Source: Holophagales bacterium (lineage in GTDB: Bacteria > Acidobacteriota > Thermoanaerobaculia > Multivoradales > UBA5704). Taken from it: 64,000 nt of DNA. Where the stretch lies: the NCBI GenBank assembly GCA_031390755.1, contig JANMTS010000105.1:64007-128006 (forward strand), given 5' to 3'. Position numbers and translations under genes: made by a program. Shown one piece after another: positions 1 to 64,000 of the stretch. The notes under the pieces were generated by a model. That model saw only the letters and a list, made by a program, of their open reading frames with translations, ran no database searches and was not told where the DNA came from. How positions within the stretch are numbered: position 1 is the stretch's first letter; the number at the start of each line of letters is the position of its first letter.

Positions 1-232
1 GATGCCGACCACCGGGTAGCGGATGACGAGCTCGATCCAGAGGCGGATCAGCAGGAAGATGAAGCCGGAGTCTCCACCGCCGCCGCCGCTCCCTCCGCTT
101 CCGCCGGAGAACCCCTCTCCGCCGCCGGGCCGGGCGATGGCCAGAACCGGAATCAGCAGGAGGATCAGGGTTCCGAGGCCGAGGAGAACCTGGCGCCGGA
201 GACGCCGGAGGTGCCGCCGATTCCGGCTCACC
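1..232 (-). CDS. hypothetical membrane protein, N-terminal part only (gene runs off the left edge)
   Basis: Hand translation of the minus strand from GTG at 232-230 gives VSRNRRHLRRLRRQVLLGLGTLILLLIPVLAIARPGGGEGFSGGSGGSGGGGGDSGFIFLLIRLW... That is one TM helix, a Gly/Ser linker, then a second hydrophobic stretch. GTGA start/stop overlap with the upstream gene. Absent from the ORF track because there is no stop in the window. Confidence 0.35.
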
Positions 233-851
233 CGCAAACCTCGTTCGCCAGCTCGTCGACGTCGTCGTGGGCGCAGGGCAGAGCGGGACCGAGGATGGCC
301 GCGAGGCCGCGCACCCGTTGCGCCACCTGAAGGCCGTCCCCTCCTGCGCGGACCACTCTTTCGAGGCCGCCCACGATCTCCTTCCAGGCCTCGCCGGCGG
401 CCAGCGTTTCCAATCCCACGTCGGCGACGACGGCCGCTTCCCGTTCCAGGACGGAGACGTAGAGGAGGATGCCCGTGCGGCCCGACGTGCCGTGGATCCG
501 CTTCTCCACGAACAGGGCGCGGGCCGCGGTTTCCACCTGTCTGCGGCGATCGGCCGGACCGGTGAGCGCCCGCCGGACGCCAGGAAGCCGGGAGCTGCTC
601 CACCCTGTCAGAAGACCTGCCAGGAGAGGGTCGAGGACGAACCAGACGAGACCGAACTCCCAGTGGGAGAAGAGAAGGACGGAGAGCACGGCGATCCCCG
701 CCAGGACTCCCGCGGTCAGGTCGGCGTGCAGATAGGAGCCCGACCGGGCGCGGACCGCCACGACCAGCTCGGCGCTCGTGACGGCCTCCACGTCGCGGAC
801 GGCGTCGATGAGGGCCCTCTTGGCCTGGTCGGTGAGAAACGGCTTCGCCAT
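228..851 (-). CDS. TPM-domain-like membrane protein (COG3762/YgcG-like)
   Basis: ORF track, 207 aa. An N-terminal ...RALIDAVRDVEAVTSAELVVAV... and a C-terminal ...GRTGILLYVSVLEREAAVVADVG... are separated by two hydrophobic helices, as in TPM_phosphatase-family membrane proteins. Recognised from memory. Confidence 0.55.
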   Translation of the reverse strand: MAKPFLTDQAKRALIDAVRDVEAVTSAELVVAVRARSGSYLHADLTAGVLAGIAVLSVLLFSHWEFGLVWFVLDPLLAGLLTGWSSSRLPGVRRALTGPADRRRQVETAARALFVEKRIHGTSGRTGILLYVSVLEREAAVVADVGLETLAAGEAWKEIVGGLERVVRAGGDGLQVAQRVRGLAAILGPALPCAHDDVDELANEVCG

Positions 852-880
852 GGGTCCGGTTCGAGTCTATCGTAGAAGGG

Positions 881-1537
881 ATGACCGAGGCGCTTTCGAT
901 CCCCTGCCCCCGCTGGAGCGTTCCCCGCCGGGCCGCCGGCTGGCGAAGCTGGGACGGCGTGCCGGCCCGATCCCTCGTCCTGTCCGACGGCAGCGGCCCA
1001 CCGGAGCAGGCGACCTCGGTCGGGCTCTGCTGGGACGAGGAAGCCCTTCACGTCCGCTTCGACTGCGAGGACCGGCACGCCTGGGGAACCTTCACGAAGC
1101 GGGACGAGCCGCTCTGGCAGGAGGAGGTCGTCGAGGTCTTCCTGGCGCCGGGGGAGGCCGACCCGGTCCGCTACGCCGAATTCGAGGTCAGCCCGGCGGG
1201 CGTCGTCTTCGACGCCCGCATCCACAATCCGACCGGGCTGCGGCAGGACATGACGGCGGACGTGGCGTGGAGCTGTCCGGGGCTTCGCTGGGCCGCCGGC
1301 AGGGGAGACGCCCGGCAGGACTGGTGGGCCGAGATTTCGATCCCCTGGGCCGGCCTGGATCTCGACGGAAGGAACAACCTGCCGAAGCTCTGGCGGGCCA
1401 ACTTCTACCGCGTGGAGCGGCCGGATAGGGGAGAGCCCGCCGGCGCCGAATACAGCGCCTGGTCTCCCACTCTCGTCCGGCCCGCCGACTTCCACAAGCC
1501 GGCGCGGTTCGGTCTGCTGGAGCTGACCGGTATCTAG
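881..1537 (+). CDS. carbohydrate-binding family 9 (CBM9/DOMON-like) domain protein
   Basis: ORF track, 218 aa. Segments LCWDEEALHVRFDCED..., LWQEEVVEVFLAP...YAEFEVSPAG and WWAEISIPWAGL match the CBM9-like pattern. Confidence 0.6.
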   Translation: MTEALSIPCPRWSVPRRAAGWRSWDGVPARSLVLSDGSGPPEQATSVGLCWDEEALHVRFDCEDRHAWGTFTKRDEPLWQEEVVEVFLAPGEADPVRYAEFEVSPAGVVFDARIHNPTGLRQDMTADVAWSCPGLRWAAGRGDARQDWWAEISIPWAGLDLDGRNNLPKLWRANFYRVERPDRGEPAGAEYSAWSPTLVRPADFHKPARFGLLELTGI

Positions 1538-1543
1538 AAGGCG

Positions 1544-2692
1544 TCAGAAGGGCGTCTTGCCGAACAGCAGCTCGACGCCCAGGCCGACGAGCGCCGAGCC
1601 TTCGCGCGGCTCGTCCCGGTACTCACGGGGCCAGGAGTAGCCGCCGATGAGCTCGCCATAGAGCCATTGCCGGTTGAGGGGCCGCCGGTAGACGGTGCGG
1701 GCGCCGTACTCCCTCAGGCCCACCTCCGCGTCGGTCGAGCCGCGGACGAACAGCTCCCAGGCGATCGCCGACCTCGATCCGAGGTTCTGGTAGAGCACCG
1801 TCGCCGTCCGCCAGTCGAGGCCGTCGGTGGATTCGGAGAACGTGCCCACGGTTCCCCAGTGGAAGAGGAGCGTCTTCCGCAGCACATGGTCGAAGTCGGC
1901 GCTGGTCGTCGACCCGAAACCGTCCCGGTTCTCATAGAAGACCGTCTCCCGCAGGCGCCAGACCGACCGCTCGCCGACGAAGACGTTGCGCCGCAAGCGG
2001 CCCTGGACGAAGACCTCGGGCGCCGTGCTCAGGCGGCCGCCGACCCGGAAGTCGACGCGCTCCGACCACTTGCCGGGAGGCGAATACCCGAGACCCGCGA
2101 GCCAACGCTCCTCGGTCTCCACCCCGAACACCGACGAGCGGATGGCGAAGCCCTCCTCGCGGTCGCGCACGACGTCGTCGCGGTCGTCCCGGCCGACAAA
2201 GACGTTGAAGCGCCGCTTGAGGTTCGGCAGCTCGTAGTTGAGGCGCAGCCGGCTCTTGAGCTTCGTTCCATCCGCCTCGGTGTAGAGCGTGGACAGCTCG
2301 ACGCGTCCGGACACGGCGCGGGCGTTCTCGATGTCGGGCTTGCCGCCAAAAAGTCCGTCGAACCAGAGCGTGGCGCCGCAGAAGGTCTCGGTGAGATAGC
2401 GGCGGCTCTCGTCGATCAGAGCCTCGTCCGAGGTCGTTCCCGCCCGGCACAGATCGCGAAGCGACGGCTGCTCCACGGTGGCAGCCGGATTCGTCCCTTG
2501 AGGAGCCGTCTCCTGGGGAGCGGTTTCCTGGGGAATCTCTTGGGGAATCTCCTGGGGAACAGGCGCTTCGGGAGCGGTCTCCTGGGGAACGGTCTCCGGC
2601 CTGGCTCGGCCGGCACAGCCGACCAGGGCGGCCGCGAGCCCCGAGGCAAGGAGCAGGAGTGGCAGGCGAGGACGGCGGCGGTAAGTAGCCAT
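1544..2692 (-). CDS. outer-membrane lipoprotein of unknown function (beta-rich)
   Basis: Long ORF 1544..3634 trimmed to the ATG at 2692-2690. MATYRRRPRLPLLLLASGLAAALVGC is a lipoprotein signal with lipobox LVGC. It is followed by the tandem peptide repeat PQEIPQEIPQETAPQETAPQ. Alternating beta-like pattern, C-terminal F. Confidence 0.7.
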   Translation of the reverse strand: MATYRRRPRLPLLLLASGLAAALVGCAGRARPETVPQETAPEAPVPQEIPQEIPQETAPQETAPQGTNPAATVEQPSLRDLCRAGTTSDEALIDESRRYLTETFCGATLWFDGLFGGKPDIENARAVSGRVELSTLYTEADGTKLKSRLRLNYELPNLKRRFNVFVGRDDRDDVVRDREEGFAIRSSVFGVETEERWLAGLGYSPPGKWSERVDFRVGGRLSTAPEVFVQGRLRRNVFVGERSVWRLRETVFYENRDGFGSTTSADFDHVLRKTLLFHWGTVGTFSESTDGLDWRTATVLYQNLGSRSAIAWELFVRGSTDAEVGLREYGARTVYRRPLNRQWLYGELIGGYSWPREYRDEPREGSALVGLGVELLFGKTPF

Positions 2693-2737
2693 GATGGGCG
2701 ATGTTAGCTCATCCGGAGACGCGCCGCCCTTTCGGGC

Positions 2738-2812
2738 GAGAGGGAGGATGGGGGCGCCCTCTCCCTCACGCGTGAGGGAGAGGGATGGGGAGAGGGAGGA
2801 TGGGATCAACCC
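2738..2812. repeat. dispersed hairpin element, family 1 (GGGGAGAGGG...GGATGGGATCAA), copy A
   Basis: Perfect 28-nt palindrome CCCTCTCCCTCACGCGTGAGGGAGAGGG (2757-2784) followed by ATGGGGAGAGGGAGGATGGGATCAAC. It lies between the TonB-receptor stop and the lipoprotein start. Confidence 0.8.
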
Positions 2813-2817
2813 CGGGA

Positions 2818-4995
2818 TCAAATCTTTCCCACGATCCCCAGCGAGAAGCTTCGTCCCCGCGCCAGAGTCGCGGTCACATCGCCGGCCTCGAAGTAGGTCC
2901 GGTCGGTCAGGTTGCGCCCGGCGAGCCGCAGCTCCAGCGGGTCGGAGATGTGCCAGCCCGTGCCGATCTCCCAGGTCGTGTAGCCCGGCCGCTCCGCCTC
3001 GTTCGGACCGGGGCGGTCGTCGCGCAGGACGACGGCGTTGCGCAGGTAGGCGAAGAAGCGGGCGTCCGCCCAGCGCAGCGTGGTGAAGGCGCCGTTGGCC
3101 GGGATGTCGTCGATGGGCACGCCTCCGGACTCGCCGCGGATCGACGTGACCGCCAGCTCCAGGCTGATACCGGCCACGAGCGGCATCTGGGCCTCCAGCT
3201 CGAAGCCCTTGATCTCCGCCTCGCCGCGGTTGCGGAAGAAGAAGTCGTTGCCGTCGCCGAAGCGCTCGATCAGGTCGTCGATCTCGTAGAGGTAGCCGAA
3301 CGCCGCGATCGAGCCCCGGCCCACGGTCCAGCGGACCGAGGCGTCGTACTGCAGGCTCGTCTCCGGCTCGAGGTCCGGGTTGCCGGTCACGAAACCGCGG
3401 CCGCTCGGACCGCGGAAGAAGCGGTCGGAGAGCGTGGGATCGCGGAAGCCGCGCGCCACCTGGAGAGTGGTCGTGAGGTTGGCCACCGGGCTCGCGGTCA
3501 GGGAGACGTACCCCGACATTGAGGAGCTCTCGTTCGAGCGGTCGCCGTAGAAGCCGCCCGTGTTCTCGCTCTTCACCTGGTCGCCGCGCACGCCCACCGC
3601 GAACAGGGCGCGGGCTCCGAGCGCATGGTCCCACGAGGCGAAGAGGCCGGTGTCGGTGCGGGAGGCGTCGTCGATCGAGGCGGGATTCGACACGCCGGTC
3701 GAGTTGCCGTTGGCGTCGAACGTCTCGCGCGAGGTCAGCGACTCCAGGTTGAAGCGCGACAGCACCTCGGCGCCGATCTGCAGCCGGCCGCCCGCCGCCT
3801 GGCGAGTGGCCACGGCGCGCAGCGAGCCGTCGTCTGAAACCGTCTCGGCGCGGTCGATCCGGCGGGTCACGGTCGGCGCGGGCACCCGGTCGCGGGTCAG
3901 GTTCAGCCGGTAGGTGCCGTAGAACAGCGCCAGCTCGATGCTCTCCCAGCCGCCCACCGGACCGCTGTCGAGGGCGACGTTGAAGCGCCGTGAGCTCTCC
4001 TTCGGGTAGTAGCTGCGCATCACGTTCGAGTCGATCGTCGGGTTGTCGACATCCGTGGCGTCCACCAGGGAGAACGCCACTCGCAGCCGGCCGGCCGGCG
4101 TGTCCACGGCATAGCGCAGGGCGCCGCCGCGGTCCTCATAGGAGGAGTTGGGGATCGGATCGCCGCCTCCGGACTCGCCGTCGCCGGACTCGCGCTGGTG
4201 GTACTGGGCGAGCAGGGCTCCGCCGAGCACGTCCGTCGAAGCCTCCAGGCCGAACGAGTCCTCGTCGTCCGCGCCGAAACCGGTGTTGAAGCTGTAGCGC
4301 AGCGAGGCGCCGTTGCCCGGCTCGGGATAGACCGGACGGGCGTTGATCACGCCGCCGAAGGCGTCCGAGCCGTAGGCCACGGATCCCGGGCCGCGGGCGA
4401 TCTCCACGGACGCCAGTGTGAAGGGATCGAGGTAGGCGGCCGACGATCCGGCCCGGCGCTCGGTGGTCACCCGGGAGCCGTCGAGCAGCACGACGGTGCG
4501 CCCGCGGGCGAGACCGCGGATGGCCGGCACGCCGGTCGGCCCTTCCTCGGACCGCGAGACGCCCGCGATGCCCTGGACCACGTCCACGAGCCGGTGCGGC
4601 CGGCGCTGCTCCAGATCCTCCTCGCCGATCAGCGTGGTCGCGGCGGCGGGCGGCGTCTCCAGGCCCGGGGCGACGCCCGAGGTGACGGTGACGCTGTCCT
4701 GGAACGAGGTGGGGATGGCCGCCTGGAGGGTCTCTCCAGAGAGCGATTCGAAAACCATGGGGGCCGACACCTGGCCGCCGGGGCTGGTGGCCACAAGGCG
4801 GAACGGGACCGGCGGATCGGGGACGATGCGGAACCGGCCCTCGGCGTCGGTGGTCACGGAGCCGGCCAGGCCGACCACGGACACCTGGTGGCCGGCGGCG
4901 GGCGTGCCGTCGGGATGGACCAGCACGCCCTCGACCGCCCCGGCGAGGGCGGGGACGAGCAGCAGGGAAAGCAGGAAACACGAAATCTTGCGCAT
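2818..4995 (-). CDS. TonB-dependent receptor with N-terminal carboxypeptidase-regulatory-like domain
   Basis: ORF 2818..5031. I prefer the start at MRKISCFLLSLLLVPALAGA (ATG 4995-4993), which gives a signal peptide. Plug region ...AIRGLARGRTVVLLDGSRV...SVEIARGPGSVAYGSDAFGGVINA, then a long beta-barrel. Confidence 0.9.
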   Translation of the reverse strand: MRKISCFLLSLLLVPALAGAVEGVLVHPDGTPAAGHQVSVVGLAGSVTTDAEGRFRIVPDPPVPFRLVATSPGGQVSAPMVFESLSGETLQAAIPTSFQDSVTVTSGVAPGLETPPAAATTLIGEEDLEQRRPHRLVDVVQGIAGVSRSEEGPTGVPAIRGLARGRTVVLLDGSRVTTERRAGSSAAYLDPFTLASVEIARGPGSVAYGSDAFGGVINARPVYPEPGNGASLRYSFNTGFGADDEDSFGLEASTDVLGGALLAQYHQRESGDGESGGGDPIPNSSYEDRGGALRYAVDTPAGRLRVAFSLVDATDVDNPTIDSNVMRSYYPKESSRRFNVALDSGPVGGWESIELALFYGTYRLNLTRDRVPAPTVTRRIDRAETVSDDGSLRAVATRQAAGGRLQIGAEVLSRFNLESLTSRETFDANGNSTGVSNPASIDDASRTDTGLFASWDHALGARALFAVGVRGDQVKSENTGGFYGDRSNESSSMSGYVSLTASPVANLTTTLQVARGFRDPTLSDRFFRGPSGRGFVTGNPDLEPETSLQYDASVRWTVGRGSIAAFGYLYEIDDLIERFGDGNDFFFRNRGEAEIKGFELEAQMPLVAGISLELAVTSIRGESGGVPIDDIPANGAFTTLRWADARFFAYLRNAVVLRDDRPGPNEAERPGYTTWEIGTGWHISDPLELRLAGRNLTDRTYFEAGDVTATLARGRSFSLGIVGKI

Positions 4996-5081
4996 GAACG
5001 GACCTCTAGCTCGAAGCATGAACGGACACACCGCGCCCCGGATGGGCGGGCATGGGCGAATGCGCGGACCAGGGTCTCGGT

Positions 5082-5804
5082 CTATTCGTTGATGCGGCGG
5101 ATCCGCAGGCGGAGCGGCACCTTGGCCGGCCGGGGCAGGGTCTGCACGGGAACGGGATGCGTTGGCGGCGAATCGAGAGCCTCGTCCTGCCGCGGAGGAG
5201 GAATGGCCGGCCGGGCCGGACCCGGCGCGAGCAGCAGCAGGCCGAAGCGCCCCGCGGGCCGGGCTTCCTGGACGTTGGACGACGGGGCCCAGGTGAACAC
5301 CTCCCGCAGCCCGTCGCCCTCGCGGGAGCCTTCGACCCAGATGACCGTTCCCGGATCGTTCGAGCGCGCCTTCTCGCCGCGCGCGCGAGCCAGAAGAGGC
5401 AGCGTTGGGCCATCATCCCTGCTCATGTCCCCGACGATGCTCATGCCGGCCGGCCCCTCGACCTCGACCTCCTCCATGGTGATGCGCTCGTCGCCGAAGC
5501 GGAGTAGCATCCGCACGTTCTTCGAGGGAAAGGCGGGGACGCGGAAGTCGAAGACCCGGATCGAGCTGTCGAGGTGGGGCGTGACGCGAAGCGGCCACGT
5601 GCGTCCGCCGTCGAGGGAAAGGAAGGCCTCCCACTCCACGACTTCAGCAGGGAGGCTGAGGGGCTCCCATTCGATCGTCACCCGGGAGCCGGCGGCCAGC
5701 TCCGCGCCAGGGGCTGGAGACAATACTCGCGCGAGCTCTTCCCCGCGGGCAATGGAGGGAAGAGCGGCGAGCAGAAGGATCAGCCAGCCGAGGGAAGGAC
5801 GCAC
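5082..5804 (-). CDS. hypothetical secreted protein
   Basis: ORF 5082..5876. The signal-like VRPSLGWLILLLAALPSIARG begins at GTG 5804-5802. The ATG at 5876 lies in the AT-rich repeat block and is less likely. No recognisable family. Confidence 0.5.
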   Translation of the reverse strand: MRPSLGWLILLLAALPSIARGEELARVLSPAPGAELAAGSRVTIEWEPLSLPAEVVEWEAFLSLDGGRTWPLRVTPHLDSSIRVFDFRVPAFPSKNVRMLLRFGDERITMEEVEVEGPAGMSIVGDMSRDDGPTLPLLARARGEKARSNDPGTVIWVEGSREGDGLREVFTWAPSSNVQEARPAGRFGLLLLAPGPARPAIPPPRQDEALDSPPTHPVPVQTLPRPAKVPLRLRIRRINE

Positions 5805-5844
5805 GGCGTTAGTGTAGCAGGGCGGAAAAATCGGCGGCCCAAGC

Positions 5845-6180
5845 GTGTTGCAACTCCGCTCTTCTGCTACAAACAAGGTTATGTTGCAACAAATAAGGAT
5901 TCCCGTTCAACGGGAAAGCTTATCTGTTGCAAGTTAACCTTCTCTGTTGCAGCATAACCTTATCCCGCGGCCGAGAAGGTTATCCTGCAACAAAGAAGGT
6001 TTCCCGATCCTGGGATAAGCTTCTTTGTTGCAACTTGGGTTTATTTGTTGCAGCTTAACCTTCTCCCGAAGCCGCGTAACCTTCTTTGTTGCAACTTAAC
6101 CTTATCTGCCGCGGGATAAGGTCTCCCGAAGACGGGGAAACTTTGTTTGTTGCAGATGGAACCCAGGGGAATGCAAAAAT
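5845..6180. repeat. AT-rich iteron block (TGTTGCA(A/G)C x8 direct +1 inverted; TAACCTT/AAGGTTA inverted repeats; TTATCC/TTATCT boxes)
   Basis: GTTGCA starts near 5847, 5883, 5925, 5945, 6026, 6046, 6087 and 6138, plus one inverted copy at about 5987. Hand-counted GC is about 46% over 5881-6180, against about 70% in the flanks. Confidence 0.85.
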
Positions 6181-6186
6181 TTCCAC

Positions 6187-6810
6187 CTACCGGCGGGCGC
6201 GGACGATGAAGCGTTGGGGGGCGGAGCCGACGTAGTGGAACGGATAGCAGGTGACGAGCGTCAAGGCGGGCTCGTCGGTCGGGGCGAGCACCGAAACCTC
6301 GGAGGGATCGACGATCTTCGTCCACTCCACCTTGTAGTTGTAGGTGCCGTCGAGCATGGTCAGCTCGATCGTGTCGCCCTCGCGGACGTCCCTGAGACCC
6401 CGGAAGAAGCTGTCGCGGTGGGCGGCGAGGCCGACGTTGCCGGACGGCTCGGACGGCAGGGCGGTGTCCGGCACGTGACCCGCGGCGCGGCGGAGGGTCT
6501 GCTTGCCCACGCCCTCCAGGATCACGGCGGAAACGTCGAGCCGGGGGATCTCGATCCGCCCGAGCAGCTCCCCTTCCTGCAAAGGCTTCGGATCGGGATC
6601 GGTCTTCTGGGTCTTGAACGAGGAGAGGGAGTCCGTCTCCGAGGCGCCCCCGGTGGCAGCCCTGGCGGCGAGGGTCTCTTCGAGCCGCCGGGTCTCCCGG
6701 GCTTCGACGAAGCGGGTGTCGAGCCAGGCCCAGGTCCAGTAGCCGAGGCAGAGAATGCCGACCACGAACAGGGCGCGCTCCACCCAGAGCCAGGTCGAAG
6801 TCCTCGTCAT
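6187..6810 (-). CDS. sortase (class D/E-like transpeptidase)
   Basis: ORF 6187..6855, with the start taken at MTRTSTWLW (ATG 6810-6808). N-terminal TM anchor. Catalytic His (GLAAHRD), Cys (TLVTCYPF) and Arg (RFIVRA) motifs are present. Confidence 0.85.
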   Translation of the reverse strand: MTRTSTWLWVERALFVVGILCLGYWTWAWLDTRFVEARETRRLEETLAARAATGGASETDSLSSFKTQKTDPDPKPLQEGELLGRIEIPRLDVSAVILEGVGKQTLRRAAGHVPDTALPSEPSGNVGLAAHRDSFFRGLRDVREGDTIELTMLDGTYNYKVEWTKIVDPSEVSVLAPTDEPALTLVTCYPFHYVGSAPQRFIVRARR

Positions 6811-6834
6811 TCGTCTCCCCAAAAGCGTCTCCCC

Positions 6835-6872
6835 TAAAAGAAAATCACCTGGCACCTTTCGGCGCCAGGTGA
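6835..6872 (-). terminator. rho-independent terminator downstream of the sortase-substrate gene
   Basis: On the minus strand, a 9-bp stem TCACCTGGC/GCCAGGTGA (6845-6853 / 6864-6872) with a 10-nt loop, followed by TTTTCTTTT (reverse complement of 6835-6844). Confidence 0.7.
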
Positions 6873-6913
6873 CTGAGTCGATCTCTCTTCACGTCGTGAG
6901 GAGACCGTGTGGT

Positions 6914-7387
6914 TCAGACCTTGCGGGCCAGGCGGGCCGTGAAGGCCGAGGCCAGGGCCAGGAGGCCGGCGATGCCGAGCAGCGGAAGCTCGCTGGCGGT
7001 CGAGGGCAGAGCCGTCGTGTTCGCCGCGGAGCCGTCGTCAGCCTGGGTGGCCGGGCCGGTGCCGGTCTCGTCGATGCCGGTCGCGTTCGTGTCGGCGTCG
7101 CCACGGGTCATGGTCGCGTCCACGTCGACGGCGCCGTTCGCACGGGCACCGGTGTCAACGTCGACGTCCATGCCGCCGGTCGGCTCCTGAGTGGTCGTCG
7201 TGGTCGCGTTGGTGCGCGGACGGGTGAGATCGGTCTGCGGGTTGCCCGGATTGGGCAGGTTATTGCTGTTCATGCCCGGGTCGCGCTGAATCGTGGGGCC
7301 CGGGGCGGACGTGTTGGCCGACTGCGCCATGACGGCGCCCGTTGTCAGAAGGAAGATGGCCAGGACCGTAAGCAGTGACTTTTTCAT
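6914..7387 (-). CDS. secreted low-complexity protein with C-terminal sortase sorting signal (LPSTAS + hydrophobic helix + RLARKV)
   Basis: ORF track, 157 aa. Signal peptide MKKSLLTVLAIFLLTTGAVMA, a Thr/Asp/Gly/Asn-rich body, and the C-terminus ALPSTASELPLLGIAGLLALASAFTARLARKV. Confidence 0.8.
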   Translation of the reverse strand: MKKSLLTVLAIFLLTTGAVMAQSANTSAPGPTIQRDPGMNSNNLPNPGNPQTDLTRPRTNATTTTTQEPTGGMDVDVDTGARANGAVDVDATMTRGDADTNATGIDETGTGPATQADDGSAANTTALPSTASELPLLGIAGLLALASAFTARLARKV

Positions 7388-7536
7388 GATGAAGCTCCTC
7401 TCCAGTTCCAGTTGATGAATCTTTTTCGAAGGCGGCGGTCAGGAGGTCATTCCCGGGGGGTTCACCATGTCCTGCCGCCATCTCTTCCCGGCCTGGATGT
7501 AGAGCAAGCCCCGTGCCAAGAAGCACGCAACAGGGC

Positions 7537-9219
<1,683 letters not shown>

Positions 9220-9470
9220 GGGGCTGCTCCTGGAATTGTTCGAGGGTTTGGAACCGGCGGCGCGGCTTCACGCAATTGAATCTGCGGAGGCCGGCCGGCC
9301 GCGAATTCTACCCCAGGTCGCACCCCAGGTCGAAGGCCCCGCGCGACGCCGGACTGCGGGATCGGAAGGGCACCCTTTCCCCGCCGAGACGCACACTAGA
9401 GATTGAGAGCCACGCGAGGGCACGCGCCCTCGATTGGCAGGAACGTCTTTCTGAACAGGAGGAAGTACTC

Positions 9471-10037
9471 ATGAAGCGAGCCGCAAGAGCCCTGCTCTGC
9501 GCCACCCTCGCCCTGGCCGCCGCCCCGGCGCTGTGGGCGACCACCATCCTCAAGCAGACGGACGGCGACATGATTCGCCAGTCCGGAACGATTGTCACGG
9601 GCCGCTGCACCAACCTGGAGACCGCCTGGGTGGGGCGCACGCTCGTGACCAAGGCCACCATCGCCGTCGACGAGACCCTCAAGGGCGCCTCCCGCAGCGA
9701 GCTGACCGTCGTGCTGCCGGGCGGCGTGGACATGAACCGGAAGTTCCCGATCATGGTCACCTATCCGGGCGCGCCGGAGATCATGGTCCGCGAGCAGGTG
9801 CTGCTGTTCCTGTCGCCGGACAGCCTGGTCAAGGACGGCTACTCCATCGTCGGCTACTCGCAGGGCAAGTTCACCTTGACGGAGACCGCGGAAGCGGGCC
9901 TCGTGGGGACCCAGAACCTGAGCGGTGTTCAGGTGCAGACTCAGCTCCAGACCGGCCGCCAGGCGGCCCGGGGCGGCGCAGCCTCGATCAACCTGCAGCA
10001 GCTTCGGGAGCAGATCCGGGAGATGGAGGTCCAGTGA
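9471..10037 (+). CDS. hypothetical secreted protein
   Basis: ORF 9168..10037 trimmed to ATG 9471, preceded by AGGAGG. Signal peptide MKRAARALLCATLALAAAPALWA. Its stop overlaps the next gene's start (TGATG). Confidence 0.7.
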   Translation: MKRAARALLCATLALAAAPALWATTILKQTDGDMIRQSGTIVTGRCTNLETAWVGRTLVTKATIAVDETLKGASRSELTVVLPGGVDMNRKFPIMVTYPGAPEIMVREQVLLFLSPDSLVKDGYSIVGYSQGKFTLTETAEAGLVGTQNLSGVQVQTQLQTGRQAARGGAASINLQQLREQIREMEVQ

Positions 10038-12019
10038 TGAGAATCCTCATGTCAATCAAGCCGTCCAAGCCTGCCAAGCCCGTCAATACCGCCCTGGCCG
10101 CTCTCCTCTCGGCCATGACCCTTTGCGCTCCGGCCTTCGCCGGCGGCGCCCTCGAATCCCTCGACATCACCGGCAACGTCCCGTCCCCGGTCCCCGGCCA
10201 TATCGTGGCGCGGCTCGTCCCGATCAAGTGGGACTCCCGCTGCATCCCGGTCGGCTACAGGATGAACAACACCATCGACCCGATCCCCAATCCGCTCGGG
10301 GCTCCCGTCCTGACGCTCGCCGCGGCCACCACGGCGCTCCAGCAGTCGTTCGATCCGTGGAACAACATCAAGACGTCCTACATCAACATGAAGATCACGG
10401 GCACGGTCGCCAATCCCGGGCTGGCCGGCTTCGACATGGTCAACGAGCTGAGCTTCCGGACCGACGCGGCCTTCGCGGCGATCGCGGTCTCCCCCTCGGT
10501 CACGCTGATCCAGGACACCACCCTGGTCAACGGCGACGACATCGACGGCGACGGCGACTCGGACGTCTCGTCCGCGATCTCCGTGTGCGGCGACGCGGAC
10601 GGCGACGGCGACTTCGAGCTCCCCGCGGGCTTCTACAAGGCCGGCACGATCCTGGACAACGACGTCCAGTTCAACGTCAAGGTCTCCAACGGCTTCAAGT
10701 TCACGGTCAACGACGCCGACGCCGACGCGGTGACGCGCGCGGTGGACATCAAGGGCGTGGCCACGCACGAATTCGGCCACTCCCACGGCCTGTCGCACGT
10801 CCTGAACAATGTGATCGGCAGGACGGACGGCACGGGCGCCACGATGTTCCCCTTCATCGACACCGGCGATCCGGTGGCCGAGCTCTCCCAGCGCTCGCTG
10901 GACAACGACGACATCGCCTGGAGCTCGTACTTCTATCCCGAGGGCACCGCGGCCTCCGGTCCGGCCGCCCTCCAGGCCGGCGACCAGTCTTTCAGCTCCC
11001 GCTTCGGCCTGATCAAGGGCTCGGTGACGCACGGCGTGTTCGACGAGCCCGTCGCGGGCGCGAGCGTCTCGGCGACCGGCTTCCTGGACGGCGAGCTGTT
11101 CACGACCGGCTTCAGCGGCACCTCGCAGCTGTCGCTCGACCCGGCGACCGGCGACCTCTTCCTGGTCGACCCGTCGTTCAACATCCTGAACGGAAACTAC
11201 GTCCTGCCGGTGCGCACCGGCCTGTTCAACGTCGGCATCGAGGCGGTGGACGGCCAGCCGGTCACGGCCGGCGCGATCAGCTTCAACGCGCTGATCGGCG
11301 ACATCTTCGGCCAGCTGAACTTCGAGGAGGAGTACTGGACCCCGGGCGACTCGGCCAGCGAGGTCCGTCCGGGCCTGGCGGTTCCGGTCCCGGCCCTGGC
11401 CGGGCTCAACTTCAACAACGTCAACTTCATCACCAACGAGCAGCTCGCGATCGCCAACTTCGGCGCCCGCGACTTCATCGGCTTCACGGCGGCTCCGGCC
11501 GGCCGCTACTACGCGGTGCGGATCCCGGCGGCCGACGTCACGTCGCTCGATCCGGGCAACGACCTGGTGATGCAGGCGGCCACCTTCAACACGATCCTGG
11601 CGGACGCGTCGGTGGCGCCGATCTACGCCGAGGCGATGCTGACCACCGGCACGGTGAGCGGCGCCACGGCGACGATCAACCTCGCCCATCCGCTGGTGCG
11701 CGAGACCAGGTTCTTCGCCCAGGACAACGACAACTCGCCCCTCTACTTCCCGCTCCCCGAGGTGGTCAACGCGGCCGCGCGCTTCGGCATCCAGCACGGC
11801 AGCATCCAGAACCTGTTCCTGGTGCTGCGAGTGCCCACGACCGCGCCCTTCCCCGGCCCGTCGGCGGCGCCGCCGCTGATCGGTCTGGACGGCGGCGTCC
11901 CTGCCAACGACGCGCCGATCTTCGGCTACTCGTACGTCTCGGACGACGGCGGCGCGACGTTCACCCAGAACACGCAGTTCAACTTCATGTTCTCGCTGCT
12001 GTTCTCCGCCAAGCCCTGA
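10037..12019 (+). CDS. secreted zinc metalloprotease, matrixin/M10-like (HEFGHSHGLSH)
   Basis: ORF 9533..12019 trimmed to ATG 10037 (MRILMSIKPSKPAKPVNTALAALLSAMTLCAPAFA, a signal peptide). HExxHxxGxxH zinc motif; Asp-rich DGDGDSD calcium-like stretch. Confidence 0.8.
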   Translation: MRILMSIKPSKPAKPVNTALAALLSAMTLCAPAFAGGALESLDITGNVPSPVPGHIVARLVPIKWDSRCIPVGYRMNNTIDPIPNPLGAPVLTLAAATTALQQSFDPWNNIKTSYINMKITGTVANPGLAGFDMVNELSFRTDAAFAAIAVSPSVTLIQDTTLVNGDDIDGDGDSDVSSAISVCGDADGDGDFELPAGFYKAGTILDNDVQFNVKVSNGFKFTVNDADADAVTRAVDIKGVATHEFGHSHGLSHVLNNVIGRTDGTGATMFPFIDTGDPVAELSQRSLDNDDIAWSSYFYPEGTAASGPAALQAGDQSFSSRFGLIKGSVTHGVFDEPVAGASVSATGFLDGELFTTGFSGTSQLSLDPATGDLFLVDPSFNILNGNYVLPVRTGLFNVGIEAVDGQPVTAGAISFNALIGDIFGQLNFEEEYWTPGDSASEVRPGLAVPVPALAGLNFNNVNFITNEQLAIANFGARDFIGFTAAPAGRYYAVRIPAADVTSLDPGNDLVMQAATFNTILADASVAPIYAEAMLTTGTVSGATATINLAHPLVRETRFFAQDNDNSPLYFPLPEVVNAAARFGIQHGSIQNLFLVLRVPTTAPFPGPSAAPPLIGLDGGVPANDAPIFGYSYVSDDGGATFTQNTQFNFMFSLLFSAKP

Positions 12020-12102
12020 TCTCTTCCTTCTGAAAGCCACTGGATAGAACGAGGGGGGCGGCTCCGGCCGCTCCCCATTCGCTTCCGGCGGATCGTCCCG
12101 GG

Positions 12103-13653
12103 TCAGCCGCCTCCGGAGAGGATCCGGTAGGGCACGGTCCGCAGGATCTCCTCCAGGGACGTGATCCCGGTGCGCGCCTTCCGCAGGGCGTCGTCGAGCA
12201 GGGTCTTCATCCCCTTGCCGACGGCGGCGGCGCGGATCTGGTGGATCGGCGCCCGCTCGGCCACGAGGTCGGCCAGCTCGGAATCCAGCACGAACAGCTC
12301 GTAGAGGCCGAGGCGTCCCTTGTATCCGAGGCCGCCGCAGGTGAGGCAGCCGGGGTCGGGCCGCGCGGTGAAGAAAGGGCCGTCGTTCGCCGACAGCCCG
12401 AGTCGGCGGACCTCGCGCGAGCCGGGCTCGGCCTCCACCCGGCACTGCGGGCAGAGCTTGCGGACCAGGCGCTGGGACAGCGCTCCGAGCAGGCAGCCCG
12501 CGATGAGGCCGGGATCGGCGCCGAGGGTCAGGAGGCGGGAGACGGTGCGCACGGCGTCCGTGGTGTGAAGCGTCGAGAGCACGAGGTGCCCGGTCTGGGC
12601 CGCGCGGATGGCGGCGCTGGCGGTGTCCTCGTCGCGCACCTCGCCGATGAGGATGATGTCCGGGTTCTGGCGCATGAAGGCGCGGGCGTAGTCGGCGAAT
12701 CCCATGTTCGAGCTGATCTGCTTCTGGTTGGTCTTCTCGAAGTGGTACTCGATGGGATCCTCGACGGTGAGGATCTTGTTCTCCGGCGTGTTGACCCGGT
12801 CGAGCGCGGCGTAGAGAGTGGTCGTCTTGCCGCTGCCGGTGGGGCCGGTGACCAGGATGAGCCCCTCGGGGTTGTCGACGAGCCGCTGGAAGGTCGCGAG
12901 CTCCTCGTCGCCGAGGCCGAGCTGCTCCAAGGGGACGGGCGAAGCGCTGTCGAGGATGCGCATCACGGCGTCCTCGCCGAACGGTCCGGGCACGACGGAC
13001 AGCCGGAAGTCCACGTCGCGGCGCCTGTCCCGCTGGTCGCCAGCCCGCGGAGTCTCGAACGTCGCCTGGATGCGGCCGTCCTGGGCCCTGCGCCGCTCGG
13101 CCACGTCGAGTCCGGAGAGCACCTTGAGCCGGTTCAAAACGGCCTGGATGTTCTCGCGGGAAAGCGACGTCCCGACCTGGCGAAGGATGCCGTCGACCCG
13201 GAAGCGCACGTCCACGTCATTCTCATAGCACTCGATGTGGACGTCGCTGGCCTTGAGGTCCACGGCCTTGCCGAGGATCTCGTCGAGCAGCTCCGGCACC
13301 TCGCCTTCGCGCTCGAAGGAGATCTCGCGCACCGGCCGGAGCACGATCCGGCTGCGGCTCTCTTCCAGAAGGCCATACCCTTCGTCGAGAGCGCGGCGGA
13401 TCTCCCAGGAGTTGAGCCGCACCGCCTGAACCGGCCGTCCGAGGATCTTCGACACCGCATGCACGAGCGGCCGGCGCGACGGATCGAGCATCCCCACCGC
13501 GATCGGATCCCGGCTCTCCCGGTCCACGACCCCGAGGATCACCACGTCATGCTTCAAGCAGTAATCGCGGTCGAGCATCCGGACCGACCGGGGGTCGGTC
13601 TCGAACTGGGACAGCTCGGTGAAGCCTGGGGCGGGGGGCGGAGTGTCTTCCAT
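12103..13653 (-). CDS. GspE/PilB-family secretion ATPase (orphan)
   Basis: ORF 12103..13671 (the track start is a TTG); I prefer ATG 13653-13651 (MEDTPPP). T2SSE N-terminal domain, Walker A VTGPTGSGKTTT, C-terminal CxxC...CxxC tetracysteine motif. Confidence 0.9.
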   Translation of the reverse strand: MEDTPPPAPGFTELSQFETDPRSVRMLDRDYCLKHDVVILGVVDRESRDPIAVGMLDPSRRPLVHAVSKILGRPVQAVRLNSWEIRRALDEGYGLLEESRSRIVLRPVREISFEREGEVPELLDEILGKAVDLKASDVHIECYENDVDVRFRVDGILRQVGTSLSRENIQAVLNRLKVLSGLDVAERRRAQDGRIQATFETPRAGDQRDRRRDVDFRLSVVPGPFGEDAVMRILDSASPVPLEQLGLGDEELATFQRLVDNPEGLILVTGPTGSGKTTTLYAALDRVNTPENKILTVEDPIEYHFEKTNQKQISSNMGFADYARAFMRQNPDIILIGEVRDEDTASAAIRAAQTGHLVLSTLHTTDAVRTVSRLLTLGADPGLIAGCLLGALSQRLVRKLCPQCRVEAEPGSREVRRLGLSANDGPFFTARPDPGCLTCGGLGYKGRLGLYELFVLDSELADLVAERAPIHQIRAAAVGKGMKTLLDDALRKARTGITSLEEILRTVPYRILSGGG

Positions 13654-13667
13654 GATGATCCTTCGAT

Positions 13668-14081
13668 TCAAAGAAACGGGTTGATCACGGTCGTCTCACC
13701 GTAGCGGCGTCCATGCTGGAGGTCTTCCGTGTAGAGCACGGAGCAGCCGGAACGGATCGCGGTCCGCACCAGCAGCGCATCCCAGAAGGAGGTCTGATGC
13801 TCGGCATGGAGGTCGATCGCGCCGAGGATGTCGTCGCGTCCGACGACAACCAGCTCCATGCGCGAGAAAAGCTCGATCTTGCGGCGGGCGACCTCGACCG
13901 GAACGCCCAGCTTCCGGGTGGCGGTGACGAAATACTCCTGGAGGATCTGGGTCGAGAGAACCCCCGAGCCCTCCCTGCGGAGGCGCTCCAGCAATTCGAG
14001 AGCGCGCTGTTGCTTTTCGGGTTCCCGGCGGTCGTCCGTGTAAGCGAGGACGTTGGTGTCCAGGAAGCTAGTGCCGCTCAT
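13668..14081 (-). CDS. vapC: PIN-domain toxin VapC
   Basis: ORF track, 137 aa. FLDTNVL...D start, conserved acidic residues. Overlaps the upstream antitoxin gene by 14 nt. Confidence 0.85.
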   Translation of the reverse strand: MSGTSFLDTNVLAYTDDRREPEKQQRALELLERLRREGSGVLSTQILQEYFVTATRKLGVPVEVARRKIELFSRMELVVVGRDDILGAIDLHAEHQTSFWDALLVRTAIRSGCSVLYTEDLQHGRRYGETTVINPFL

Positions 14082-14286
14082 GCAGCTCGTCCCGGTTGAA
14101 CCTCCATCCTCCGGAATCGCCCTGCCCGGAGAGGCGCCGAAGCTCGGCCATCTCCGCGTCGATCTGCTGGGACGTCAGCCGGTGCAGGTAGTCCTGAATG
14201 AGCTGATCGACGCTCGTTCCGAGGCTCATGGCCACCTTGCGCGCCTCTTCGGCGAGATGGTCATCAATGGAGAGATGCAGGGTCAT
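14068..14286 (-). CDS. ribbon-helix-helix antitoxin (VapB-like)
   Basis: ORF track, 72 aa. MTLHLSIDDHLAEEARKVAMSLGTSVDQLIQDYL is an RHH pattern. GAGGAG RBS and a TAGAAT -10-like box lie upstream on the minus strand. Confidence 0.7.
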   Translation of the reverse strand: MTLHLSIDDHLAEEARKVAMSLGTSVDQLIQDYLHRLTSQQIDAEMAELRRLSGQGDSGGWRFNRDELHERH

Positions 14287-14360
14287 GGCTATCTCCTCTC
14301 AGCTTCAATTCTACCTTTGCCTTATCCAGGGTGCGAGACTGCCCATGTTACCCTGCCCTC

Positions 14361-15443
14361 ATGAAGCCCGACGAGACCACCGGCCTGTTCCTTTCCCTGA
14401 CTCCCGAAACGGTGCTTGCCGCGGTCGAGGCGGGGGGGCTCCAGTGCAATCCGGTCTGCTATCCCCTGAACTCGTTCGAGAACCGGGTCTACGAGGTCGA
14501 GCTGGCGGACCGGACGCGGGTGGTCGCCAAGTTCTACCGGCCGGGGCGCTGGAGCGAGGAGCAGCTGCTCGAAGAGCATCAGTTCCTCGAGGATCTGGCG
14601 GCCGACGAGCTGGAGGTCTGCACGATGCGGCCGTTTCCGGGCGGCGGCACGCTACGCCGGATCGAGGGCATCTGGTATGCGCTCTCCGACCGCCGGGGCG
14701 GCCGGGCGCCCGACGAGCTGGCCGACGCGGCGGCCCGGCGGCTCGGCATGCTGGTGGGCCGGATGCACAACGTCGCCGCGCGTCGGATGACTGAGCACCG
14801 GGTCCGCATGAACGCGGACACCTACATCCGCGACAACGTGGACTGGCTGGCCGAGCACGACTCCGTGCCGCAGCACGTCCGGGACCGCTACTTCGACGCG
14901 GCCTTCGACATCGCGGACATCGCCGAGCGCCGGCTGGCGGACGTGCCCGTCCATCGCCTGCACGGCGATCTCCACCTCGGCAACATCCTGATCCGCGAAG
15001 GTCTCCTGCGCGTCCTGGACCTCGACGACATGGTGATCGGCCCCGCGGTGCAGGATCTCTGGCTGGCCCTCCCCGGCCGCGACGCCTGGAGCCTGCGGCA
15101 GCGCGAGGTCTTCCTCGAAGGCTACGAGCAGTTCCGGGAGTTCGACCGCTCGACGCTCGGCCTGATCGAGATCCTGCGCGGCATGCGGGTCATCCACTAC
15201 GCCACCTGGCTCGCGAAGCGCTGGCACGATCCGGCCTTCCCAGCGGCCTGGCCCCAGTTCGGGACCACCGACTACTGGACGCGCGAGACCGAGGATCTGG
15301 TCGAGCAGCTCGCGGTGATCCGCGGCGAGCTGACTCCCGAGCAAGGGGGCTTCTCGCCCGAAGAGTCATTGAAGGATGAGGAGCCCGTCCTCACCAACAA
15401 GGACTACTTCTGGGACTGGGACGAGGGCGACAAGCCCTCCTGA
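14361..15443 (+). CDS. srkA: stress-response Ser/Thr kinase SrkA (YihE/RdoA family)
   Basis: ORF 14331..15443 trimmed to ATG 14361. NSFENRVYEV..., FYRPGRWS..., HGDLHLGNIL and DLDD motifs. Confidence 0.8.
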   Translation: MKPDETTGLFLSLTPETVLAAVEAGGLQCNPVCYPLNSFENRVYEVELADRTRVVAKFYRPGRWSEEQLLEEHQFLEDLAADELEVCTMRPFPGGGTLRRIEGIWYALSDRRGGRAPDELADAAARRLGMLVGRMHNVAARRMTEHRVRMNADTYIRDNVDWLAEHDSVPQHVRDRYFDAAFDIADIAERRLADVPVHRLHGDLHLGNILIREGLLRVLDLDDMVIGPAVQDLWLALPGRDAWSLRQREVFLEGYEQFREFDRSTLGLIEILRGMRVIHYATWLAKRWHDPAFPAAWPQFGTTDYWTRETEDLVEQLAVIRGELTPEQGGFSPEESLKDEEPVLTNKDYFWDWDEGDKPS

Positions 15444-15448
15444 AACCC

Positions 15449-15476
15449 GGGCGGCCACAAGGGCCGCCCCTACAGG
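15449..15476. repeat. dispersed hairpin element, family 2 (GGGCNNCCACAAGGGNNGCCCCTACAG); probable bidirectional terminator
   Basis: GGGCGGCC-acaag-GGCCGCCC followed by CTACAG, between the convergent srkA and membrane-protein genes. The CTACAG part supplies the TAG stop of the minus-strand gene. Same family as 54582-54674. Confidence 0.7.
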
Positions 15477-17014
15477 CTCTGGTAGGACAGCAGATTGTCG
15501 ACGACCGTCTGGACGTTGCGGTCGTGGACCAGGTGGTCGAGCTGGATGCAGAGATCGTCGGCGCCCAGCGCCTTCTCGACCGCCGTCTTCCTGGCGCGTT
15601 TCTCCTCCGGGCTCAGGTCGTCCCCCTGCGGAAAGGCCGGCGCGATCCCCACCGCGCCCCAGCGATCGGTCCATGCGCTCCGTCCTCTCGTATAGAGGAC
15701 GACATCGCTGGCGCTGAAGAGGGGAATCTTGGCGAGCTTGTCCGCGGCCTCGGCTCCCAGGACGTGGACGAGCACCGCCCGATCCACGGCGCGCACCAGC
15801 ACCCCCGGATTCATCCCGAGATCGACGAGGAGCTGGTCGAGGCTCGCCTTGGCGAGATCGTTGAAATCGTTGATCCCCAGCTCCTGAAGCGTGGTCTCCT
15901 TCCAGAAGTCGATCTCGGGGATGGTCTTGAAGGCCGAGGACCCCTCGTTCGACAGCCGGTCGACCGTGGTCTGGGTCAGCTTGGCAATGGCCTGGAAACC
16001 GGCCTGGGGGAAGATGCCGACCGCGAAGACCAGCGCCCGCGACAGGCCGCTCTCCTCGCCGATCGACGCCAGCACCCAGCCCAGCAGGGCGACCGAGATC
16101 CCCCGCAGGAACAGCGGCACGAAGATCCGGTCGTTCAGGTCGTGGGTGGTGTAGCGGCGGATGAAGAGAGTCAGCGAGTAGAGGTAGAAGCCGGCGAAGC
16201 CCACGGAGAACACCGGCGCGTTCTGGAACGCGATGAGAATGAAGGGATAGGTCGGCTCGCCGGGGATGGCATTGCGGACCAGGTACTCGCCGATCGCCAT
16301 GGCCTTCACGCCCACCGGCGCGACCAGGTACATCGTGCCGTAGCCCAGAAGAAGCGCGAAGCCGAGGCGCCGCCAGAAGAACCGGTGCTTCTGCTCGGTC
16401 AGGAGCTGGAGGTAGCGGCGGTACCAGACGTGGCCGGCGAAGGTCGTGGGCCGGCCCGCGGTCGCCACCTGCTCGATGCCCTCCGCGGCCCGGAGGAAGC
16501 TCGACAGGCAGAGGGCCGGGAAGAAGATGACGAGCAGGGCCTGGGCTCCGGCAGGGAAGGCGGCGTGCCCCATCAGCAGCAATCGGGTCTCGCGCTCGAA
16601 ACGGTCGAGCCGCGAGGCGTTGTCCTTCCCGGGGATGCGATCCAGCTCCTTGGCGACGACGCGGACCAGCGACTCGTAACGGAGCGCCGCCGCCTCGTCG
16701 TGGGAGTCGCCATAGACCTCGACGGCCAGGCGGTGGGCCAGCTGGCTGACGGGCTCGACCGGGCCGTCCGCGGGAGTCAGGGTCTTGACGGCCAGGTCCC
16801 GGAGATCGCGGCCGGCGTCGTAAGCGCCGAAGAGCAGATGACCGAGCCCGATCAGCACGGCGAGCAGGAACGGCACCAGCACCCGCCAGGCCGCCCGCCG
16901 TGCCTGCTTCCGCGCCCAGAGAACCTCCTCCCGGCGAGCCTTCTCCGCCTCCGCCTGGGGAGGCAGGGCCAGCACCGGCAGCTCCGACGTTTCCCGCTCG
17001 ACCTTGGTGCGCAT
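15470..17014 (-). CDS. hypothetical polytopic membrane protein
   Basis: ORF 15470..17173 trimmed to ATG 17014-17012 (MRTKVERE), which has a GGAGGGAGG RBS. Multiple TM helices. No recognisable family. Confidence 0.65.
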   Translation of the reverse strand: MRTKVERETSELPVLALPPQAEAEKARREEVLWARKQARRAAWRVLVPFLLAVLIGLGHLLFGAYDAGRDLRDLAVKTLTPADGPVEPVSQLAHRLAVEVYGDSHDEAAALRYESLVRVVAKELDRIPGKDNASRLDRFERETRLLLMGHAAFPAGAQALLVIFFPALCLSSFLRAAEGIEQVATAGRPTTFAGHVWYRRYLQLLTEQKHRFFWRRLGFALLLGYGTMYLVAPVGVKAMAIGEYLVRNAIPGEPTYPFILIAFQNAPVFSVGFAGFYLYSLTLFIRRYTTHDLNDRIFVPLFLRGISVALLGWVLASIGEESGLSRALVFAVGIFPQAGFQAIAKLTQTTVDRLSNEGSSAFKTIPEIDFWKETTLQELGINDFNDLAKASLDQLLVDLGMNPGVLVRAVDRAVLVHVLGAEAADKLAKIPLFSASDVVLYTRGRSAWTDRWGAVGIAPAFPQGDDLSPEEKRARKTAVEKALGADDLCIQLDHLVHDRNVQTVVDNLLSYQSL

Positions 17015-17171
17015 TCGTTCCTCCCTCCCAGGAGGCGCACGCCGCCGTCCCGTCGTTACCGGACTTTGGCAGATTCTACAGATTCCGGCCACGCCGAGGG
17101 AGACGGCCGAGGGAGACGGGTGTGTTACCATCCCGGCCGCATTTAATCCCGCCCGAGATGGGTCTCCCACC

Positions 17172-18341
17172 ATGATGAAGACGACCGCGCGCCCGACCTT
17201 CCTCAGAGGAATTCTCCCGCTGGCCTTCGGCCTCCTCGCGGCGGCAGGGCTCCATGCTCAGGTTCCGGCCGTCGAGACGCCCCCGGCCGCCGCCCGCCCA
17301 ACCACCCGGGCAACCGCGATGATGGAGGAGCTCCGCGTCCAGGTCGGCAGCCCCGGTCTCTCCGCGGCCGTCGCCGTCGGCGGCGAGTTGGTCTGGGCCG
17401 AAGGCTTCGGCCTCGCCGACGAAGAGGGCAAGGTTCCGGTCCGGCCCGCGACCCGGTTCCGCGTCGGCAGCCTGTCCAAGCTCATCACGGTCGCGGCCGT
17501 AGTGCGCCTCGTCGAGGAGGGCAAGCTCGACCTTGATGCGCCGGTCCAGCGCTATGTTCCCGGATTTCCCGGATTTCCCAGCTTTCCCGAGCAGGGCCCG
17601 GAGAAAGCCCAGCCGATCACGCCGCGCCTGCTCGCCGGCCACCTGTCGGGCATCCGGCATTACGCTCTGCCGGATCTCGCCCTGCCGGTCCGGCACTACG
17701 ACCGCCTCGCCGACGGGCTCGAGATCTTCCAGAAGGATCCGCTCGTTCATCCGCCGGGCACGGCGTATCTCTATTCGAGCTACGGCTTCAATCTCCTCGG
17801 CGTCGTGGTCGAAGCGGTCCAGGGCAAGGACTTCCCGGCCGCGGTCGAAGAGCTGGTGCTCGGCCCGCTGAAGCTGAACGCCACCGAGGTCGACGAGCCG
17901 TCCTGGGTGATGGTGGGACGCGCCCGCTTCTACCGGCGCGCCGCCGACGGCCGGCTGTTCAACGAGAAGGCGATCGACAGCAGCTACAAGTGGCCCTCGG
18001 GCGGCTTCCTCTCGAGCGGTCCCGATCTCGTGCGGTTCGGCTCGGCCCACCTTCGGGACGGCTTCCTGAAGCCGGAGACCCGGACGCTGCTCTTCACCTC
18101 GCAGCACACGGCGGACGGCACGACGGAAGGCAAACCGACCGGGGTCGGGATCGGCTGGCGCATCGGCACAGACAAGGCGGGGCGTCGGATCTACCACCAT
18201 GGCGGCGCCATCGAAGGCGGCCGGGCCTTCCTCCTGCTCTATCCGGACGAAGGGATCGCCGTGGCGATCCTCGCGAACCTCTCCGGGGCGCGCTTTGCCG
18301 AGGACGAGGCACAGAAGCTGGCAGAGCTGTTCATGAAGTGA
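17172..18341 (+). CDS. serine hydrolase, beta-lactamase (class C-related) family
   Basis: ORF 17004..18341 trimmed to ATG 17172 (MMKTTARPTFLRGILPLAFGLLAAAGLHA, a signal peptide). SxxK motif in FRVGSLSKL; YSSYGFN. Confidence 0.8.
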   Translation: MMKTTARPTFLRGILPLAFGLLAAAGLHAQVPAVETPPAAARPTTRATAMMEELRVQVGSPGLSAAVAVGGELVWAEGFGLADEEGKVPVRPATRFRVGSLSKLITVAAVVRLVEEGKLDLDAPVQRYVPGFPGFPSFPEQGPEKAQPITPRLLAGHLSGIRHYALPDLALPVRHYDRLADGLEIFQKDPLVHPPGTAYLYSSYGFNLLGVVVEAVQGKDFPAAVEELVLGPLKLNATEVDEPSWVMVGRARFYRRAADGRLFNEKAIDSSYKWPSGGFLSSGPDLVRFGSAHLRDGFLKPETRTLLFTSQHTADGTTEGKPTGVGIGWRIGTDKAGRRIYHHGGAIEGGRAFLLLYPDEGIAVAILANLSGARFAEDEAQKLAELFMK

Positions 18342-18380
18342 ATCGAATCGAGAGGGAAGCCTGTCCCTCCTGGAGATCCC

Positions 18381-19355
18381 ATGGAAATGTACAACGACAT
18401 TCTCGAGACCCTGGGGAACACCCCGCTCGTCAAGCTTGGCCGGTTCCACACCGGCCCGTCCACGCTCGCCGCCAAGGTGGAGTATTTCAATCCCGGCGGC
18501 AGCGTGAAGGACCGCATCGGCATCGCGATGATCGAGGCGGGCGAGAAGTCCGGCCAGCTCAAGCCGGGCGGCACGATCGTCGAGCCCACCTCGGGCAACA
18601 CCGGCGCGGGCCTGGCGCTCGCCGCCAACCTGCGCGGCTACAAGCTCATCTGCACCGCGGCCGAGAAGATCCCCAAGGAGAAAGTCGCGCTGCTGGAGGC
18701 GTTCGGCGCCACGGTGATCTCCTGCCCCACGAACGTGGAGGCGAGCGATCCGCGCTCCTACTACAAGGTCGCCGAGCGGCTGCGGGACGAGGAGGGCGCC
18801 TACCTCCCCTATCAGTATTACAACCAGGCGAATCCCGAGGCCCACTACCGCTCCACGGGTCCGGAGATCTGGCGCCAGACCGACGGCAAGGTCACCCACT
18901 GGGTGGCCGGCGTCGGCACCGGCGGCACGATCAGCGGCACGGCGAAGTACCTCAAGGAGCAGAACCCGAACGTCCAGGTGTTCGGCATCGACACGGTGGG
19001 CAGCGTCTACGCCTACTACTTCAAGCACCGCGAGCTGCCGCCGGAAGACCAGATCCACCAGTACCTGATCGACGGCATCGGCGAGGACTTCATGCCCACG
19101 GCCGTCTGGTGGGACTACATCGACGGCATCATCACGGTCGACGACAAGACGGCCTACCAGGCGACGATCGAGATGGCCAGGAAGGAGTCGATCTTCACCG
19201 GCTCCTCCGGCGGCGCCGCCGTGGCCGGAGCGCGCCAGCTGGCGCAGAGCCTCGGCGAGGACGCCCTCGTCGTGACGCTGCTGCCGGACTCGGGTGAGCG
19301 CTACCTCTCCAAGTTCAACAAGGAATGGCTGACCGCGAAAGGACTGCTGGACTGA
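18381..19355 (+). CDS. PLP-dependent cysteine synthase / cystathionine beta-synthase family enzyme
   Basis: ORF track, 324 aa. LGNTPLVKL, NPGGSVKDR, TSGNTGAGLA and GVGTGGTISG motifs. Confidence 0.85.
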   Translation: MEMYNDILETLGNTPLVKLGRFHTGPSTLAAKVEYFNPGGSVKDRIGIAMIEAGEKSGQLKPGGTIVEPTSGNTGAGLALAANLRGYKLICTAAEKIPKEKVALLEAFGATVISCPTNVEASDPRSYYKVAERLRDEEGAYLPYQYYNQANPEAHYRSTGPEIWRQTDGKVTHWVAGVGTGGTISGTAKYLKEQNPNVQVFGIDTVGSVYAYYFKHRELPPEDQIHQYLIDGIGEDFMPTAVWWDYIDGIITVDDKTAYQATIEMARKESIFTGSSGGAAVAGARQLAQSLGEDALVVTLLPDSGERYLSKFNKEWLTAKGLLD

Positions 19356-19669
19356 TGTACATCGCAATGAATCGTTTTCAGGTGAACGCCGGTTTCGAGG
19401 ACGGCTTCGAGCAGATGTGGCGGAGCCGCGACAGCTATCTGAACGAGGTCGCCGGCTTCAAGGACTTCCACCTCCTCCGCGGCGCCACCGCGGATGGCAC
19501 TACGACCTTGGTCACCACCTTCGTCTCGCACTCCACCTGGGAGTCGCGCGACGCCTTCGTCGCCTGGACGGAGTCGGAGGCCTTCCGCAAGGCCCACGGC
19601 GACGCCCGCTCGCCGCAGGGGACGCTCGCCGGGCACCCGGTGTTCGAGGGGTACGAGGTGATTCTCTAG
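19355..19669 (+). CDS. antibiotic-biosynthesis-monooxygenase (ABM/IsdG-like) domain protein
   Basis: ORF 19325..19669 trimmed to ATG 19355 (MYIAMNRFQVN...), a TGATG overlap with the upstream gene. About 104 aa, typical ABM size and pattern. Confidence 0.6.
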   Translation: MYIAMNRFQVNAGFEDGFEQMWRSRDSYLNEVAGFKDFHLLRGATADGTTTLVTTFVSHSTWESRDAFVAWTESEAFRKAHGDARSPQGTLAGHPVFEGYEVIL

Positions 19670-19707
19670 TCGATTCGGGAATCGCGGGCGGCCGCGGCCG
19701 AGTGTAC

Positions 19708-20244
19708 CTACCGGGCCGCCTTCACCTTGAACGACCACGTGAACGTAAAGCGGGCGACGACCTGGCCGTCCGGAGCCGTGCCGACGGTCGCCGCCTCGAC
19801 GGTCACGGGCTCGCCGGTCGCGACCGTGTGAGCCACCGCGGCGGACATCGCCGCTCCGTCCGCGCAGGTGAAGGCCGTGACCCCGGTGGCTTTCTTGCCG
19901 AACTCCGCATTCATCCCCGTGATGAGCATCGAAACCGGCTTCGGAGCCAGCTCGACCGCCGCCAGCGCCAGCGTGCCGGTCGACAGCTCGGCCGCCATGC
20001 TCAGCGCCGCGAAGTAGGTCGAGCGGAATGGATTCGTGGTGCGCCAGCCATAGGGAACGGTGGCCACACAGTGGTCCGCGTCCAACTCGCGCACTCGCAG
20101 CCCCGCCATCAGAGCCAGGGGCAGCTTCGTCAGGAAGAAGCCGCGCATCATCCAGGGGCTGAGCATCCTGCGGCGGAGCTTCGTGGCGGCGCCGGACCGG
20201 GCTTCGGGGACGGCTGTCGCCACTTTCGTAATCGGTGCGTTCAT
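19708..20244 (-). CDS. hotdog-fold thioesterase-like protein (DUF4442/YiiD_C-like)
   Basis: ORF 19708..20370 trimmed to ATG 20244-20242 (MNAPITKV...). The segment NPFRSTYFAALSMAAELSTG resembles hotdog-fold proteins. Recognised from memory. Confidence 0.45.
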   Translation of the reverse strand: MNAPITKVATAVPEARSGAATKLRRRMLSPWMMRGFFLTKLPLALMAGLRVRELDADHCVATVPYGWRTTNPFRSTYFAALSMAAELSTGTLALAAVELAPKPVSMLITGMNAEFGKKATGVTAFTCADGAAMSAAVAHTVATGEPVTVEAATVGTAPDGQVVARFTFTWSFKVKAAR

Positions 20245-20263
20245 GAGGCACCTCCCTCCAAAT

Positions 20264-20560
20264 CTAGTGGCTCGGCTTGCGGCTGTACTTACCGATGTCG
20301 TCGTGCTTGACGACATCGACAAAAAAGATCGTCCCGCTCTCGATACGGAAGACGATCCGATCTCCGCCATTGATCCGGGCCTCGGAGTAATGCTTGCCCG
20401 GCTGGATGGGCTTGATGCGGAGGCCTGACGAAGCCTCTTGCTTCACCAAGGCCATTACAGCCTTGTCGCAGGAGACCTGCCGATCGGTGCTCAGGCGGGC
20501 ATAGGCAGCCTTCCAGTCCTCCGACCACTCTGCCGCGAGAAAGGTCTGCTTGCGGGCCAT
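20264..20560 (-). CDS. type II toxin, RelE/ParE superfamily-like
   Basis: ORF track, 98 aa. ...KPIQPGKHYSEARINGGDRIVFRIESGTIFFVDVVKHDDI. Lies 8 nt downstream of an AbrB-type antitoxin gene. Confidence 0.6.
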   Translation of the reverse strand: MARKQTFLAAEWSEDWKAAYARLSTDRQVSCDKAVMALVKQEASSGLRIKPIQPGKHYSEARINGGDRIVFRIESGTIFFVDVVKHDDIGKYSRKPSH

Positions 20561-20568
20561 GAACGAGG

Positions 20569-20865
20569 CTACCGCTTCAGGCTGTCGAGAAAGGCCTGGG
20601 CCTCGTCAGGCGTTTCCGTTCGCGTCGCCCTTCCCTCCGCGAAGTCCTTCTCGGCTCGCGCGACTCGCGCCCGCATCTCCGGGTGGTGGAACCAGAGTTG
20701 ATCGTTCGGGATCAGGGTCGCCGGAACCAACTCGTAGGTGCCACGATCGGTCCGTTCCAGAAGGATCAGATCGCCTGCCTCGACCTTGAGCGCCGACCGT
20801 ACCTCTTCAGGAAGGGTGGTGCGCCCTTTCTTGTCCAGGGTGAGAAAGACAGTCGCAGGTGCCAT
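20569..20865 (-). CDS. AbrB/MazE/SpoVT-family antitoxin
   Basis: ORF track, 98 aa. LDKKGRTTLPEEVRSALKVEAGDLILLE is the SpoVT-AbrB swapped-hairpin pattern. Confidence 0.75.
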   Translation of the reverse strand: MAPATVFLTLDKKGRTTLPEEVRSALKVEAGDLILLERTDRGTYELVPATLIPNDQLWFHHPEMRARVARAEKDFAEGRATRTETPDEAQAFLDSLKR

Positions 20866-20893
20866 AGTGGGATAATACCACTTTCCCTCCGCC

Positions 20894-20920
20894 GGGGAAG
20901 GGGGGGAATGGGATCAAACC
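20894..20920. repeat. family 1 element, partial copy B (GGGGAAGGGGGGGAATGGGATCAAACC)
   Basis: Only the G-rich/GGGATCAA tail is present. The TCA of GATCAA is the UbiD-family gene's stop codon on the minus strand. Confidence 0.5.
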
Positions 20921-22731
20921 GTGAGATGCCCCGCGTTCGAATCCCCCATCTCCACCTTCCCTCCAGGGAAGTACTCCTTCCATCTCCGCGTCACCGTCGC
21001 CTCGGTCTCCTGGTCGCAGAACAGCTCGTCCGGGAAGCCGGGCTTGAGGCGGGCGTCGATCAGGATCGGCGGCTTGTAGGAGAGGTGGTTTCGCACCACG
21101 TCCCGGGATGCGGCGTGGAGGTCCGCGGCGGGCTCGAAGCGGGTGAAGGTGGTCCAGAGGAAGTTCATGGCGCTCGCGGCGGCCCGGCGCGGCTCGTCGG
21201 TGAGGACCAGCAGCGGCCAGTACGCGAAGGCGGGATGCGCGACGAAGCGGGCGGCGGCTTCGGGGTCGTCCTTGAACGCGGGGCCTCCCACCACCAGGCA
21301 GCCGGGACAGAAGACCCGGACGTCGGTCACTCCCATCGGCACCTCGGCGGCGGAAAACTCGCCCGGCAGGTCGCGGACCGGATCTCCGAGCCCGAGCCAG
21401 ACTCCCTTCGAGCCCTCGTTCACCTTCGGCCCGGTGTAGTCGAGCGTGTCCATCGAGAGGTTCGAGAGGACGTAGAGGTCGGTCTCGGGCCGCGTCCGCT
21501 CCAGGATGTGGATGAGCGTGGCCCGGAAATCCTTGAGATCGACCGGGCGGTCGGTGACCAGCAGGAACTTGGTCAGCGACAGCTGGCCTTCGCCCAGGAT
21601 GCGGAAGGCCGAGGCCATGGCCTCGCGCTTGTAGCGCTCCCGGACCACCGCGCCGGCCAGCGAGTGATAGCCGGTCTCGCCGTAGGACCACAGCGCCTGC
21701 ACTCCGGGCATGACCAGCGGGAACAGCGGCGACAGCAGCTCCTGGAGAAGGTCGCCGATGAAAAAGTCTTCCTGCCGGGGCTTGCCCACCACCGTGGCCG
21801 GGAAGATCGCGTCCTTGCGCCGGGCCAGCGCGTCCACGTGGAAGACCGGGTAGTCGTGGCGGAGCGAGTAGTAGCCGTAGTGGTCGCCGAACGGACCCTC
21901 CGGCCGGCGCTCCCGGGGCGCGACCCGGCCGATCAGCGCGATCTCGGCGTTGGCGATGAGCGGATGCAGGCCGGCCGGCGGCGGCGAGACCCGCGGCAGG
22001 CGTTCGCCCGCGATCAGCGAGGCCAGCATCAGCTCCGGAACGTTCTCGGGCAGCGGCGCGATGGCGGCCAGGATCAGCGCCGGCGGCCCGCCGAGGAAGA
22101 CCGTCACCGGCAGATCCTCGCCGCGCGCCTCGGCCACGCCGTAGTGGAAGCCGCCGCCCTTGCCGATCTGCCAGTGCATGCCGGTCGTCCGCGGATCGTG
22201 GACGTGCAGCCGGTACATGCCGAGGTTGTGACCCTTGCCGTCCGGGTGCTCGGTGTAGACCAGCGGCAGGGTGACGAACGGGCCGCCGTCCTCCGGCCAG
22301 GTGGTGAGGACGGGCAACTTGTCCAGCCGGACGTCGTTCGTGACGATCTCCGTCACCGGCCCAGCCCGGCGAGTGGAGAGTCCGATCTTCAGCGCCTCGC
22401 CGGCCAGGTCGCGGGCGCCCCAGAGCTTGCCGAGGGTCGGCGGCATCAGCGTCTCGGCCAGGTGGACCAGCCGCTCGATCAGCCGCTGGGGCCGCGTGCC
22501 GAACGCCAGCCCGGCCCGGCGCGCGGTGCCGAAGAGGTTCGTGGCCAGCGGGATCTCCGCGCCGCGGACGTTCGTGAACAGCAGGGCCGGACCGCCGGCC
22601 GCGATCACGCGGCGGTGGATCTCGGCGGCTTCGAACCGGGCATCGACCGGCGCGTCGACGACGGCGAGGTCGCCGTCCTTGCCGAGGCGGTCGAGAAAGG
22701 CGCGGAGGTCGGGGAACATCGTGTCAGCCAT
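20914..22731 (-). CDS. UbiD-family (prenylated-FMN dependent) decarboxylase
   Basis: ORF track, 605 aa. DLRAFLDRLGKDGDLAVVDAPVD..., GMYRLHV..., MHWQIGKGGGFHY. Confidence 0.85.
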   Translation of the reverse strand: MADTMFPDLRAFLDRLGKDGDLAVVDAPVDARFEAAEIHRRVIAAGGPALLFTNVRGAEIPLATNLFGTARRAGLAFGTRPQRLIERLVHLAETLMPPTLGKLWGARDLAGEALKIGLSTRRAGPVTEIVTNDVRLDKLPVLTTWPEDGGPFVTLPLVYTEHPDGKGHNLGMYRLHVHDPRTTGMHWQIGKGGGFHYGVAEARGEDLPVTVFLGGPPALILAAIAPLPENVPELMLASLIAGERLPRVSPPPAGLHPLIANAEIALIGRVAPRERRPEGPFGDHYGYYSLRHDYPVFHVDALARRKDAIFPATVVGKPRQEDFFIGDLLQELLSPLFPLVMPGVQALWSYGETGYHSLAGAVVRERYKREAMASAFRILGEGQLSLTKFLLVTDRPVDLKDFRATLIHILERTRPETDLYVLSNLSMDTLDYTGPKVNEGSKGVWLGLGDPVRDLPGEFSAAEVPMGVTDVRVFCPGCLVVGGPAFKDDPEAAARFVAHPAFAYWPLLVLTDEPRRAAASAMNFLWTTFTRFEPAADLHAASRDVVRNHLSYKPPILIDARLKPGFPDELFCDQETEATVTRRWKEYFPGGKVEMGDSNAGHLTV

Positions 22732-22793
22732 GGCGGGCCGAGTCTAAACTATGCTGGCGTTCCCACACGAAGCAGGAGAACAGGAGCCGACCG

Positions 22794-25244
22794 ATGGCCG
22801 AAGCTCTTTCGACCCCGCCGCCGCTAACATCCCCGAATGCCGTCCGCAGGCCCCGGCGCGGTCTGCGCTGGCTGGGTCTGATCCTTCTCCTGATCGTCGT
22901 CCTTCTCCTCGTCGTCCTCGTCGGGGCGCTCTGGATGCGCGGCGAGCTTCGGGCGAGCCTGCCGCAGATGGACGGCGAGCGGCCGGTCGCCGGGCTGACC
23001 GCGCCGGTCACGGTCGAGCGCGACGGCCTCGGCGTGCCCACGATTCGCGCCGCCTCCCGGGTGGACGCCATCCGCGCCCTCGGCTTCCTCCATGCCCAGG
23101 ACCGCTTCTTCCAGATGGATCTGCTGCGGCGGCAGGCTGCGGGCGAGCTGTCCGAGCTGGTCGGGAAGGCCGCCGTGGAGACCGACAAGGGGCACCGGGT
23201 CCACCGGCTGCGCGATGTGGCCCAGCGTAGCGTCGCGGCCGCGTCGCCTGCGGACCGCGAGCTTCTCGAGGCCTACACTGCCGGAGTGAACGCCGGCCTC
23301 GCGGCCCTCGGAGCGCCGCCGTTCGAGTACCTTCTCCTCCGGCTCGATCCCGCTCCCTGGAAGCCGGAGGACACCTTCCTCGTCGTGCTCGCCATGTTCA
23401 TCGAGCTGAACGACCCGGACGGCACGCACGAGCTTTCTCTGGGCGTGATGCGCGACACCCTCCCCGGCCCGATGTTCGACTTCCTCTCCCAGAGCGGCGG
23501 CGAGTGGGACGCGCCGCTGGTCGGCCAGCCCATGGCCACGCCGCCGATCCCCGGCCCCGAGGTGTTCGACCTGCGCAAGGAGACCGTCCGCGCCCGGCCG
23601 CTCCCGTGGAACACCGTCGGCGAGCGCCGCCAGCCCCGGGGCAGCAACAACTGGGCGGTCGCCGGCACCCACACCGCGGATGGCCGGGCCTGGATCGCGA
23701 ACGACATGCACCTCGGCATCCAGGTCCCGAACATCTGGTACCGCGCCTCAATGGCCGTCGGCGACCGCCGCTCCACCGGCGTCACCCTCCCCGGCGTCCC
23801 CGCCTTCGCCGTCGGCAGCACCGGCCGCATCGCCTGGGGGTTCACCAACAGCTACGTCGACTGGCACGACCTCGTGATCGTCGAGACCGATCCGAAGAAC
23901 CCGGAGACCTACCGGACCGCCCAGGGTCCGCGCCGGTTCGAGCACAGGAAAGAGGTCATCCGGGTGAAGGGCGGAGAGGACGTGACGCTGGACGTTCGCG
24001 AGACGATCTGGGGACCGGTGGTTCTGGACGAGGGACTGGAAGGACGCCCGGACCGGCCGCTCGTCCTCGCCTGGACCGCCCATCATCCCGATGCAATCAA
24101 CCTGGAGTTCTTCCGCCTGGAAGAAGCCCGCACGGTCGACGACGCGATCGAGATCGCCCACCGTTCCGGCATCCCGCCGCAGAACTTCGTGGTCGCCGAC
24201 GCCGGCGGCCGGATCGCCTGGACCATCATCGGAAAGATCCCCAAGCGGACCGGTTTCGACGGCAAGGCCCCCACGTCGTGGGCCGACGGAACCCACAACT
24301 GGAACGGCTGGCTCGCGACGGACGAGGTGCCGAAGATCGTCGATCCCCCGTCGGGCCGGATCTGGACCGCCAACACCCGCGTCGTGGAAGGTGAGGAGCT
24401 GGCCCGGGTCGGCGACGCCGGCTACTGGCTCGGAGCCCGCGCCCGCCAGATCCGCGACGGTCTTCTCGCGCTGGACAAGGCAACGCCCCGGGATCTCCTC
24501 GCCATCCAGCTCGACGACCGCGCGCTGTTCCTGGAGCGCTGGCACAAGCTCTTCCTCGACACCCTCACGCCCCAGGCTCTGGAGGGGCATCCGCGCCGTG
24601 CCGAGCTGCGCAAACAGCTGGAGACGGGCTGGACCGGCCACGCCTCGGTCGATTCGACGGCCTACCGCTTCGTCAAGGAGATGCGGGTCGACTTCCGCAA
24701 CCGGACCTTCGAGTCGATCTTCGCCCGCTGCGCCGCAGCCGACGAGCGCTTCGATCCGGGCGACCTGCGGCAGATCGAGGGGCCGCTCTGGAAGCTCGTC
24801 GCCGAGCGCCCGGCCCACCTGCTCGATCCGCAGCACAAGACCTGGGACGAGCAGCTCCTGGCCTCGGTCGACGCCGTGCTCGCGAGCTATGAAGGCCAGG
24901 ATCTCGCCGGTCGCACCTGGGGAGAGAGGAACACCTCTCGCATCCGCCATCCGCTCTCCGCGGCCCTCCCCGGCTTCGCCGCGCGCTGGCTGAACGTCGA
25001 TCCGCGACCGCTCCCCGGGGATGCGGACATGCCGCGCTTCGTGACCCCCGCCTTCGGAGCCTCGGAGCGGATCGTGGTCTCGCCGGGTGGAGAAGACGCC
25101 GGCTTCTTCCACATGCCCGTGGGTCAGAGCGGCCATCCGCTCTCGCCGCACTACCGGGACGGCCAGAAGGCCTGGGAGGAAGGGCTGCCGACGCCGTTCC
25201 TGCCGGGCACGGCGGTGACGACGCTCAGGCTGATTCCCGGCTGA
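22794..25244 (+). CDS. penicillin acylase family Ntn-hydrolase (possible acyl-homoserine-lactone acylase)
   Basis: ORF track, 816 aa. N-terminal TM anchor, GFLHAQDRFFQMD, and a GSNNWAV nucleophile site. Confidence 0.85.
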   Translation: MAEALSTPPPLTSPNAVRRPRRGLRWLGLILLLIVVLLLVVLVGALWMRGELRASLPQMDGERPVAGLTAPVTVERDGLGVPTIRAASRVDAIRALGFLHAQDRFFQMDLLRRQAAGELSELVGKAAVETDKGHRVHRLRDVAQRSVAAASPADRELLEAYTAGVNAGLAALGAPPFEYLLLRLDPAPWKPEDTFLVVLAMFIELNDPDGTHELSLGVMRDTLPGPMFDFLSQSGGEWDAPLVGQPMATPPIPGPEVFDLRKETVRARPLPWNTVGERRQPRGSNNWAVAGTHTADGRAWIANDMHLGIQVPNIWYRASMAVGDRRSTGVTLPGVPAFAVGSTGRIAWGFTNSYVDWHDLVIVETDPKNPETYRTAQGPRRFEHRKEVIRVKGGEDVTLDVRETIWGPVVLDEGLEGRPDRPLVLAWTAHHPDAINLEFFRLEEARTVDDAIEIAHRSGIPPQNFVVADAGGRIAWTIIGKIPKRTGFDGKAPTSWADGTHNWNGWLATDEVPKIVDPPSGRIWTANTRVVEGEELARVGDAGYWLGARARQIRDGLLALDKATPRDLLAIQLDDRALFLERWHKLFLDTLTPQALEGHPRRAELRKQLETGWTGHASVDSTAYRFVKEMRVDFRNRTFESIFARCAAADERFDPGDLRQIEGPLWKLVAERPAHLLDPQHKTWDEQLLASVDAVLASYEGQDLAGRTWGERNTSRIRHPLSAALPGFAARWLNVDPRPLPGDADMPRFVTPAFGASERIVVSPGGEDAGFFHMPVGQSGHPLSPHYRDGQKAWEEGLPTPFLPGTAVTTLRLIPG

Positions 25245-25346
25245 TTTTCAGCGGCGTTAACCAGCCGCGCCGCTCCGGCGTCTCAGGAGCACGACCCCGG
25301 ATCGACGACCGGTCCGGCAGGTCGCTCTGAACAAGGGAGGGCTCCG

Positions 25347-25808
25347 ATGGAACGCTGGCTCGTCATCTTGATCCTGGGACAATTCGCCTTCACGGCCTTC
25401 ATCATCTGGCTGATCGCCCGCTATCGGGAGGGGCGGCTGCGGCAGCGGTCCGAGGAGCGGTCGCGGCTGATGGAGCGCTTCTCCTCCGGCCAGGAGCTGA
25501 CCGACTTCCTCAACAGCCCGGCCGGCGCGCGCTACCTCGAGCTGATGGGCAGCCAGCCATCGCATCCCGCGAGGTCGCTCTCGGGAGCCGTGACCGCGGG
25601 GATCATCTCGATCTCCGCGGGCTGCGCCTTCATGGTGCTCCCCAACCTCATGCCTCAGGGCGAGCTCTTCGGCCTGCGGATTCCCGGCGTCCTGGGAATC
25701 ATGGTCGGAGTCGGAATCCTGATCTCGGCGGCGGTCTCCTCCTGGTTCTATCGCCGTGCCGGTCTGCTGACGAGATCGCGGCGCGAGGGACTCGGCGAAG
25801 AGCTGTGA
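25347..25808 (+). CDS. hypothetical membrane protein
   Basis: ORF track, 153 aa, three hydrophobic helices. 4-nt overlap with the ECF sigma gene. Confidence 0.6.
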   Translation: MERWLVILILGQFAFTAFIIWLIARYREGRLRQRSEERSRLMERFSSGQELTDFLNSPAGARYLELMGSQPSHPARSLSGAVTAGIISISAGCAFMVLPNLMPQGELFGLRIPGVLGIMVGVGILISAAVSSWFYRRAGLLTRSRREGLGEEL

Positions 25809-26296
25809 ACGGAAGTCCGATGGACCAAGGCGCCTTCGAGCGCTTCCATGCCGAGACCGCGGAGGCTCTGTGGGCGTATCTGCGGAGGCTCGCCGGGGAT
25901 TCGGCGCTCGCCGACGACGTGCTCCAGGAGAGCTATCTGAAGTTTCTGCGCCGTCCGCCCGCCGCGGACCGCGATCCGCGGGAGCATCGCGGGTATCTCT
26001 TTCAGATCGCCACCAACCTGGTCCACGACCGTTGGCGCAGCCGGAAGCGGGAAGCCTCGATGCTGGAGCGCGTGCTCACCCTGTGGCCGGCCCGGCCCGG
26101 GCGGAGCCCCGGCCTGGGGCTGGACATGGGAAGCGCCCTGCAACGCCTGCCGCCGCGGGAGCGCGCCCTGCTCTGGCTGGCCTATGTAGATGGCTACAAT
26201 CACCGGGAGATCGCCCGGATTCTGAACCTGAAGGAAGGAAGCGTCCGGGTGCTGCTCTTCCGGGCGCGCAAGAAGCTGGAGAAGGAGCTCGCATGA
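25805..26296 (+). CDS. ECF-type RNA polymerase sigma-70 family factor
   Basis: ORF track, 163 aa (GTG 25805; alternative ATG 25820). Region 2 DDVLQESYLKFL...YLFQIATNLVHDRWR; region 4 LPPRERALLWLAYVDGYNHREIARIL. Confidence 0.85.
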   Translation: MNGSPMDQGAFERFHAETAEALWAYLRRLAGDSALADDVLQESYLKFLRRPPAADRDPREHRGYLFQIATNLVHDRWRSRKREASMLERVLTLWPARPGRSPGLGLDMGSALQRLPPRERALLWLAYVDGYNHREIARILNLKEGSVRVLLFRARKKLEKELA

Positions 26297-26652
26297 AGGA
26301 AGAGAAGTCCCCCCAAGCCCTCCCGCCCGACGAGCTTGCGATCCAGGAGGGACTGCGGCAACTCGCCCTGGAATCCCGGATCGACCGTCCCGACCGCCCC
26401 GAACGTCCCCTGCCGGCAGCTTCGGATTTGTGGTGGCGCGCTGAGATCCTGTCCCGCTGGAACGCCCGGGACGACGCGGCCCGGGAGGCCGAGCGCCCGA
26501 TCGTCTGGGGCCGAGCCGCGGCCGGCGTCGCGGCCCTCCTCATTCCGCTGTGCTTCTTTGAGTCGGCGCCGTGGCTCATGGCGGGCCTCGCGGCGCTCGG
26601 AATGCCTCTGATCGTGCTTGTGGCCTGGCTCTTCCTGCAACGCGAGACTTGA
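26293..26652 (+). CDS. putative anti-sigma factor (single-pass membrane protein)
   Basis: Frame of ORF 25870..26652 trimmed to ATG 26293 (ATGA overlap with the sigma stop). 119 aa with C-terminal TM helices. Confidence 0.55.
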   Translation: MKEEKSPQALPPDELAIQEGLRQLALESRIDRPDRPERPLPAASDLWWRAEILSRWNARDDAAREAERPIVWGRAAAGVAALLIPLCFFESAPWLMAGLAALGMPLIVLVAWLFLQRET

Positions 26653-26747
26653 CGGTTCCGGCAGCTCGAGGCTGGCGGGAGCCGAGGGCCGCCTGCGTAC
26701 CTCCGTGTGAAGGCGTTCAAAACACCAATCCACGGAGAAAAACCGAT

Positions 26748-27428
26748 ATGTCTCTTCAAACTCTCGCGGCTCCGCAACTCGTCATCAACAGCCGCATGAT
26801 CTATTCGAGCTGGATTCCGGCCGACCCCAAGGCGGCCGCGGCCCTGCTGCCGTCCCGTCTCCGCCCGGCCGACAACCAGGCGATCTACATGAATCAGTAC
26901 GTCGTGGACTCGGAGGAGCAGACCTCCGGGTTCGGCGCCTACTCGCTGACCTACCTCGGACTCGACCTGGGAAATCTGACCGCCCCGGACGGCGTCACGC
27001 CCGCTCGATTCTTCACCAACTATCTCAATTCGTCCGCCATCATGCGCGAGTACGTGGCGGAGCGCGGCGTCCCTGCCTCGCCGGGCACGACCACGGTCGA
27101 AGTCCACGGCCATGATCTGGAAGCCACGACGTTCGTGGACGGAGTGGCGATCATCCGCACCCGCGCCAAGGTAGGCAAGAAGATCGGCGTCGTGGCGCGC
27201 GGCCATCTGACCTATCTGACGCAGCTCGACGGCAAGATCCTGGCGGGCAACTACGCCTACATCGGCGAGCTGGTCGATCCCTTCGAGCTGAAGTCGGTCG
27301 AGTTCCTGGCCAAGGACCACCCGCTCTGGGCGATCCGTCCCGCCGACCCCTTCCAGCCCGTGGCCGCGTCCTCCTGGTTCGCCCCGCGCGACTCGTTCGT
27401 CTACCCGGGCGGCGAGTACGAAGTCTGA
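26748..27428 (+). CDS. hypothetical protein (possibly acetoacetate-decarboxylase-like fold)
   Basis: ORF 26571..27428 trimmed to ATG 26748, preceded by GGAGAAAAA. 226 aa. The family call is weak. Confidence 0.5.
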   Translation: MSLQTLAAPQLVINSRMIYSSWIPADPKAAAALLPSRLRPADNQAIYMNQYVVDSEEQTSGFGAYSLTYLGLDLGNLTAPDGVTPARFFTNYLNSSAIMREYVAERGVPASPGTTTVEVHGHDLEATTFVDGVAIIRTRAKVGKKIGVVARGHLTYLTQLDGKILAGNYAYIGELVDPFELKSVEFLAKDHPLWAIRPADPFQPVAASSWFAPRDSFVYPGGEYEV

Positions 27429-27455
27429 AGTGGTTGGTCGGTCCCGCCCGGGAGG

Positions 27456-27976
27456 GAAGCCTCCGTCGGGATGACGGATGCTTCCGGCACGGCGCCGGAC
27501 CGAGAAGTCGGCCGCCGGAAGCATCCGCCGTGAACACGGACGTTTCCGGCGTACGACTGAAGCTTCCGGCGCGACGCCGGACCGGTAAGTCAGTCGACGG
27601 GAGCTTCCACCGTGAACACGGACGCATCCGGCGTGACGACTGAAGCTTCCGGCGCGGCGCGGAACCGGGAAGTCGGTCGCCGGAAGCATCCGCCTTGAAC
27701 ACGGACGCTTCCGGCGTACGACTGAAGCTTCTGGCGCGACGCCGGACCTGTAAGTCAGCCGACGGAAGCTTCCGGCGTGAACACGGACGCATACGGCATG
27801 GCGACCGAAGCTTCCGGCGCGGCGTCGGATCGGGAAGTCGGCTGGCGGACGAGTCCGGCACGACTACGGAAGCTGCCGCCATGACGGCGGACGCATCGGG
27901 CAAGACGACGGAAGCTTCCGGAGTGAGGACGGACGCGTCCGGCACGGCGCCGGATCGGGGGAAAGTGCCTTTCCCC
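27456..27976. repeat. tandem array 1 of 41-42-nt palindromic units (alternating A/B types, ~165-nt higher-order repeat) ending in the GGGGAAAG-tgc-CTTTCCCC hairpin
   Basis: GAAGC(T/A)TCC anchors at 27456, 27518, 27559, 27601, 27642, 27683, 27724, 27765, 27807, 27869 and 27911. Block 27518-27682 is repeated at 27683-27848. Confidence 0.9.
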
Positions 27977-28044
27977 GGAGCCGCGGGGCGGAAGGAAGAG
28001 CGCTACAATTGTGCCTCTTCCACCGTCCCTGCGAACGGAGCCCC

Positions 28045-28155
28045 ATGCCTCGAGCCAAGAAGACTTCCGTTCAGTACCTCATCCTCAGCCTGATCGCGTT
28101 GCCGGTCGTGATGTTCATCGCGTTCATCGCGTACTACCTTCTCAAGGGTCTTTGA
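28045..28155 (+). CDS. possible 36-aa single-TM small protein
   Basis: Hand translation gives MPRAKKTSVQYLILSLIALPVVMFIAFIAYYLLKGL*. GGAG lies 5 nt upstream, and the ORF ends 6 nt before the next gene. Below the ORF-track length cut-off. Confidence 0.4.
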   Translation: MPRAKKTSVQYLILSLIALPVVMFIAFIAYYLLKGL

Positions 28156-28161
28156 GCCGCG

Positions 28162-30468
28162 ATGAACGTACGCCGAGCTTCCGCCACCGCCACTATCGCC
28201 GGCATCACCGTCGTCGCCCTGCTCGCCTTCGCCGGCTTCGGTCAGGCTCAGCCGACCCTCTCGGAGCGCCAGCTCGACAACCTCGTCGCCTACACGCGGC
28301 TGCTCTCGCTCGTCCGTTTCTTCCATCCGTCGGACGCGGTGGCAGCGGCGGACTGGAGCAAGGTGGCGGTGGCGGGGGTTTCGCGGGTCCGGGATGCGGC
28401 GGACCCGGCGGAGCTTGCCTCGCGTCTGGAAGAGGTCTTCAGGCCTCTCGCTCCGACGTTGCGGGTCCGGCCTCGGGGGGAACGGCCGGAGACGCCTCCA
28501 GAGCTTCGGCCTCCCGCTTCTGATTCGCGCATCGTGGCCTGGCGGCACTTCGGCGGCGACTTCGGGGCTGATCGCAAGGTCTTCACCAGCGAGCGGATCG
28601 ACGACCAGACTCCGCCCGGCTTTGGCACGATGGCCCAGGCCGTGCTGCCCGGGCCGCTCAAGGGCAAGAGGATCCGGCTCCGCGCCTGGGTCAAGGCGGA
28701 AATGATGGGCGACGGTCGCGTTCAGCTCGGCCTGCGGGTCGATCGGGCCGGCGGCCAGGTCGGATTCTTCGACAACATGGCGGACCGTCCGCTGCGCACC
28801 ACTCCCTGGAAGCTGGTCGAGATCGAAGGCGACGTGGCTCCGGACGCCGAGAGGATCCTCGTCATGGTGGTGGTGACGGGCGGCGGCATGGTAAGGCTCG
28901 ACGAGGTCTCCCTCGCGGCGACCGACGGCAGGGGGCGGCAGGTTCTCCTCAATCCCGGCTTCGACGACGGCCAGCCCGGGGCTCCGCCGCCCGGCTGGCT
29001 CTTTCCCTACGAGTCGATCCGCGCCGGGTACGCGCTGACCCTTCGACGGGTGGACCAGTGCCGGGCCGGTGCCTGCCACGGAGCGTCCGCAGACTACATC
29101 GCCATGAGCGCTCCGCTGGTGTCGGTCTGCCGGACGGGCAGTTGCGCCGAGATCAGCAGCACCTCGATCGCCACTCCCACCTTCGTCAGGCCTGACCAGG
29201 TCAGGCAGGAGGATCTGGGCGGCGGCGTGACGGCCTGGCTGCCAGTCGCTCTCTACGCCGACCGCCAGGGGACGCTGCCTCGGTCTCCGTCCCCGGCGTT
29301 TCCGGGAATCGACGTGGCCGTCGACACCGCGGACACGCGCATGGCGGCGGCGGCGCTTGCCTGGGGCATCCTTCAGAATCTGCATCCCGAGCTGAAGAGG
29401 GAGGATCCGGCCTGGCTCCAGGCCTTGCGGTCCGTGCTGACCGCGGCGGCGGTCTCGGACCCGGAGGAGTTTTCCCGCATCGCCCGCACGCTGCTGGTGC
29501 CGCTCCACGACTCCCGGGCGTCCTTCTTCCGTCGAGACAATTCCGCGCGGCCCCTGGCGCTTCCTCTGACCTGGGAGTGGCTCGAAGGGCAGCTCGTCGT
29601 CACCGGTGTCGCGCAGGACGTGGCGGGGGGCGTGAAAGACATCCGGGTCGGGGACGTCGTCGAAGCGCTGGACGGCAAGTCCGCCGAGGAGGCCCTCGCG
29701 GCGGTGGAGGCTCGGACGTCCGCGGGCACGCCGGAGGGGCGGCGGTGGATGGCCCTGCAGGAGACGCTTTGGGGTCCGGCGGACTCGCGGGTGGCTCTTC
29801 GCCTCAAGACCGGAGCGGAGGTCGTCCTCGCGCGGACCGTGGCTCCGGGCGCGCGGCCCGCGGGCACGCCGCTGCCGAAGGTCTCGGAGCCCCGACCGGG
29901 CGTCGTCTATGTGGATCTCTCCCGGGTCGGCGACGAGGAGTTGGAGTCCCTGTCGCCGCGGCTGACGGCAGCCAAGGGGCTGATCTTCGACCTGAGAGGC
30001 GGAACCGAAGTCTCGACCGTGCTGCTGTCTCACCTGATCGATCACACGGCGGCCAGCTCAAACTGGCAGGTGCCGGTGGTGATGGAACCGGATTTTCGCG
30101 AGGTCAAGTGGCTGACCACGGTCTGGACCATCGAGCCGAAGGCGCCGCGCTACAAGGGAAAGGTCGCATTCCTGACGGACGGCCGCGCTGACGGATACGC
30201 CGAGACCCTGCTCGGTATGATCGAGGCCTACCGGCTGGGCGAGCGGGTGGGTGCCCGTTCGGGAGGCAGCAACGGCAGCTTCAACTGGAGCGACCTGCCT
30301 GGAGGCTGGAGGCTGATGTGGAGCGGCCAGCGCGTGCTCAAGCACGACGAATCGCCGCTGCAAGGCGTGGGCGTGGCGCCCACCCATCCGGCGGCCCGCA
30401 CCCTTCACGGCGTGGCGGCGGGCCGGGACGAGATCGTGGAGCGCGCGGTGGCGGTCGTGGGCGGCTGA
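28162..30468 (+). CDS. S41 (C-terminal processing/tricorn-core) peptidase-like protein with PDZ-like region; catalytic motifs appear degenerate
   Basis: ORF track, 768 aa with a signal peptide. GLIFDLRGG and VAFLTDGRADGYAETLLGMIE align by eye with the S41 DLRxNxGG and SASASE motifs. Confidence 0.6.
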   Translation: MNVRRASATATIAGITVVALLAFAGFGQAQPTLSERQLDNLVAYTRLLSLVRFFHPSDAVAAADWSKVAVAGVSRVRDAADPAELASRLEEVFRPLAPTLRVRPRGERPETPPELRPPASDSRIVAWRHFGGDFGADRKVFTSERIDDQTPPGFGTMAQAVLPGPLKGKRIRLRAWVKAEMMGDGRVQLGLRVDRAGGQVGFFDNMADRPLRTTPWKLVEIEGDVAPDAERILVMVVVTGGGMVRLDEVSLAATDGRGRQVLLNPGFDDGQPGAPPPGWLFPYESIRAGYALTLRRVDQCRAGACHGASADYIAMSAPLVSVCRTGSCAEISSTSIATPTFVRPDQVRQEDLGGGVTAWLPVALYADRQGTLPRSPSPAFPGIDVAVDTADTRMAAAALAWGILQNLHPELKREDPAWLQALRSVLTAAAVSDPEEFSRIARTLLVPLHDSRASFFRRDNSARPLALPLTWEWLEGQLVVTGVAQDVAGGVKDIRVGDVVEALDGKSAEEALAAVEARTSAGTPEGRRWMALQETLWGPADSRVALRLKTGAEVVLARTVAPGARPAGTPLPKVSEPRPGVVYVDLSRVGDEELESLSPRLTAAKGLIFDLRGGTEVSTVLLSHLIDHTAASSNWQVPVVMEPDFREVKWLTTVWTIEPKAPRYKGKVAFLTDGRADGYAETLLGMIEAYRLGERVGARSGGSNGSFNWSDLPGGWRLMWSGQRVLKHDESPLQGVGVAPTHPAARTLHGVAAGRDEIVERAVAVVGG

Positions 30469-30480
30469 GGCTCCGCAGTC

Positions 30481-30888
30481 TCAAGTCCGCGCCGCGGCCC
30501 GCCGCCCATCGATCCACTCGCGGGCCGCGCGCTCGTGGTCGAAGAACTCGGTATCGAACCGCACATCCTTGCGGAACAGCTTCATGCCGGTGAACACGAG
30601 CTTGGCCATGACCTTGGAAGAGAGCCGCGCGCGGCAGACGGCGACGCCCCGGACGGGCATCCGGGTCAGCGTCTCCGACGTGACCTTGCGGCCGGCCGGC
30701 GTGCCGCTCCCGAACCCGGTCATGTCGACGAGCATGTAGATGACGTCCCGGCCGCGGGCCATCTCGGCATGAACCATCGCGAGCGCCTCACTCTCCTCCA
30801 GGGACACATCCCCCTTCAGGCGCAGTCCGATCAGGTCGGGCTCTTCAAACCAGGTGGCATGGGAACCGACCGGCTGAATCTCGGGCAT
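30481..30888 (-). CDS. hypothetical protein (STAS/SpoIIAA-like?)
   Basis: ORF 30481..30957 trimmed to ATG 30888-30886, preceded by AAGGAGGAGG. 135 aa. Confidence 0.55.
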   Translation of the reverse strand: MPEIQPVGSHATWFEEPDLIGLRLKGDVSLEESEALAMVHAEMARGRDVIYMLVDMTGFGSGTPAGRKVTSETLTRMPVRGVAVCRARLSSKVMAKLVFTGMKLFRKDVRFDTEFFDHERAAREWIDGRRAAART

Positions 30889-30953
30889 CCCCTCCTCCTT
30901 CAGGCGACGTTGATCGCAGGATGCCACTACGATAGGGATAGCCGGACCGGTTT

Positions 30954-30992
30954 TCAACCCCGCCGTTGACAGTGCTCAACCCCGCCGTTGAC
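30954..30992 (+). promoter_or_regulatory. two tandem copies of the palindromic 17-mer TCAACCCCGCCGTTGAC (22-nt spacing) in the lysine-operon promoter region; embedded -35-like TTGACA/TTGACG
   Basis: Copies at 30954-30970 and 30976-30992. Each is TCAAC-N6-GTTGA. TTGACG (30988-30993), 17 nt, then TACGCT (31011-31016), with the ATG at 31026 and no Shine-Dalgarno sequence. Confidence 0.45.
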
Positions 30993-31025
30993 GGCTCGCC
31001 GGGGCGCGGCTACGCTCCTCCTCCC

Positions 31026-32072
31026 ATGGATCTCCTTGCGCTGACGCGCGCGCTGATCGACATCGAGTCGGTGACGGGCAACGAGCGGGCCGTCGGAGAG
31101 TTTCTCTTCGACTACCTCTCCGCCCTGGCGTCCCGGACCGGGGGCCGGGTGGAGCGCATGACGGTGGACCGGGAGCGGTTCAACCTCTTCGCCTTCTGGG
31201 GCTCTCCCGAGGTCGTGCTTTCGACCCACATGGACACCGTGCCGCCGTTCTTCCCCTCGTCGGAGGATGAGGAGCACGTCCATGGCCGCGGGGCCTGCGA
31301 CGCGAAGGGGATTCTCGCGGCGATGATCAAGGCCGTCGAGGCGCTGCTCGACGAGGGGCGGCACGGATTCGGGCTGCTGATCGTGGTCGGCGAGGAGACC
31401 GACAGCCTCGGCGCCCAGGTGGCGAACCGGCAGCCGCGGGGGGCGCGCTTCCTGATCAACGGCGAGCCCACCGAGAACCGGCTGGCTCTCGGCTCCAAGG
31501 GCGCCCTCTATCTGAAGATCGAGGCGCGGGGCCGAATGGCTCACTCCGCCTATCCGGAGCTGGGGGAGTCCGCCACCGACCGGCTGCTCGAGGCGCTCGC
31601 CCGGCTCCGGACCGTGCCGCTTCCCACCGATCCGGTTCTCGGGGAGACGACGATCAACGTGGGCACGCTCTCCGGCGGCCGGGCCGCCAACGTGGTGGCG
31701 GACGAGGCGCGGGCCGAGGTCATGATCCGAACGGTCGGCGAGACGGCCGAGCTTCGGGAGCGGCTGCACGCGGCGGTGACCTCGGTTGCCGGCGTTTCCG
31801 TGGCCGAGGAGCGCGAGAGCCGCGCCGTCCATCTTGGCTCGCTGCCCGGGTTCGACACCACGGTGGTCAAGTACACCACCGACATTCCGCGCCTCGGCGC
31901 CTGGGGCGAGCCGTTCCTGCTCGGCCCGGGAAGCATTCATGTGGCCCACACCTCCACCGAGCGGGTGCCCCGGAAAGAGCTCGAACAAGCGGTCCAGCTG
32001 TACGTAGAGATGGTGAAGGCGCTTACAAACCTAGAGATTCGACGGCAGGAAGGCAGCCATGAAGAAGATTGA
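31026..32072 (+). CDS. M20-family metallopeptidase, DapE/ArgE-like (probable succinyl-diaminopimelate desuccinylase by context)
   Basis: ORF 30966..32072 trimmed to ATG 31026 ([20 protein letters not shown]). [16 protein letters not shown] and GEETDS motifs. First gene of the asd-lysC-dapBAD cluster. Confidence 0.75.
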
Positions 32073-33108
32073 AGTCGGCATCCTGGGCGCCACCGGCACG
32101 GTGGGGCAGCGGTTCATCCAGATCCTGGAGAACCATCCCTGGTTCGAGGTGACCTGGCTCTCGGCCAGCGACCGCAGCGCCGGCAAGCGCTATGGCGACG
32201 CCACGTCGTGGCAGCTCGAAGGGGCGCCGCCGTCCCGCATTGCCGGCCTGACGGTCGAGGAGACGGTGCCCGGGCGCGGGCCGAAGCTGGTGTTCTCGTC
32301 CATGGCCTCGAGCCAGGCCGCGGAGATCGAGCGCGCCTTTGCGGCCGAGGGGCACATCGTGGTCTCCAACTCCAGCCACTACCGGATGGCGGAGGACGTC
32401 CCGCTGCTCATCCCCGAGGTCAATCCCGGCCATCTGGGGCTCCTCGCGGGCCAGCGGCGCGAGCGCGGCTGGAGCGGCGCCATCATCACGAATCCGAACT
32501 GCGCGGCGGTCGGACTGACCATGGCGCTCGCCCCGCTCAAGCCGTTCGGGCTCATGCACGCGATGGTGACGACCTTCCAGGCGGTCTCCGGCGCCGGCTA
32601 TCCGGGCGTGCCGTCCCTGGACGCGCTCGGCAACGTCATTCCTTATATAGGGGGCGAGGAGGAGAAGGTCGAGTCCGAGCCGCAGAAGATGCTCGGCGAC
32701 CTGGCCGGGGATCGCATCGAGCCGATCCCGCTGGTGATCAGCGCGAGCTGCAACCGGGTGCCGGCGATCGACGGCCACATGGTCGCCATGAGCCTGGAGT
32801 TCGAGCGCCGGCCGGAGCGCGAGGAGCTGATCGAGGCCCTCACCGGTTTCCGCGGCCTGCCCCAGGAGCGCGAGCTGCCGACCGCGCCGCGCCGGCCGAT
32901 CCACGTGATGGAGGCGCCGGACCGGCCGCAGACGCGCAAGGACGTGAACCTCGAAGGCGGCATGGCCACGGCCGTGGGGCGCATCCGCGAGTGCTCGGTC
33001 TTCCACTGGAAGCTCGTGGCGCTCTGCCACAACGTGATGCGCGGTGCGGCCGGCGCGGCCGTGCTCAATGCGGAATTGATGAAGAGCGAGGGACTGCTCG
33101 ACTCATGA
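32059..33108 (+). CDS. asd: aspartate-semialdehyde dehydrogenase
   Basis: ORF track, 349 aa. [14 protein letters not shown], active-site NPNCAAV, and QAVSGAGY. Confidence 0.93.
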
Positions 33109-33125
33109 GAGGAAGATCCGTCTTT

Positions 33126-33183
33126 CTCCCTCTCCCCCGGCACGGGGGAGAGGGCCGGGGAGAGGGGGGATGGGATCAATGGT
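33126..33183. repeat. family 1 hairpin element, copy C
   Basis: CCCTCTCCCCCG-gca-CGGGGGAGAGGG hairpin (33128-33154) followed by CCGGGGAGAGGGGGGATGGGATCAATGG, between asd and lysC. Confidence 0.8.
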
Positions 33184-34504
33184 GGTCATGAAGTTTGGCG
33201 GCAGCTCGGTCGGCTCTGCCGAGTCGATCGCTCGCGTTGCGGGCATCGTCCTCAGCCAGCGGCACCGCGACCCGGTGATCGTAGTCTCCGCCATGGGGAA
33301 GACGACCAGCAAGCTGCTCGCGGCGGCCGATGCCGCGGCGGCTGGTCTGCCGAGCGCCTGGAAGCTGGTCCAGGATCTCCAGACCTACCATCGGGATGAG
33401 GCCAACGGCTGTATTCCGGACGACGCCCTCCCGTGTATCGACTCCACCCTGGACAGCTACTTCGGCATGCTGCGGATCATCCTCAAACGGATCGCTTCCG
33501 AGGGAACGGTCACTCCCCGCGACGCCGACCTCGTCGCCAGCTTCGGCGAGCTGCTCGCCAGCGCCATCGTCTCCCAGGCTCTGGATGAGACCGAGGGCCT
33601 CGACTCCGCCTGGGTCGACTGCCGCGAGGTCATGATCACGGACGATCAGTTCACCCGCGCCCGGCCGATCTACGAGCTGACCGAGCCGCGGCTGCGCGAG
33701 ACGCTGATCCCGATCCTCCAGCAAGGCTGCGTGCCCGTGCTCGGCGGCTACGTGGGCTCGACGGCCGACGGCGTCACCACCACGCTCGGCTTCGAAGGCT
33801 CGGACTTTTCCGCCGCCATTGTCGGGGCCGCGCTCGGCGCCGAGGAGGTCCAGATCTGGACCGACGTGGACGGCATGCTGACCGCCGACCCGCGGATCGT
33901 GGCGGACGCGCGGCCCATCCGCTCGCTCTCCTTCGCGGAGGCCCTGGAGCTGTCCAGCTCGGGCCTCAAGAAACCGCACTGGGGGACGCTCGGACCGGCG
34001 AGCCGCGCGGACGTGCCCATCCGCATCCTCAACTCCTGGCACCAGGGCATCCGGGGGACGGTCATCGGTCGGAGGGATGGCGAGACGGGCATCAAGTCCA
34101 TCGCCTGGAAGCCCGGCGCCCACCGGCTCACGGTGCGCGGGAGCGGCATCCTGCGCGCGGTGTTCGACGCGGTCGACCGCTTCCGCCCGGAGCTGACCGT
34201 TCTGCTCGTCGAGGACGCCGCGGTCGAGCTGTCTCTCGACCACGCGGACCGGCTGGAAGAGGTTCGCGCTGCGCTCGCGGACGCCGGAGAGGTCGAGGTT
34301 CAGGAGGGACGCGCCGTCGTGACGCTGGTCTCCGACGACCTCGCCGTCAGCTCCGAGCTGGTGGGGACGGTGTTCGCGGCCGCCCGCGACTGGGAGCCGC
34401 GGCTGCTCGTCGAGGGCGTGGCCGCGCCGTGCATCCGCTGCCTGGTCGAGGAAACGACGGCGGAGCAGGTCGTGGCCGAGCTGCACAGGAGGTTGTTCGC
34501 ATGA
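33179..34504 (+). CDS. lysC: aspartate kinase
   Basis: ORF 33170..34504. The first ATG lies inside the repeat element, so I prefer MVVMKFGGSSVGS at 33179. KFGGSS and VVSAMGKTT motifs; C-terminal ACT region. Confidence 0.92.
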   Translation: MVVMKFGGSSVGSAESIARVAGIVLSQRHRDPVIVVSAMGKTTSKLLAAADAAAAGLPSAWKLVQDLQTYHRDEANGCIPDDALPCIDSTLDSYFGMLRIILKRIASEGTVTPRDADLVASFGELLASAIVSQALDETEGLDSAWVDCREVMITDDQFTRARPIYELTEPRLRETLIPILQQGCVPVLGGYVGSTADGVTTTLGFEGSDFSAAIVGAALGAEEVQIWTDVDGMLTADPRIVADARPIRSLSFAEALELSSSGLKKPHWGTLGPASRADVPIRILNSWHQGIRGTVIGRRDGETGIKSIAWKPGAHRLTVRGSGILRAVFDAVDRFRPELTVLLVEDAAVELSLDHADRLEEVRAALADAGEVEVQEGRAVVTLVSDDLAVSSELVGTVFAAARDWEPRLLVEGVAAPCIRCLVEETTAEQVVAELHRRLFA

Positions 34505-35211
34505 ACGGACTGGCGTTGATCGGCACCGGCCGCATGGGCAAGCTCGTGGAAGAGCTGGCGCCCGCGCACGGCTTCGAGGTCGTCCTTCGCCTGGACAGCA
34601 CGCACCAGGAGATCGACAACGATGTCGTCGAGGCGGTGGACGTGGCCATCGACTTCACCAACGCGGCGGCCGTGCCGGCCACGGTCGAGAAGCTCGCCGC
34701 GCTCGGCGTCCCGCTCGTCGTGGGGACGACCGGCTGGCAGGACGACCTGGACCGGGTGCGGCAGTCCATCGAGCGCCATCACGCCGAAGGCGCGGGCCTG
34801 ATCTACGGCGCCAACTTCTCGATCGGCGTGCAGGTTTTCTACAAGCTGGCCGGAGCCGCCGCCGCGCTCCTCGCGGACGAGACGGCGTACGAGGCCTGGG
34901 TCTACGAGATCCACCACAGCAAGAAGAAGGACGCGCCGTCCGGCACCGCGCTCCAGATCCGCTCCGTGCTGGAGCGGGGCGGCTGGGACCGGCCGGTCGA
35001 CATGGCCAGCAACCGGGCCGGCTCCATCCCCGGCACCCATCAGGTCGGGTTCGATTCGGACGCTGATACCATCACCCTTCAGCACACCGCCCGCAGCCGG
35101 GCCGGATTCGCGCACGGGGCCCTGAGAGCCGCGCGCTGGATGATCGGCCGGCAGGGCTTCTACGAGTTCAGCCATGTCTGGGAGGAGATCGTCGGCTCCT
35201 CCCGTCCCTGA
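34501..35211 (+). CDS. dapB: 4-hydroxy-tetrahydrodipicolinate reductase
   Basis: ORF 34429..35211 trimmed to ATG 34501 (ATGA overlap with the lysC stop). GTGRMGK, VGTTGW and EIHHSKKKDAPSGTA motifs. Confidence 0.9.
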   Translation: MNGLALIGTGRMGKLVEELAPAHGFEVVLRLDSTHQEIDNDVVEAVDVAIDFTNAAAVPATVEKLAALGVPLVVGTTGWQDDLDRVRQSIERHHAEGAGLIYGANFSIGVQVFYKLAGAAAALLADETAYEAWVYEIHHSKKKDAPSGTALQIRSVLERGGWDRPVDMASNRAGSIPGTHQVGFDSDADTITLQHTARSRAGFAHGALRAARWMIGRQGFYEFSHVWEEIVGSSRP

Positions 35212-35222
35212 AAGGCCTTCTC

Positions 35223-36173
35223 ATGTCTTCCCAGATCCTTCGAGGCTGCGGCACCGCGCTCATCACCCCGTTCAAGCCTGATCTCTCGCTCGACGAGGAG
35301 GCCCTGCGCCGTCTCGTCCGCCGGCAGATCGAGTCGGGCATCCACTTTCTCGTCCCCTGCGGCACCACCGGCGAGAACCCCACGCTCACCCGCGCGGAGC
35401 ACCTGCGGGTCGTCGAGATCACGATCGAGGAGGCCCGGGCCTCCTCGCGGCACGTGCCGGTCGTGGGCGGCGCCGGCGGCAACGACACGCGCGAGGTCGT
35501 GAAGCTCGCCCGCGAGGTCGAAGCGCTCGGAGCGGACGGCCTGCTGGTCGTCACCCCGTTCTACAACAAGCCCACGCCCGAGGGCCTCTTCGCGCACTAC
35601 CGCGAGGTCTCGAACGCCACGAAGCTGCCGATCGTGGTCTACAACGTGCCGGGCCGTACCGGCCTGAACGTCGAGCCCGCCACGCTCGGCCGGCTGGCGA
35701 CGATCGACCGGGTCGTGGCGGTCAAGGAGGCGTCCGGCAACATCTCCCAGATGTCGCAGATCTTCCAGGCCGTGCCGGAGGGCTTCGCGGTCCTCTCGGG
35801 CGACGATGCCATCACCCTGCCGCTCATCGCGCTCGGCGGCGTCGGCCTGATCTCGGTCGCGTCGAACGAGGTGCCCTACGCCATGTCGCGCCTGACCTCG
35901 CTCTGCCTGAAGGGGGACTTCCCCGCGGCGCGCGAGCTGCACCGCCGGCTGCACGCGCTCATGGACATCAACTTCATCGAGTCCAACCCCGGCCCGGTCA
36001 AGGCCGCGATGGGGATGATGGGCCTGATCGAGCCGATCTACCGCCTGCCCGCGGTGGCGCCGCGGCCGGAGAGCGCGAAGAAGATCGAGACCGTGCTTGC
36101 CGACCTCGGCCTGATCCCCGGCGGCTCCGTCACGAGCATCGAGACCCCCGTCGAGGAACCCGTGAATGACTGA
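35223..36173 (+). CDS. dapA: 4-hydroxy-tetrahydrodipicolinate synthase
   Basis: ORF track, 316 aa. GTALITPF, PCGTTGE, TPFYNKP and VVAVKEASG motifs. Confidence 0.93.
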   Translation: MSSQILRGCGTALITPFKPDLSLDEEALRRLVRRQIESGIHFLVPCGTTGENPTLTRAEHLRVVEITIEEARASSRHVPVVGGAGGNDTREVVKLAREVEALGADGLLVVTPFYNKPTPEGLFAHYREVSNATKLPIVVYNVPGRTGLNVEPATLGRLATIDRVVAVKEASGNISQMSQIFQAVPEGFAVLSGDDAITLPLIALGGVGLISVASNEVPYAMSRLTSLCLKGDFPAARELHRRLHALMDINFIESNPGPVKAAMGMMGLIEPIYRLPAVAPRPESAKKIETVLADLGLIPGGSVTSIETPVEEPVND

Positions 36174-37005
36174 GCTCCGGGAGCGGATCGAAGCCCTTTT
36201 TGCCAATCCCCCCGCGGCTCCCGGCCAGGAGCACCTCGACCTTTTCCAGCGGTTCAAGGACGCCCTGAACCGGGGAGACATCCGCGCCGCCGAGCCCGAT
36301 CCGGACTCGGCCGTGGGCTGGAAGGTGAACCCCTGGGTCAAGCAGGGCATCCTCCTCGGCTTCCGCCTGGGCAAGATCGTGGATCTCTCGGTGGGAACGC
36401 TCCCGTTCTTCGACAAGGACACCTACCCGCTCCGTCCCCTGACGCCGGACGCGGGAGTCCGCATCGTGCCCGGAGGCTCGTCCATCCGCGACGGCGTCTA
36501 CCTGGGCAAGGGCGTGACCTGCATGCCGCCGATGTACATCAACGCCGGAGCCTGGGTGGACGACGGCACCCTGGTCGACTCCCACGCCCTGGTGGGAAGC
36601 TGCGCCCAGGTCGGCAAGCGAGTCCACCTCTCCGCCGCCGCCCAGCTCGGCGGCGTGCTGGAGCCGGTCGGAGCCCTCCCGGTCATCGTGGAGGACGACG
36701 TGCTGATCGGCGGCAACTGCGGCGTCTACGAAGGCACCATCGTGAAGCGCCGAGCCGTCCTCGGCTCCGGAGTCATCCTCACCCGCTCGACCCCCGTCTA
36801 CGACCTCGTGAAAGAGACCATCCACCGCGCCGAGGAAGGCCAGCCGCTGGTGATCCCCGAGGAAGCCGTCGTGGTCCCCGGCAGCCGGAACGTCACCCGC
36901 GGCAAGGGCAAGGAGTGGGGCGTCTCGCTCTACACGCCGGTCATCGTGAAGTACCGGGATGAGTCCACGGACGAGCGGGCGATGCTGGAGGACTGGCTGC
37001 GGTAG
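36166..37005 (+). CDS. dapD: 2,3,4,5-tetrahydropyridine-2,6-dicarboxylate N-succinyltransferase
   Basis: ORF track, 279 aa. Hexapeptide-repeat core and C-terminal ...KYRDESTDERAMLEDWLR, typical of DapD. Confidence 0.88.
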   Translation: MTELRERIEALFANPPAAPGQEHLDLFQRFKDALNRGDIRAAEPDPDSAVGWKVNPWVKQGILLGFRLGKIVDLSVGTLPFFDKDTYPLRPLTPDAGVRIVPGGSSIRDGVYLGKGVTCMPPMYINAGAWVDDGTLVDSHALVGSCAQVGKRVHLSAAAQLGGVLEPVGALPVIVEDDVLIGGNCGVYEGTIVKRRAVLGSGVILTRSTPVYDLVKETIHRAEEGQPLVIPEEAVVVPGSRNVTRGKGKEWGVSLYTPVIVKYRDESTDERAMLEDWLR

Positions 37006-37186
37006 GAAGGCTCGCCAGTCGGGGGCTGACCTGTCCAGGGTGGGCGCGCTTCCTATACACGTCACTCCCTTGTACGCGAACAAGAACAGGCCGCTTGTTG
37101 CATTCCTCGCTGCTGGAAGCTACATTACCGTAGAAATACGGAAAGGGGGCGTGCATCGACATGCGTGCCTCCAAGCGAGGTTCTTG

Positions 37187-38644
37187 ATGGCCACTGCTCA
37201 GAAGCGAAAGCCCGAGCCGCAAGGGCTGCGCGACTTCCTTGACCGACAGGAGAAGGAGCGCCTTGTCGACATCCTGTTCAACCATGCCCAGGTGGACGAC
37301 CGCCTCCTCCGGAAGTTGACCCTCGAGCAGGGGAAGAGGGGAGGCCGGCAATCCGAGCTTGCCGCGGTGCGCCGCAACCTCGACGCCGCTTTCGACCCGG
37401 GGGATGTCTACTCCTACCGCGAGGTCAGTGGCTTCGCCGACAGGCTCGATGAGGCCGTGAACGACCTGGACGACCTGCTGAAGCAGGGAAAGGCCGAGGA
37501 GGTCATCGATCTGACAGAGCACGCCATCGGCTTGGCGGAGGAGGCCCTGGGGCAGGTGGACGACTCGGACGGAGAGGTGTACGGGGTGTTGGAGCGCCTC
37601 GGGGAGCTTCACCTCAAGGCGTGCAGGAAGGCGAAGCCCGACCCCGAGGATCTGGCGCGCCGACTCTTTGCCTTCGAGCTTCGGACAGATTGGGATTCGT
37701 TCAATGGAGCCGTGGACACCTACGCCGGCATCCTTGGAAAGAAGGGCTTGGTGGTCTACCGCGAGCTCGCTGAGGCCGAGTGGAAGAGGGTTCCGGCCCG
37801 CAAAGCAGGCGACTCTCCGGACTTCGGCGGCCCGCAGTGGCGTCTCGGTCAGATCCTGGAGCGGTTGGCCAGGTCTGCCGGCGACGTGGAAGCTCTGGTA
37901 GCGGTCAAGTCGCACGATCTCTCGCAGCCCTGGTTCTATCTCCAGATCGCCGAGATCTACAAGGACGCTGGAAAGAGAGACCTGGCCATCGAGTGGGCGG
38001 AGAAGGGCATCGGCGCATTTCCCAAGCGGACCGACCCCCGTCTGCGAAGCTTTCTTGCCGGCGAGTACGCGGCACACCGCAGTCACGGAAAGGCGGTCGA
38101 CCTCCTGTGGGCGAACTTCACCGATGCGCCCGGAATCGAGGCCTACAAGGAGCTCAAGAAACTGGCGGAGCGAGCCAGGGCATGGCCGGAATGGCGGGAG
38201 AAAGCCCTCGCCCTCCTCCGAGAGCGCGCGAAGAACGGGACATCCAGACCATCGGCTCCCCGATGGCCGCCGCTCAACCTTGGCCGGGGCCCGGCTTCAC
38301 AGTTGGTCGAGATCCTCCTCTGGGAGAAAAAGGTGGAGGATGCCTGGACATCGGCCCGGCAACTCGGTTGCTCGGAAGAGCTCTGGCTGCAGATGGCCAG
38401 GCTCCGGGAGCTGTCGCACCCGGAGGACTCTCTCGCCGTCTACCAGCGTCAAGCCGAGTCGGCCCTCCAGCAGCCGAGCCCGCGCGGATATGAGGCGGCG
38501 GCGGCTCGCCTGAAGCAGGTCCGGGACGTGATGACGCGTCTGGGGAAGACCCGCGAGCTCGCCGCCTATCTTGCCTCCGTGCGCCTCGCCAACAAGCGGA
38601 AGCGCAATTTCCTGAAGCTTCTGGATGCTGCCAGGCTGGGGTGA
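37187..38644 (+). CDS. hypothetical alpha-helical repeat protein (DUF6880-like?)
   Basis: ORF 36959..38644 trimmed to ATG 37187. 485 aa, helical, with lower GC and different codon usage than the flanks. The family name is only a recollection. Confidence 0.6.
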   Translation: MATAQKRKPEPQGLRDFLDRQEKERLVDILFNHAQVDDRLLRKLTLEQGKRGGRQSELAAVRRNLDAAFDPGDVYSYREVSGFADRLDEAVNDLDDLLKQGKAEEVIDLTEHAIGLAEEALGQVDDSDGEVYGVLERLGELHLKACRKAKPDPEDLARRLFAFELRTDWDSFNGAVDTYAGILGKKGLVVYRELAEAEWKRVPARKAGDSPDFGGPQWRLGQILERLARSAGDVEALVAVKSHDLSQPWFYLQIAEIYKDAGKRDLAIEWAEKGIGAFPKRTDPRLRSFLAGEYAAHRSHGKAVDLLWANFTDAPGIEAYKELKKLAERARAWPEWREKALALLRERAKNGTSRPSAPRWPPLNLGRGPASQLVEILLWEKKVEDAWTSARQLGCSEELWLQMARLRELSHPEDSLAVYQRQAESALQQPSPRGYEAAAARLKQVRDVMTRLGKTRELAAYLASVRLANKRKRNFLKLLDAARLG

Positions 38645-38707
38645 GGCCCGAGGGTCCGGTCAACCTTTCTCCCTCGAAGCCGTAGTCAGTCCAGGAGGTG
38701 TTGACCG

Positions 38708-38908
38708 ATGTGGACCTTTCTGGCCTGGCTCGCGCTCTTCCTTCTCTGTTGGCCACTCGCGCTGCCGGCGCTGGTTCTCTACCCCTTCGTGTGGCTTCTC
38801 TCCCTCCCGTTCCGGCTGGTGGGCATCACGCTGGACGCGGTCTTCGAGCTGCTCAAGGCGGTTCTCTTCCTGCCGTCCCGGCTTCTCGGGGCTCGGAGAG
38901 CATCATGA
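38708..38908 (+). CDS. small hydrophobic membrane protein
   Basis: ORF track, 66 aa, two TM helices. ATGA overlap with the next gene. Confidence 0.45.
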   Translation: MWTFLAWLALFLLCWPLALPALVLYPFVWLLSLPFRLVGITLDAVFELLKAVLFLPSRLLGARRAS

Positions 38909-39342
38909 AGAAGAGCGCATCCCAGGAAGGAAAGTCTCCGTCGCAGTTGATCGACGGGCGGATCGAGGAGCTTGGCGACTGGCGGGGCGAAATGCTCTCC
39001 CGGCTCCGCGCCTTGATCCATCAGGCCGCCCCCGAGGTGGTCGAGGAGTGGAAGTGGGGCGGTCCGGTTTGGTCTCACGACGGATTGATCTGCACCGGCG
39101 AGACGTACAAGAAGGCCGTGAAGCTGACCTTTGCCAAGGGAGCCTCGGTCGAGGATCCCTCAGGACTCTTCAACTCCAGCCTCGAAGGCAACACCCGGCG
39201 CGCCATCGACTTCCCCGAGGGCGCGGCGATCGACGAGAAGGCCTTCAAGGAGCTAATTCGCGCGGCTGTGAAGCTGAACAATCCCGCGGCTGAACTCGGA
39301 GGAGAGGAATCGTCTCCCTGTTTCTCTAAGCGAACCCTCTAA
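38905..39342 (+). CDS. DUF1801 (YdhG-like) domain protein
   Basis: Frame of ORF 38698..39342 trimmed to ATG 38905. ...LGDWRGEMLSRLRALI...EEWKWGGPVWSHDGLIC...KLTFAKGA is the DUF1801 pattern. Confidence 0.65.
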   Translation: MKKSASQEGKSPSQLIDGRIEELGDWRGEMLSRLRALIHQAAPEVVEEWKWGGPVWSHDGLICTGETYKKAVKLTFAKGASVEDPSGLFNSSLEGNTRRAIDFPEGAAIDEKAFKELIRAAVKLNNPAAELGGEESSPCFSKRTL

Positions 39343-39643
39343 CGCTCGCGTCCGGCAAATCGTTGGCCGAACCAAGTCCCACCTGATCTCTCTACGTGGC
39401 GACGACTTCCCCGTGGCGGGAATACCCGCAGTGGCACGATCTCATGGTCATCTGGCATTCAGCGCTTTGCGTTGGCCGCTTGCTCTCTGAAACGGCCATC
39501 GCGGACGCCTTCTGGGATACGTGTATCTGCCCGGATCGAGTCTGCCCCGACCTCACGCCACCCGATTAAGCCTAGAATGGGGTCTTTTACGGCAGAGCGA
39601 AGTTACTCGGTTGCTACGGGTCTGTTTCCCCAATGGAGGATCC

Positions 39644-42490
39644 ATGCTGGAGCCGGGCTTTACGTTTGTCCCCAAGGCAGTGGGAGAGTTGAGGAGTCCT
39701 AGAAAGGAAAGGATCGTCCGGGCTACTTTCTCGCCGGGAGGTCGCCTCTTGGCCGCGACCACGGATGCGGGCCAGATTCTGGTTTGGCGATGGGATGGTG
39801 AGGGTTATTCCCTCTCCGCCGAGAGTAAGACCATCGACGGTGGTAGCGTCAAGCCCTTATGCCTGGGTTGGTCGTCCAGGGCAAGCCTCCTCATCACTGG
39901 CTGGAGCGATGGTCTCCTGCGCGTCTACGACAGCAAGACCCTGGCGCTCGTCCGCCAATCTGAGGACGGCTCCGGCGGCGCCGTGCTCTGCTTGGCGGTT
40001 CATCCTCATAGCGCAGTCTTCGTTTCGGCCGCCGAGGGCGAGGGTGGACTCCGCGTTTGGAACGCAGCCAGGAAGAGGCTCCAGCCCATCCAAGAGGTCT
40101 CCGGCCCCGAGCAACAGACTTGGGGACTCTCCTGGCATCTCAGGGGAGGGCTCCTGGCTTCCTGCGGAGCCGACGAGAGGGTCCGGATCTGGCAGTATGA
40201 GGATAGATCGGACAAGCTTACTGAGAGCCAGCACATCGTCTCTCAGGCAAGGCAGGTCGTCTGGTCTCCCGATGCCGACCCTCTCCTCGCACACATCGAG
40301 CCCGCGGGGTGTCTCAAGCTGTGGCGGACCCGGCAGCGGGGGGCGGTCACCCTTCCTCACTCCGGAGAGGTCACTTCTGTCGTCTTCTCTCCCGACGGGT
40401 CGGTTTGCATTTCGAAGTCTTCCACGGGCCAGCTCCTCCTCTGGAGGTCGCCCTCCGGCGAGTTCCTTGAGTATATCGAGGAGAGAAAGATCACCTCCAT
40501 AGAGCCAGGCGGGCCACCTTTTCCAGCTGAGTTGGCGGTCCGCTCGGTCCAGGCACGGCCAGATTGGAACACTGAGGAACGCTCTGTCGCGCCTTCCGTC
40601 ACCCTTGCCTTCGATCTAGTCAACGCCGACCCGAGCGACCTCTGCCTCCGCATTTGGCGGCTTCGTCGAGAGGAGCGGGAGAGCCAGCCGCCGCCGCCAC
40701 GAGTTCGGGACTACGTTGTCACCTACCCTCAGCCGGGGACGCAGACAGTGGTCCAGGAGTCGATCCGTTTCTCGGGCCTCCAAGACCAAAAGGCCAGGGA
40801 GGATCAACTCGGATTCAAACCCTATGTCGAGGCCGTTGCCGACTTCCTCACCGACGCCGGAACGCGCCCGCCGCTCACCTTTTCGATCGAAGGGGAGTGG
40901 GGAGCTGGAAAGTCCTCCTTCATGGAGCAGGTTAGACAGCGAATCGAAGATAGGGAAGCCGGCAACCGGAAGGGGCCTCGGAGCCGGTTCCAGCGCCTCT
41001 GGCGAGGAAACCAGAGTCACATCCTCTCCTTCAATCTCTGGAGGCACGACAAAGAGGAATCTGTCTGGGCAGCCTTCGTCCTGGAACTCCTGCAGCAGCT
41101 CCGCCGGCAGTGCGGCCTCCCTCGCCGCCTTCTCGGCTGGGCCAATCTTTTCGTCTGGCGCCTTCAATGGACGAATGCTCTCTTCGGTTTTCTCCGGCTC
41201 GCTGCCTGGTTGATCATCATCGTGCTAGGCGCGATTGTCGTCTCGAACCTCCCGACTCAAACGCTGAGGCCCACCCAGACGCCGACTGCCGTGGACGATT
41301 CCACCAAAATACAGGAAGTCATCGATTCAATCGGGGATGCCCTCGACTCGCCCGAGAGCCTAGCGGTGCTCGTCCTCGTGGTTACGCTCCTGCTGAACGC
41401 CAAGCAACTCCTCGGGAACCCTTTGGATCTAGAGATCGGAAAGTACCTACGGTCCTCGGACTGGGAGAACCGAACCGCTTTTGTTGAACGCTTTCACAAG
41501 GATTTCGACCAGATCGTCCAGGCCTATGCTGGAAAAAAGAGGGTCTACGTCTTCGTCGACGACCTCGACCGGTGCGATGTCCCGCGAGCGGCCGACCTCA
41601 TGCAGGCGATCAACCTACTGATCTCCGAGAACCCGAACCTCCTCTTTATCTTAGGAATGGACCGGCAGAAGGTGGCGGCGGGCCTCGCGGTGAAATTCGC
41701 GAAGATCCTTCCCTATCTGCGGACGGAGGCGGTCCCCCAGGGCTACGGCCCGGCTGAGGGCCTGGTCTACGGATACGAGTTCATCGAGAAGTTCATTCAA
41801 ATTCCCTTCCAGCTCCCCCGCCCCTCCCGCGCGGACCTCACGAGATTCCTTCGTTCCCTCAGTCCTTCTGCAGACACCGGTGCCCCGACGGACCTGATCG
41901 ATCCCGGCCAAGAAGAACCGGAGTGGTCCGAAGATCTCGACCAGCCGACGCTTCCTCCTATGCCCCACCCTGCTCAGGATCCAACCGGACCTGGTTCCTC
42001 CATGCACTCCCTTCCGGCCGACAGGACCGTCCCGGCCCAACTGCCGACTCGGGAGGAATTGAGTCTCGCCATCGGCTTCGACTCAGGAATCGTTAGGGAG
42101 ACCGTCCTTCTCGTGGCCCCGGCTCTCGGTAACAACCCACGCCGGATCAAGCAATTCATCAATTCATTCCGGCTTCGTGCCTTCCTCGCCTATCATACGG
42201 GCCTGCTTGCCGGGCGGGAGAGCCATCCAGACAAGGTCACCTTCTACCAGCTTGGCAAGCTGGTAGTGTTGAGCCTGCGCTGGCCCCTCCTCCTAGCCGA
42301 GTTGCACGAGCGCCCCAACCTCCTTCGCAAGCTGGAAGCGGCTGCCACCGATCCGACCTATCTCCCTGGTGATTCGGAAAAGCGTTGGACGAATCAACCG
42401 CGACTCATGGCCCTGCTCCGCTCCCGGAGCTCCTCGCCCCACAAGAACCTGGCCTCATTGGACGTCAAACTCTTGCTGCGGATCTCTTGA
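39644..42490 (+). CDS. WD40 beta-propeller fused to a KAP-family P-loop NTPase (membrane-inserted)
   Basis: ORF 39521..42490 trimmed to ATG 39644 (GGAGGA RBS). About 7 WD-like blades (…GQILVWRWD, DGLLRVYD, GGLRVWN, DERVRIWQ, GCLKLWR, GQLLLWR, CLRIWRL). Walker A GEWGAGKSSF (~40893-40919). Two TM helices are inserted before Walker B VYVFVDDLDRC (~41543-41575). Confidence 0.85.
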   Translation: MLEPGFTFVPKAVGELRSPRKERIVRATFSPGGRLLAATTDAGQILVWRWDGEGYSLSAESKTIDGGSVKPLCLGWSSRASLLITGWSDGLLRVYDSKTLALVRQSEDGSGGAVLCLAVHPHSAVFVSAAEGEGGLRVWNAARKRLQPIQEVSGPEQQTWGLSWHLRGGLLASCGADERVRIWQYEDRSDKLTESQHIVSQARQVVWSPDADPLLAHIEPAGCLKLWRTRQRGAVTLPHSGEVTSVVFSPDGSVCISKSSTGQLLLWRSPSGEFLEYIEERKITSIEPGGPPFPAELAVRSVQARPDWNTEERSVAPSVTLAFDLVNADPSDLCLRIWRLRREERESQPPPPRVRDYVVTYPQPGTQTVVQESIRFSGLQDQKAREDQLGFKPYVEAVADFLTDAGTRPPLTFSIEGEWGAGKSSFMEQVRQRIEDREAGNRKGPRSRFQRLWRGNQSHILSFNLWRHDKEESVWAAFVLELLQQLRRQCGLPRRLLGWANLFVWRLQWTNALFGFLRLAAWLIIIVLGAIVVSNLPTQTLRPTQTPTAVDDSTKIQEVIDSIGDALDSPESLAVLVLVVTLLLNAKQLLGNPLDLEIGKYLRSSDWENRTAFVERFHKDFDQIVQAYAGKKRVYVFVDDLDRCDVPRAADLMQAINLLISENPNLLFILGMDRQKVAAGLAVKFAKILPYLRTEAVPQGYGPAEGLVYGYEFIEKFIQIPFQLPRPSRADLTRFLRSLSPSADTGAPTDLIDPGQEEPEWSEDLDQPTLPPMPHPAQDPTGPGSSMHSLPADRTVPAQLPTREELSLAIGFDSGIVRETVLLVAPALGNNPRRIKQFINSFRLRAFLAYHTGLLAGRESHPDKVTFYQLGKLVVLSLRWPLLLAELHERPNLLRKLEAAATDPTYLPGDSEKRWTNQPRLMALLRSRSSSPHKNLASLDVKLLLRIS

Positions 42491-42567
42491 TCGGCCTGAT
42501 GTCGTCCCCAGGAGAAGAACGTGGAATTGAGACGACTTGACTATCGCGGCATCGACTCGCTCGGCGT

Positions 42568-42852
42568 CTACAGGCCGCCGCATTCCGCTGCCCGCTCGAA
42601 GCTGACCAGTCTCCGCACGAGAGCGTTGTATCGGGAATGAGCCGAGTCTGTTCCCGAGCTGGCGAGGAGCTCGTAGAGGCGGTGCTCCGCAGTCGGGATG
42701 ACCTGGTCGGGCACGGGGAGGCCGATCCGTCGGAGTCGGGGAGCCCCGATCGACACCAGCAGGGCGGGGATCGACTCGATGCCACGAACGAGATCGGCGA
42801 GCCCTTCCTCCACCAGATCCCCTCCCGGCAATGCGTGCAGATTCAGAGCCAT
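42568..42852 (-). CDS. hypothetical 94-aa protein
   Basis: ORF 42568..43212 trimmed to ATG 42852-42850 (MALNLHALPGG...). The upstream part of the ORF is the repeat array. Confidence 0.45.
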   Translation of the reverse strand: MALNLHALPGGDLVEEGLADLVRGIESIPALLVSIGAPRLRRIGLPVPDQVIPTAEHRLYELLASSGTDSAHSRYNALVRRLVSFERAAECGGL

Positions 42853-42928
42853 TCCGAGAGTATAGGGTCCGCGAACTGCCCAGGGGCCGACCACGTCCAG
42901 CGGGAGTCTGTCCGCGACGTGCAACCGA

Positions 42929-43440
42929 GGGAAAGGCGCTTTCCCCGCATCCGGCGCCGCGCCGGACGCATCCGCCGTGATGCCGGAAGCTTCCGCCGTC
43001 ATGACGGACGCGTACGGGACCACGACGGAAGCGTCAGCCGTCATGCCGGACGCGTACGGGACCGCGCCGGAAGCTTCAGCCGTCACGACGGACGCGTACG
43101 GGACCGCGACGGTAGCTTCCGCCGTCATGACGGACGCGTACGGGACCGCGCCGGAAGCTTCAGCCGTCAAGCCGGACGCGTACGGGACCACGACGGAAGC
43201 TTCCGCCGTCACGACGGATGCAACGGGGCCGCGACGGAAGCTTCAGCCGTCACGACGGACGCGTACGGGACCACGACGGAAGCTTCAGCCGTCACGACGG
43301 ATGCAACGGGACCGCGACGGGAGCTTCCGCCGTCATGCCGGACGCGTACGGGACCACGCCGGAAGCTTCCGTCGTCATGCCGGATGCGTACGGGACCACG
43401 GCGGAAGCGACCGGCGCCGTGCCGGAGATCGCTGGAAAGG
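42929..43440. repeat. tandem array 2: ten 41/42-nt units GGAAGCTTC(C/A)GCCGTCA(T/C)GACGGACGCGTACGGGACC(A/G)CGAC plus degenerate end units; terminal hairpin GGGAAAG-gcg-CTTTCCC at the left end
   Basis: Unit starts at 42985, 43027, 43069, 43111, 43153, 43195, 43236, 43278, 43319, 43361 and 43403. Two units are 41 nt and the rest 42 nt. Confidence 0.92.
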
Positions 43441-43538
43441 TGTGCGGCTGGGATGGGCCGACCTCTTCCGGGGTCGCTCGTCGCCCGAGATGTCCTCCGG
43501 GGAGGCCAGAGTTGCGGGGCCTGATATCCTTCGGGGCC

Positions 43539-46500
43539 ATGCGCAACATGACGCGGTTTCTTCTTTCGCTCCTCCTCGTTCCTGCCTTCGCGCAGGCCGA
43601 GGTTCTCCCCTGCATGCCCTGCGCGGGCGTCCGGTTCGAGCCCGTTCAGTCCCTTCCCGTAGCGGCAGCCGAGACGTTTCGGCCCGGGCCGATCGCGGAA
43701 GCTCAGCCGTCCTCCGCTCCGATGACGATGTCGAACCCGGCCGAGCTTCCGGGTCTGCTGGCTCAGGCGAAGCTGGAGAAGGGGAGTCCCCTCTTCGTGG
43801 CCTGGGATGTCCAGCTCGACGGGACGGCGGGTCCGGATGCCAATCCAGGGGACACGGCGGCCCGCATCGTCGAGGCCGGCGGCACGCCCTGGATCTCCCT
43901 GGTGTTTCACACTCCGGCTCCGGTCGCCCAGAACGCCGAGCGGCTCCAGGCCGAGCTGCGCGCCGCGGTCGCGGTGGCCGCAGCGGCTCCTCCCCAGGCT
44001 TGGTTCCAGATCGTCTGGCGGCCCGACGGCCTGGAGGGGCAGCCGGAGGGGCAGATCGCGGCGGCCGACTATGCGTTCCTCCTGAAGCGCGCGGCCGTGG
44101 CGATCACCGGCGCCCGCTCCGAAGTTCGCGTGGCGACCGGTCCCCTGCCCGCCGATCCGGCGTTCCTGGAGGCGTTCTACGGTGAGGAGGTCACGGCCTA
44201 CCTGGATGCGGTCGCCCTTCAGCCCGCGGCGGCCGAGGCTCTGACCAGGGCTTCGGAGGCTGTCGAGCGGCTCGATCCGGGCCGGCCGGTGGTGCTTGAT
44301 GCCGTGCCCATGCCGGCCGCCGCGGGCGAGATCCTGTCGGACTCCGCGCGCAACGCGGTGCGCGGCATCGGATTGACGCTGTTCCGGACCACCCTGGTCA
44401 ACGGCCAGACGCTCTCGCCGCTCGCGCTGCTGGCCCGGGAATTCGCCGGCGACGTCTCCTACGGCGCTGGCGACGTGCCCACCGGCGCCCAGGAGGCGTG
44501 GACGTTCGTGCGCGGCAAGGATTACTCGTTGCGCGTCATCGCCCTGGCTCCCCCGGGTGCGAGCGAGCTGGCGCTGCGGTTCTCCGATCCCTATCTGCGG
44601 CGGCCGACCCGGTTCCCGTACACGTTCGACAAGGTCGGGGCTCCGCAGGGAGACGCCCAGGAGAAGGGGCTCGTGGTGCGGCTCGACAACCCCGGCCGCG
44701 TGGCGGTGATCGGGCTTGAACGAGCCACCGCCGCCGAGCGCGAGGGGGTCGAGGAGAAGGTCGACGTGGCCACGGCGCGCGAGATGCCGGTCGAGGAGAT
44801 CCTCCGCCGGCTCCAGGCGTTCGAGGACGCGCAGGACCGCAAGCTCGATCACTACCAGGCGATCAACACCACCCACCTGCGGTTCCAGCCGGCGGCAGGC
44901 ACGCAGACCTTCGAGGCCACGCTCCAGGGACCGTTCTTCGTGGGTGACACGACGGGCTCGGACTGGGCCTGGCAGACGCTCTACGTCAACGGCGTGAAGT
45001 GGCGCAGCAAGTCGATCCCCGAGATCCCGCTCGTGCAGCCGGAGAAAGCTGCGGCCCTGCCGCTCCAGATCCTGTTCACCAAGCAGTACCGCTACCGGCT
45101 GCGCGGCACCGACACGGTCGACGGCCGCGACGCCTGGGTGATCGACTTCGCTCCGGCCGGACCGGGCGAGCCGGGCAAGCTCTACCAGGGCAGCGTCTGG
45201 GTCGACCGGCAGATCTACGCCCGGCTGCGCACCCGCGCCGTCCAAGTCGGCCTGGAAGGCGAGGTCATCTCGAACGAGGAGACGATGACCTACTCCCCGA
45301 TCGACGCCCAGGGCCAGCCCGCGCCTTGGTCAGGCGAGAGCTACGTGCTGCCGCTGCACATCGTGGCCCAGCAGATCCTCTCGGTTGTGAATGCCACGAC
45401 GGTCGTGGAGCGCGAGACCGTGCTCTCGGAGGTGAAGGTCAACGCCGCGGACTTCGACGAGAAGCGCGCCGCGATCGCCGACACCGACGTGACCATGGTG
45501 CGCGACACGGACAAGGGGCTGCGGTATCTGGTGAAGGAGGAGGGCTCCGAGGAGCGCGTGGTCAAGGAAGGGTTCGACAAGAGCAAGCTCTTCCTGGCTG
45601 GCGGCGCGTTCTACGACGACGCGCTCGACTACCCGCTGCCGCTGGCGGGCGTGAACTACTTCAACTTCGACTTCCGCGGCACGGGCAAGCAGCTGAACGT
45701 TTTCTTCGCCGGCGCGCTGCTCACCGCCAACGTGGCCGAGCCGCGGCTCTTCGGCAGCAAGTTCGACCTCGGCGCGCAGGCGTTCGCCGTGGCGGTTCCG
45801 TTCAGCGACAGTCTTTACCGGGACGGCGAGGAGATCACCGGCGAAGAGGTGGACGTGCGCACCGCGAAGCTCGGCGTGAAGCTCGGCCGGCCGCTCGGGA
45901 GCTTCGTGAAGATCGGGCTCGACTACGACGTCCTCTTCCTCACCTACGGCGACACGGACAACACGGCCGACGGCTACGTGCCGCCGACCGACAACCAGAC
46001 CCACTCCCTGGAAGGCACGTTCAGCTTCTCGCGCGGCGGCTACGGCTTCCGCGCCAATGCGGGTTTGAGCCGGCGCTCGGAGTGGGAGCCCTGGGGCTTC
46101 GCGGGGAACCCGGACTACAGCGCGGACAAGGACGAGTTCATGCGCTGGGGCGCCCGGCTGAGCAAGAACTGGTATCTGCCGAAGTTCCAGAAGATCGGCG
46201 CCGAGGTCGACTATGTCTCGGGCTCGGACCTGGACCGGTTCAACAAGTACCAGTTCGGGTTCTTCGGCAGCACGCGCGTCCACGGCTATCAGTCGAACCG
46301 GGTGCGGGCGGAAGAAGCGCTGGCCGTTCACGGAACCTACGGCTTCGAGATCGGCCAGGCGCTGCGGCTCGACGCGGTGGGCGACGTGGCCTGGGCCACG
46401 GACGAGGCGACGGGGCTCGACAACGAGATGCTGGCGGGCGTGGGCATCGCCGGGACGTTCATCGGCCCGTGGCAGACGGTGGTGAACCTGGACGTGGGCG

Positions 46501-46565
46501 TGCCGGTGGCGGGGCCGGACGACGGGTTTGTGTTCTACGTGGTGTTCTTGAAGTTATTCAAGTAG
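43539..46565 (+). CDS. large outer-membrane protein: unknown N-terminal region + LolA/outer-membrane-lipoprotein-sorting-like module + Omp85/surface-antigen-type beta-barrel
   Basis: ORF 43218..46565 trimmed to ATG 43539 (MRNMTRFLLSLLLVPAFAQA, a signal peptide). ...DGRDAWVIDFAP...KLYQGSVWVDRQIYARLR is LolA-like. The C-terminal 350 aa are beta-barrel-like and end in F-K. Confidence 0.7.
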   Translation: MRNMTRFLLSLLLVPAFAQAEVLPCMPCAGVRFEPVQSLPVAAAETFRPGPIAEAQPSSAPMTMSNPAELPGLLAQAKLEKGSPLFVAWDVQLDGTAGPDANPGDTAARIVEAGGTPWISLVFHTPAPVAQNAERLQAELRAAVAVAAAAPPQAWFQIVWRPDGLEGQPEGQIAAADYAFLLKRAAVAITGARSEVRVATGPLPADPAFLEAFYGEEVTAYLDAVALQPAAAEALTRASEAVERLDPGRPVVLDAVPMPAAAGEILSDSARNAVRGIGLTLFRTTLVNGQTLSPLALLAREFAGDVSYGAGDVPTGAQEAWTFVRGKDYSLRVIALAPPGASELALRFSDPYLRRPTRFPYTFDKVGAPQGDAQEKGLVVRLDNPGRVAVIGLERATAAEREGVEEKVDVATAREMPVEEILRRLQAFEDAQDRKLDHYQAINTTHLRFQPAAGTQTFEATLQGPFFVGDTTGSDWAWQTLYVNGVKWRSKSIPEIPLVQPEKAAALPLQILFTKQYRYRLRGTDTVDGRDAWVIDFAPAGPGEPGKLYQGSVWVDRQIYARLRTRAVQVGLEGEVISNEETMTYSPIDAQGQPAPWSGESYVLPLHIVAQQILSVVNATTVVERETVLSEVKVNAADFDEKRAAIADTDVTMVRDTDKGLRYLVKEEGSEERVVKEGFDKSKLFLAGGAFYDDALDYPLPLAGVNYFNFDFRGTGKQLNVFFAGALLTANVAEPRLFGSKFDLGAQAFAVAVPFSDSLYRDGEEITGEEVDVRTAKLGVKLGRPLGSFVKIGLDYDVLFLTYGDTDNTADGYVPPTDNQTHSLEGTFSFSRGGYGFRANAGLSRRSEWEPWGFAGNPDYSADKDEFMRWGARLSKNWYLPKFQKIGAEVDYVSGSDLDRFNKYQFGFFGSTRVHGYQSNRVRAEEALAVHGTYGFEIGQALRLDAVGDVAWATDEATGLDNEMLAGVGIAGTFIGPWQTVVNLDVGVPVAGPDDGFVFYVVFLKLFK

Positions 46566-46570
46566 AAGGG

Positions 46571-46625
46571 GTTGATCCCATCCCCCCTCTCCCCGACCCT
46601 CTCCCCCGTGCCGGGGGAGAGGGAG
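46571..46625. repeat. family 1 hairpin element, copy D (reverse orientation)
   Basis: GTTGATCCCATCCCCCCTCTCCCCGA then the CCCTCTCCCCCG-tgc-CGGGGGAGAGGG hairpin, immediately after the OMP stop. Confidence 0.8.
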
Positions 46626-46659
46626 CCCCCACCCCCTCTTCGAGAGGCTCTTCCTTCCT

Positions 46660-47499
46660 TCAGGCCCGGCGCAGGAGCAAGGGCAGCTCCTGGGTGAGGT
46701 TCAGACTGCTCTCGTCTTCCTCTTCTTCCGCGGTCTCTTCGATCCCGGCCATGAAGTCCATCCGCTTGAGAACGGTCGGCGTGCAGGGGCGGCAGAGCAG
46801 ATAGCCCTGGAGGAGGGTGATTCCGGCGGCCTTGACCGTCTCCAGGTCGCGCTCGTCCTCGATCCCCTCGGCCACGGCCCGGGCTCCGAGACGGCCGGCG
46901 AGATCGGCGATCGATTCGAGGACCGCGCGGCGGGACGGGTCGGCGTGGGAGCCGTCCACGAAATGGCGGTCGATCTTGAGCAGGTCGGGCCGGCAGTCGA
47001 CGATCATCCGGAAGTTCGACTGGCCGAGGCCCACGTCGTCGAGGGCGATGCGCACGCCGAGGCCGCGCAGGCGCTCCAGGGCTTCGAGGAAGTGCGGACC
47101 GCTCCAGGGCGGAGCGTGCTCGACGATCTCGATCACGATCCGTTCGAGGGCGATGCCGTACTCGGCCGCCAGCTCGGCGAGCCAGAGCGGGAGCCGCCGC
47201 TCGCGCTCCAGGGTGACGGCGTGGACGTTGAGGCAGAGACCCGGCACGCGGGGCAGGCCGCGCGCCTGGCGCAGCGCCGACGCGATGGCCAGCAGGTCGA
47301 CCTGGGGCTCGCCGCGCTTCCGGCGGACGTACTCGAAGAGCACGTCCGAGCGTTCGATGTTGGTGTGCCGGGGGCCGCGGGTGAGCGCCTCCAGGGAGTG
47401 CAGCTGCAGGCCTGTCGGGCCGGCCTCGAAGATCGGCTGGAACAGGGTGCTGAGACCCTGGGGTTCGAGGATCAGATCCCAAAGGCGGCTGGTTTGCAT
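46660..47499 (-). CDS. EAL-domain protein (c-di-GMP phosphodiesterase-like)
   Basis: ORF 46660..47523 (TTG); I prefer ATG 47499-47497. LEALTRGP, DDVGLG, EGIE and QGY motifs. Confidence 0.85.
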   Translation of the reverse strand: MQTSRLWDLILEPQGLSTLFQPIFEAGPTGLQLHSLEALTRGPRHTNIERSDVLFEYVRRKRGEPQVDLLAIASALRQARGLPRVPGLCLNVHAVTLERERRLPLWLAELAAEYGIALERIVIEIVEHAPPWSGPHFLEALERLRGLGVRIALDDVGLGQSNFRMIVDCRPDLLKIDRHFVDGSHADPSRRAVLESIADLAGRLGARAVAEGIEDERDLETVKAAGITLLQGYLLCRPCTPTVLKRMDFMAGIEETAEEEEDESSLNLTQELPLLLRRA

Positions 47500-47545
47500 A
47501 ACGCCCAGGCTCTCTCCCGTCAAAGACGGCCGGCCGGCTCCTGGA

Positions 47546-47926
47546 TCAGGAGGCCTGCTGTCCCGTCAGATTCGCGGCGATCGCAGCCAGCTCCGCGAGC
47601 GGCTGCGGCTTCTGCAGAAAGGCATCCACCCCTCGCCCGATGGCCTCCATCTCGATCTCGGTCGATCCGTAGCCGGTCAGGACGATGATCCGCGTCCAGG
47701 GCGACCGCTCGCGGATGAACCGGATCAGCTCCAGTCCTTCATTGCCATGCACTCCGGTGAGCCGCACGTCGGCGATGACGAGCGCGTAGCGGATGTGGAC
47801 GAGGAGGGCCTCGGCCTCTTCGAGCTCGCGCGCGCAGTCCACGTCGTACCCCAGAGGCAGGAAGTACTCGCGGATGGCGGAGAGGATGGATTCCTCGTCG
47901 TCGACGACCAGAAGACGCGGCTTCAT
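47546..47926 (-). CDS. stand-alone response-regulator receiver protein
   Basis: ORF track, 126 aa. LVVDDE..., phospho-acceptor D in VIADVRL, and a T...K pattern. Confidence 0.9.
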   Translation of the reverse strand: MKPRLLVVDDEESILSAIREYFLPLGYDVDCARELEEAEALLVHIRYALVIADVRLTGVHGNEGLELIRFIRERSPWTRIIVLTGYGSTEIEMEAIGRGVDAFLQKPQPLAELAAIAANLTGQQAS

Positions 47927-48056
47927 CGGGGACGCTTCGGGAGACGAACGGGGGCTCGCCTCCGCACTCCTTTCGACTGCATTGACTTTGGACTTCAGTA
48001 TACGACAGTCCGGGGAGCGGAGGGCCTCCCTGATACGGCGGCCGACGGCCAGGGTT

Positions 48057-49967
48057 TCACGGGCTCAACCGGCGCGGGCGCAGCGGCAGGAAGACCTTCA
48101 TCCAGGCGCCGCCCCCGGGCCGGTTCGCCGCCGCCACCTCGCCGCCGTGCTGCTCCACGATCCGCTGCACGATGGACAGGCCCAGGCCCGTGCCGCCGCG
48201 CCGCCGGGTGAAGAACGGCTCGAAGACGTGGTGCAGGTCGCCGGGCAGGAACCCCGGACCGGAGTCCTCGACCACGAACCGCACGCCGTCGCGCTCGCCG
48301 GCCGCCGGCTCCGCCCGCAGCACCACCGAGGAGTCGCGGGGGGAGTGCTGTATAGCATTCTCCAACAAATTCTGGAAGACCTGGGCGATCCGGCCGCGGT
48401 CGACGTGCAGCATCGGCAGGTCGGCCCGCAGGTCTGTCCGCAGGTCTGTGGATACCTCGGGCCGCACGGTGACGCCGGCCTCGCCGGCCAGATGGCCGCA
48501 CGCGGCGCACGCCGCCGCGATGATGTCGTCCGGCGCCAGGGCGGCGAGGTCCAGGCGCGCCGGCTTGCCGTACTCCAGGAGCTGCCTCATGAGCTCGCTC
48601 AGCCGGCGCACCTCCACCTGGAGGACGTCGAAGTAGCGGCGGAAGGCCTTGCGGCTCCCGACGCTCGACTCGAACGCGTCGAGGGTGGCGGAGATTCCAA
48701 AGAGAGGATTACGCACTTCGTGGGCGACTCCCGCCACCAGCGCTCCCATGGCCGACATGGTCTCGCTGCGGCGCAGCGACTCCTGGAGGCGGACGAGGTC
48801 GGTGATGTCGCGCGCCACGACCACGACGCCGTCCTGGCCGTCGGGGCTGGTGACCGGGCTCATGGAGATGTCCCAGAAGCGGTTCTGGTCGTCCCTCGCC
48901 TGGACCGATCCCGCGGCGCCGGTGTCCTCGATCTCCGAGAGAAGATCGTGGATGGCCAGCCAGGGCTGGGTGTCGCCGAGGATCGCGAGCGGGTGATAGA
49001 CGGCCTCCTCGAAGCCGATGCCGGCGAGGTCGCGTGCCGCCCGGTTCATCCGGATGATGCGGCCGTCGATCTCGATGAGCAGGAGCGGGTGGGTGAGCGC
49101 GTCGAAGGTGAGGCGCCACTCCTGGGCCGAGATGCGCAGGGCGCGCTGGAGCTTCTCCTGGCGCAGCCCGGCGCGGCGGCGGGCCTGCTGCTCGCGCTCG
49201 CGCTCCACCGCCACGGCCAGGAGGGTCGCCACGGAGCGCAGGAAGCTCTCCTCTTCCAGGCCGAACGTCTGACCGGGCTGGGTGCGCGCCAGGAGAACGC
49301 CCCAGGGCCGGCCGCGCCCGGGGATCGGCACGACGCTCGTGGCCAGCTCGATCTCCGGGTCGGTCTGGTCACCCTTGTGGTCCTTGCGCTCAACGATGAC
49401 ACAGCCGGCCAGGTCCAGCGCCTGCCGCGTGCGCCGCGCGGCCTCGTCGAGCAGCGCGGGGATGGGGGTGCCTTCGAGCGCGTGGCGACCCAGATCCGCG
49501 ACCACGGACTGCTGGTCGGCGCGCCGCCGCAGCTCGATCTCGGAGGCCTTGAGGTGGGTGATGTCGGTGAAGGAGACCGCCACCGCATAGGGATCGGGAT
49601 CGTCGGCGCGGCGCAGCGGCCGGGAGTTGAGCGAGATCCACGAGCGCGTGCCATCGTTCCGCTCGATGCCCATGATGACCCGCGAGCAGGGCTGCCCGGT
49701 GAGCAGCGTGATGGTCGCCGGATGGCTCTCGGGCTCGAACCGGCTGCCGTCCTCCCGGATCGCCCGCCAGCCCGGATTGCGGGCGGTGCGGCCGAGGATC
49801 TGCCCTTCGGGCAGGCCGAGGATGCGGCAGGCGGACGCGTTGCAGCTGGAGATGGAGCCGTCCGCCTCGTGCAGGACGATCCCCTCCTCCAGGGCGGCGA
49901 CCACCGCGCGAAAGCGCTCCTCGCTCTCCCGCAGCGCGCTCTCGGCGGCTTCTCGGCTCTTCGGCAT
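48057..49967 (-). CDS. PAS-GAF-PAS sensor histidine kinase
   Basis: ORF track, 636 aa. H-box VAGVAHEVRNPL; N, G1 and G2 boxes (NLLENAIQHS, DSGPG, GTGLGLSIV). Confidence 0.92.
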   Translation of the reverse strand: MPKSREAAESALRESEERFRAVVAALEEGIVLHEADGSISSCNASACRILGLPEGQILGRTARNPGWRAIREDGSRFEPESHPATITLLTGQPCSRVIMGIERNDGTRSWISLNSRPLRRADDPDPYAVAVSFTDITHLKASEIELRRRADQQSVVADLGRHALEGTPIPALLDEAARRTRQALDLAGCVIVERKDHKGDQTDPEIELATSVVPIPGRGRPWGVLLARTQPGQTFGLEEESFLRSVATLLAVAVEREREQQARRRAGLRQEKLQRALRISAQEWRLTFDALTHPLLLIEIDGRIIRMNRAARDLAGIGFEEAVYHPLAILGDTQPWLAIHDLLSEIEDTGAAGSVQARDDQNRFWDISMSPVTSPDGQDGVVVVARDITDLVRLQESLRRSETMSAMGALVAGVAHEVRNPLFGISATLDAFESSVGSRKAFRRYFDVLQVEVRRLSELMRQLLEYGKPARLDLAALAPDDIIAAACAACGHLAGEAGVTVRPEVSTDLRTDLRADLPMLHVDRGRIAQVFQNLLENAIQHSPRDSSVVLRAEPAAGERDGVRFVVEDSGPGFLPGDLHHVFEPFFTRRRGGTGLGLSIVQRIVEQHGGEVAAANRPGGGAWMKVFLPLRPRRLSP

Positions 49968-50026
49968 GATGGGCTGACTATTATAGGGCGGTTGCTCTCA
50001 GCCGGTTATGAAGTAAGCTGCCCCGC

Positions 50027-51865
50027 GTGGGATTCCCGTCCGGGACTCTGGAGAGGTGGCTGCGGCGCGGGCGTCGGCGGCTCTTCCGCCCGCGCGTGGA
50101 CTTCGTCTACAGCCGGCGCTATCAGATCGAGCTGCCCGGCGCCGCCTACGACAACCGCCGCGGCGAGCGGATCCTGACCTTCCTGGACTCCAGCGGTCTG
50201 CTCGACGCAAAGTCGGTCCACCGCCCCGAGCCGGCCACGTTCCGCCACCTGCGCCGGGTCCACTCCGACGACTACCTCGACTCCCTGAACCAGCCGGGCT
50301 CCCTGACCTCGGTGATCGGCTTCGCGATCGCCGAGCACGCGGCGGACCGCATCCTCGACGCCCAGCGGGCCATGGCGGGCGGCACGCTGATGGCCGCCCG
50401 CCTCGCGCTCGGTGCCGACCGCGAGGATGGAGGGATCGCCATCAACCTCGGCGGCGGCCTGCACCACGCGTTCGCCGACAAGGGGGAGCGCTTCTGCGTC
50501 TTCAACGACGTGGCCGTGGCGGTGGCCGACCTCCGCCACGCGGGTTACGGCGGCCGCATCCTGGTCGTCGACCTCGATCTTCACGACGGGGACGGCACGC
50601 GGGCGCTGTTCGCCGCCGATCCCACGGTCCACACGTTCTCGATCCACAACCAGACGAACGGCACCGAGGACGCCATCGCGGCCACGATCGTGGAGCTGCC
50701 TGGCGAGGTCGAGGACGGCGACTACCTGGAGGCCCTGAGGAGCCGTCTTCCCGGCCTGCTCAAGAGCTTCGACCCCGGCCTCGTGATCTATCTCGCGGGG
50801 TGCGACCCGGCGGCCGACGACCAGATCGGCAACTGGAAGATCTCGGCGGAGGGCATGCTGGAGCGCGATCTCTATGTGGCCGCCAAGGTGCGCGAGCGCC
50901 GGCTGCCGCTGGTGGTCGTGCTCGCGGGAGGGTACGGCTTCGAGGCCTGGCGCTACAGCGCGCGGTTCCTCTCGACCCTGCTCAACCGGGGGCGGCCGGT
51001 GGAGCCGCCGAGCACCGAGGAGATCACCCTGGTCCGCTACCGCCAGCTCGCCCGGGAGCTGGCGCCGCACGAGCTGACGGGCGAGGGCGGCGGGGACGGC
51101 GAAAGACCCGGGGACGACGACTGGGGCCTCACCGCCGAGGACATCCTGCCCGGACTGGCCGCGCCGCACCGGTCGCGCCGGCTGCTGGGCTACTACTCCC
51201 TCCAGGGGCTGGAGCTGGCGCTCGAACGGGCGGGCATCCTCGATCGTCTCCGGAGCCTCGGCTTCTCCCAGCCGACGCTGGAGATCGACCTCGACAATCC
51301 TTCGGGCGACACGGTCCGGCTGTACGGCGACGAGACGCGGTCCGAGCTGCTGCTCGAAAGTCGGGTGCGCATCGACCGCGCCACCGTGCCGCACTCCGCC
51401 CTGCTGCGCATCGAGTGGCTGCTGATGCAGAACCCGCGCGCCAGCTTCACCCCCCAGCGGCCGCGGCTGCCCGGCCAGAAGCATCCCGGACTGGGCATCC
51501 TGCCGGACATCATGGCCCTGCTGGTCCTCGCCTGCGAGCGCCTGCAGCTCGAAGGCCTGCTCTTCGTGCCGGCCCACTTCAACACGGCCACCCAGGGCCG
51601 GCGGTATCTGCGCGTGCTGGCGCCGGAGGACGAGGCCTTCCTGCGCGCTCTGGAAAAGGCGCTGGCCGGGATGTCGCTGTCGGAGGCCTCCCACTCGGTG
51701 GACGAGCGGCGGGTCCTGAACCGCCGGACCGGCCTCGCCGAGCCGTGGCGGAGCATGCCGATGGTCTACCCGCTCTCCGAGCGCCTGCGCGGCCTTGTCG
51801 CGGGCGACGACTACGAACGCAAGGTGGCCGAGGCCGCCGCGGGCTTCGACCTGAAGCTGACATGA
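50027..51865 (+). CDS. histone-deacetylase-family (Zn amidohydrolase) domain fused to a ~270-aa C-terminal domain of unknown function
   Basis: ORF track, 612 aa (GTG 50027; alternative GTG ~50096). GGGLHHAFADKGERFCVFNDVAVA and DLDLHDGDGT motifs. The C-terminal half (from ~51050) has no family I recognise. Confidence 0.8.
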   Translation: MGFPSGTLERWLRRGRRRLFRPRVDFVYSRRYQIELPGAAYDNRRGERILTFLDSSGLLDAKSVHRPEPATFRHLRRVHSDDYLDSLNQPGSLTSVIGFAIAEHAADRILDAQRAMAGGTLMAARLALGADREDGGIAINLGGGLHHAFADKGERFCVFNDVAVAVADLRHAGYGGRILVVDLDLHDGDGTRALFAADPTVHTFSIHNQTNGTEDAIAATIVELPGEVEDGDYLEALRSRLPGLLKSFDPGLVIYLAGCDPAADDQIGNWKISAEGMLERDLYVAAKVRERRLPLVVVLAGGYGFEAWRYSARFLSTLLNRGRPVEPPSTEEITLVRYRQLARELAPHELTGEGGGDGERPGDDDWGLTAEDILPGLAAPHRSRRLLGYYSLQGLELALERAGILDRLRSLGFSQPTLEIDLDNPSGDTVRLYGDETRSELLLESRVRIDRATVPHSALLRIEWLLMQNPRASFTPQRPRLPGQKHPGLGILPDIMALLVLACERLQLEGLLFVPAHFNTATQGRRYLRVLAPEDEAFLRALEKALAGMSLSEASHSVDERRVLNRRTGLAEPWRSMPMVYPLSERLRGLVAGDDYERKVAEAAAGFDLKLT

Positions 51866-51867
51866 AA

Positions 51868-51933
51868 TTGATCCCATTCCCCCTCTCCCCAGCCCTCTCC
51901 CCAGTCCTCTCCTCAGTATTGGGGGAGAGGGGG
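51868..51933. repeat. family 1 hairpin element, copy E (reverse orientation)
   Basis: TTGATCCCATTCCCCCTCTCCCCAG then CCCTCTCCCC-(20-nt loop)-GGGGAGAGGG. Starts 3 nt after the HDAC-fusion stop and ends 18 nt before the next start. Confidence 0.75.
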
Positions 51934-51950
51934 CTTCCCAGAGCGCGGCC

Positions 51951-53384
51951 ATGGTGACGATCCCCCTCTGGCTCTTCCTTCTCCTGCTCGCGCTCGCGAT
52001 CTGGGCGGCGCTCGACCGGATGCTCGTGCCGGGGGTCCGCTGGTATCTGCGCCAGCGGGCGAACCGGGTGATCGACGAGCTCAACACCCGGCTCAAGGTG
52101 GAGATCCGGTCCTTCCAGCGCACCCGGCGGAAGGTGCTGATCGACCGGCTGCTCTACGATCCCAAGGTGCTGGAGGCGGTGGATGCCCACAGCCGGGAGA
52201 AGGGCGAGCCGCGGGAGGTGGTGTTCGCCCGGGTGCGGCGCTACGCCCGCGAGATCGTGCCGGCGTTCAACGCCTACTTCTACTTCCGGATCGGCACCTG
52301 GATCTCCCGGCGCGTGGCGCAGTTTCTCTACCGGGTGCGCCTGGGCAGCTCGGACGAGGCCGGCCTGGCCACGGTGCCGCCGCAGTCGACGGTGGTCTTC
52401 CTCATGAACCACCGCTCGAACATGGACTACATCCTGGTCGCCTACCTGGCCGCGGACCGCACCTCGCTCTCCTACGCCGTGGGAGAGTGGGCGCGCATCT
52501 GGCCGCTCCAGACGCTCATCCGGGCGACCGGCGCCTACTTCGTCCGCCGCAGCTCGGGCGATCCGCTCTACCGCCGGGTGCTGGAGCGCTACATCCACAT
52601 GGCGACGTCGTCCGGAGTGACTCAGGCGGTCTACCCGGAGGGCGGGCTCTCCCGCGACGGCCGTCTGCGCAAGCCGAAGCTCGGCCTGCTCGACTACATG
52701 CTGCGCGGCTTCGACCCCCAGGGCGACCGCGACCTCGTGTTCATCCCGGTCGGGATCAACTACGACCGCGTGCTCGAAGACCGGACGCTGCTCCTCGACG
52801 CGGAGCCTGCCAGCCCTCGGGTTCCGCGAAAGGGGAGCCTGGGCGCGGCGGCCACCACCCTCCGCTTCACCGTCCACAACCTCTGGCTCATGATCCGCAG
52901 CCGCTGGCACCGCTTCGGCTACGCCTGCGTGAACTTCGGCACGCCGGTCTCGATGCGGCAGTATCTGAAGGATCTGGGAGTGGATCTCCGGACGCTCGAC
53001 CGGGAGGCGCGGACGGCCCACCTGGAGCGGCTCGGAGAGACCCTGATGAAGGGCATCGGCGCGATCGTGCCGGTCCTGCCCGTGCCGCTGGTGGCCACGG
53101 TGTTTCTGGGAGCGACGGAGCCCATGTCCGAATTGGAGGTCAAGGTGCGGACGTTCCGCCTGATGACTGCGCTCCAGGAAGCGGGAGCCCAGGTCTACAT
53201 CCCGCGCCGGGACCAGGACTACGCCATCCTGGCCGGTCTGCGGATGCTCCTCCAGCGCCGCCTGATCCAGGAGAAGGACGGCCTCTATACGATCCGGCAG
53301 GAGGAACGGCCGGCGCTCGGGTACTACGCCAACTCGATCGAGCATCTGCTGCCCGGTTACCCGAGAGGATACTCGGCAGGATAA
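51951..53384 (+). CDS. PlsB-like glycerol-3-phosphate/lysophospholipid acyltransferase
   Basis: ORF track, 477 aa. N-terminal TM helix; HX4D motif NHRSNMDY; FVRR and YPEGGLSRDG blocks. Confidence 0.8.
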   Translation: MVTIPLWLFLLLLALAIWAALDRMLVPGVRWYLRQRANRVIDELNTRLKVEIRSFQRTRRKVLIDRLLYDPKVLEAVDAHSREKGEPREVVFARVRRYAREIVPAFNAYFYFRIGTWISRRVAQFLYRVRLGSSDEAGLATVPPQSTVVFLMNHRSNMDYILVAYLAADRTSLSYAVGEWARIWPLQTLIRATGAYFVRRSSGDPLYRRVLERYIHMATSSGVTQAVYPEGGLSRDGRLRKPKLGLLDYMLRGFDPQGDRDLVFIPVGINYDRVLEDRTLLLDAEPASPRVPRKGSLGAAATTLRFTVHNLWLMIRSRWHRFGYACVNFGTPVSMRQYLKDLGVDLRTLDREARTAHLERLGETLMKGIGAIVPVLPVPLVATVFLGATEPMSELEVKVRTFRLMTALQEAGAQVYIPRRDQDYAILAGLRMLLQRRLIQEKDGLYTIRQEERPALGYYANSIEHLLPGYPRGYSAG

Positions 53385-53417
53385 ACTCGCGGAGAGTCCC
53401 GCCGTATTGAGTCCGTG

Positions 53418-54578
53418 ATGAGCAAGAAGGTCCGCGCCCCCAAACCTAGTACCGTCAACCGCCTGGAGCGGTTCGTCCACGAGTACACGGCCGGTTTCGA
53501 GGGCCGCGACCTGCGGCGTCTCTTCGACCGGGATGCGACCCGCGCCTACAAGGTGCTGGTCCGCGGGCACGAGGACACGTCCGAGCCCAAAGGCCACCTC
53601 GGCCGCTTCTTCTATCGCATCAAGCTCGCCTTCCTCGGACTCTCCTACAAGCTCACCCCGGCGCGGCGCATCGTCTTCGCGGCGTCGCTCCTCGCCTTCC
53701 TCCTGGGGTTCGTGGACGATCCGCAGGTCGTGATGTCGCGGGGCAAGACCGAGTGGAGCCTGGATTTCTCGCCGCTCTGGTTCGGGTTGAGCCTCGCGAT
53801 GATGATCTATCTGCTCGCCCTGGAGCTGGTGGACCGCATCCGGGTGCGCGACGAATTGGAGGTTGCGCGCGAGCTCCAGGTGGAGCTGCTGCCGCACGAC
53901 GTGCCGCCGATCCCCGGCTACGACTTCGCCCACTCGTACCGCACGGCGAACGAGGTAGGCGGCGACTATTACGATCTCACTCCGCTGCCGGACGGCCGGG
54001 TCGCCCTGCTGGTCGGGGACGCGAGCGGCCACGGCATGGCCGCGGGGCTGGTGATGGCGATCGCCAACGCCACCCTGAAAACGGCGCTGGACATCGACCC
54101 CAGGCCGGAGCGGGTTCTGGAGCTGCTCAACCGCACGCTCTGCCGGACCGGCACGAGCCGGACCTTCATGAGCGTCTTCTATGCGCTGCTGGACCCGGCG
54201 ACCGGGACGCTGGAGCACGTCTGCGCCGGCCATCCGTTTCCGGTGCTGCGGCGGGCGGACGGCACGCTGCTGGAGCTGGGGTGCGGCGGGTTTCCGCTGG
54301 GGATGAAGGAGCCGCTGGAGCTGCGGCCGGCGACGGTCACCCTGGAGCCGGGCGACTCGCTCGTCCTCTACACGGATGGTCTGGCCGAGGCTCTCGATCC
54401 GCAGGGCCGGCAGGCGTTCGGCTACGACCGGATCTCCGACCTCACCCGCGAGGGCGGCTCGCCGCGGATTCTCCACGAGAGAATTCTCCGGGCCTTCGAC
54501 AGCCACGTGGGCGGCGAGCCGCTGTTGGACGACCTGACTCTACTCGTCGCAGCCCGCCTCCCCCCGCTGCCGGTTTGA
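53418..54578 (+). CDS. membrane-anchored PP2C/SpoIIE-family protein phosphatase
   Basis: ORF 53415..54578 (GTG, then ATG at 53418). Two TM helices, then ARELQVELLP..., GGDYYD, GDASGHGMAAG and YTDGL motifs. Confidence 0.88.
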   Translation: MSKKVRAPKPSTVNRLERFVHEYTAGFEGRDLRRLFDRDATRAYKVLVRGHEDTSEPKGHLGRFFYRIKLAFLGLSYKLTPARRIVFAASLLAFLLGFVDDPQVVMSRGKTEWSLDFSPLWFGLSLAMMIYLLALELVDRIRVRDELEVARELQVELLPHDVPPIPGYDFAHSYRTANEVGGDYYDLTPLPDGRVALLVGDASGHGMAAGLVMAIANATLKTALDIDPRPERVLELLNRTLCRTGTSRTFMSVFYALLDPATGTLEHVCAGHPFPVLRRADGTLLELGCGGFPLGMKEPLELRPATVTLEPGDSLVLYTDGLAEALDPQGRQAFGYDRISDLTREGGSPRILHERILRAFDSHVGGEPLLDDLTLLVAARLPPLPV

Positions 54579-54581
54579 ACG

Positions 54582-54674
54582 CTGTAGGGGCAACCCTTGT
54601 GGTTGCCCTTCCTGCGGTTCCTTGGGGCGTTGATCTCGGACCCAAGAGGGCAGGCACAAGGCCTGCCCCTACAG
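54582..54674. repeat. composite palindrome built from two inverted family 2 elements
   Basis: CTGTAGGGGCAACCCTTGTGGTTGCCC (54582-54608) and GGGCAGGCACAAGGCCTGCCCCTACAG (54648-54674) flank a central CTTGGG...CCCAAG hairpin, between convergent genes. Confidence 0.8.
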
Positions 54675-54731
54675 TCATCAACGTGGCGTCCGGCGTCCGG
54701 CGCTCCTGCCGCGCAGGCGCCTGGCCCCCCT

Positions 54732-56189
54732 CTACTCCCTCTCGACCACCATCGCGAAGCCCACGCCGCCGGCCGCGCAGACCGTGGCCAAGCCCAGGTT
54801 CTGGCCGCGGCGGCGCAGCTCGTAGAGAAGCTGCATGGCGACCCGGGCTCCCGTGGCGCCGAAGGGGTGGCCGATGGAGATCGAGCCGCCGGTGACGTTG
54901 AAGCGGTCGAAGTCGACCACGCCGAGCGGCTCGCTCCGGCCCAGCTCCTCCTGCGCGAACTTCTTCGAGGCGAAGGCCTTCATGTTGGAGAGGATCTGCG
55001 CGGCGAACGCCTCGTGCATCTCGATCAGGTCCATGTCCCGGAGCTTCAGCCCGGCCGCGTCGAGAGCCGCGGGCGCGGCGTAGGCCGGGCCCTGGAGGAG
55101 CTGGTCCCCGGGGTTGAGCGCCGTGAACGCGTACGAGCGGATGTAGCCGAGTGGGGTCAAGCCCAGCGCCTTGGCCTTCTCCTCGCTCATCAGCAGCACG
55201 GCCGAGCCGCCGTCGGTCAGCGGGCTGGAGTTGCCGGCGGTGAGCGTGCCGTAGCGGCGGTCGAACACCGGCTTGAGCTTCTCCAGGGCTTCGAGGGTCG
55301 AGTCGCCGCGGATGCCGTTGTCCGCCGTGACCGCCTTGTCGTAGCGCGGCGGCGGGAAGGCTGCGGCGATCTGCTTGCCGAGCCGGCCGTCGGCCGTGGC
55401 CGCGGCGGCCCGCTGGTGGGAGAGGAGCGCGATCTCGTCCTGGGCGCGGCGGGAGATGTCGTTCTCCTTGGCCATCTTCTCCGCGGACTCGCCCATGCTC
55501 ATCCCGGTCGTGTACTCGGCGATCGCCGGGGCCACGGGAGCCAGATCCGCCGGCCGCAGCTTGCCCAGCGCGCCCATCTTCGCGGGCAGGGTCTTGGCCT
55601 TGTTCAGCTCCATGAAGGAGCGCGCCGCCTTGCGCGAGAACTGGATCGGGACGTTCGAGAGCGACTCGGCGCCGCCCGCGAGCACCACGTCGGCCTCGCC
55701 GGAGAGGATGGCGCCGGCCGCGAAGGTCATCGCCCGCGTCGACGACGCGCAGGCCAGGTTCACGGTCACGCCGGGGATGCTGAACGGCAGCGAGGTGCGG
55801 AAGACGACCTCGCGCCCCAGGTTCGGAGCATGCAGGGCCGGCACCACCACGCCGAAGACCGAGAGGTCGATCTCCTCGGGGTCGATCCCGGACCGCGCCA
55901 CCAGCTCGGCGGCGGCGGCGCTCGCCAAGTCGATCACGTCCATGTTCATGAAGTCGGTGCCCGACTTGATGAAGGGCGTGCGGCAGCCGTCCACGATCGC
56001 CACCCGGCCGCGGGGGCCCTTGAGATCCTGGCGGCCGGAGACGCGGGTCTTCACCGGCTTGCCGCTGCCGCGGGTCCAGACGGTGTCGGCGCGCTCCGCG
56101 ACCTCCTCCAGTGCGGAGGCGTTGTTGGGACGGCGCAAGGGCGCGGGGGGCTGCGCTTGAACCTGTTGGACCTGATTGCTCTCGGCCAT
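54732..56189 (-). CDS. acetyl-CoA C-acyltransferase (thiolase, FadI-like)
   Basis: ORF track, 485 aa. NLACASS active-site Cys, GNSSPLTDG, GGSISIGHPFGATG and CAAGGVG motifs. Confidence 0.9.
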   Translation of the reverse strand: MAESNQVQQVQAQPPAPLRRPNNASALEEVAERADTVWTRGSGKPVKTRVSGRQDLKGPRGRVAIVDGCRTPFIKSGTDFMNMDVIDLASAAAAELVARSGIDPEEIDLSVFGVVVPALHAPNLGREVVFRTSLPFSIPGVTVNLACASSTRAMTFAAGAILSGEADVVLAGGAESLSNVPIQFSRKAARSFMELNKAKTLPAKMGALGKLRPADLAPVAPAIAEYTTGMSMGESAEKMAKENDISRRAQDEIALLSHQRAAAATADGRLGKQIAAAFPPPRYDKAVTADNGIRGDSTLEALEKLKPVFDRRYGTLTAGNSSPLTDGGSAVLLMSEEKAKALGLTPLGYIRSYAFTALNPGDQLLQGPAYAAPAALDAAGLKLRDMDLIEMHEAFAAQILSNMKAFASKKFAQEELGRSEPLGVVDFDRFNVTGGSISIGHPFGATGARVAMQLLYELRRRGQNLGLATVCAAGGVGFAMVVERE

Positions 56190-56226
56190 GACGATCTCCT
56201 CTCAACCGCCTTCTATACCATCTACG

Positions 56227-57009
56227 TCACACTGCGGCAAGAACCCCGGTCCGCACCCCCCTCGATTCCCAGAACCCGCGGTCAGCTTCGGAGGGCGGTC
56301 CGCCGCTCCACAGCACGGTTCTGAGCCGTCCGAACGGCAGGCGGCCCTTCCGCCGGCTCCAGAACGGCGGCCGCTCTTCTTCCGCAGCGCGGCGGAAGGC
56401 GGCGACCTCCCGGGCGTTGCCGCAGAAGAGGGTCGGCCGCGCCCAGACCGCGGAGCCGACCAGGCTCTCCGGAGTCGGAGAGAGCAGGAGCGCCGCACCG
56501 TAGACCGTCGACCACGAGAGCAGGGCCCGGGCCGCGCCCAGCTCCGGGGACCGGCCGAGCACGGCGATCTCCCGCTCCCCATCCCCGGGAGCGAGAGAAT
56601 TCTGTAGGCTGGAGGCCGCGGCGAGCAGTCGCTCCTGGGTAACGTCCCTTTCGATCCCTTCCGAGAGCAGGACGCGACCGCCTGGACGCTCGGGCAACGC
56701 GTCACGGCCGTCGGAATCCCAGGCGGGAAGCTGGACGGTCCGGCCGGAGCCGGCCAGGGGTGCCGAGACCAGGCCTGCCGCCTGGATCGCCAGGTCGAGC
56801 ACGACGGCCTCGGGACGGGGGCTCCAGCCGAAATCGATGCGAGAGGCTTCAGGGGACCGGCTGGCGAGGGCGTCGGCCCAGAGCGTCAGATTGCGGGCGG
56901 CCCGGCCCCACGAGCACCACGGCCAGTGCCACCCTTCGGAGCGGAACAGCCAGGGGTCCTCGGGGTGGCGGGTGGCGTGATCGAACAGGGCGGAGGGGAG
57001 GGTGGTCAG
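56227..57009 (-). CDS. truncated acyl-CoA-synthetase-like (AMP-binding N-terminal-like) protein without a canonical start; possible gene remnant
   Basis: ORF 56227..57177 overlaps the upstream gene by 170 nt. The homologous-looking part begins LTTLPSALFDHATRHPEDPW at CTG 57009-57007, which overlaps the upstream TGA. There is no ATG/GTG/TTG nearby, and no AMP-binding P-loop motif. Confidence 0.4.
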   Translation of the reverse strand: MTTLPSALFDHATRHPEDPWLFRSEGWHWPWCSWGRAARNLTLWADALASRSPEASRIDFGWSPRPEAVVLDLAIQAAGLVSAPLAGSGRTVQLPAWDSDGRDALPERPGGRVLLSEGIERDVTQERLLAAASSLQNSLAPGDGEREIAVLGRSPELGAARALLSWSTVYGAALLLSPTPESLVGSAVWARPTLFCGNAREVAAFRRAAEEERPPFWSRRKGRLPFGRLRTVLWSGGPPSEADRGFWESRGVRTGVLAAV

Positions 57010-57284
57010 GCCGCGGCCTTCTTCATGACGGCGGTGATCTTCTTCTCGATCACCGGGCGCATGAGACTGGCGGGCGGACCGAGCTGGGCGCGGCCGACCA
57101 ATTGACCGGACTCCAGCGCGATCGTCGCCTTGGCTCCGGGACCGGACAGGTGCATCACGTCCCCCTCCCAGCGCCACTTGAGCATTCCACCCGGGAACTC
57201 TTCCTTGAGACAGGCGTCGAGCCGCGTCCTCAGCTCCTCGATGGACGTCGCCGCAGCCGGCACCTCGATGGTCAGGTCGCTCAT
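57006..57284 (-). CDS. polyhydroxyalkanoic-acid-system family small protein
   Basis: ORF track, 92 aa. ...LKWRWEGDVMHLSGPGAKATIALESGQLVGRAQLGPPASLMRPVIEKKI resembles the PHA_gran_rgn family. Recognised from memory. Confidence 0.6.
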   Translation of the reverse strand: MSDLTIEVPAAATSIEELRTRLDACLKEEFPGGMLKWRWEGDVMHLSGPGAKATIALESGQLVGRAQLGPPASLMRPVIEKKITAVMKKAAA

Positions 57285-57450
57285 GCGGCGAACGCTACCA
57301 CAGACCGGCCCCGCCTCCGCCCATTGCTGGTACCCTACAGGAGTGGATGCCGGGGAGGGCGCTCAGCCTCCCCGGGAGTAGTCCCGGGAGTATTGATGGA
57401 CGGTGCGGTGTTGCCACCCTTGGCAAGCATCACGCCCCGGAGAGCCAACG

Positions 57451-59190
57451 ATGAAACAGTCGATCCGTCGTCCCGCCGCCGCGGCCCTGGCCGCCCTGAT
57501 CGCCCTTCCCTTCCTGCCCGCTCCTGCCGCCGCCCAGACGGTGGCCAACGCCGACCTCTTCCTCAAGAGCCTCCAGGTCGCCCGGCAGGTGTCCGAGCAG
57601 TACGGCGATTACGACGACCCCTCCGAGCAGGCGCGGGTCAACCGGATCGGCTACGAGCTGGCCCAGCAGAGCGACTACCTCAAGGTGCCGTTCACGTTCA
57701 GCCTGGTCGACATGCCGGTGCCGAACGCCTTCGCGCTCCCGGGCGGCCAGATCTTCGTCACCCGCGGCATGCTCGACCTCGGCCTGGACGACGACATGCT
57801 GGCCGCCGTGCTCGGCCACGAGATCGGCCACGTCACCCTCGACCACTTCCGCCGCATGCAGCGCAAGCAGACCCTGCTCACCGTCCTGGGCAACCTGCTC
57901 GTCGTGGGCATGGTCGTCCAGGAGTCGAACCGGGACCACTCCGGCTACGAGGCGCCCTACGATCCTCGGGTCGGCTACGACCAGGGCGGCGACCGCATCC
58001 AGGGTGCGGCGGCCGCGAGCGCGGTGATCGGCGAGCTGCTCCTGCGCAGCTACAGCCGCGACCACGAGGACGAGGCGGACGAGGAGGGTCAGCGCCTCTC
58101 CGCGCTGGCCGGCTACGATCCGGACGGCGCCCGCCGGGTGTGGGAAAAGATGAACGCCATGGCGCCGCAACTCAAGGAGTACGGCTACATGCAGACCCAT
58201 CCGTTCGCCGACGAGCGCATGCGGGCGGCCGAGGCGCGGAGCGCGACCTGGAAGATCGAGTCGCGCAAGAACGCGGACGACTTCCGCCTGCGCACCCAGG
58301 GCACGCTGATGACCTGGATGAAGCAGGCCAAGCCGGCTCCAGAGGAGGCGTCGTTCGTCAAGAGCGTCTCCCTCGCCGCCTGGCCGGCGGGCGGGGTGGC
58401 CGTGGGGCTGCGGTTGGAAAAGCTTCACTCCGAGCGCGACGAGGAGCTGTCCAAGCCGCTCCTCTCCCGGGACTACGGCTCCGTCCTGCGCACCTATCGC
58501 GAGCAGCTGGCGACCGTCCGGTCTCTCGACTCGAAGAGCGAAGCCATCCCCGGCCTGGAGACGGAGGTCCGGGATCTGGAGATGAAGAGCCGGGAGCTGT
58601 ATCCCAAGGCTCTCGACGTCCTCGACCGCGGCGTGTACGAAACGTCCTTCCTGATCGCCTTCGTGAGCAATTTCCCCGACTCGCCGCGCGTGCCCGAAGT
58701 GGCGCTCGCCCTGGGCGACGCCTACAGCCGCCTGGGCAACCCCACGGAAGCGGTGAGCCGATATCTGGAATCCTGGGACGCGGCCCCGGAGAGCCCGGAA
58801 GGGAAGCGGGCCAGCGCAGGCCTGCGGATGCTGGCCAACAGCATGGACCAGCTCGCCGCCTTGCAGCAGCTCGTCGCCCAGGATCGGGACCCCGAATTGA
58901 AGAAGATGGCCGGCGACCGGCTCAACGTGGCCGCGAAGAGCTACGCCGATCTCTCGAACGGCGCCGAGTATCTGCGCCGGTTCCCCGAAGGGGATCACGT
59001 GGTGGATGTGCTGAGCCGGCTCAACGTCCTGGCCGACAATCTCTATACGGAGATGGTGCTCTACCGGGGCATGGGAGATTCGGTGAAGGCCATGGAGCGG
59101 ATCAACAAGATCCTGACCCACGCGCCTCTCTCGCCCGCGGCGGAGCGTTTGCGCGACCAGGTGGTGTTCAGCGAAGCCAAGGCAGGGTAG
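57451..59190 (+). CDS. M48-family zinc metallopeptidase with C-terminal helical-repeat (TPR-like) region
   Basis: ORF 57403..59190 trimmed to ATG 57451 (signal peptide). NAFALPGGQIFVTRG and HEIGHV motifs. Confidence 0.85.
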   Translation: MKQSIRRPAAAALAALIALPFLPAPAAAQTVANADLFLKSLQVARQVSEQYGDYDDPSEQARVNRIGYELAQQSDYLKVPFTFSLVDMPVPNAFALPGGQIFVTRGMLDLGLDDDMLAAVLGHEIGHVTLDHFRRMQRKQTLLTVLGNLLVVGMVVQESNRDHSGYEAPYDPRVGYDQGGDRIQGAAAASAVIGELLLRSYSRDHEDEADEEGQRLSALAGYDPDGARRVWEKMNAMAPQLKEYGYMQTHPFADERMRAAEARSATWKIESRKNADDFRLRTQGTLMTWMKQAKPAPEEASFVKSVSLAAWPAGGVAVGLRLEKLHSERDEELSKPLLSRDYGSVLRTYREQLATVRSLDSKSEAIPGLETEVRDLEMKSRELYPKALDVLDRGVYETSFLIAFVSNFPDSPRVPEVALALGDAYSRLGNPTEAVSRYLESWDAAPESPEGKRASAGLRMLANSMDQLAALQQLVAQDRDPELKKMAGDRLNVAAKSYADLSNGAEYLRRFPEGDHVVDVLSRLNVLADNLYTEMVLYRGMGDSVKAMERINKILTHAPLSPAAERLRDQVVFSEAKAG

Positions 59191-59218
59191 GTACTCGGCG
59201 AAATCGAGAAGCCTCGCG

Positions 59219-61306
59219 TCAGCCGCCCATCAGCCGGCGCGCCTCCCGGGCCTCCGGAGACCCCGGCGCCCGGCTCAGGATCTGCTCGAAGTAGCGCCGC
59301 GCCCCCTCCCGGTCCCCTTTCTTCTGGAGCACGCGGCCGGCGGCCAGGAGCGGCGGTAGCTCGCCGGGGCCGATCCTGCCGGCTTCGAGGTAGCGCTCCA
59401 GGGCGAGGTCGAGCCTGCCCTGATTTTCTAACTGCTGCCCCCAGACGAGCCAGGCGGGCAGCCACGCCGGAGTCAGCTCCACCGCCTGCCGGAAGTGCCG
59501 GTCGGAGGCCTCGGCGTCTCCAGCCTTCGCGTCGGCCTCGCCCAATCTAACCAGGATCGAAGCGCTCTCGGTGCCGGCCTGGACCGCCTGGTTGAGAATC
59601 CTGCGCACCTCGGCGGGGCGGCCGGCCTTCTGCTCGAGATCGGCCAGCCCCCACCAGGCGGCGGCGAAGCGCGGGTTCAGATCGAGGGTCAGCCCGTACT
59701 CCTTGCGGGCTTCGCTCAGGCGGCCCAGCTGGACGTAGGCTCCGGCGAGGTTCTCGTGCAGAAAATCGAGCTTGGGGTTCTCTCCCGCGGCCTTGCGATA
59801 GGTGGCGATCGCGGCCTCGCCGTCGCCGGACGCGATCTGCGCCGTGGCGAGCGCCGTGAGGAACGGGATGTTGCCCGGGCTGCGGCGCACCAGCTCGGTC
59901 AGCCGGGTCACGGCGGTCCGGGCCTCGCCCCGCTGGGTGAGGAGCTTGGCGTCCATGAATTCGGCGAGCAGGGGCACGCCGTCCTTGGGATCGAGCGTCC
60001 CCTTGCCGCTCGTGCCGGAGCCCGATGCATAGCCGAGGCTCTGGAGCGACCGCGCCAGCTCGGGATCGGCGGCCTCGGCCTTGCGCGGCTTGAACGAGCC
60101 CTGGACCGTCTGGAGGGCCCCCTTGAGACGCCGGGCCTCGTCGCGGCGGTCGTTCACGAGGTTGCGCGTCTCCCCGGGGTCCGCTCCCAGGTCGTAGAGC
60201 TCGGGCCGCGGCGCGACGATGAGCTTCCAGCGGCCGTCGAAAGCCGATTCCAGGGGGCTCCAGCCGTAGGCGGTCAGGGGGAAACGGGACTCCAGGTAGA
60301 TCGTGCCCGCGGGCTTTCCGCCAATCCCGGGAAGCGGTTCGCCGAACGGGTTGGCCGGTCCGCCGCCGGCCAGGCGCAAGAGCGTCGAGGCCAGGCGGAT
60401 GGACGGCGCCGGCTCCGCGGCAACTTTTCCTTTCGGAACGCCGGGGCCGGCGACGATCAGCGGGACGTGCATCGTGGAGTGGTAGACGAACACCCCGTGG
60501 GTCCGCTCGCCGTGCTCGCCGAGCGACTCGCCATGGTCGCCGACGGCCGCGATCAGATGGCGCTCGGCACCGCCGGGCAGCCCGGCCAGCAGGCGGCCGA
60601 TCTCGCGGTCCATGAAGGTGACCTCGCCGGCATAGAGCTGCGCGGCCGAGGAGCGGGGGTCGACGTCCGGCGGCGAGTAGGGCGCGTGGGGATCGTAGTA
60701 ATGGACCCACAGGAAGAACGGCTTGCCCGCGGGCCGCTTCGCCAGCCAGGCCAGCGCCGCGTCGGTCATCTGCCGGGCGTTGCGCTCGGGGTAGCCATAC
60801 TCGCCGATCTGCTCGGCCGGAGCCTTGTCGTCGTAGACCTGAAACCCGCGGTCCAGGCCGAAGCGCCGGTCGAGCACCCGAGACGCCACGAACGCCGCCG
60901 TCGAATACCCGCGGGCCGCGAACGCCGCCGGCAACGTCGGCACGTCCTTCGGCAGCACGGCCGTGCCGTTGTCGTGGATGCCATGCTCGGGAGGCACCAG
61001 GCCGGTGAGCAGGGAGACGTGGGCCGGCAGGGTCAGCGGCACCGGGCTGATCGCGCCCGTCCACCGGGTTCCCCGAGCCGCGAGCGCGTCGAGGCTCGGC
61101 GTGCGCACCCCCTTGGCGCCGTAGGAACCGAGAGCGTCGGCCCGCGTCGTGTCGAGCGTGAGCAGCACGACGCTCGGCGACCCGGCCGGAGCCGCCGCCG
61201 TCGCGGCCACCGGTTTCGGAGCCGGCCGGACGAGCGCTACGGCGAAGACCGCCGCGACCAGAAGGGCAGCCAGGGCCAGCAGACGGCGGGAGGTGGTCCG
61301 AGTCAT
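59219..61306 (-). CDS. sulfatase-like (alkaline-phosphatase superfamily) hydrolase/transferase fused to TPR repeats
   Basis: ORF track, 695 aa. N-terminal anchor; LTLDTTRADALGSYG, TLPAHVSLLTG and GDHGESLGEHG motifs; C-terminal TPRs. Confidence 0.85.
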   Translation of the reverse strand: MTRTTSRRLLALAALLVAAVFAVALVRPAPKPVAATAAAPAGSPSVVLLTLDTTRADALGSYGAKGVRTPSLDALAARGTRWTGAISPVPLTLPAHVSLLTGLVPPEHGIHDNGTAVLPKDVPTLPAAFAARGYSTAAFVASRVLDRRFGLDRGFQVYDDKAPAEQIGEYGYPERNARQMTDAALAWLAKRPAGKPFFLWVHYYDPHAPYSPPDVDPRSSAAQLYAGEVTFMDREIGRLLAGLPGGAERHLIAAVGDHGESLGEHGERTHGVFVYHSTMHVPLIVAGPGVPKGKVAAEPAPSIRLASTLLRLAGGGPANPFGEPLPGIGGKPAGTIYLESRFPLTAYGWSPLESAFDGRWKLIVAPRPELYDLGADPGETRNLVNDRRDEARRLKGALQTVQGSFKPRKAEAADPELARSLQSLGYASGSGTSGKGTLDPKDGVPLLAEFMDAKLLTQRGEARTAVTRLTELVRRSPGNIPFLTALATAQIASGDGEAAIATYRKAAGENPKLDFLHENLAGAYVQLGRLSEARKEYGLTLDLNPRFAAAWWGLADLEQKAGRPAEVRRILNQAVQAGTESASILVRLGEADAKAGDAEASDRHFRQAVELTPAWLPAWLVWGQQLENQGRLDLALERYLEAGRIGPGELPPLLAAGRVLQKKGDREGARRYFEQILSRAPGSPEAREARRLMGG

Positions 61307-61382
61307 AAGGGAAGCATAGCCCAGGTTCTTGCCGGCACCCGGGAGTGAGTGATACCCTCTTACTCACCCAAAAGATCTCCCA

Positions 61383-61676
61383 ATGTCGCGTTTTCAAGCC
61401 CAGACCGACAGCGTCCTCGATCGCGAGCTGACCGCGCTTCGCGAGCGGCTCAGCTTGCGCGAGAACCAGAAGGTCGCCGCGGTCGAACGGTTGACCCGGA
61501 GACAGGAGGCCGGAGTCTTGAGCCGGATCGATCTGGAGCCCGCCGAGGTCGAGCGGCTCTTCGAGATCCTCGACCGGGAGTTCTCGCCGACTCCGGCCCT
61601 GCGCCGCGCCCTGGCGAGCCTGGCCGACCCGAAGCGCAAGCCTCCCCGGTTGTCCTGGAAAGAGACCGCGGCCTGA
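61383..61676 (+). CDS. hypothetical small coiled-coil protein
   Basis: ORF track, 97 aa. No clear RBS. The composition is protein-like rather than shadow-like. Confidence 0.35.
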   Translation: MSRFQAQTDSVLDRELTALRERLSLRENQKVAAVERLTRRQEAGVLSRIDLEPAEVERLFEILDREFSPTPALRRALASLADPKRKPPRLSWKETAA

Positions 61677-61932
61677 TCCCGCTACGGCACACCGAGAAGG
61701 ATCTGAAGCCGCTGGTCGGCAACTGAGAGGGTGTTTGGAAAGTCCCTTTCCTCAGGCTCCCCCAGTCTGCAGGCCTCGGAACCAGCCTTTCCAAACAGCC
61801 TCTGAGGTCCGGCTCCTCCGACACCCCTTCGCCTTTCCCGGGTCGCCGCGGCACGCGTTCCGGGAACATTCATCCTTCGATCCTTGACTATCGGTGCTAC
61901 CATTCCAGGAACGTTGTTGGAGATCCTTTCTC

Positions 61933-64000
61933 ATGCTTTGGAGGTTGCCGGCCCCGCCGGATCTGCCGCTTTCGGACGGCCAGAGGGCTCTGTGGTTTCT
62001 TCAAAGCCTCAGGCCTGACGCCGCCGCGTGGAACATCGCCGCCGCCGCACTCGTCCGGGAGCCGCGCGAGGGTCTGGATGCCGTGCGTCTCTGCCGCGCG
62101 TTCGAGGCGCTGGCCGTCCGGCATGACGCTCTTCGGCTGAGCTTCCACGAGACTCCGGACGGGCCGGTCGGACGCCTCCGCGCCGAGCCGGCGATCGACT
62201 TCGCAGCTCCCCTGGACACGTTCCGGGATTGGGAACGGGTACGGGACTATCTCCATCAGGAGGCGGACCGGCCGTTCGATCTCGCCAGCGATCCCCTGGT
62301 CCGCGTCCGGCTGCTCAAGACCGGCGAAGGCGACATCCTCCTCCTCGTCATCCATCACCTGATCGCTGATCTCGGATCGCTGGCCTTGGTGGTCCGCGAT
62401 CTGGGTCCGCTCTACGAAGGGGCTACGGTCCCAGAGCCGTCCTCCGTTTCGAAAACCCCGGGCGGGTCGAATCGCCATGAGGCCTACTGGATGGAACGGC
62501 TGGCCGGCGAGCTGCCCGTCCTGGAGCTGCCCACCGACCGTGTACGACCTGCCGAGCGGACGTTCCGGGGCGGCTCGCGGACCCGGACGCTCGGGCCGGA
62601 GCTGACCGAGCGCCTTCGCGCTCTCGGCAAGGACCACCAGGCCACTCTGTTCAGCGTCCTTCTCGCCGGTCTCGATGTCCTTCTCCATAGGGGTTCCGGG
62701 CAGACCGATCTCCTGATCGGGTCGCCCACCTCGGGACGGCTCGATCCGGCGCTGGCGGAGGCGGTCGGATATCTGGTGAACCCGGTCGTGCTGCGGTCCG
62801 ACCTCTCGGGCTCGCCGACGTTCGGGCAGCTTCTCGGCCAGGTCCGGCGGACGGTGATGGGCGCGCTGCGGCACCAGGGCGTGCCGTTCCCTCGGCTGGT
62901 CGAGCGGCTTCAGCCCGACCGCGATCCATCCCGGCCGCCGATCTTCCAGGTGATGCTCGCGTATCAGAAGGCGCATCTGGAAGGCACGGGAGACCTGGCC
63001 GCGTTCGCCCTCGGAACCCCCGGCGCGCAGATCCGCACCGGATCTCTCGACCTTGAATCGCTGCCCCTCGAACGCCGCTTCTCCCAGCTCGACCTGGAGC
63101 TGATGGCGGCCGAGACCTCGCGCGGAGTCGAGCTGGCGCTGACGTTCAACGCCGATCTCTTCGAGCCGGCCACGGCCGAGCGGCTGCTGGGGCATCTGGA
63201 GACGCTGCTCGCGGGCGCGGTCGAGAACCCGGACCGTAGCATCGGCGAGCTGCCGATCCTCACCTCCGCCGAGCGGGTTCAGCTCCTTGCCTTGAACCGG
63301 ACCGGGACGCCGCTTCCGGATCGCCGAGTCCACGAGCTGTTCGCGGATCAGGCGGCCCGGACTCCGGACGCAATTGCCGTGTCGGGGCCGGACTGCGAGC
63401 TGACCTATCGGGAGCTGAGCGAGAGGTCCGACCGGGCGGCGGCGTCTTTCTCTCCAGGTCCAGTGCCCGTGCGGGCCGAGCGCGGCGTCTCCCTGGTGGC
63501 GACTCTGCTGGGAATCCTGAAGGCCGGCGGTATCTACATGCCGATCCATCCGGACCAGCCCGAGGCCCGGACGCAGGCGATGATCGAGCGGAGCCGGAGC
63601 CTCGGCTCGTCCCCTCCGTTCGACCTGGCCTATCTCCTGTTCACCTCGGGCTCGACGGGCGAGCCCAAGGGCGTGATGGTCCCTCACCGGGGGCTGCTCA
63701 ACCATCTGCTCGCGAAGGTTCGCGACCTCGGGCTGACTCCGGATGACCGGGTCGCCCAGACGGCGGCGGCGAGCTTCGACATCTCCCTCTGGCAGATGCT
63801 GGCGCCGCTCCTCGCGGGTGCCCGGGTGGAGATCCTGTCGGACGAGGCCGTTCTGGACCCGGCGTGCCTTCTCGCCGAGGTGGAGCACCGCGGGATCACC
63901 GTGCTGGAGCTGGTGCCGTCGCTGATCGGTCCTCTGCTGGAGGCGATGGCCGGGCCGCCCCGCGGACTGCGGTTGATGATCTCCACGGGCGAGGCGCTGC
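61933..64000 (+). CDS. non-ribosomal peptide synthetase, N-terminal condensation domain then adenylation domain (partial, runs off the right edge)
   Basis: Hand translation from ATG 61933 gives MLWRLPAPPDLPLSDGQRALWFLQ... Verified codon by codon: LLVIHHLIADLGS (62341-62379, a C-domain HHxxxD motif) and LAYLLFTSGSTGEPKGVMVPHR (63625-63690, the A3 core). Not in the ORF track because there is no stop in the window. ORF 61897..63888(-) is its shadow. Confidence 0.88.
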   Translation, partial: MLWRLPAPPDLPLSDGQRALWFLQSLRPDAAAWNIAAAALVREPREGLDAVRLCRAFEALAVRHDALRLSFHETPDGPVGRLRAEPAIDFAAPLDTFRDWERVRDYLHQEADRPFDLASDPLVRVRLLKTGEGDILLLVIHHLIADLGSLALVVRDLGPLYEGATVPEPSSVSKTPGGSNRHEAYWMERLAGELPVLELPTDRVRPAERTFRGGSRTRTLGPELTERLRALGKDHQATLFSVLLAGLDVLLHRGSGQTDLLIGSPTSGRLDPALAEAVGYLVNPVVLRSDLSGSPTFGQLLGQVRRTVMGALRHQGVPFPRLVERLQPDRDPSRPPIFQVMLAYQKAHLEGTGDLAAFALGTPGAQIRTGSLDLESLPLERRFSQLDLELMAAETSRGVELALTFNADLFEPATAERLLGHLETLLAGAVENPDRSIGELPILTSAERVQLLALNRTGTPLPDRRVHELFADQAARTPDAIAVSGPDCELTYRELSERSDRAAASFSPGPVPVRAERGVSLVATLLGILKAGGIYMPIHPDQPEARTQAMIERSRSLGSSPPFDLAYLLFTSGSTGEPKGVMVPHRGLLNHLLAKVRDLGLTPDDRVAQTAAASFDISLWQMLAPLLAGARVEILSDEAVLDPACLLAEVEHRGITVLELVPSLIGPLLEAMAGPPRGLRLMISTGEAL

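Follow-up and report, generated by a model that had tools for sequence, protein, structure and literature searches.

A WD40–KAP NTPase gene in a lineage-specific island of a soil acidobacterium: a predicted membrane-anchored signalling ATPase with NLR-like logic

The window, a stretch of 64,000 nucleotides, belongs to a genome of Thermoanaerobaculia whose host is a soil acidobacterium. Its forward strand contains a gene for a 948-residue protein (39644–42490, +), in which an N-terminal WD40 propeller is fused to a KAP NTPase. The surrounding open frame is longer (39521–42490, +), and the ATG at 39644 was favoured over the GTG at 39521 because a GGAGGA ribosome-binding site read from the sequence (39635–39640, +) is located 3 nt upstream of the ATG. 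An identical protein in public gene calls (P0001, L001) is also 948 residues long, and a separate sequencing run yielded the same protein. The WD40–KAP gene is a real gene with the start and length given in the initial annotation.

The gene is located in a lineage-specific segment of 6.5 kb with low GC3 (37006–43538), which was delimited by GC3 and synteny and also contains genes for DUF6880 and DUF1801 proteins, a small convergent ORF and a repeat array. The GC content is 0.60–0.65 in the segment versus ~0.69 elsewhere, and GC3 is 0.73–0.81 versus 0.88–0.95 in the flanking genes, in agreement with the low-GC island described earlier. The segment is absent from five related genomes and lies between two conserved syntenic blocks; synteny with the relatives stops after dapD and restarts at about 43.3–43.5 kb. 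Being compositionally distinct and missing from these genomes, the WD40–KAP gene is not a core gene. The adjoining repeat array was located by Tandem Repeats Finder at 42946–43408 (10.2 copies of a palindrome-rich 42-bp unit, 87% matches), where it occupies the right edge of the island and coincides with the synteny breakpoint. The DUF6880 gene (37187–38644, +; Pfam DUF6880) encodes a PDC-S62-like defence candidate that matched PADLOC PDC-S62 with 100 bits over profile positions 98–559 of 566. The WD40–KAP gene is probably transcribed on its own, as suggested by its orientation, a gap of 300 bp and the ribosome-binding site that it carries.

The N-terminal region (residues 1–345; 39644–40678, +) is a WD40 beta-propeller of about seven blades as judged by Pfam, AlphaFold and Foldseek. 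The Pfam WD40 model (PF00400) scored 66.7 bits in four stretches (cut-off 27), and matches to many other propeller models were obtained. The top Foldseek matches were seven-bladed WD40 propellers (E ~1e-11), with RACK1, WDR5, TBLR1 and beta'-COP among the targets and target TM-scores of up to 0.70, and the HMM and fold matches together assign the region to the WD40 family. The blades are built of beta-strands in the AlphaFold model, in which residues 109–168 (the third blade) are of low confidence. The count of about seven blades in the initial annotation agrees with this fold, but the tryptophan ending it ascribed to every blade is found in only six of seven: x-W-[RNQ] endings occur at residues 45, 136, 180, 224, 264, and 335, and LRVYD is found near residue 93. 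In sequence, the propeller is closest to WD40 arrays from bacterial nSTAND1, NACHT, and NB-ARC proteins. An ortholog at 39–56% identity retains the full WD40–KAP architecture, and its identity of 39% in the propeller versus 55–56% in the ATPase indicates that the propeller diverges faster. The propeller is followed by a flexible Pro/Gln-rich linker (residues 346–380; 40679–40783, +), and the AlphaFold pLDDT is below 50 for residues 343–367.

The Pfam KAP_NTPase model (PF07693) matched residues 391–845 with 118.6 bits (cut-off 20, E = 4.3e-34) and was covered at positions 1–289 of 293. The N-terminal half of the NTPase, supported by Pfam and conservation (residues 381–512; 40784–41179, +), carries a WRHDK motif and the Walker A sequence GEWGAGKSS (residues 417–425; 40892–40918, +), while the C-terminal half of the P-loop core (residues 591–744; 41414–41875, +; pLDDT mostly above 85) carries a GMDR motif and the Walker B sequence VYVFVDDLDRC (residues 634–644; 41543–41575, +), both Walker sequences being assigned by motif reading. 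Among 52 clade members, Gly417, Trp419, Gly420, Gly422, Lys423, and Ser425 of Walker A are invariant, as are Asp639, Asp640, Asp642, Arg643, and Asp673, and Arg674 is nearly so (at least 90%). A Pro-rich disordered insert within the KAP domain (residues 745–805; 41876–42058, +; pLDDT below 50) precedes a C-terminal helical bundle (residues 806–948; 42059–42490 including the stop codon, +), which AlphaFold predicted to be all-helical with a pLDDT of 85–95. The bundle contains NPRRIKQF from residue 831, and in the NPRR motif (residues 831–834) Pro832 and Arg833 are invariant and Asn831 and Arg834 nearly invariant (at least 90%) in the same 52 members. All catalytic motifs are intact, and every clade-invariant catalytic residue is kept. 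The Pro-rich linker and C-terminal helical domain that had been listed as separate parts are both present, but the single Pfam match runs across the insert, and the helices up to residue ~845 also lie inside the KAP model. The nearest solved folds to the KAP module in Foldseek were RdrA, which is the ring-forming ATPase of the defence system RADAR (best E = 1.3e-4; TM-scores of only 0.2–0.3) and then ORC/Cdc6, and none of the PDB chains matched it in sequence.

Hydropathy was calculated by the Kyte–Doolittle scale with a window of 19 residues. Two segments, residues 513–536 (41180–41251, +; peak 2.5) and 573–590 (41360–41413, +; peak 2.0), are predicted transmembrane helices that are also helical in the AlphaFold model, and no other segment of the protein exceeded 1.6. 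They lie between Walker A and Walker B, as had been proposed for two hydrophobic helices within the NTPase domain, and a hydrophobic segment is found at this place in nearly all of the 52 clade members. In the KAP family, two or four transmembrane helices interrupt the P-loop domain between the Walker A and Walker B sequences; the HMM match, the intact Walker sequences and the inserted hairpin (two predicted segments by hydropathy) thus place the protein in this family with its hallmarks. The loop between the helices (residues 537–572; 41252–41359, +) is acidic, with two positive and seven negative residues, and is predicted from the charge distribution to be periplasmic, while the 20 residues before the first helix have three positive and no negative charges. 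The hairpin (residues 513–590) is predicted to anchor the protein in the inner membrane. Because there is no transmembrane segment between the propeller and the Walker A half, and because the flanking charges follow the positive-inside rule, we infer a cytoplasmic location for the propeller and for each half of the ATPase, with only the acidic loop of ~36 residues exposed outside. The membrane side faced by the propeller, which the initial annotation had left to topology prediction, is thus predicted to be the cytoplasm.

The KAP module has relatives in 913 representative clusters at E ≤ 1e-30, and the 150 closest were inspected for partner domains. A WD40 partner is present in six of these 150 (~4%), showing that the WD40–KAP architecture is not common, and 24 of the 150 are bare KAP modules, which implies that the chassis can stand alone. 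TIR is the commonest partner in the clade members with long extensions (TIR_2 in 16 of 78), followed by GUN4 (7), WD40 (5), and FGE-sulfatase (3); LRR, TPR, and pentapeptide partners also occur in KAP relatives. WD40 fusions appear at at least four separate places in the KAP tree, and the phyletic spread of the clade is patchy across phyla, archaea included. Judged by these domain combinations, the KAP module serves as an exchangeable chassis and appears to behave like that of immune receptors. The earlier suggestion of a STAND/NLR-like logic on a different scaffold is strengthened by the combinations and by published comparative genomics, according to which KAP can take the place of the STAND NTPase in conflict systems of the effector-NTPase-sensor type (Kaur, Iyer, Burroughs and Aravind, eLife 2021, PMC8195603).

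Classical defence genes (restriction-modification, CRISPR, Abi), integrases and transposases were found neither in the island nor beside the examined clade members, which are solitary genes amid housekeeping genes. No conserved partner genes were identified. Searches of IMG/VR viral contigs and of phage records gave no relatives, and plasmids gave only two distant ones.

The KAP family was reportedly defined in 2004 by Aravind, Iyer, Leipe and Koonin, who are said to have predicted that its members are membrane-associated switches in conflict or signalling. A passage of the Tmn preprint (PMC13001434) ascribes to the 2004 work the proposal that membrane-associated P-loop NTPases regulate the assembly of membrane-associated complexes, and states that KAP fusions to repeats were already noted then. 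KAP fusion proteins have since been described as Walker-B-dependent anti-phage proteins (PLoS Biol 2026, PMC13552941). PifA, a KAP family member reported without transmembrane helices, leads to depolarisation and to a leakage of nucleotides, and the membrane-inserted Tmn of the YobI family couples ATP hydrolysis to Mg2+ export (PMC13001434). No WD40–KAP fusion is described or characterised in the searched literature, which did not extend to the 2004 KAP paper. The claim in the initial annotation that no functional description exists is therefore true of this fusion specifically, but not of the wider class of KAP fusions, given the repeat fusions of 2004 and the anti-phage proteins of 2026 cited above.

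We propose, with a probability of about 0.5, that the protein is a stand-alone signalling ATPase anchored in the inner membrane with an NLR-like logic, most likely serving as an anti-phage or anti-invader sensor. The propeller would bind a trigger that is either a protein of the phage or a host protein in altered form. This binding would release or stimulate two activities of the KAP module at the membrane, its nucleotide-dependent oligomerisation and its ATP turnover. Since the protein has no enzymatic effector domain where relatives carry TIR, the membrane module probably provides the output itself, which may be altered permeability or ion flux or a depletion of ATP; both kinds of output have been reported for membrane-associated P-loop defence NTPases (PifA and Tmn). 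Oligomerisation and the membrane output are purely inferred. The WD40 domain could also be an adaptor rather than a sensor because it is N-terminal, where relatives more often have an effector (TIR). A more specific form of the proposal, which we put forward tentatively as a possibility, is a self-contained membrane analogue of NLRs in which the cytoplasmic propeller would directly recognise a protein of the phage and control the gating of an ATP-driven KAP oligomer; the hairpins of this oligomer would be the effector, a conduit for ions or small molecules. A defence role is favoured by the domain partners of the relatives, the existence of bare KAP modules, the fold match to RdrA, the faster divergence of the propeller, the scatter of WD40 fusions over the KAP tree, the foreign and lineage-specific segment, the adjoining DUF6880/PDC-S62 candidate, the patchy spread and the KAP literature. 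It is disfavoured by the absence of defence neighbours and of viral or phage records, by the plasmid relatives being only two and distant, by the low confidence of the propeller model at residues 109–168, and by matches to QatA, PifA, and PDC-S20 that are partial and below threshold.

Among the alternatives, the one that survives best, although we consider it rather unlikely, is a housekeeping membrane scaffold or signal-transduction NTPase comparable to eukaryotic Kidins220/ARMS, in which the WD40 domain recruits cellular partners and the KAP module controls the assembly and disassembly of a complex with no role in immunity. WD40 propellers are generic scaffolds, and the solitary position of the clade members among housekeeping genes and their near absence from phage, viral and plasmid collections are as expected for such a protein. 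A role of P-loop NTPases in membrane-complex assembly has been proposed, as related in the passage of PMC13001434 mentioned above. In addition, one WD40–KAP branch (P0005, P0006) has the architecture REC–WD40–KAP, and its translational coupling to a gene for a soluble histidine-kinase-like protein points to two-component outputs; this branch fits ordinary signal transduction equally well as defence. However, the partners of these REC-coupled cases are 83% identical and represent a single closely related lineage, not independent observations. Moreover, the present gene is lineage-specific, compositionally foreign and not conserved in related Thermoanaerobaculia, the distribution of the clade over phyla and archaea is patchy, and the chassis is most often combined with TIR and FGE-sulfatase/GUN4-type domains, as is characteristic of conflict systems. 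Those KAP fusion proteins that have been assayed to date act against phages (PMC13552941).

It is improbable that the protein acts in a multi-gene system of the island, with the WD40 domain as an adaptor that docks the DUF6880/PDC-S62-like protein, the DUF1801 protein or the product of the small convergent ORF, and the KAP module regulating this partner. The four genes share the low-GC3 island, the DUF6880 protein has the PDC-S62 match described above, and N-terminal adaptor domains recruit nearby-encoded effectors in effector-NTPase-sensor conflict systems (PMC8195603), but a tblastn search of all island neighbours against 27 loci of KAP relatives found none beside a KAP gene, the identical strain being the only match, DUF6880 was not found beside any KAP relative, and the gene seems to be transcribed separately. 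A decaying, horizontally acquired gene with no current role would agree with the foreign composition, the restriction to one lineage and the lack of partner genes, but is very improbable given the intact frame of 948 codons with a strong ribosome-binding site, the conserved catalytic residues, the identical protein from a second sequencing run and the ortholog with the full architecture.

If the tentative membrane-NLR form of the proposal is true, sensor, switch and executioner would be combined in one polypeptide on a non-STAND scaffold, and the KAP clade would be a broad bacterial and archaeal family with swappable sensors and effectors. The first anti-phage demonstrations for KAP NTPases date only from 2025–2026. 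The WD40–KAP protein is a convenient test case because its sole appended module is a well-understood protein-binding propeller, which is usable as bait for the trigger, and because the lack of an enzymatic effector asks directly whether the ATPase-plus-hairpin chassis is the effector. The practical impact would be modest until a phenotype is shown. In the census, a single KAP chassis is combined with TIR, GUN4, FGE-sulfatase, LRR, TPR, WD40, REC, and other domains in bacteria and archaea, in support of the view that modular immunity of the NLR kind has evolved on at least one P-loop scaffold that is embedded in the membrane and does not belong to STAND.

The protein shares with the KAP family (PF07693) the full-length domain match, Walker A, the DDLDR Walker B, the hallmark hairpin between them, the C-terminal NPRR helical region and the patchy phyletic spread; the N-terminal seven-bladed WD40 propeller sets it apart, being found in only ~4% of the 150 closest representatives. 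The F-plasmid protein PifA, which excludes T7, and QatA of the Qat system are also members of PF07693, and their HMMs gave partial matches below the family thresholds in PADLOC and NCBIfam (74–87 bits for QatA, 49 bits for PifA). QatA was rejected at 87.4 bits against an NCBIfam equivalog cut-off of 600, and QatB, QatC, and QatD were not found nearby, the neighbours being DUF6880, DUF1801, and an unknown small ORF. PifA was rejected because the PADLOC match (48.8 bits) had its best stretch at residues 383–483 only and because the present protein has a transmembrane hairpin. The candidate PADLOC PDC-S20 gave 58.3 bits over two short stretches, the best being residues 606–678 against profile positions 160–231 of 464. 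RADAR was rejected since there is only the weak fold match to RdrA and no neighbouring RdrB adenosine deaminase.

The systems in which KAP replaces STAND (PMC8195603) have in common with the present protein a central NTPase with swappable flanking effector or sensor modules, and its clade also includes fusions to TIR, FGE-sulfatase (FGS), TPR, and LRR. In contrast to those systems, the protein has no recognisable effector, effector-associated adaptor, FGS domain or diversity-generating retroelement, its repeat domain is N-terminal rather than C-terminal, and multicellularity is not known for its host. EF_KAP and three gut-metagenome proteins (PMC13552941), compared by description, are likewise single-gene systems with a KAP NTPase and a transmembrane helix within the KAP domain; their appended regions are required for function, and Walker B is essential in EF_KAP. 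These appended regions lie at the C-terminus and have no known fold, whereas the present protein has an N-terminal WD40 domain, and the proteins come from Firmicutes, beside small serine recombinases, whereas no recombinase was seen in the present island. Tmn also has two transmembrane helices inserted in the P-loop domain and is a single-protein system, whose repeat/solenoid sensor arms bind a phage protein and which links the turnover of ATP to an output at the membrane (PMC13001434). It belongs to a different family and has no WD40 domain (YobI-ATPase, PF20693, was rejected at 22.3 bits against a cut-off of 27, residues 568–664 only), and neither the decamer nor the Mg2+ export of Tmn is known for the present protein. 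Membership in STAND was also rejected (NPHP3_N, 18.6 bits versus 24.8; AAA_16, 26.5 versus 32.6; no NACHT or NB-ARC match). The WD40-bearing STAND/NLR proteins (NACHT-WD40, nSTAND1-WD40, and Apaf-1-like) share the logic of a repeat domain combined with an oligomerising P-loop NTPase, whereas the present protein has the reversed domain order, with the WD40 propeller at the N-terminus, and a membrane-embedded KAP NTPase.

The open reading frame encoding WD40-KAP spans 39521..42490 on the + strand. A GTG start at 39521 was dropped in favor of the ATG at 39644, which is preceded by a ribosome-binding site (GGAGGA, 39635–39640) and yields a product of 948 aa. The public gene call for the identical protein (P0001) is likewise 948 aa, and an independent Logan assembly (L001) contains the identical protein with the same flanks. 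Pfam HMMs scored both domains of the initial annotation above their cut-offs: KAP_NTPase at 118.6 bits (cut-off 20; aa 391–845) and WD40 at 66.7 bits (cut-off 27), with matches to many further propeller models. Walker A (aa 417), the two hairpin helices (aa 513–536 and 573–590, the sole segments of the protein with a Kyte-Doolittle value >1.6), Walker B (aa 634–644) and the NPRR motif (NPRRIKQF, aa 831) were all found where they had been quoted. Two descriptions required amendment. The W signature had been ascribed to every propeller blade; six blades end in x-W-[RNQ] but one ends in LRVYD. The Pro-rich linker and C-terminal helical domain are present, but the single Pfam KAP match takes in the Pro-rich stretch and also the beginning of the helical part. 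Its HMM match, motifs and inserted hairpin all assign WD40-KAP to the KAP family.

An AlphaFold model of the full-length protein was built on a 52-sequence alignment of the clade (mean pLDDT 73, pTM 0.58). The KAP core and C-terminal bundle were confident, both hydrophobic segments formed long helices, and aa 745–805 were disordered. The propeller blades were modelled throughout except for aa 109–168, and Foldseek matched them to seven-bladed WD40 propellers in the PDB (RACK1, WDR5, TBLR1, beta'-COP and Thermomonospora WD40) with E values of ~1e-11 and target TM-scores up to 0.70. The KAP module modelled alone reached a pLDDT of 77 and a pTM of 0.73. It had no sequence match among PDB chains, and its best fold matches were to RdrA, the ATPase that forms rings in the RADAR defense system (best E = 1.3e-4), and then ORC/Cdc6, with low TM-scores of 0.2–0.4; membership in RADAR was rejected, the resemblance to RdrA being one of fold only. 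The 20 residues before TM1 contain 3 positive and 0 negative charges, while the inter-helix loop contains 2 positive and 7 negative. Because of this charge pattern and the absence of a hydrophobic segment upstream of Walker A, the propeller and both ATPase halves should be cytoplasmic, with the loop of ~36 aa outside.

To place the protein in its family, the KAP part alone was used as the query in an exhaustive HMMER search of representative clusters, which matched 14,342 clusters at E ≤ 1e-3, with 5,760 passing E ≤ 1e-10 and 913 passing E ≤ 1e-30. All of the best 150 representatives scored >326 bits. An alignment of 52 members showed no variation in the Walker A residues, in DDxDR, in D673 or in P832/R833 of NPRR; R674, N831 and R834 are nearly invariant, and nearly all members have a hydrophobic hairpin lying between the two Walker motifs. 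The surroundings of this core vary. Among the 150 closest representatives, 24 are bare KAP modules, 60 have an N-terminal extension only, 42 a C-terminal extension only and 24 both. A Pfam census of two subsets with long extensions identified TIR_2 (12) and WD40 (5) among 42 N-terminal members, and GUN4 (7), TIR_2 (4), FGE-sulfatase (3) and Lcl_C (2), as well as pentapeptide, TPR and REC domains, among 36 C-terminal members. Fusions to LRR, Clp_N, NACHT-like and REC domains were also observed in the first homolog search. The KAP family is thus a modular chassis.

A WD40 region N-terminal to KAP is present in 6 of the 150 closest representatives. P0121 is a probable ortholog of WD40-KAP; its identity is 39% in the propeller and 55–56% in the KAP core and C-terminal region, and the propeller has therefore diverged faster. 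In a rough neighbor-joining tree of the KAP module, WD40-bearing members are spread over at least four positions, and the members closest to them carry no WD40, a scatter that suggests repeated shuffling. A search of GTDB genomes and metagenomes with the full-length protein returned no WD40-KAP ortholog, only KAP-part relatives of 29–41% identity. The distribution of such relatives is scattered: Omnitrophota, Dehalococcoidia, Phycisphaerales, Opitutaceae, Acidobacteriota and two archaeal methanogen/methanotroph genera. The archaeal modules, from Candidatus Methanoperedens (L007) and Methanosarcina (L008), are 34–41% identical to that of WD40-KAP, a resemblance which implies that the chassis has moved between bacteria and archaea.

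The low-GC location described in the initial annotation was borne out. The third-position GC content falls from 0.88–0.95 in the flanks to 0.73–0.81 across the DUF6880, DUF1801 and WD40-KAP genes and a small convergent ORF. The orthologs of both island-flanking genes bear Thermoanaerobaculia (Acidobacteriota) names. On the 5' side lies a lysine-biosynthesis block (lysC, dapB, dapA, dapD); dapE-asd-lysC-dapB-dapA-dapD is kept in two relatives, the region beyond dapD differs in each, and DUF6880, DUF1801 and the KAP gene are all missing there. On the 3' side, three relatives (ortholog identity 82, 80 and 74%) are collinear with the window from ~43.3–43.5 kb to 56 kb, and upstream of that point they have nothing in common with it and no KAP gene. 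Since synteny stops after dapD and restarts at ~43.3–43.5 kb, the segment of ~37.0–43.5 kb is lineage-specific and enclosed by two conserved blocks. WD40-KAP is a real, well-supported fusion in a strain-specific island. The first conserved gene 3' of the island (43539–46565, +) encodes a class-specific protein of ~1008 aa that has neither a Pfam nor a PADLOC match and has hundreds of Thermoanaerobaculia orthologs (60–82% identity). Its N-terminus resembles a signal peptide (MRNMTRFLLSLLLVPAFAQA), and EAL, REC and PAS-histidine-kinase genes always lie downstream of its orthologs. In one related Thermoanaerobaculia genome, an NLR-like TIR_2-TPR protein is encoded ~9 kb downstream of this gene (L033:22300–22949).

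The right edge of the island coincides with a tandem array. Two arrays built from a related ~42-bp, palindrome-rich unit are present (27455–27954 and 42946–43408) and share the core CGGAAGCTTCCG, for which 19 matches were counted against 0.47 expected, every one within the two arrays. The position of the second array is exactly the point at which related genomes become syntenic with the window; it could be a hotspot for recombination or insertion, or else a REP-like element. A structured RNA was rejected (the fold was no better than shuffled, z = −1.0, and Rfam gave no match), as was a CRISPR-like array, spacers being absent from this plain 42-bp tandem repeat. Elsewhere, a 101-bp tandem repeat of ~1.9 copies (5875–6068) is markedly AT-richer than the surrounding 69% GC genome. 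The small convergent ORF (42568–42852, possibly to ~43000; −), separated from the KAP gene by 78 bp, has no match in Pfam or PADLOC; its longer reading frame enters the array, so any additional N-terminal residues would come from translation of the repeats. The DUF6880 gene (37187–38644, +) matches nearly the whole profile of PADLOC PDC-S62 at 100 bits. PDC entries are "guilt-by-embedding" candidates, and the island therefore contains two adjacent defense-candidate genes.

The mobile-element link raised in the initial annotation was not supported in the collections searched, because IMG/VR viral contigs and phage records contained no clade relatives and plasmids only two distant relatives (22–24% identity). 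The whole window is free of tRNA genes, and a scan of the island's genes and those around it (33–50 kb) turned up no integrase or transposase.

The architecture, intact catalytic motifs, conserved hairpin and variable-region location are established. We propose that the propeller, predicted to be cytoplasmic, would bind a protein trigger and that the KAP module would oligomerize at the membrane in a nucleotide-dependent manner. Because WD40-KAP lacks an enzymatic effector, the membrane-embedded ATPase itself would deliver the output. We give this reading as a whole a probability of about 0.5. Its main rival is possible but clearly less probable: a function outside immunity, as a membrane scaffold or in signal transduction. 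It draws on a branch coupled to REC and histidine-kinase components: REC-WD40-KAP relatives of ~1095 aa (P0005 and P0006; L003:985–5068, L004:2–3917, L005:1719–5781) overlap an upstream gene for a soluble, histidine-kinase-like protein of 271 aa with an H-box (IEHEIxxPL), which scores just below the HATPase_c cut-off. The pair resembles a two-component module that would feed into a membrane KAP ATPase; the copy in L005 adjoins a ParE/Phd toxin-antitoxin pair. The absence of defense neighbors also favors this rival: on long contigs, clade members are single genes amid housekeeping genes, often with small ORFs lacking Pfam domains, and no restriction-modification or CRISPR neighbors were found. 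It is unlikely that WD40-KAP acts as an adaptor in an island system of several genes; conserved partner genes were sought and rejected, as no other island gene recurs beside KAP relatives in 27 loci, where DUF6880 was never seen next to one. That this gene, with its intact motifs, is decaying is very improbable.

Comparison with known systems places WD40-KAP outside QatA, PifA, Tmn/YobI and the STAND NTPases. QatA scored 87 bits against a 600-bit cut-off, PifA gave only a partial match (49 bits), Tmn/YobI scored 22 bits against 27, and all STAND-type models fell below cut-off. Precedents for the proposed mechanism come from PifA, Tmn and other KAP fusions. According to a summary in PMC13001434, PifA causes membrane depolarization and nucleotide leakage; Tmn is a decamer whose solenoid arms bind the phage protein RIIB and whose ATP hydrolysis is coupled to Mg2+ export (PMC13001434). 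Four KAP fusion proteins protect Enterococcus from phage, and in EF_KAP, the one tested, a Walker B mutation or deletion of the appended region abolishes defense (PMC13552941). KAP NTPases are also among the targets of diversity-generating retroelements (Doré et al., 2024). A full-text literature search for KAP NTPase with WD40, which did not reach the original 2004 KAP paper, found no description of the fusion. The functional novelty claimed initially stands for WD40-KAP itself but is smaller than was supposed, since KAP proteins as a modular class already have a computational description and are now partly validated. WD40-KAP offers a tidy test case for sensing and action of KAP defense proteins. 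The analogy with STAND/NLR proteins gains support from the explicit statement that, in effector-NTPase-FGS systems, a KAP ATPase can take the place of the STAND NTPase (Kaur et al., 2021; PMC8195603), and it is in its proposed working logic that WD40-KAP would resemble NLR/STAND receptors.

Follow-up and report, generated by a model that had tools for sequence, protein, structure and literature searches.

REP superfamilies are defined by a stem-loop and an unpaired GTAG or CGTC tag, and occur as tens to thousands of dispersed copies (PMC3733652). Most REPs are downstream of genes, and the GTAG types have an associated RAYT (PMC3733652). Clusters and tandem arrays of REPs are also known, including those of GTAG-1 in Thauera, where the stems are 5 bp long (Di Nocera et al. 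2013, PMC3733652). Note that, for Acidobacteria, no REP family was reported, only tyrosine transposases associated with TIRs (PMC3733652). In E. coli, REP325 comprises six 77-bp units, within an intergenic gap, each having two palindromes (Y and Z2) and linkers (PMC4550694). The array is transcribed from the upstream gene, yjdM, forms cruciforms, and has been linked to HU (PMC4550694). It is also the source of naRNA4, a nucleoid-associated RNA (PMC4550694).

Our subject, array 2, is a tandem array of short, imperfect palindromes. Throughout, 'the window' means the whole stretch of DNA analysed, which is 64 kb long and also contains a sister array, array 1. Coordinates of the features are collected in Table 1. 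A first-pass annotation of this DNA had described array 2 as ten near-identical units, and the description holds. Briefly, TRF reports a repeat at 42984..43408, with a period of 42, 87% matches and a score of 605; the 10.2 copies counted are those of a metagenome-assembled contig, and may be inexact. Similarly, the 23-nt unit head GGAAGCTTCCGCCGTCATGACGG, with up to 3 mismatches permitted, has 10 matches in array 2, all of them at previously listed unit starts. There were 0 matches in 100 dinucleotide-preserving shuffles. Register reading recovered both of the 41-nt variants and the degenerate unit at 43403, and all three palindromes named for the unit are present.

Table 1. Positions of array 2, its parts, its sister array and the adjoining genes in the window
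Feature	Position	Strand	Remarks
Array 1, inverted sister copy of the array 2 element	27455..27975	+	82/165-nt super-period; same tail hairpin
94-aa gene, widespread uncharacterised family	42568..42852	-	start at 42852, from homologues
Tail hairpin module GGGGAAAG-cgc-CTTTCCC	42929..42946	-	single copy; forms in both MFE folds
Degenerate first unit: CCGGCGCCGCGCCGG palindrome and GGACGCATCC module	42943..42984	.	joins hairpin to unit 1 (register; TRF rows)
Ten 42/41-nt units	42985..43402	.	module A and module B each (TRF, unit-head match, register reading)
41-nt variant unit GGATGCAACGGGG	43195..43235	.	frame-shifting (register reading)
Second 41-nt variant unit GGATGCAACGGGA	43278..43318	.	register reading
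Degenerate head unit GGAAGCGACCGGCGCCGTGCCGGAG...	43403..43437	.	TCCGGCACGGCGCCGG in common with array 1 head
Promoter-proximal block of 1008-aa gene	43460..43538	+	CGACCTCTYCCG...GAGGCCAGRGTTGC...CCTGATATCCT; conserved in six orthologous loci; outside repeat
1008-aa gene, secreted, probably outer-membrane	43539..46565	+	true start 43539; conserved in Thermoanaerobaculia

TRF also reports rows with a 21-nt sub-period in array 2, from 42946 onward, and the 42-nt unit reads as two 21-nt modules, GGAAGCTTCCGCCGTCATGAC and GGACGCGTACGGGACCACGAC. Module A is C-GGAAGCTTCC-G followed by CCGTCATGACGG, while module B is C-GGACGCGTAC-G followed by GGACCRCGMC. Each 21-nt module carries an imperfect 12-nt palindrome of the form CGGA-N4-TCCG. 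At least 5 of the 6 pairs are kept in 17 of 23 modules, compared to 0.9% of random 12-mers from the window. Only 3 of the 23 palindromes are perfect, and symmetry is lost in module B. The units starting at 43195 and 43278 both read GGATGCAACGGG and have the same three changes (GGACGCGTACGGG to GGATGCA-ACGGG). Hence, the mutation came first, and a block of two units was then duplicated. A third array in the window, at 5864-6155, has an unrelated motif; it is also phased, at ~20.3 nt.

Array 2 was first described as filling the divergent gap between the 94-aa and 1008-aa genes. This is correct. Starts based on homologues place both coding sequences outside the array. The 94-aa family is large (690 matches) and its members start at an equivalent Met (MDLxA[FL]PGGDLV...). 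Among the homologues, N-terminal extensions are unrelated to one another. Because members begin at this Met, and extensions are not conserved, we rejected the array as an N-terminal part of the 94-aa protein. The hairpin, GGGAAAG-gcg-CTTTCCC(C), is 77 nt from the ATG of this gene, as first reported. Orthologues of the 1008-aa protein are ~1000 aa long throughout Thermoanaerobaculia, and the ATG and signal peptide are conserved. In the source annotation, the equivalent entry (P0121, 1076 aa, beginning MPDAYGTTPEASVV...) starts inside array 2, which is an annotation artefact. The product had been called an outer-membrane protein. This is plausible, given a signal peptide and a C-terminus resembling a barrel, but the label is not backed by any sequence match in Pfam, NCBIfam or PDB.

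Both genes have a promoter-like motif close to the start codon. For the 94-aa gene, the sequence TATACT precedes the ATG by 6 nt (42864-42859, minus strand), and TATACT-N7-ATG is also found at L124, the locus of the closest 94-aa homologue. Before the 1008-aa gene, TGnTATCCT is 8 nt from the ATG, within the conserved promoter-proximal block. These motifs appear to be the core promoters of the two genes. Their distance from the ATGs, 6-8 nt, suggests mRNAs with little or no leader, and both divergent promoters are probably leaderless or near-leaderless. A sigma-54/enhancer-type promoter beside the hairpin was rejected, because the spacing read from the sequence is unsuitable.

We also considered array 2 as an operator for the 94-aa protein. 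The AF2 model of this protein is confident (pLDDT 91), and has no PDB fold match and no recognisable DNA-binding fold. Hence, the operator idea is unsupported. Upstream of the closest 94-aa homologue, at L124, there is a 41-nt array. However, this is one of four other homologue loci, and the remaining three are without arrays. Since the gene is also near no metagenome array, linkage of arrays to the 94-aa family is not significant.

An apparent 14-aa peptide repeat across array 2 had been judged, in the first-pass annotation, not to be maintained as coding sequence. Our data agree; array 2 is non-coding and does not encode a conserved protein. Over the region, there are minus-strand ORFs at 42568..43212, 43209..45245 and 43292..43615, fragmented as originally stated, and every reading frame is broken by the two 41-nt units. 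The 14-aa pseudo-repeat occurs on both strands because the palindrome G-GAN-GCN-TCC reads as [D/E]-A-S either way. Per 1000 codons, this genome has 9.5 GAA versus 56.4 GAG, and 6.5 GCT versus 57.7 GCC. Even so, GAA-GCT is found in almost every unit of array 2, though both codons are about 6–8x rarer than their synonyms. The best frames of array 2 score 0.08-0.21 bits per codon, compared to 0.53+/-0.30 for genes and -0.71+/-0.58 off frame. For array 1, the codon score is negative in 6 of 6 frames, and in-frame TAA codons are present. A search of 5.8 billion protein clusters with the repeat-only peptide gave no match at E<=0.01. None of the periods of the sister arrays (41, 41, 82, 83 and 104 nt) is divisible by 3. 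It remains to weigh array 2 as a coding, or recently decayed, repeat of 14 aa that extends the N-terminus of the 94-aa or 1008-aa protein. A minus frame is free of stops from unit 6 into the 94-aa gene, giving an in-frame 214-aa ORF. Furthermore, the [D/E]-A-S frames of array 2 have a GC3 of ~86%, the codon score is intermediate, and the public annotation starts the 1008-aa protein within the repeat. However, open frames are the default, and so weak evidence, at 68% GC; most of the arrays are open in at least 3 frames simultaneously. In addition, homologues of both flanking genes begin outside the array, and the signal peptide of the 1008-aa protein would be internal. With the broken frame, the rare codons, the absence from protein clusters, and the periods and stops of the sister arrays also against it, a coding origin is extremely improbable.

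Arrays 1 and 2 had been proposed to be homologous. Indeed, they align end to end, with 79% column identity, only if one is reverse-complemented. Array 1 is built of the same 21-nt modules as array 2, with super-periods of 82 and 165 nt. The tail hairpin of array 2 is conserved at the tail of array 1 (27955-27975), and homology ends just past this shared tail, ...CCGGAT-NN-GGGGAAAG-N-GCCTTTCCC-CGG. Hence, the arrays represent a bounded element of ~520 nt that is present twice, in inverted orientation. They are 15 kb apart, with the hairpin ends toward each other. Between them are genes for an M20 peptidase, asd, aspartokinase (lysC), dapB, dapA and dapD, that is, a lysine-biosynthesis operon and peptidases. 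Neither array has terminal inverted repeats; alignment of head and tail yields only the internal CCGGCRCGGCGCCGG palindrome. There is no convincing target duplication either, as flank repeats are weak for array 2 (13/15) and absent for array 1. Among the genes annotated in the 64-kb window, none between or beside the two arrays encodes a transposase, and none around them a RAYT/Y1 transposase. With housekeeping genes between the arrays, and no TIR/TSD, we rejected the idea that they delimit a mobile or invertible island of 15 kb.

The 1008-aa gene, and the EAL, response regulator and PAS kinase genes downstream, are syntenic in close relatives, with 81-82% protein identity. Alignment of six loci reveals a block of ~80 nt upstream of the 1008-aa gene that is found in all six (CGACCTCTCCCG ... 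GAGGCCAGGGTTGC ... CCTG[A/G]TATCCT) and ends 8-9 nt before the ATG. Further upstream, there is no conservation among the six loci. Three of the sites, including that in the window, have an array, and all three arrays (window, L135 and L132) abut the conserved block. In L135 (GCA_036266195.1), the orthologous site has 10.8 copies of a different 42-nt unit, GGGGAAAGCCTC[G/T]TTCCC-TACG-GTCGGCGGCTTGCCGAC-TCG, at 2459-2913. In L132, there are 3.4 copies of a 41-nt unit; these are array-1-like and in the orientation opposite to array 2. The site is without an array at four loci (L129/L130, L131, L133/L134 and P0122, which has a 209-nt gap only). Judged from these loci, arrays at the same site in relatives differ in length and module type, or are absent.

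The comparison also bears on the hairpin at one end of array 2, which the first-pass annotation had taken for a dedicated terminal hairpin. In L135, the same hairpin, GGGGAAAG-N3-CTTTCCC, with its CCGGATCGG lead-in, is a tandem unit of the array. More precisely, the L135 unit has the 'terminal hairpin' of the window as its first module, with the same CCGGATCGGGGGAAAG lead-in. Since the hairpin repeats in L135, it is a module from a shared repertoire rather than a specialised terminus. The copy in the window is a single leftover module, of a kind that has been amplified in L135. A stem-mismatch variant is present in 8 of 11 L135 units. The sequence CTAC (GTAG on the other strand) abuts the hairpin stem in 7 of the 11.

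Searches beyond these relatives identified a wider family of arrays. Among species-representative genomes, a pattern fitting both window arrays found one related array, L003, in an Acidobacteriota MAG, with a super-period of 104 nt. In metagenomes, the pattern GGAAGCTTCC-N11-GGANGCNTCC found at least 33 loci with at least 5 phased cores. Among the matches listed, a high-GC, bacterial-looking and intergenic group consists of L016, L060, L110, L026, L014, L091, L030, L050, L005, L055 and L067. The lower-GC matches (L036, L105, L029, L042 and L069) are a 10.5/21-nt GGAAGCTTCC-CAGAAGCTTCT satellite. This is probably unrelated to the array family, and was left out of membership. Note that the metagenome pattern required both the core and the spacing. 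Hence, a 'conserved core, variable spacer' is partly built in, and the match count overstates our certainty about how broad the family is. Independently of this bias, the unit consensuses of array 1, array 2, L132, L003 and L091 are linked to one another, above all shuffles. Viral contigs, intended as a control for the 21-nt spacing, gave too few matches to be usable. On this sequence evidence, the family appears to occur widely among Thermoanaerobaculia and other high-GC, Acidobacteriota-like bacteria, with its breadth being the less certain part.

Across the family, periods are 41, 42, 82, 83 or 104 nt. Modules are 20.5-21.0 nt long in each of the nine arrays measured; the sequence is not constant. 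The 42-nt composite unit of array 2 is not itself conserved. Instead, relatives share the architecture of ~21-nt palindrome modules, with unit sequences turning over. Solitary modules are absent outside arrays in the 64-kb window and in ~70 kb of relatives (~130 kb together). Within the window, there are 4 occurrences of GGANGCNTCC outside arrays, versus 2.5 expected, and 0 of the hairpin module. All-against-all clustering of 214 flanking ORFs revealed no recurring neighbour gene. For 11 arrays, the location could be classified; 6 follow a co-directional stop codon, 5 are in divergent gaps, including array 2, and 0 are between convergent genes. The six begin 11-83 nt past the stop codon, with array 1 at 27 nt. 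All 11 face at least one gene start (P ~0.04 under random placement, with crude gene calls), and the distance from array end to start codon is 45-115 nt. That a gene start is faced in every classifiable case hints at a role connected with promoters.

The first-pass annotation compared array 2 with REP/BIME arrays, and this is the closest known analogy. As in BIME-2 and REP325, the arrays are tandem, intergenic and non-coding, with two different short, imperfect palindromes and linkers per unit, variable copy number, and the potential to form cruciforms or hairpins. Like REP325, array 1 and several related arrays start some tens of nt past an upstream stop codon (PMC4550694). Conversely, modules of ~21 nt are half the size of the ~35-40 nt found in BIME-2/REP elements, and array 2 and four other arrays are in divergent promoter gaps, with none in convergent ones. 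E. coli has 355 annotated REPs, in contrast to the lack of any solitary copy here in ~130 kb. The GTAG/CGTC superfamilies share with our arrays short stem-loops, fast-evolving and species-specific families, and clusters or tandem arrays by genes. For the GTAG type, there is a further likeness in L135 only, where CTAC is beside the hairpin stem. Modules of the window differ in having neither an unpaired tag nor a 3-nt tail, and their stems are decayed. In arrays 1 and 2, there is no GTAG or CGTC outside stems, and GACG/CGTC occurs only within the extended palindrome. The modules do have the stem-loop of a REP, weakly, with stems of 4-6 bp, and the location is extragenic. We conclude that the arrays are a relative of, or analogous to, REP/BIME clusters. 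Membership proper is not demonstrated, because there is no clear tag, there are no solitary copies in ~130 kb, and the arrays face gene starts.

Other repeat systems were also compared. MIRU/VNTR loci resemble the arrays in having intergenic units of 40-100 bp, differences in presence and copy number between close relatives, and evolution by slippage or recombination. However, mycobacterial MIRUs are not palindromic, and are oriented in operons with small overlapping ORFs, whereas the units here string palindromes together, with a sub-period of ~21 nt that is conserved. Plasmids provide another set of examples, such as parC of R1, the 20-bp repeats of pSK41, and iterons of 19-22 bp. Like these iterons and centromeres, array 2 has ~10-20 sites, spaced by about two helical turns, upstream of a small gene. 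Unlike them, it is chromosomal, beside housekeeping genes, has no adjacent Rep/Par gene, and is not conserved in sequence at the orthologous site. Furthermore, blastn found no similarity to the array in plasmid and phage collections. Rfam 15, at gathering thresholds, has 0 matches in the window; a permissive scan gave only ~20-bit matches to miRNA precursors, for which gathering scores are 79-268. A full-text literature search for GGAAGCTTCC returned cloning primers only. The statement that no described element matches the array thus stands for Rfam, the full-text motif search, the REP literature, and plasmid/phage blastn. The family is, apparently, a so far undescribed relative of REP/BIME.

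Our data are best explained if array 2 is a non-coding, hypervariable minisatellite, composed of ~21-nt imperfect-palindrome modules, and one member of a family of arrays. We consider this reading probable. Replication slippage and unequal recombination would add, remove and homogenise units, and hairpins formed by the palindromes may assist both processes. The array would persist because the zone upstream of two divergent core promoters tolerates it. Any effect would most likely be structural, and not specific to sequence. For instance, by analogy, extrusion of cruciforms could absorb the negative supercoils generated by divergent transcription. Alternatively, or in addition, the array may bind a nucleoid protein or gyrase, as for BIME-2/REP325. 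A dedicated, sequence-specific role is not what we expect. Palindromes have decayed in array 2, and stem mismatches have spread in L135, both of which argue against strong selection on sequence or stem. Conversely, a constant module length, despite differing sequences, is not predicted for a purely neutral minisatellite. It could mean that there is selection for helical phasing of protein sites.

Developed fully, this last point gives a phased array of binding sites, in the style of iterons, centromeres or upstream-activating sequences. Each 12-bp near-palindrome would bind a dimer of a putative DNA-binding or nucleoid-associated protein, and the 21-bp spacing would put the sites on one helix face, upstream of the two core promoters. 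Besides a module length that is the same in every array, regardless of sequence, palindromic cores far above chance fit this explanation, as do arrays that stop short of start codons and are never between convergent genes. The unrelated array at 5864-6155 is phased too. However, no gene, whether DNA-binding or other, recurs beside the arrays, the neighbouring 94-aa protein lacks a recognisable DNA-binding fold, and the cores are decayed. There is also no likeness to plasmid or phage iterons and centromeres. Since the same promoter has another module type, or no array, in relatives, no fixed site is needed for the 1008-aa gene. Phased protein sites are, on balance, rather unlikely. In a different explanation, array 2 is transcribed and acts as RNA, either as a chain of hairpins, in a 3' or 5' UTR, that stabilises or attenuates the neighbouring mRNA, or via naRNA4-like RNAs, with the tail hairpin as the 3' end. 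Folding of both strands had been proposed as a check in the first-pass annotation. Both strands do fold better than shuffles (z of -6.9 for minus and -4.5 for plus), but the predicted pairing is long-range, between units, and not in discrete conserved hairpins. REP325 provides a precedent (PMC4550694), and the six arrays located past co-directional stop codons have a REP-like position. Even so, array 2 has no upstream gene on the strand in which it is oriented (minus), and would need its own promoter; neither promoter nor terminator is predicted for it. Covariation in the hairpins is equivocal. Stem mismatches in L091 are mostly G.T on one strand (23 versus 5), but this bias comes from a small number of duplicated variants, and L030 does not have it. 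With stem-breaking variants having spread in L135 and array 2, and no match in Rfam, we regard an RNA function as unlikely. A CsrB-like GGA sponge RNA was dropped, because GGA is in palindrome stems, not loops, and no promoter or terminator is predicted.

A mobile, non-autonomous element, similar to MITEs or REPINs and with its transposase elsewhere, would make arrays 1 and 2 two insertions. In keeping with this, the element of ~520 nt has two bounded copies, which are in opposite orientation at intergenic sites unrelated to each other, and presence and orientation vary at the orthologous site in relatives. REP/RAYT systems, including the tyrosine transposases of Acidobacteria, set a precedent (PMC3733652). 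However, no terminal inverted repeats exist beyond the internal palindromes, no target duplication is convincing, and the lysine-biosynthesis operon, rather than a transposase, is between the arrays. Neither are there solitary modules in ~130 kb, and CTAC/GTAG is beside the stem in only some L135 units and in none of the window arrays. Mobility is thus very improbable. The most ambitious proposal is a lineage-wide, cis-acting system of Thermoanaerobaculia. Platforms of palindromes, phased at two helical turns and upstream of often leaderless promoters, would be read by a putative dimeric or nucleoid factor, with turnover tuning, or phase-varying, the adjacent gene. We consider such a system distinctly unlikely. 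If it did exist, module turnover and copy number would tune the adjacent gene, which here encodes a conserved surface protein.

Returning to the minisatellite, nothing in the evidence points to a new mechanism, and current understanding is not overturned by the arrays. They do have practical consequences. Public annotation has already been misled, with the source record starting the 1008-aa protein inside array 2. Similarly, in high-GC metagenome genomes, gene callers will yield spurious 'repeat proteins' wherever such arrays occur. For Acidobacteria, the arrays are a family of extragenic palindromes in a phylum for which the survey cited above had no REP family. The combination of an unusually regular ~21-nt module, and rapid turnover at an orthologous site, provides a convenient natural system for distinguishing a neutral minisatellite from a phased platform for protein or structure. 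Finally, the arrays could serve as VNTR markers for strain typing of these uncultured soil bacteria.

A third phased array lies in an intergenic gap of the window, and its motif is unrelated to those of arrays 1 and 2. About nine copies of this motif occur, in both orientations, with spacings of 20, 41, 61 and 81 nt. These are multiples of about 20.3. The region also has inverted arms of 94 nt, and is more AT-rich than the genome (68% GC). We consider it a candidate regulator-binding array. Locations of this and other features are listed in the table.

Features in the window and at loci from other genomes and metagenomes (L-handles)
Feature	Position	Strand	Description
15-nt tandem repeat	window 2502-2597		GGAGCGGTCTCCTGG; 6.8 copies, 71% matches; overlaps 12-nt repeat
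Third phased array	window 5864-6155		motif YTTNTYTGTTGCAR
36-codon ORF	window 28046-28156		hydrophobic peptide MPRAKKTSVQYLILSLIALPVVMFIAFIAYYLLKGL; directly 5' of S41 peptidase gene
94-aa gene	window 42568-42852	minus	large uncharacterised family, 690 hits
L124 array	L124 2437-2732		7.2 x 41 nt, GGGATAGCTTCGCCAAGCCCT + GGGATAGCTTGCCGAGGGCC; immediately 5' of closest homologue of 94-aa gene
L124 homologue of 94-aa gene	L124 2862-3143		followed by DUF6036 gene
Metagenome array	L091 1555-2142		21-nt units
Metagenome array	L030 330-891		21-nt units
Metagenome array	L050		21-nt units
Metagenome array	L005		21-nt units

Each of the metagenome arrays consists of up to 28 units, all exactly 21 nt in length. 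The module is CCRTTGGA-N4-TCCAAYGG, an 8-bp stem around a 4-nt centre that varies. In L091, most stem mismatches are G.T on one strand (23 vs 5), a bias not found in L030. Five further contigs (L036, L105, L029, L042 and L069) carry long satellites of GGAAGCTTCC-CAGAAGCTTCT, the period of which is 10.5/21 nt. These contigs have a lower GC content (0.48-0.55) and the majority derive from a single set of related metagenome samples. The satellites probably have no relation to the acidobacterial arrays, and are possibly eukaryotic.

The 36-codon ORF follows a TACAAT box and lies some 70 nt 3' of the hairpin of array 1. Its product may be a small membrane protein.

The 1008-aa gene flanks array 2. 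The public annotation (P0121, 1076 aa) places the start of this protein within the array (MPDAYGTTPEASVV...; region 43335-43538), so that the signal peptide is found 68 residues into the protein. Orthologues and a conserved ATG show that the true start is 43539, and that the start inside array 2 is wrong.

The gene itself is conserved, and the site 5' of it is a hot spot where small accessory genes occur (window 39521-42852, and four loci of relatives, L129, L132, L133 and L135). Among the relatives, the site variously carries DUF433 and PIN genes, PIN, a 102-aa ORF or a 123-aa ORF. In the window, the 94-aa gene and a WD40-KAP NTPase are present, both with atypical codon usage (scores of 0.05 and -0.03, vs 0.53 in typical genes).

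Members of the 94-aa family occur alone, in fusions with antitoxin-like domains (PF03683, PF02604, PF09720), or as the N-terminal domain in DUF6036 proteins. The AlphaFold model of the 94-aa protein is confident (pLDDT 91) and has five helices; no fold match was found among PDB structures. The L124 array terminates in its own hairpin (CCCGG-taa-CCGGG). Arrays were absent from three further homologue loci (L125-L127). Hence, an association between array and 94-aa gene is not established. Note that, in both the window and L124, TATACT is positioned 6-7 nt 5' of the ATG of the 94-aa gene. This suggests that the gene is expressed from a leaderless mRNA.
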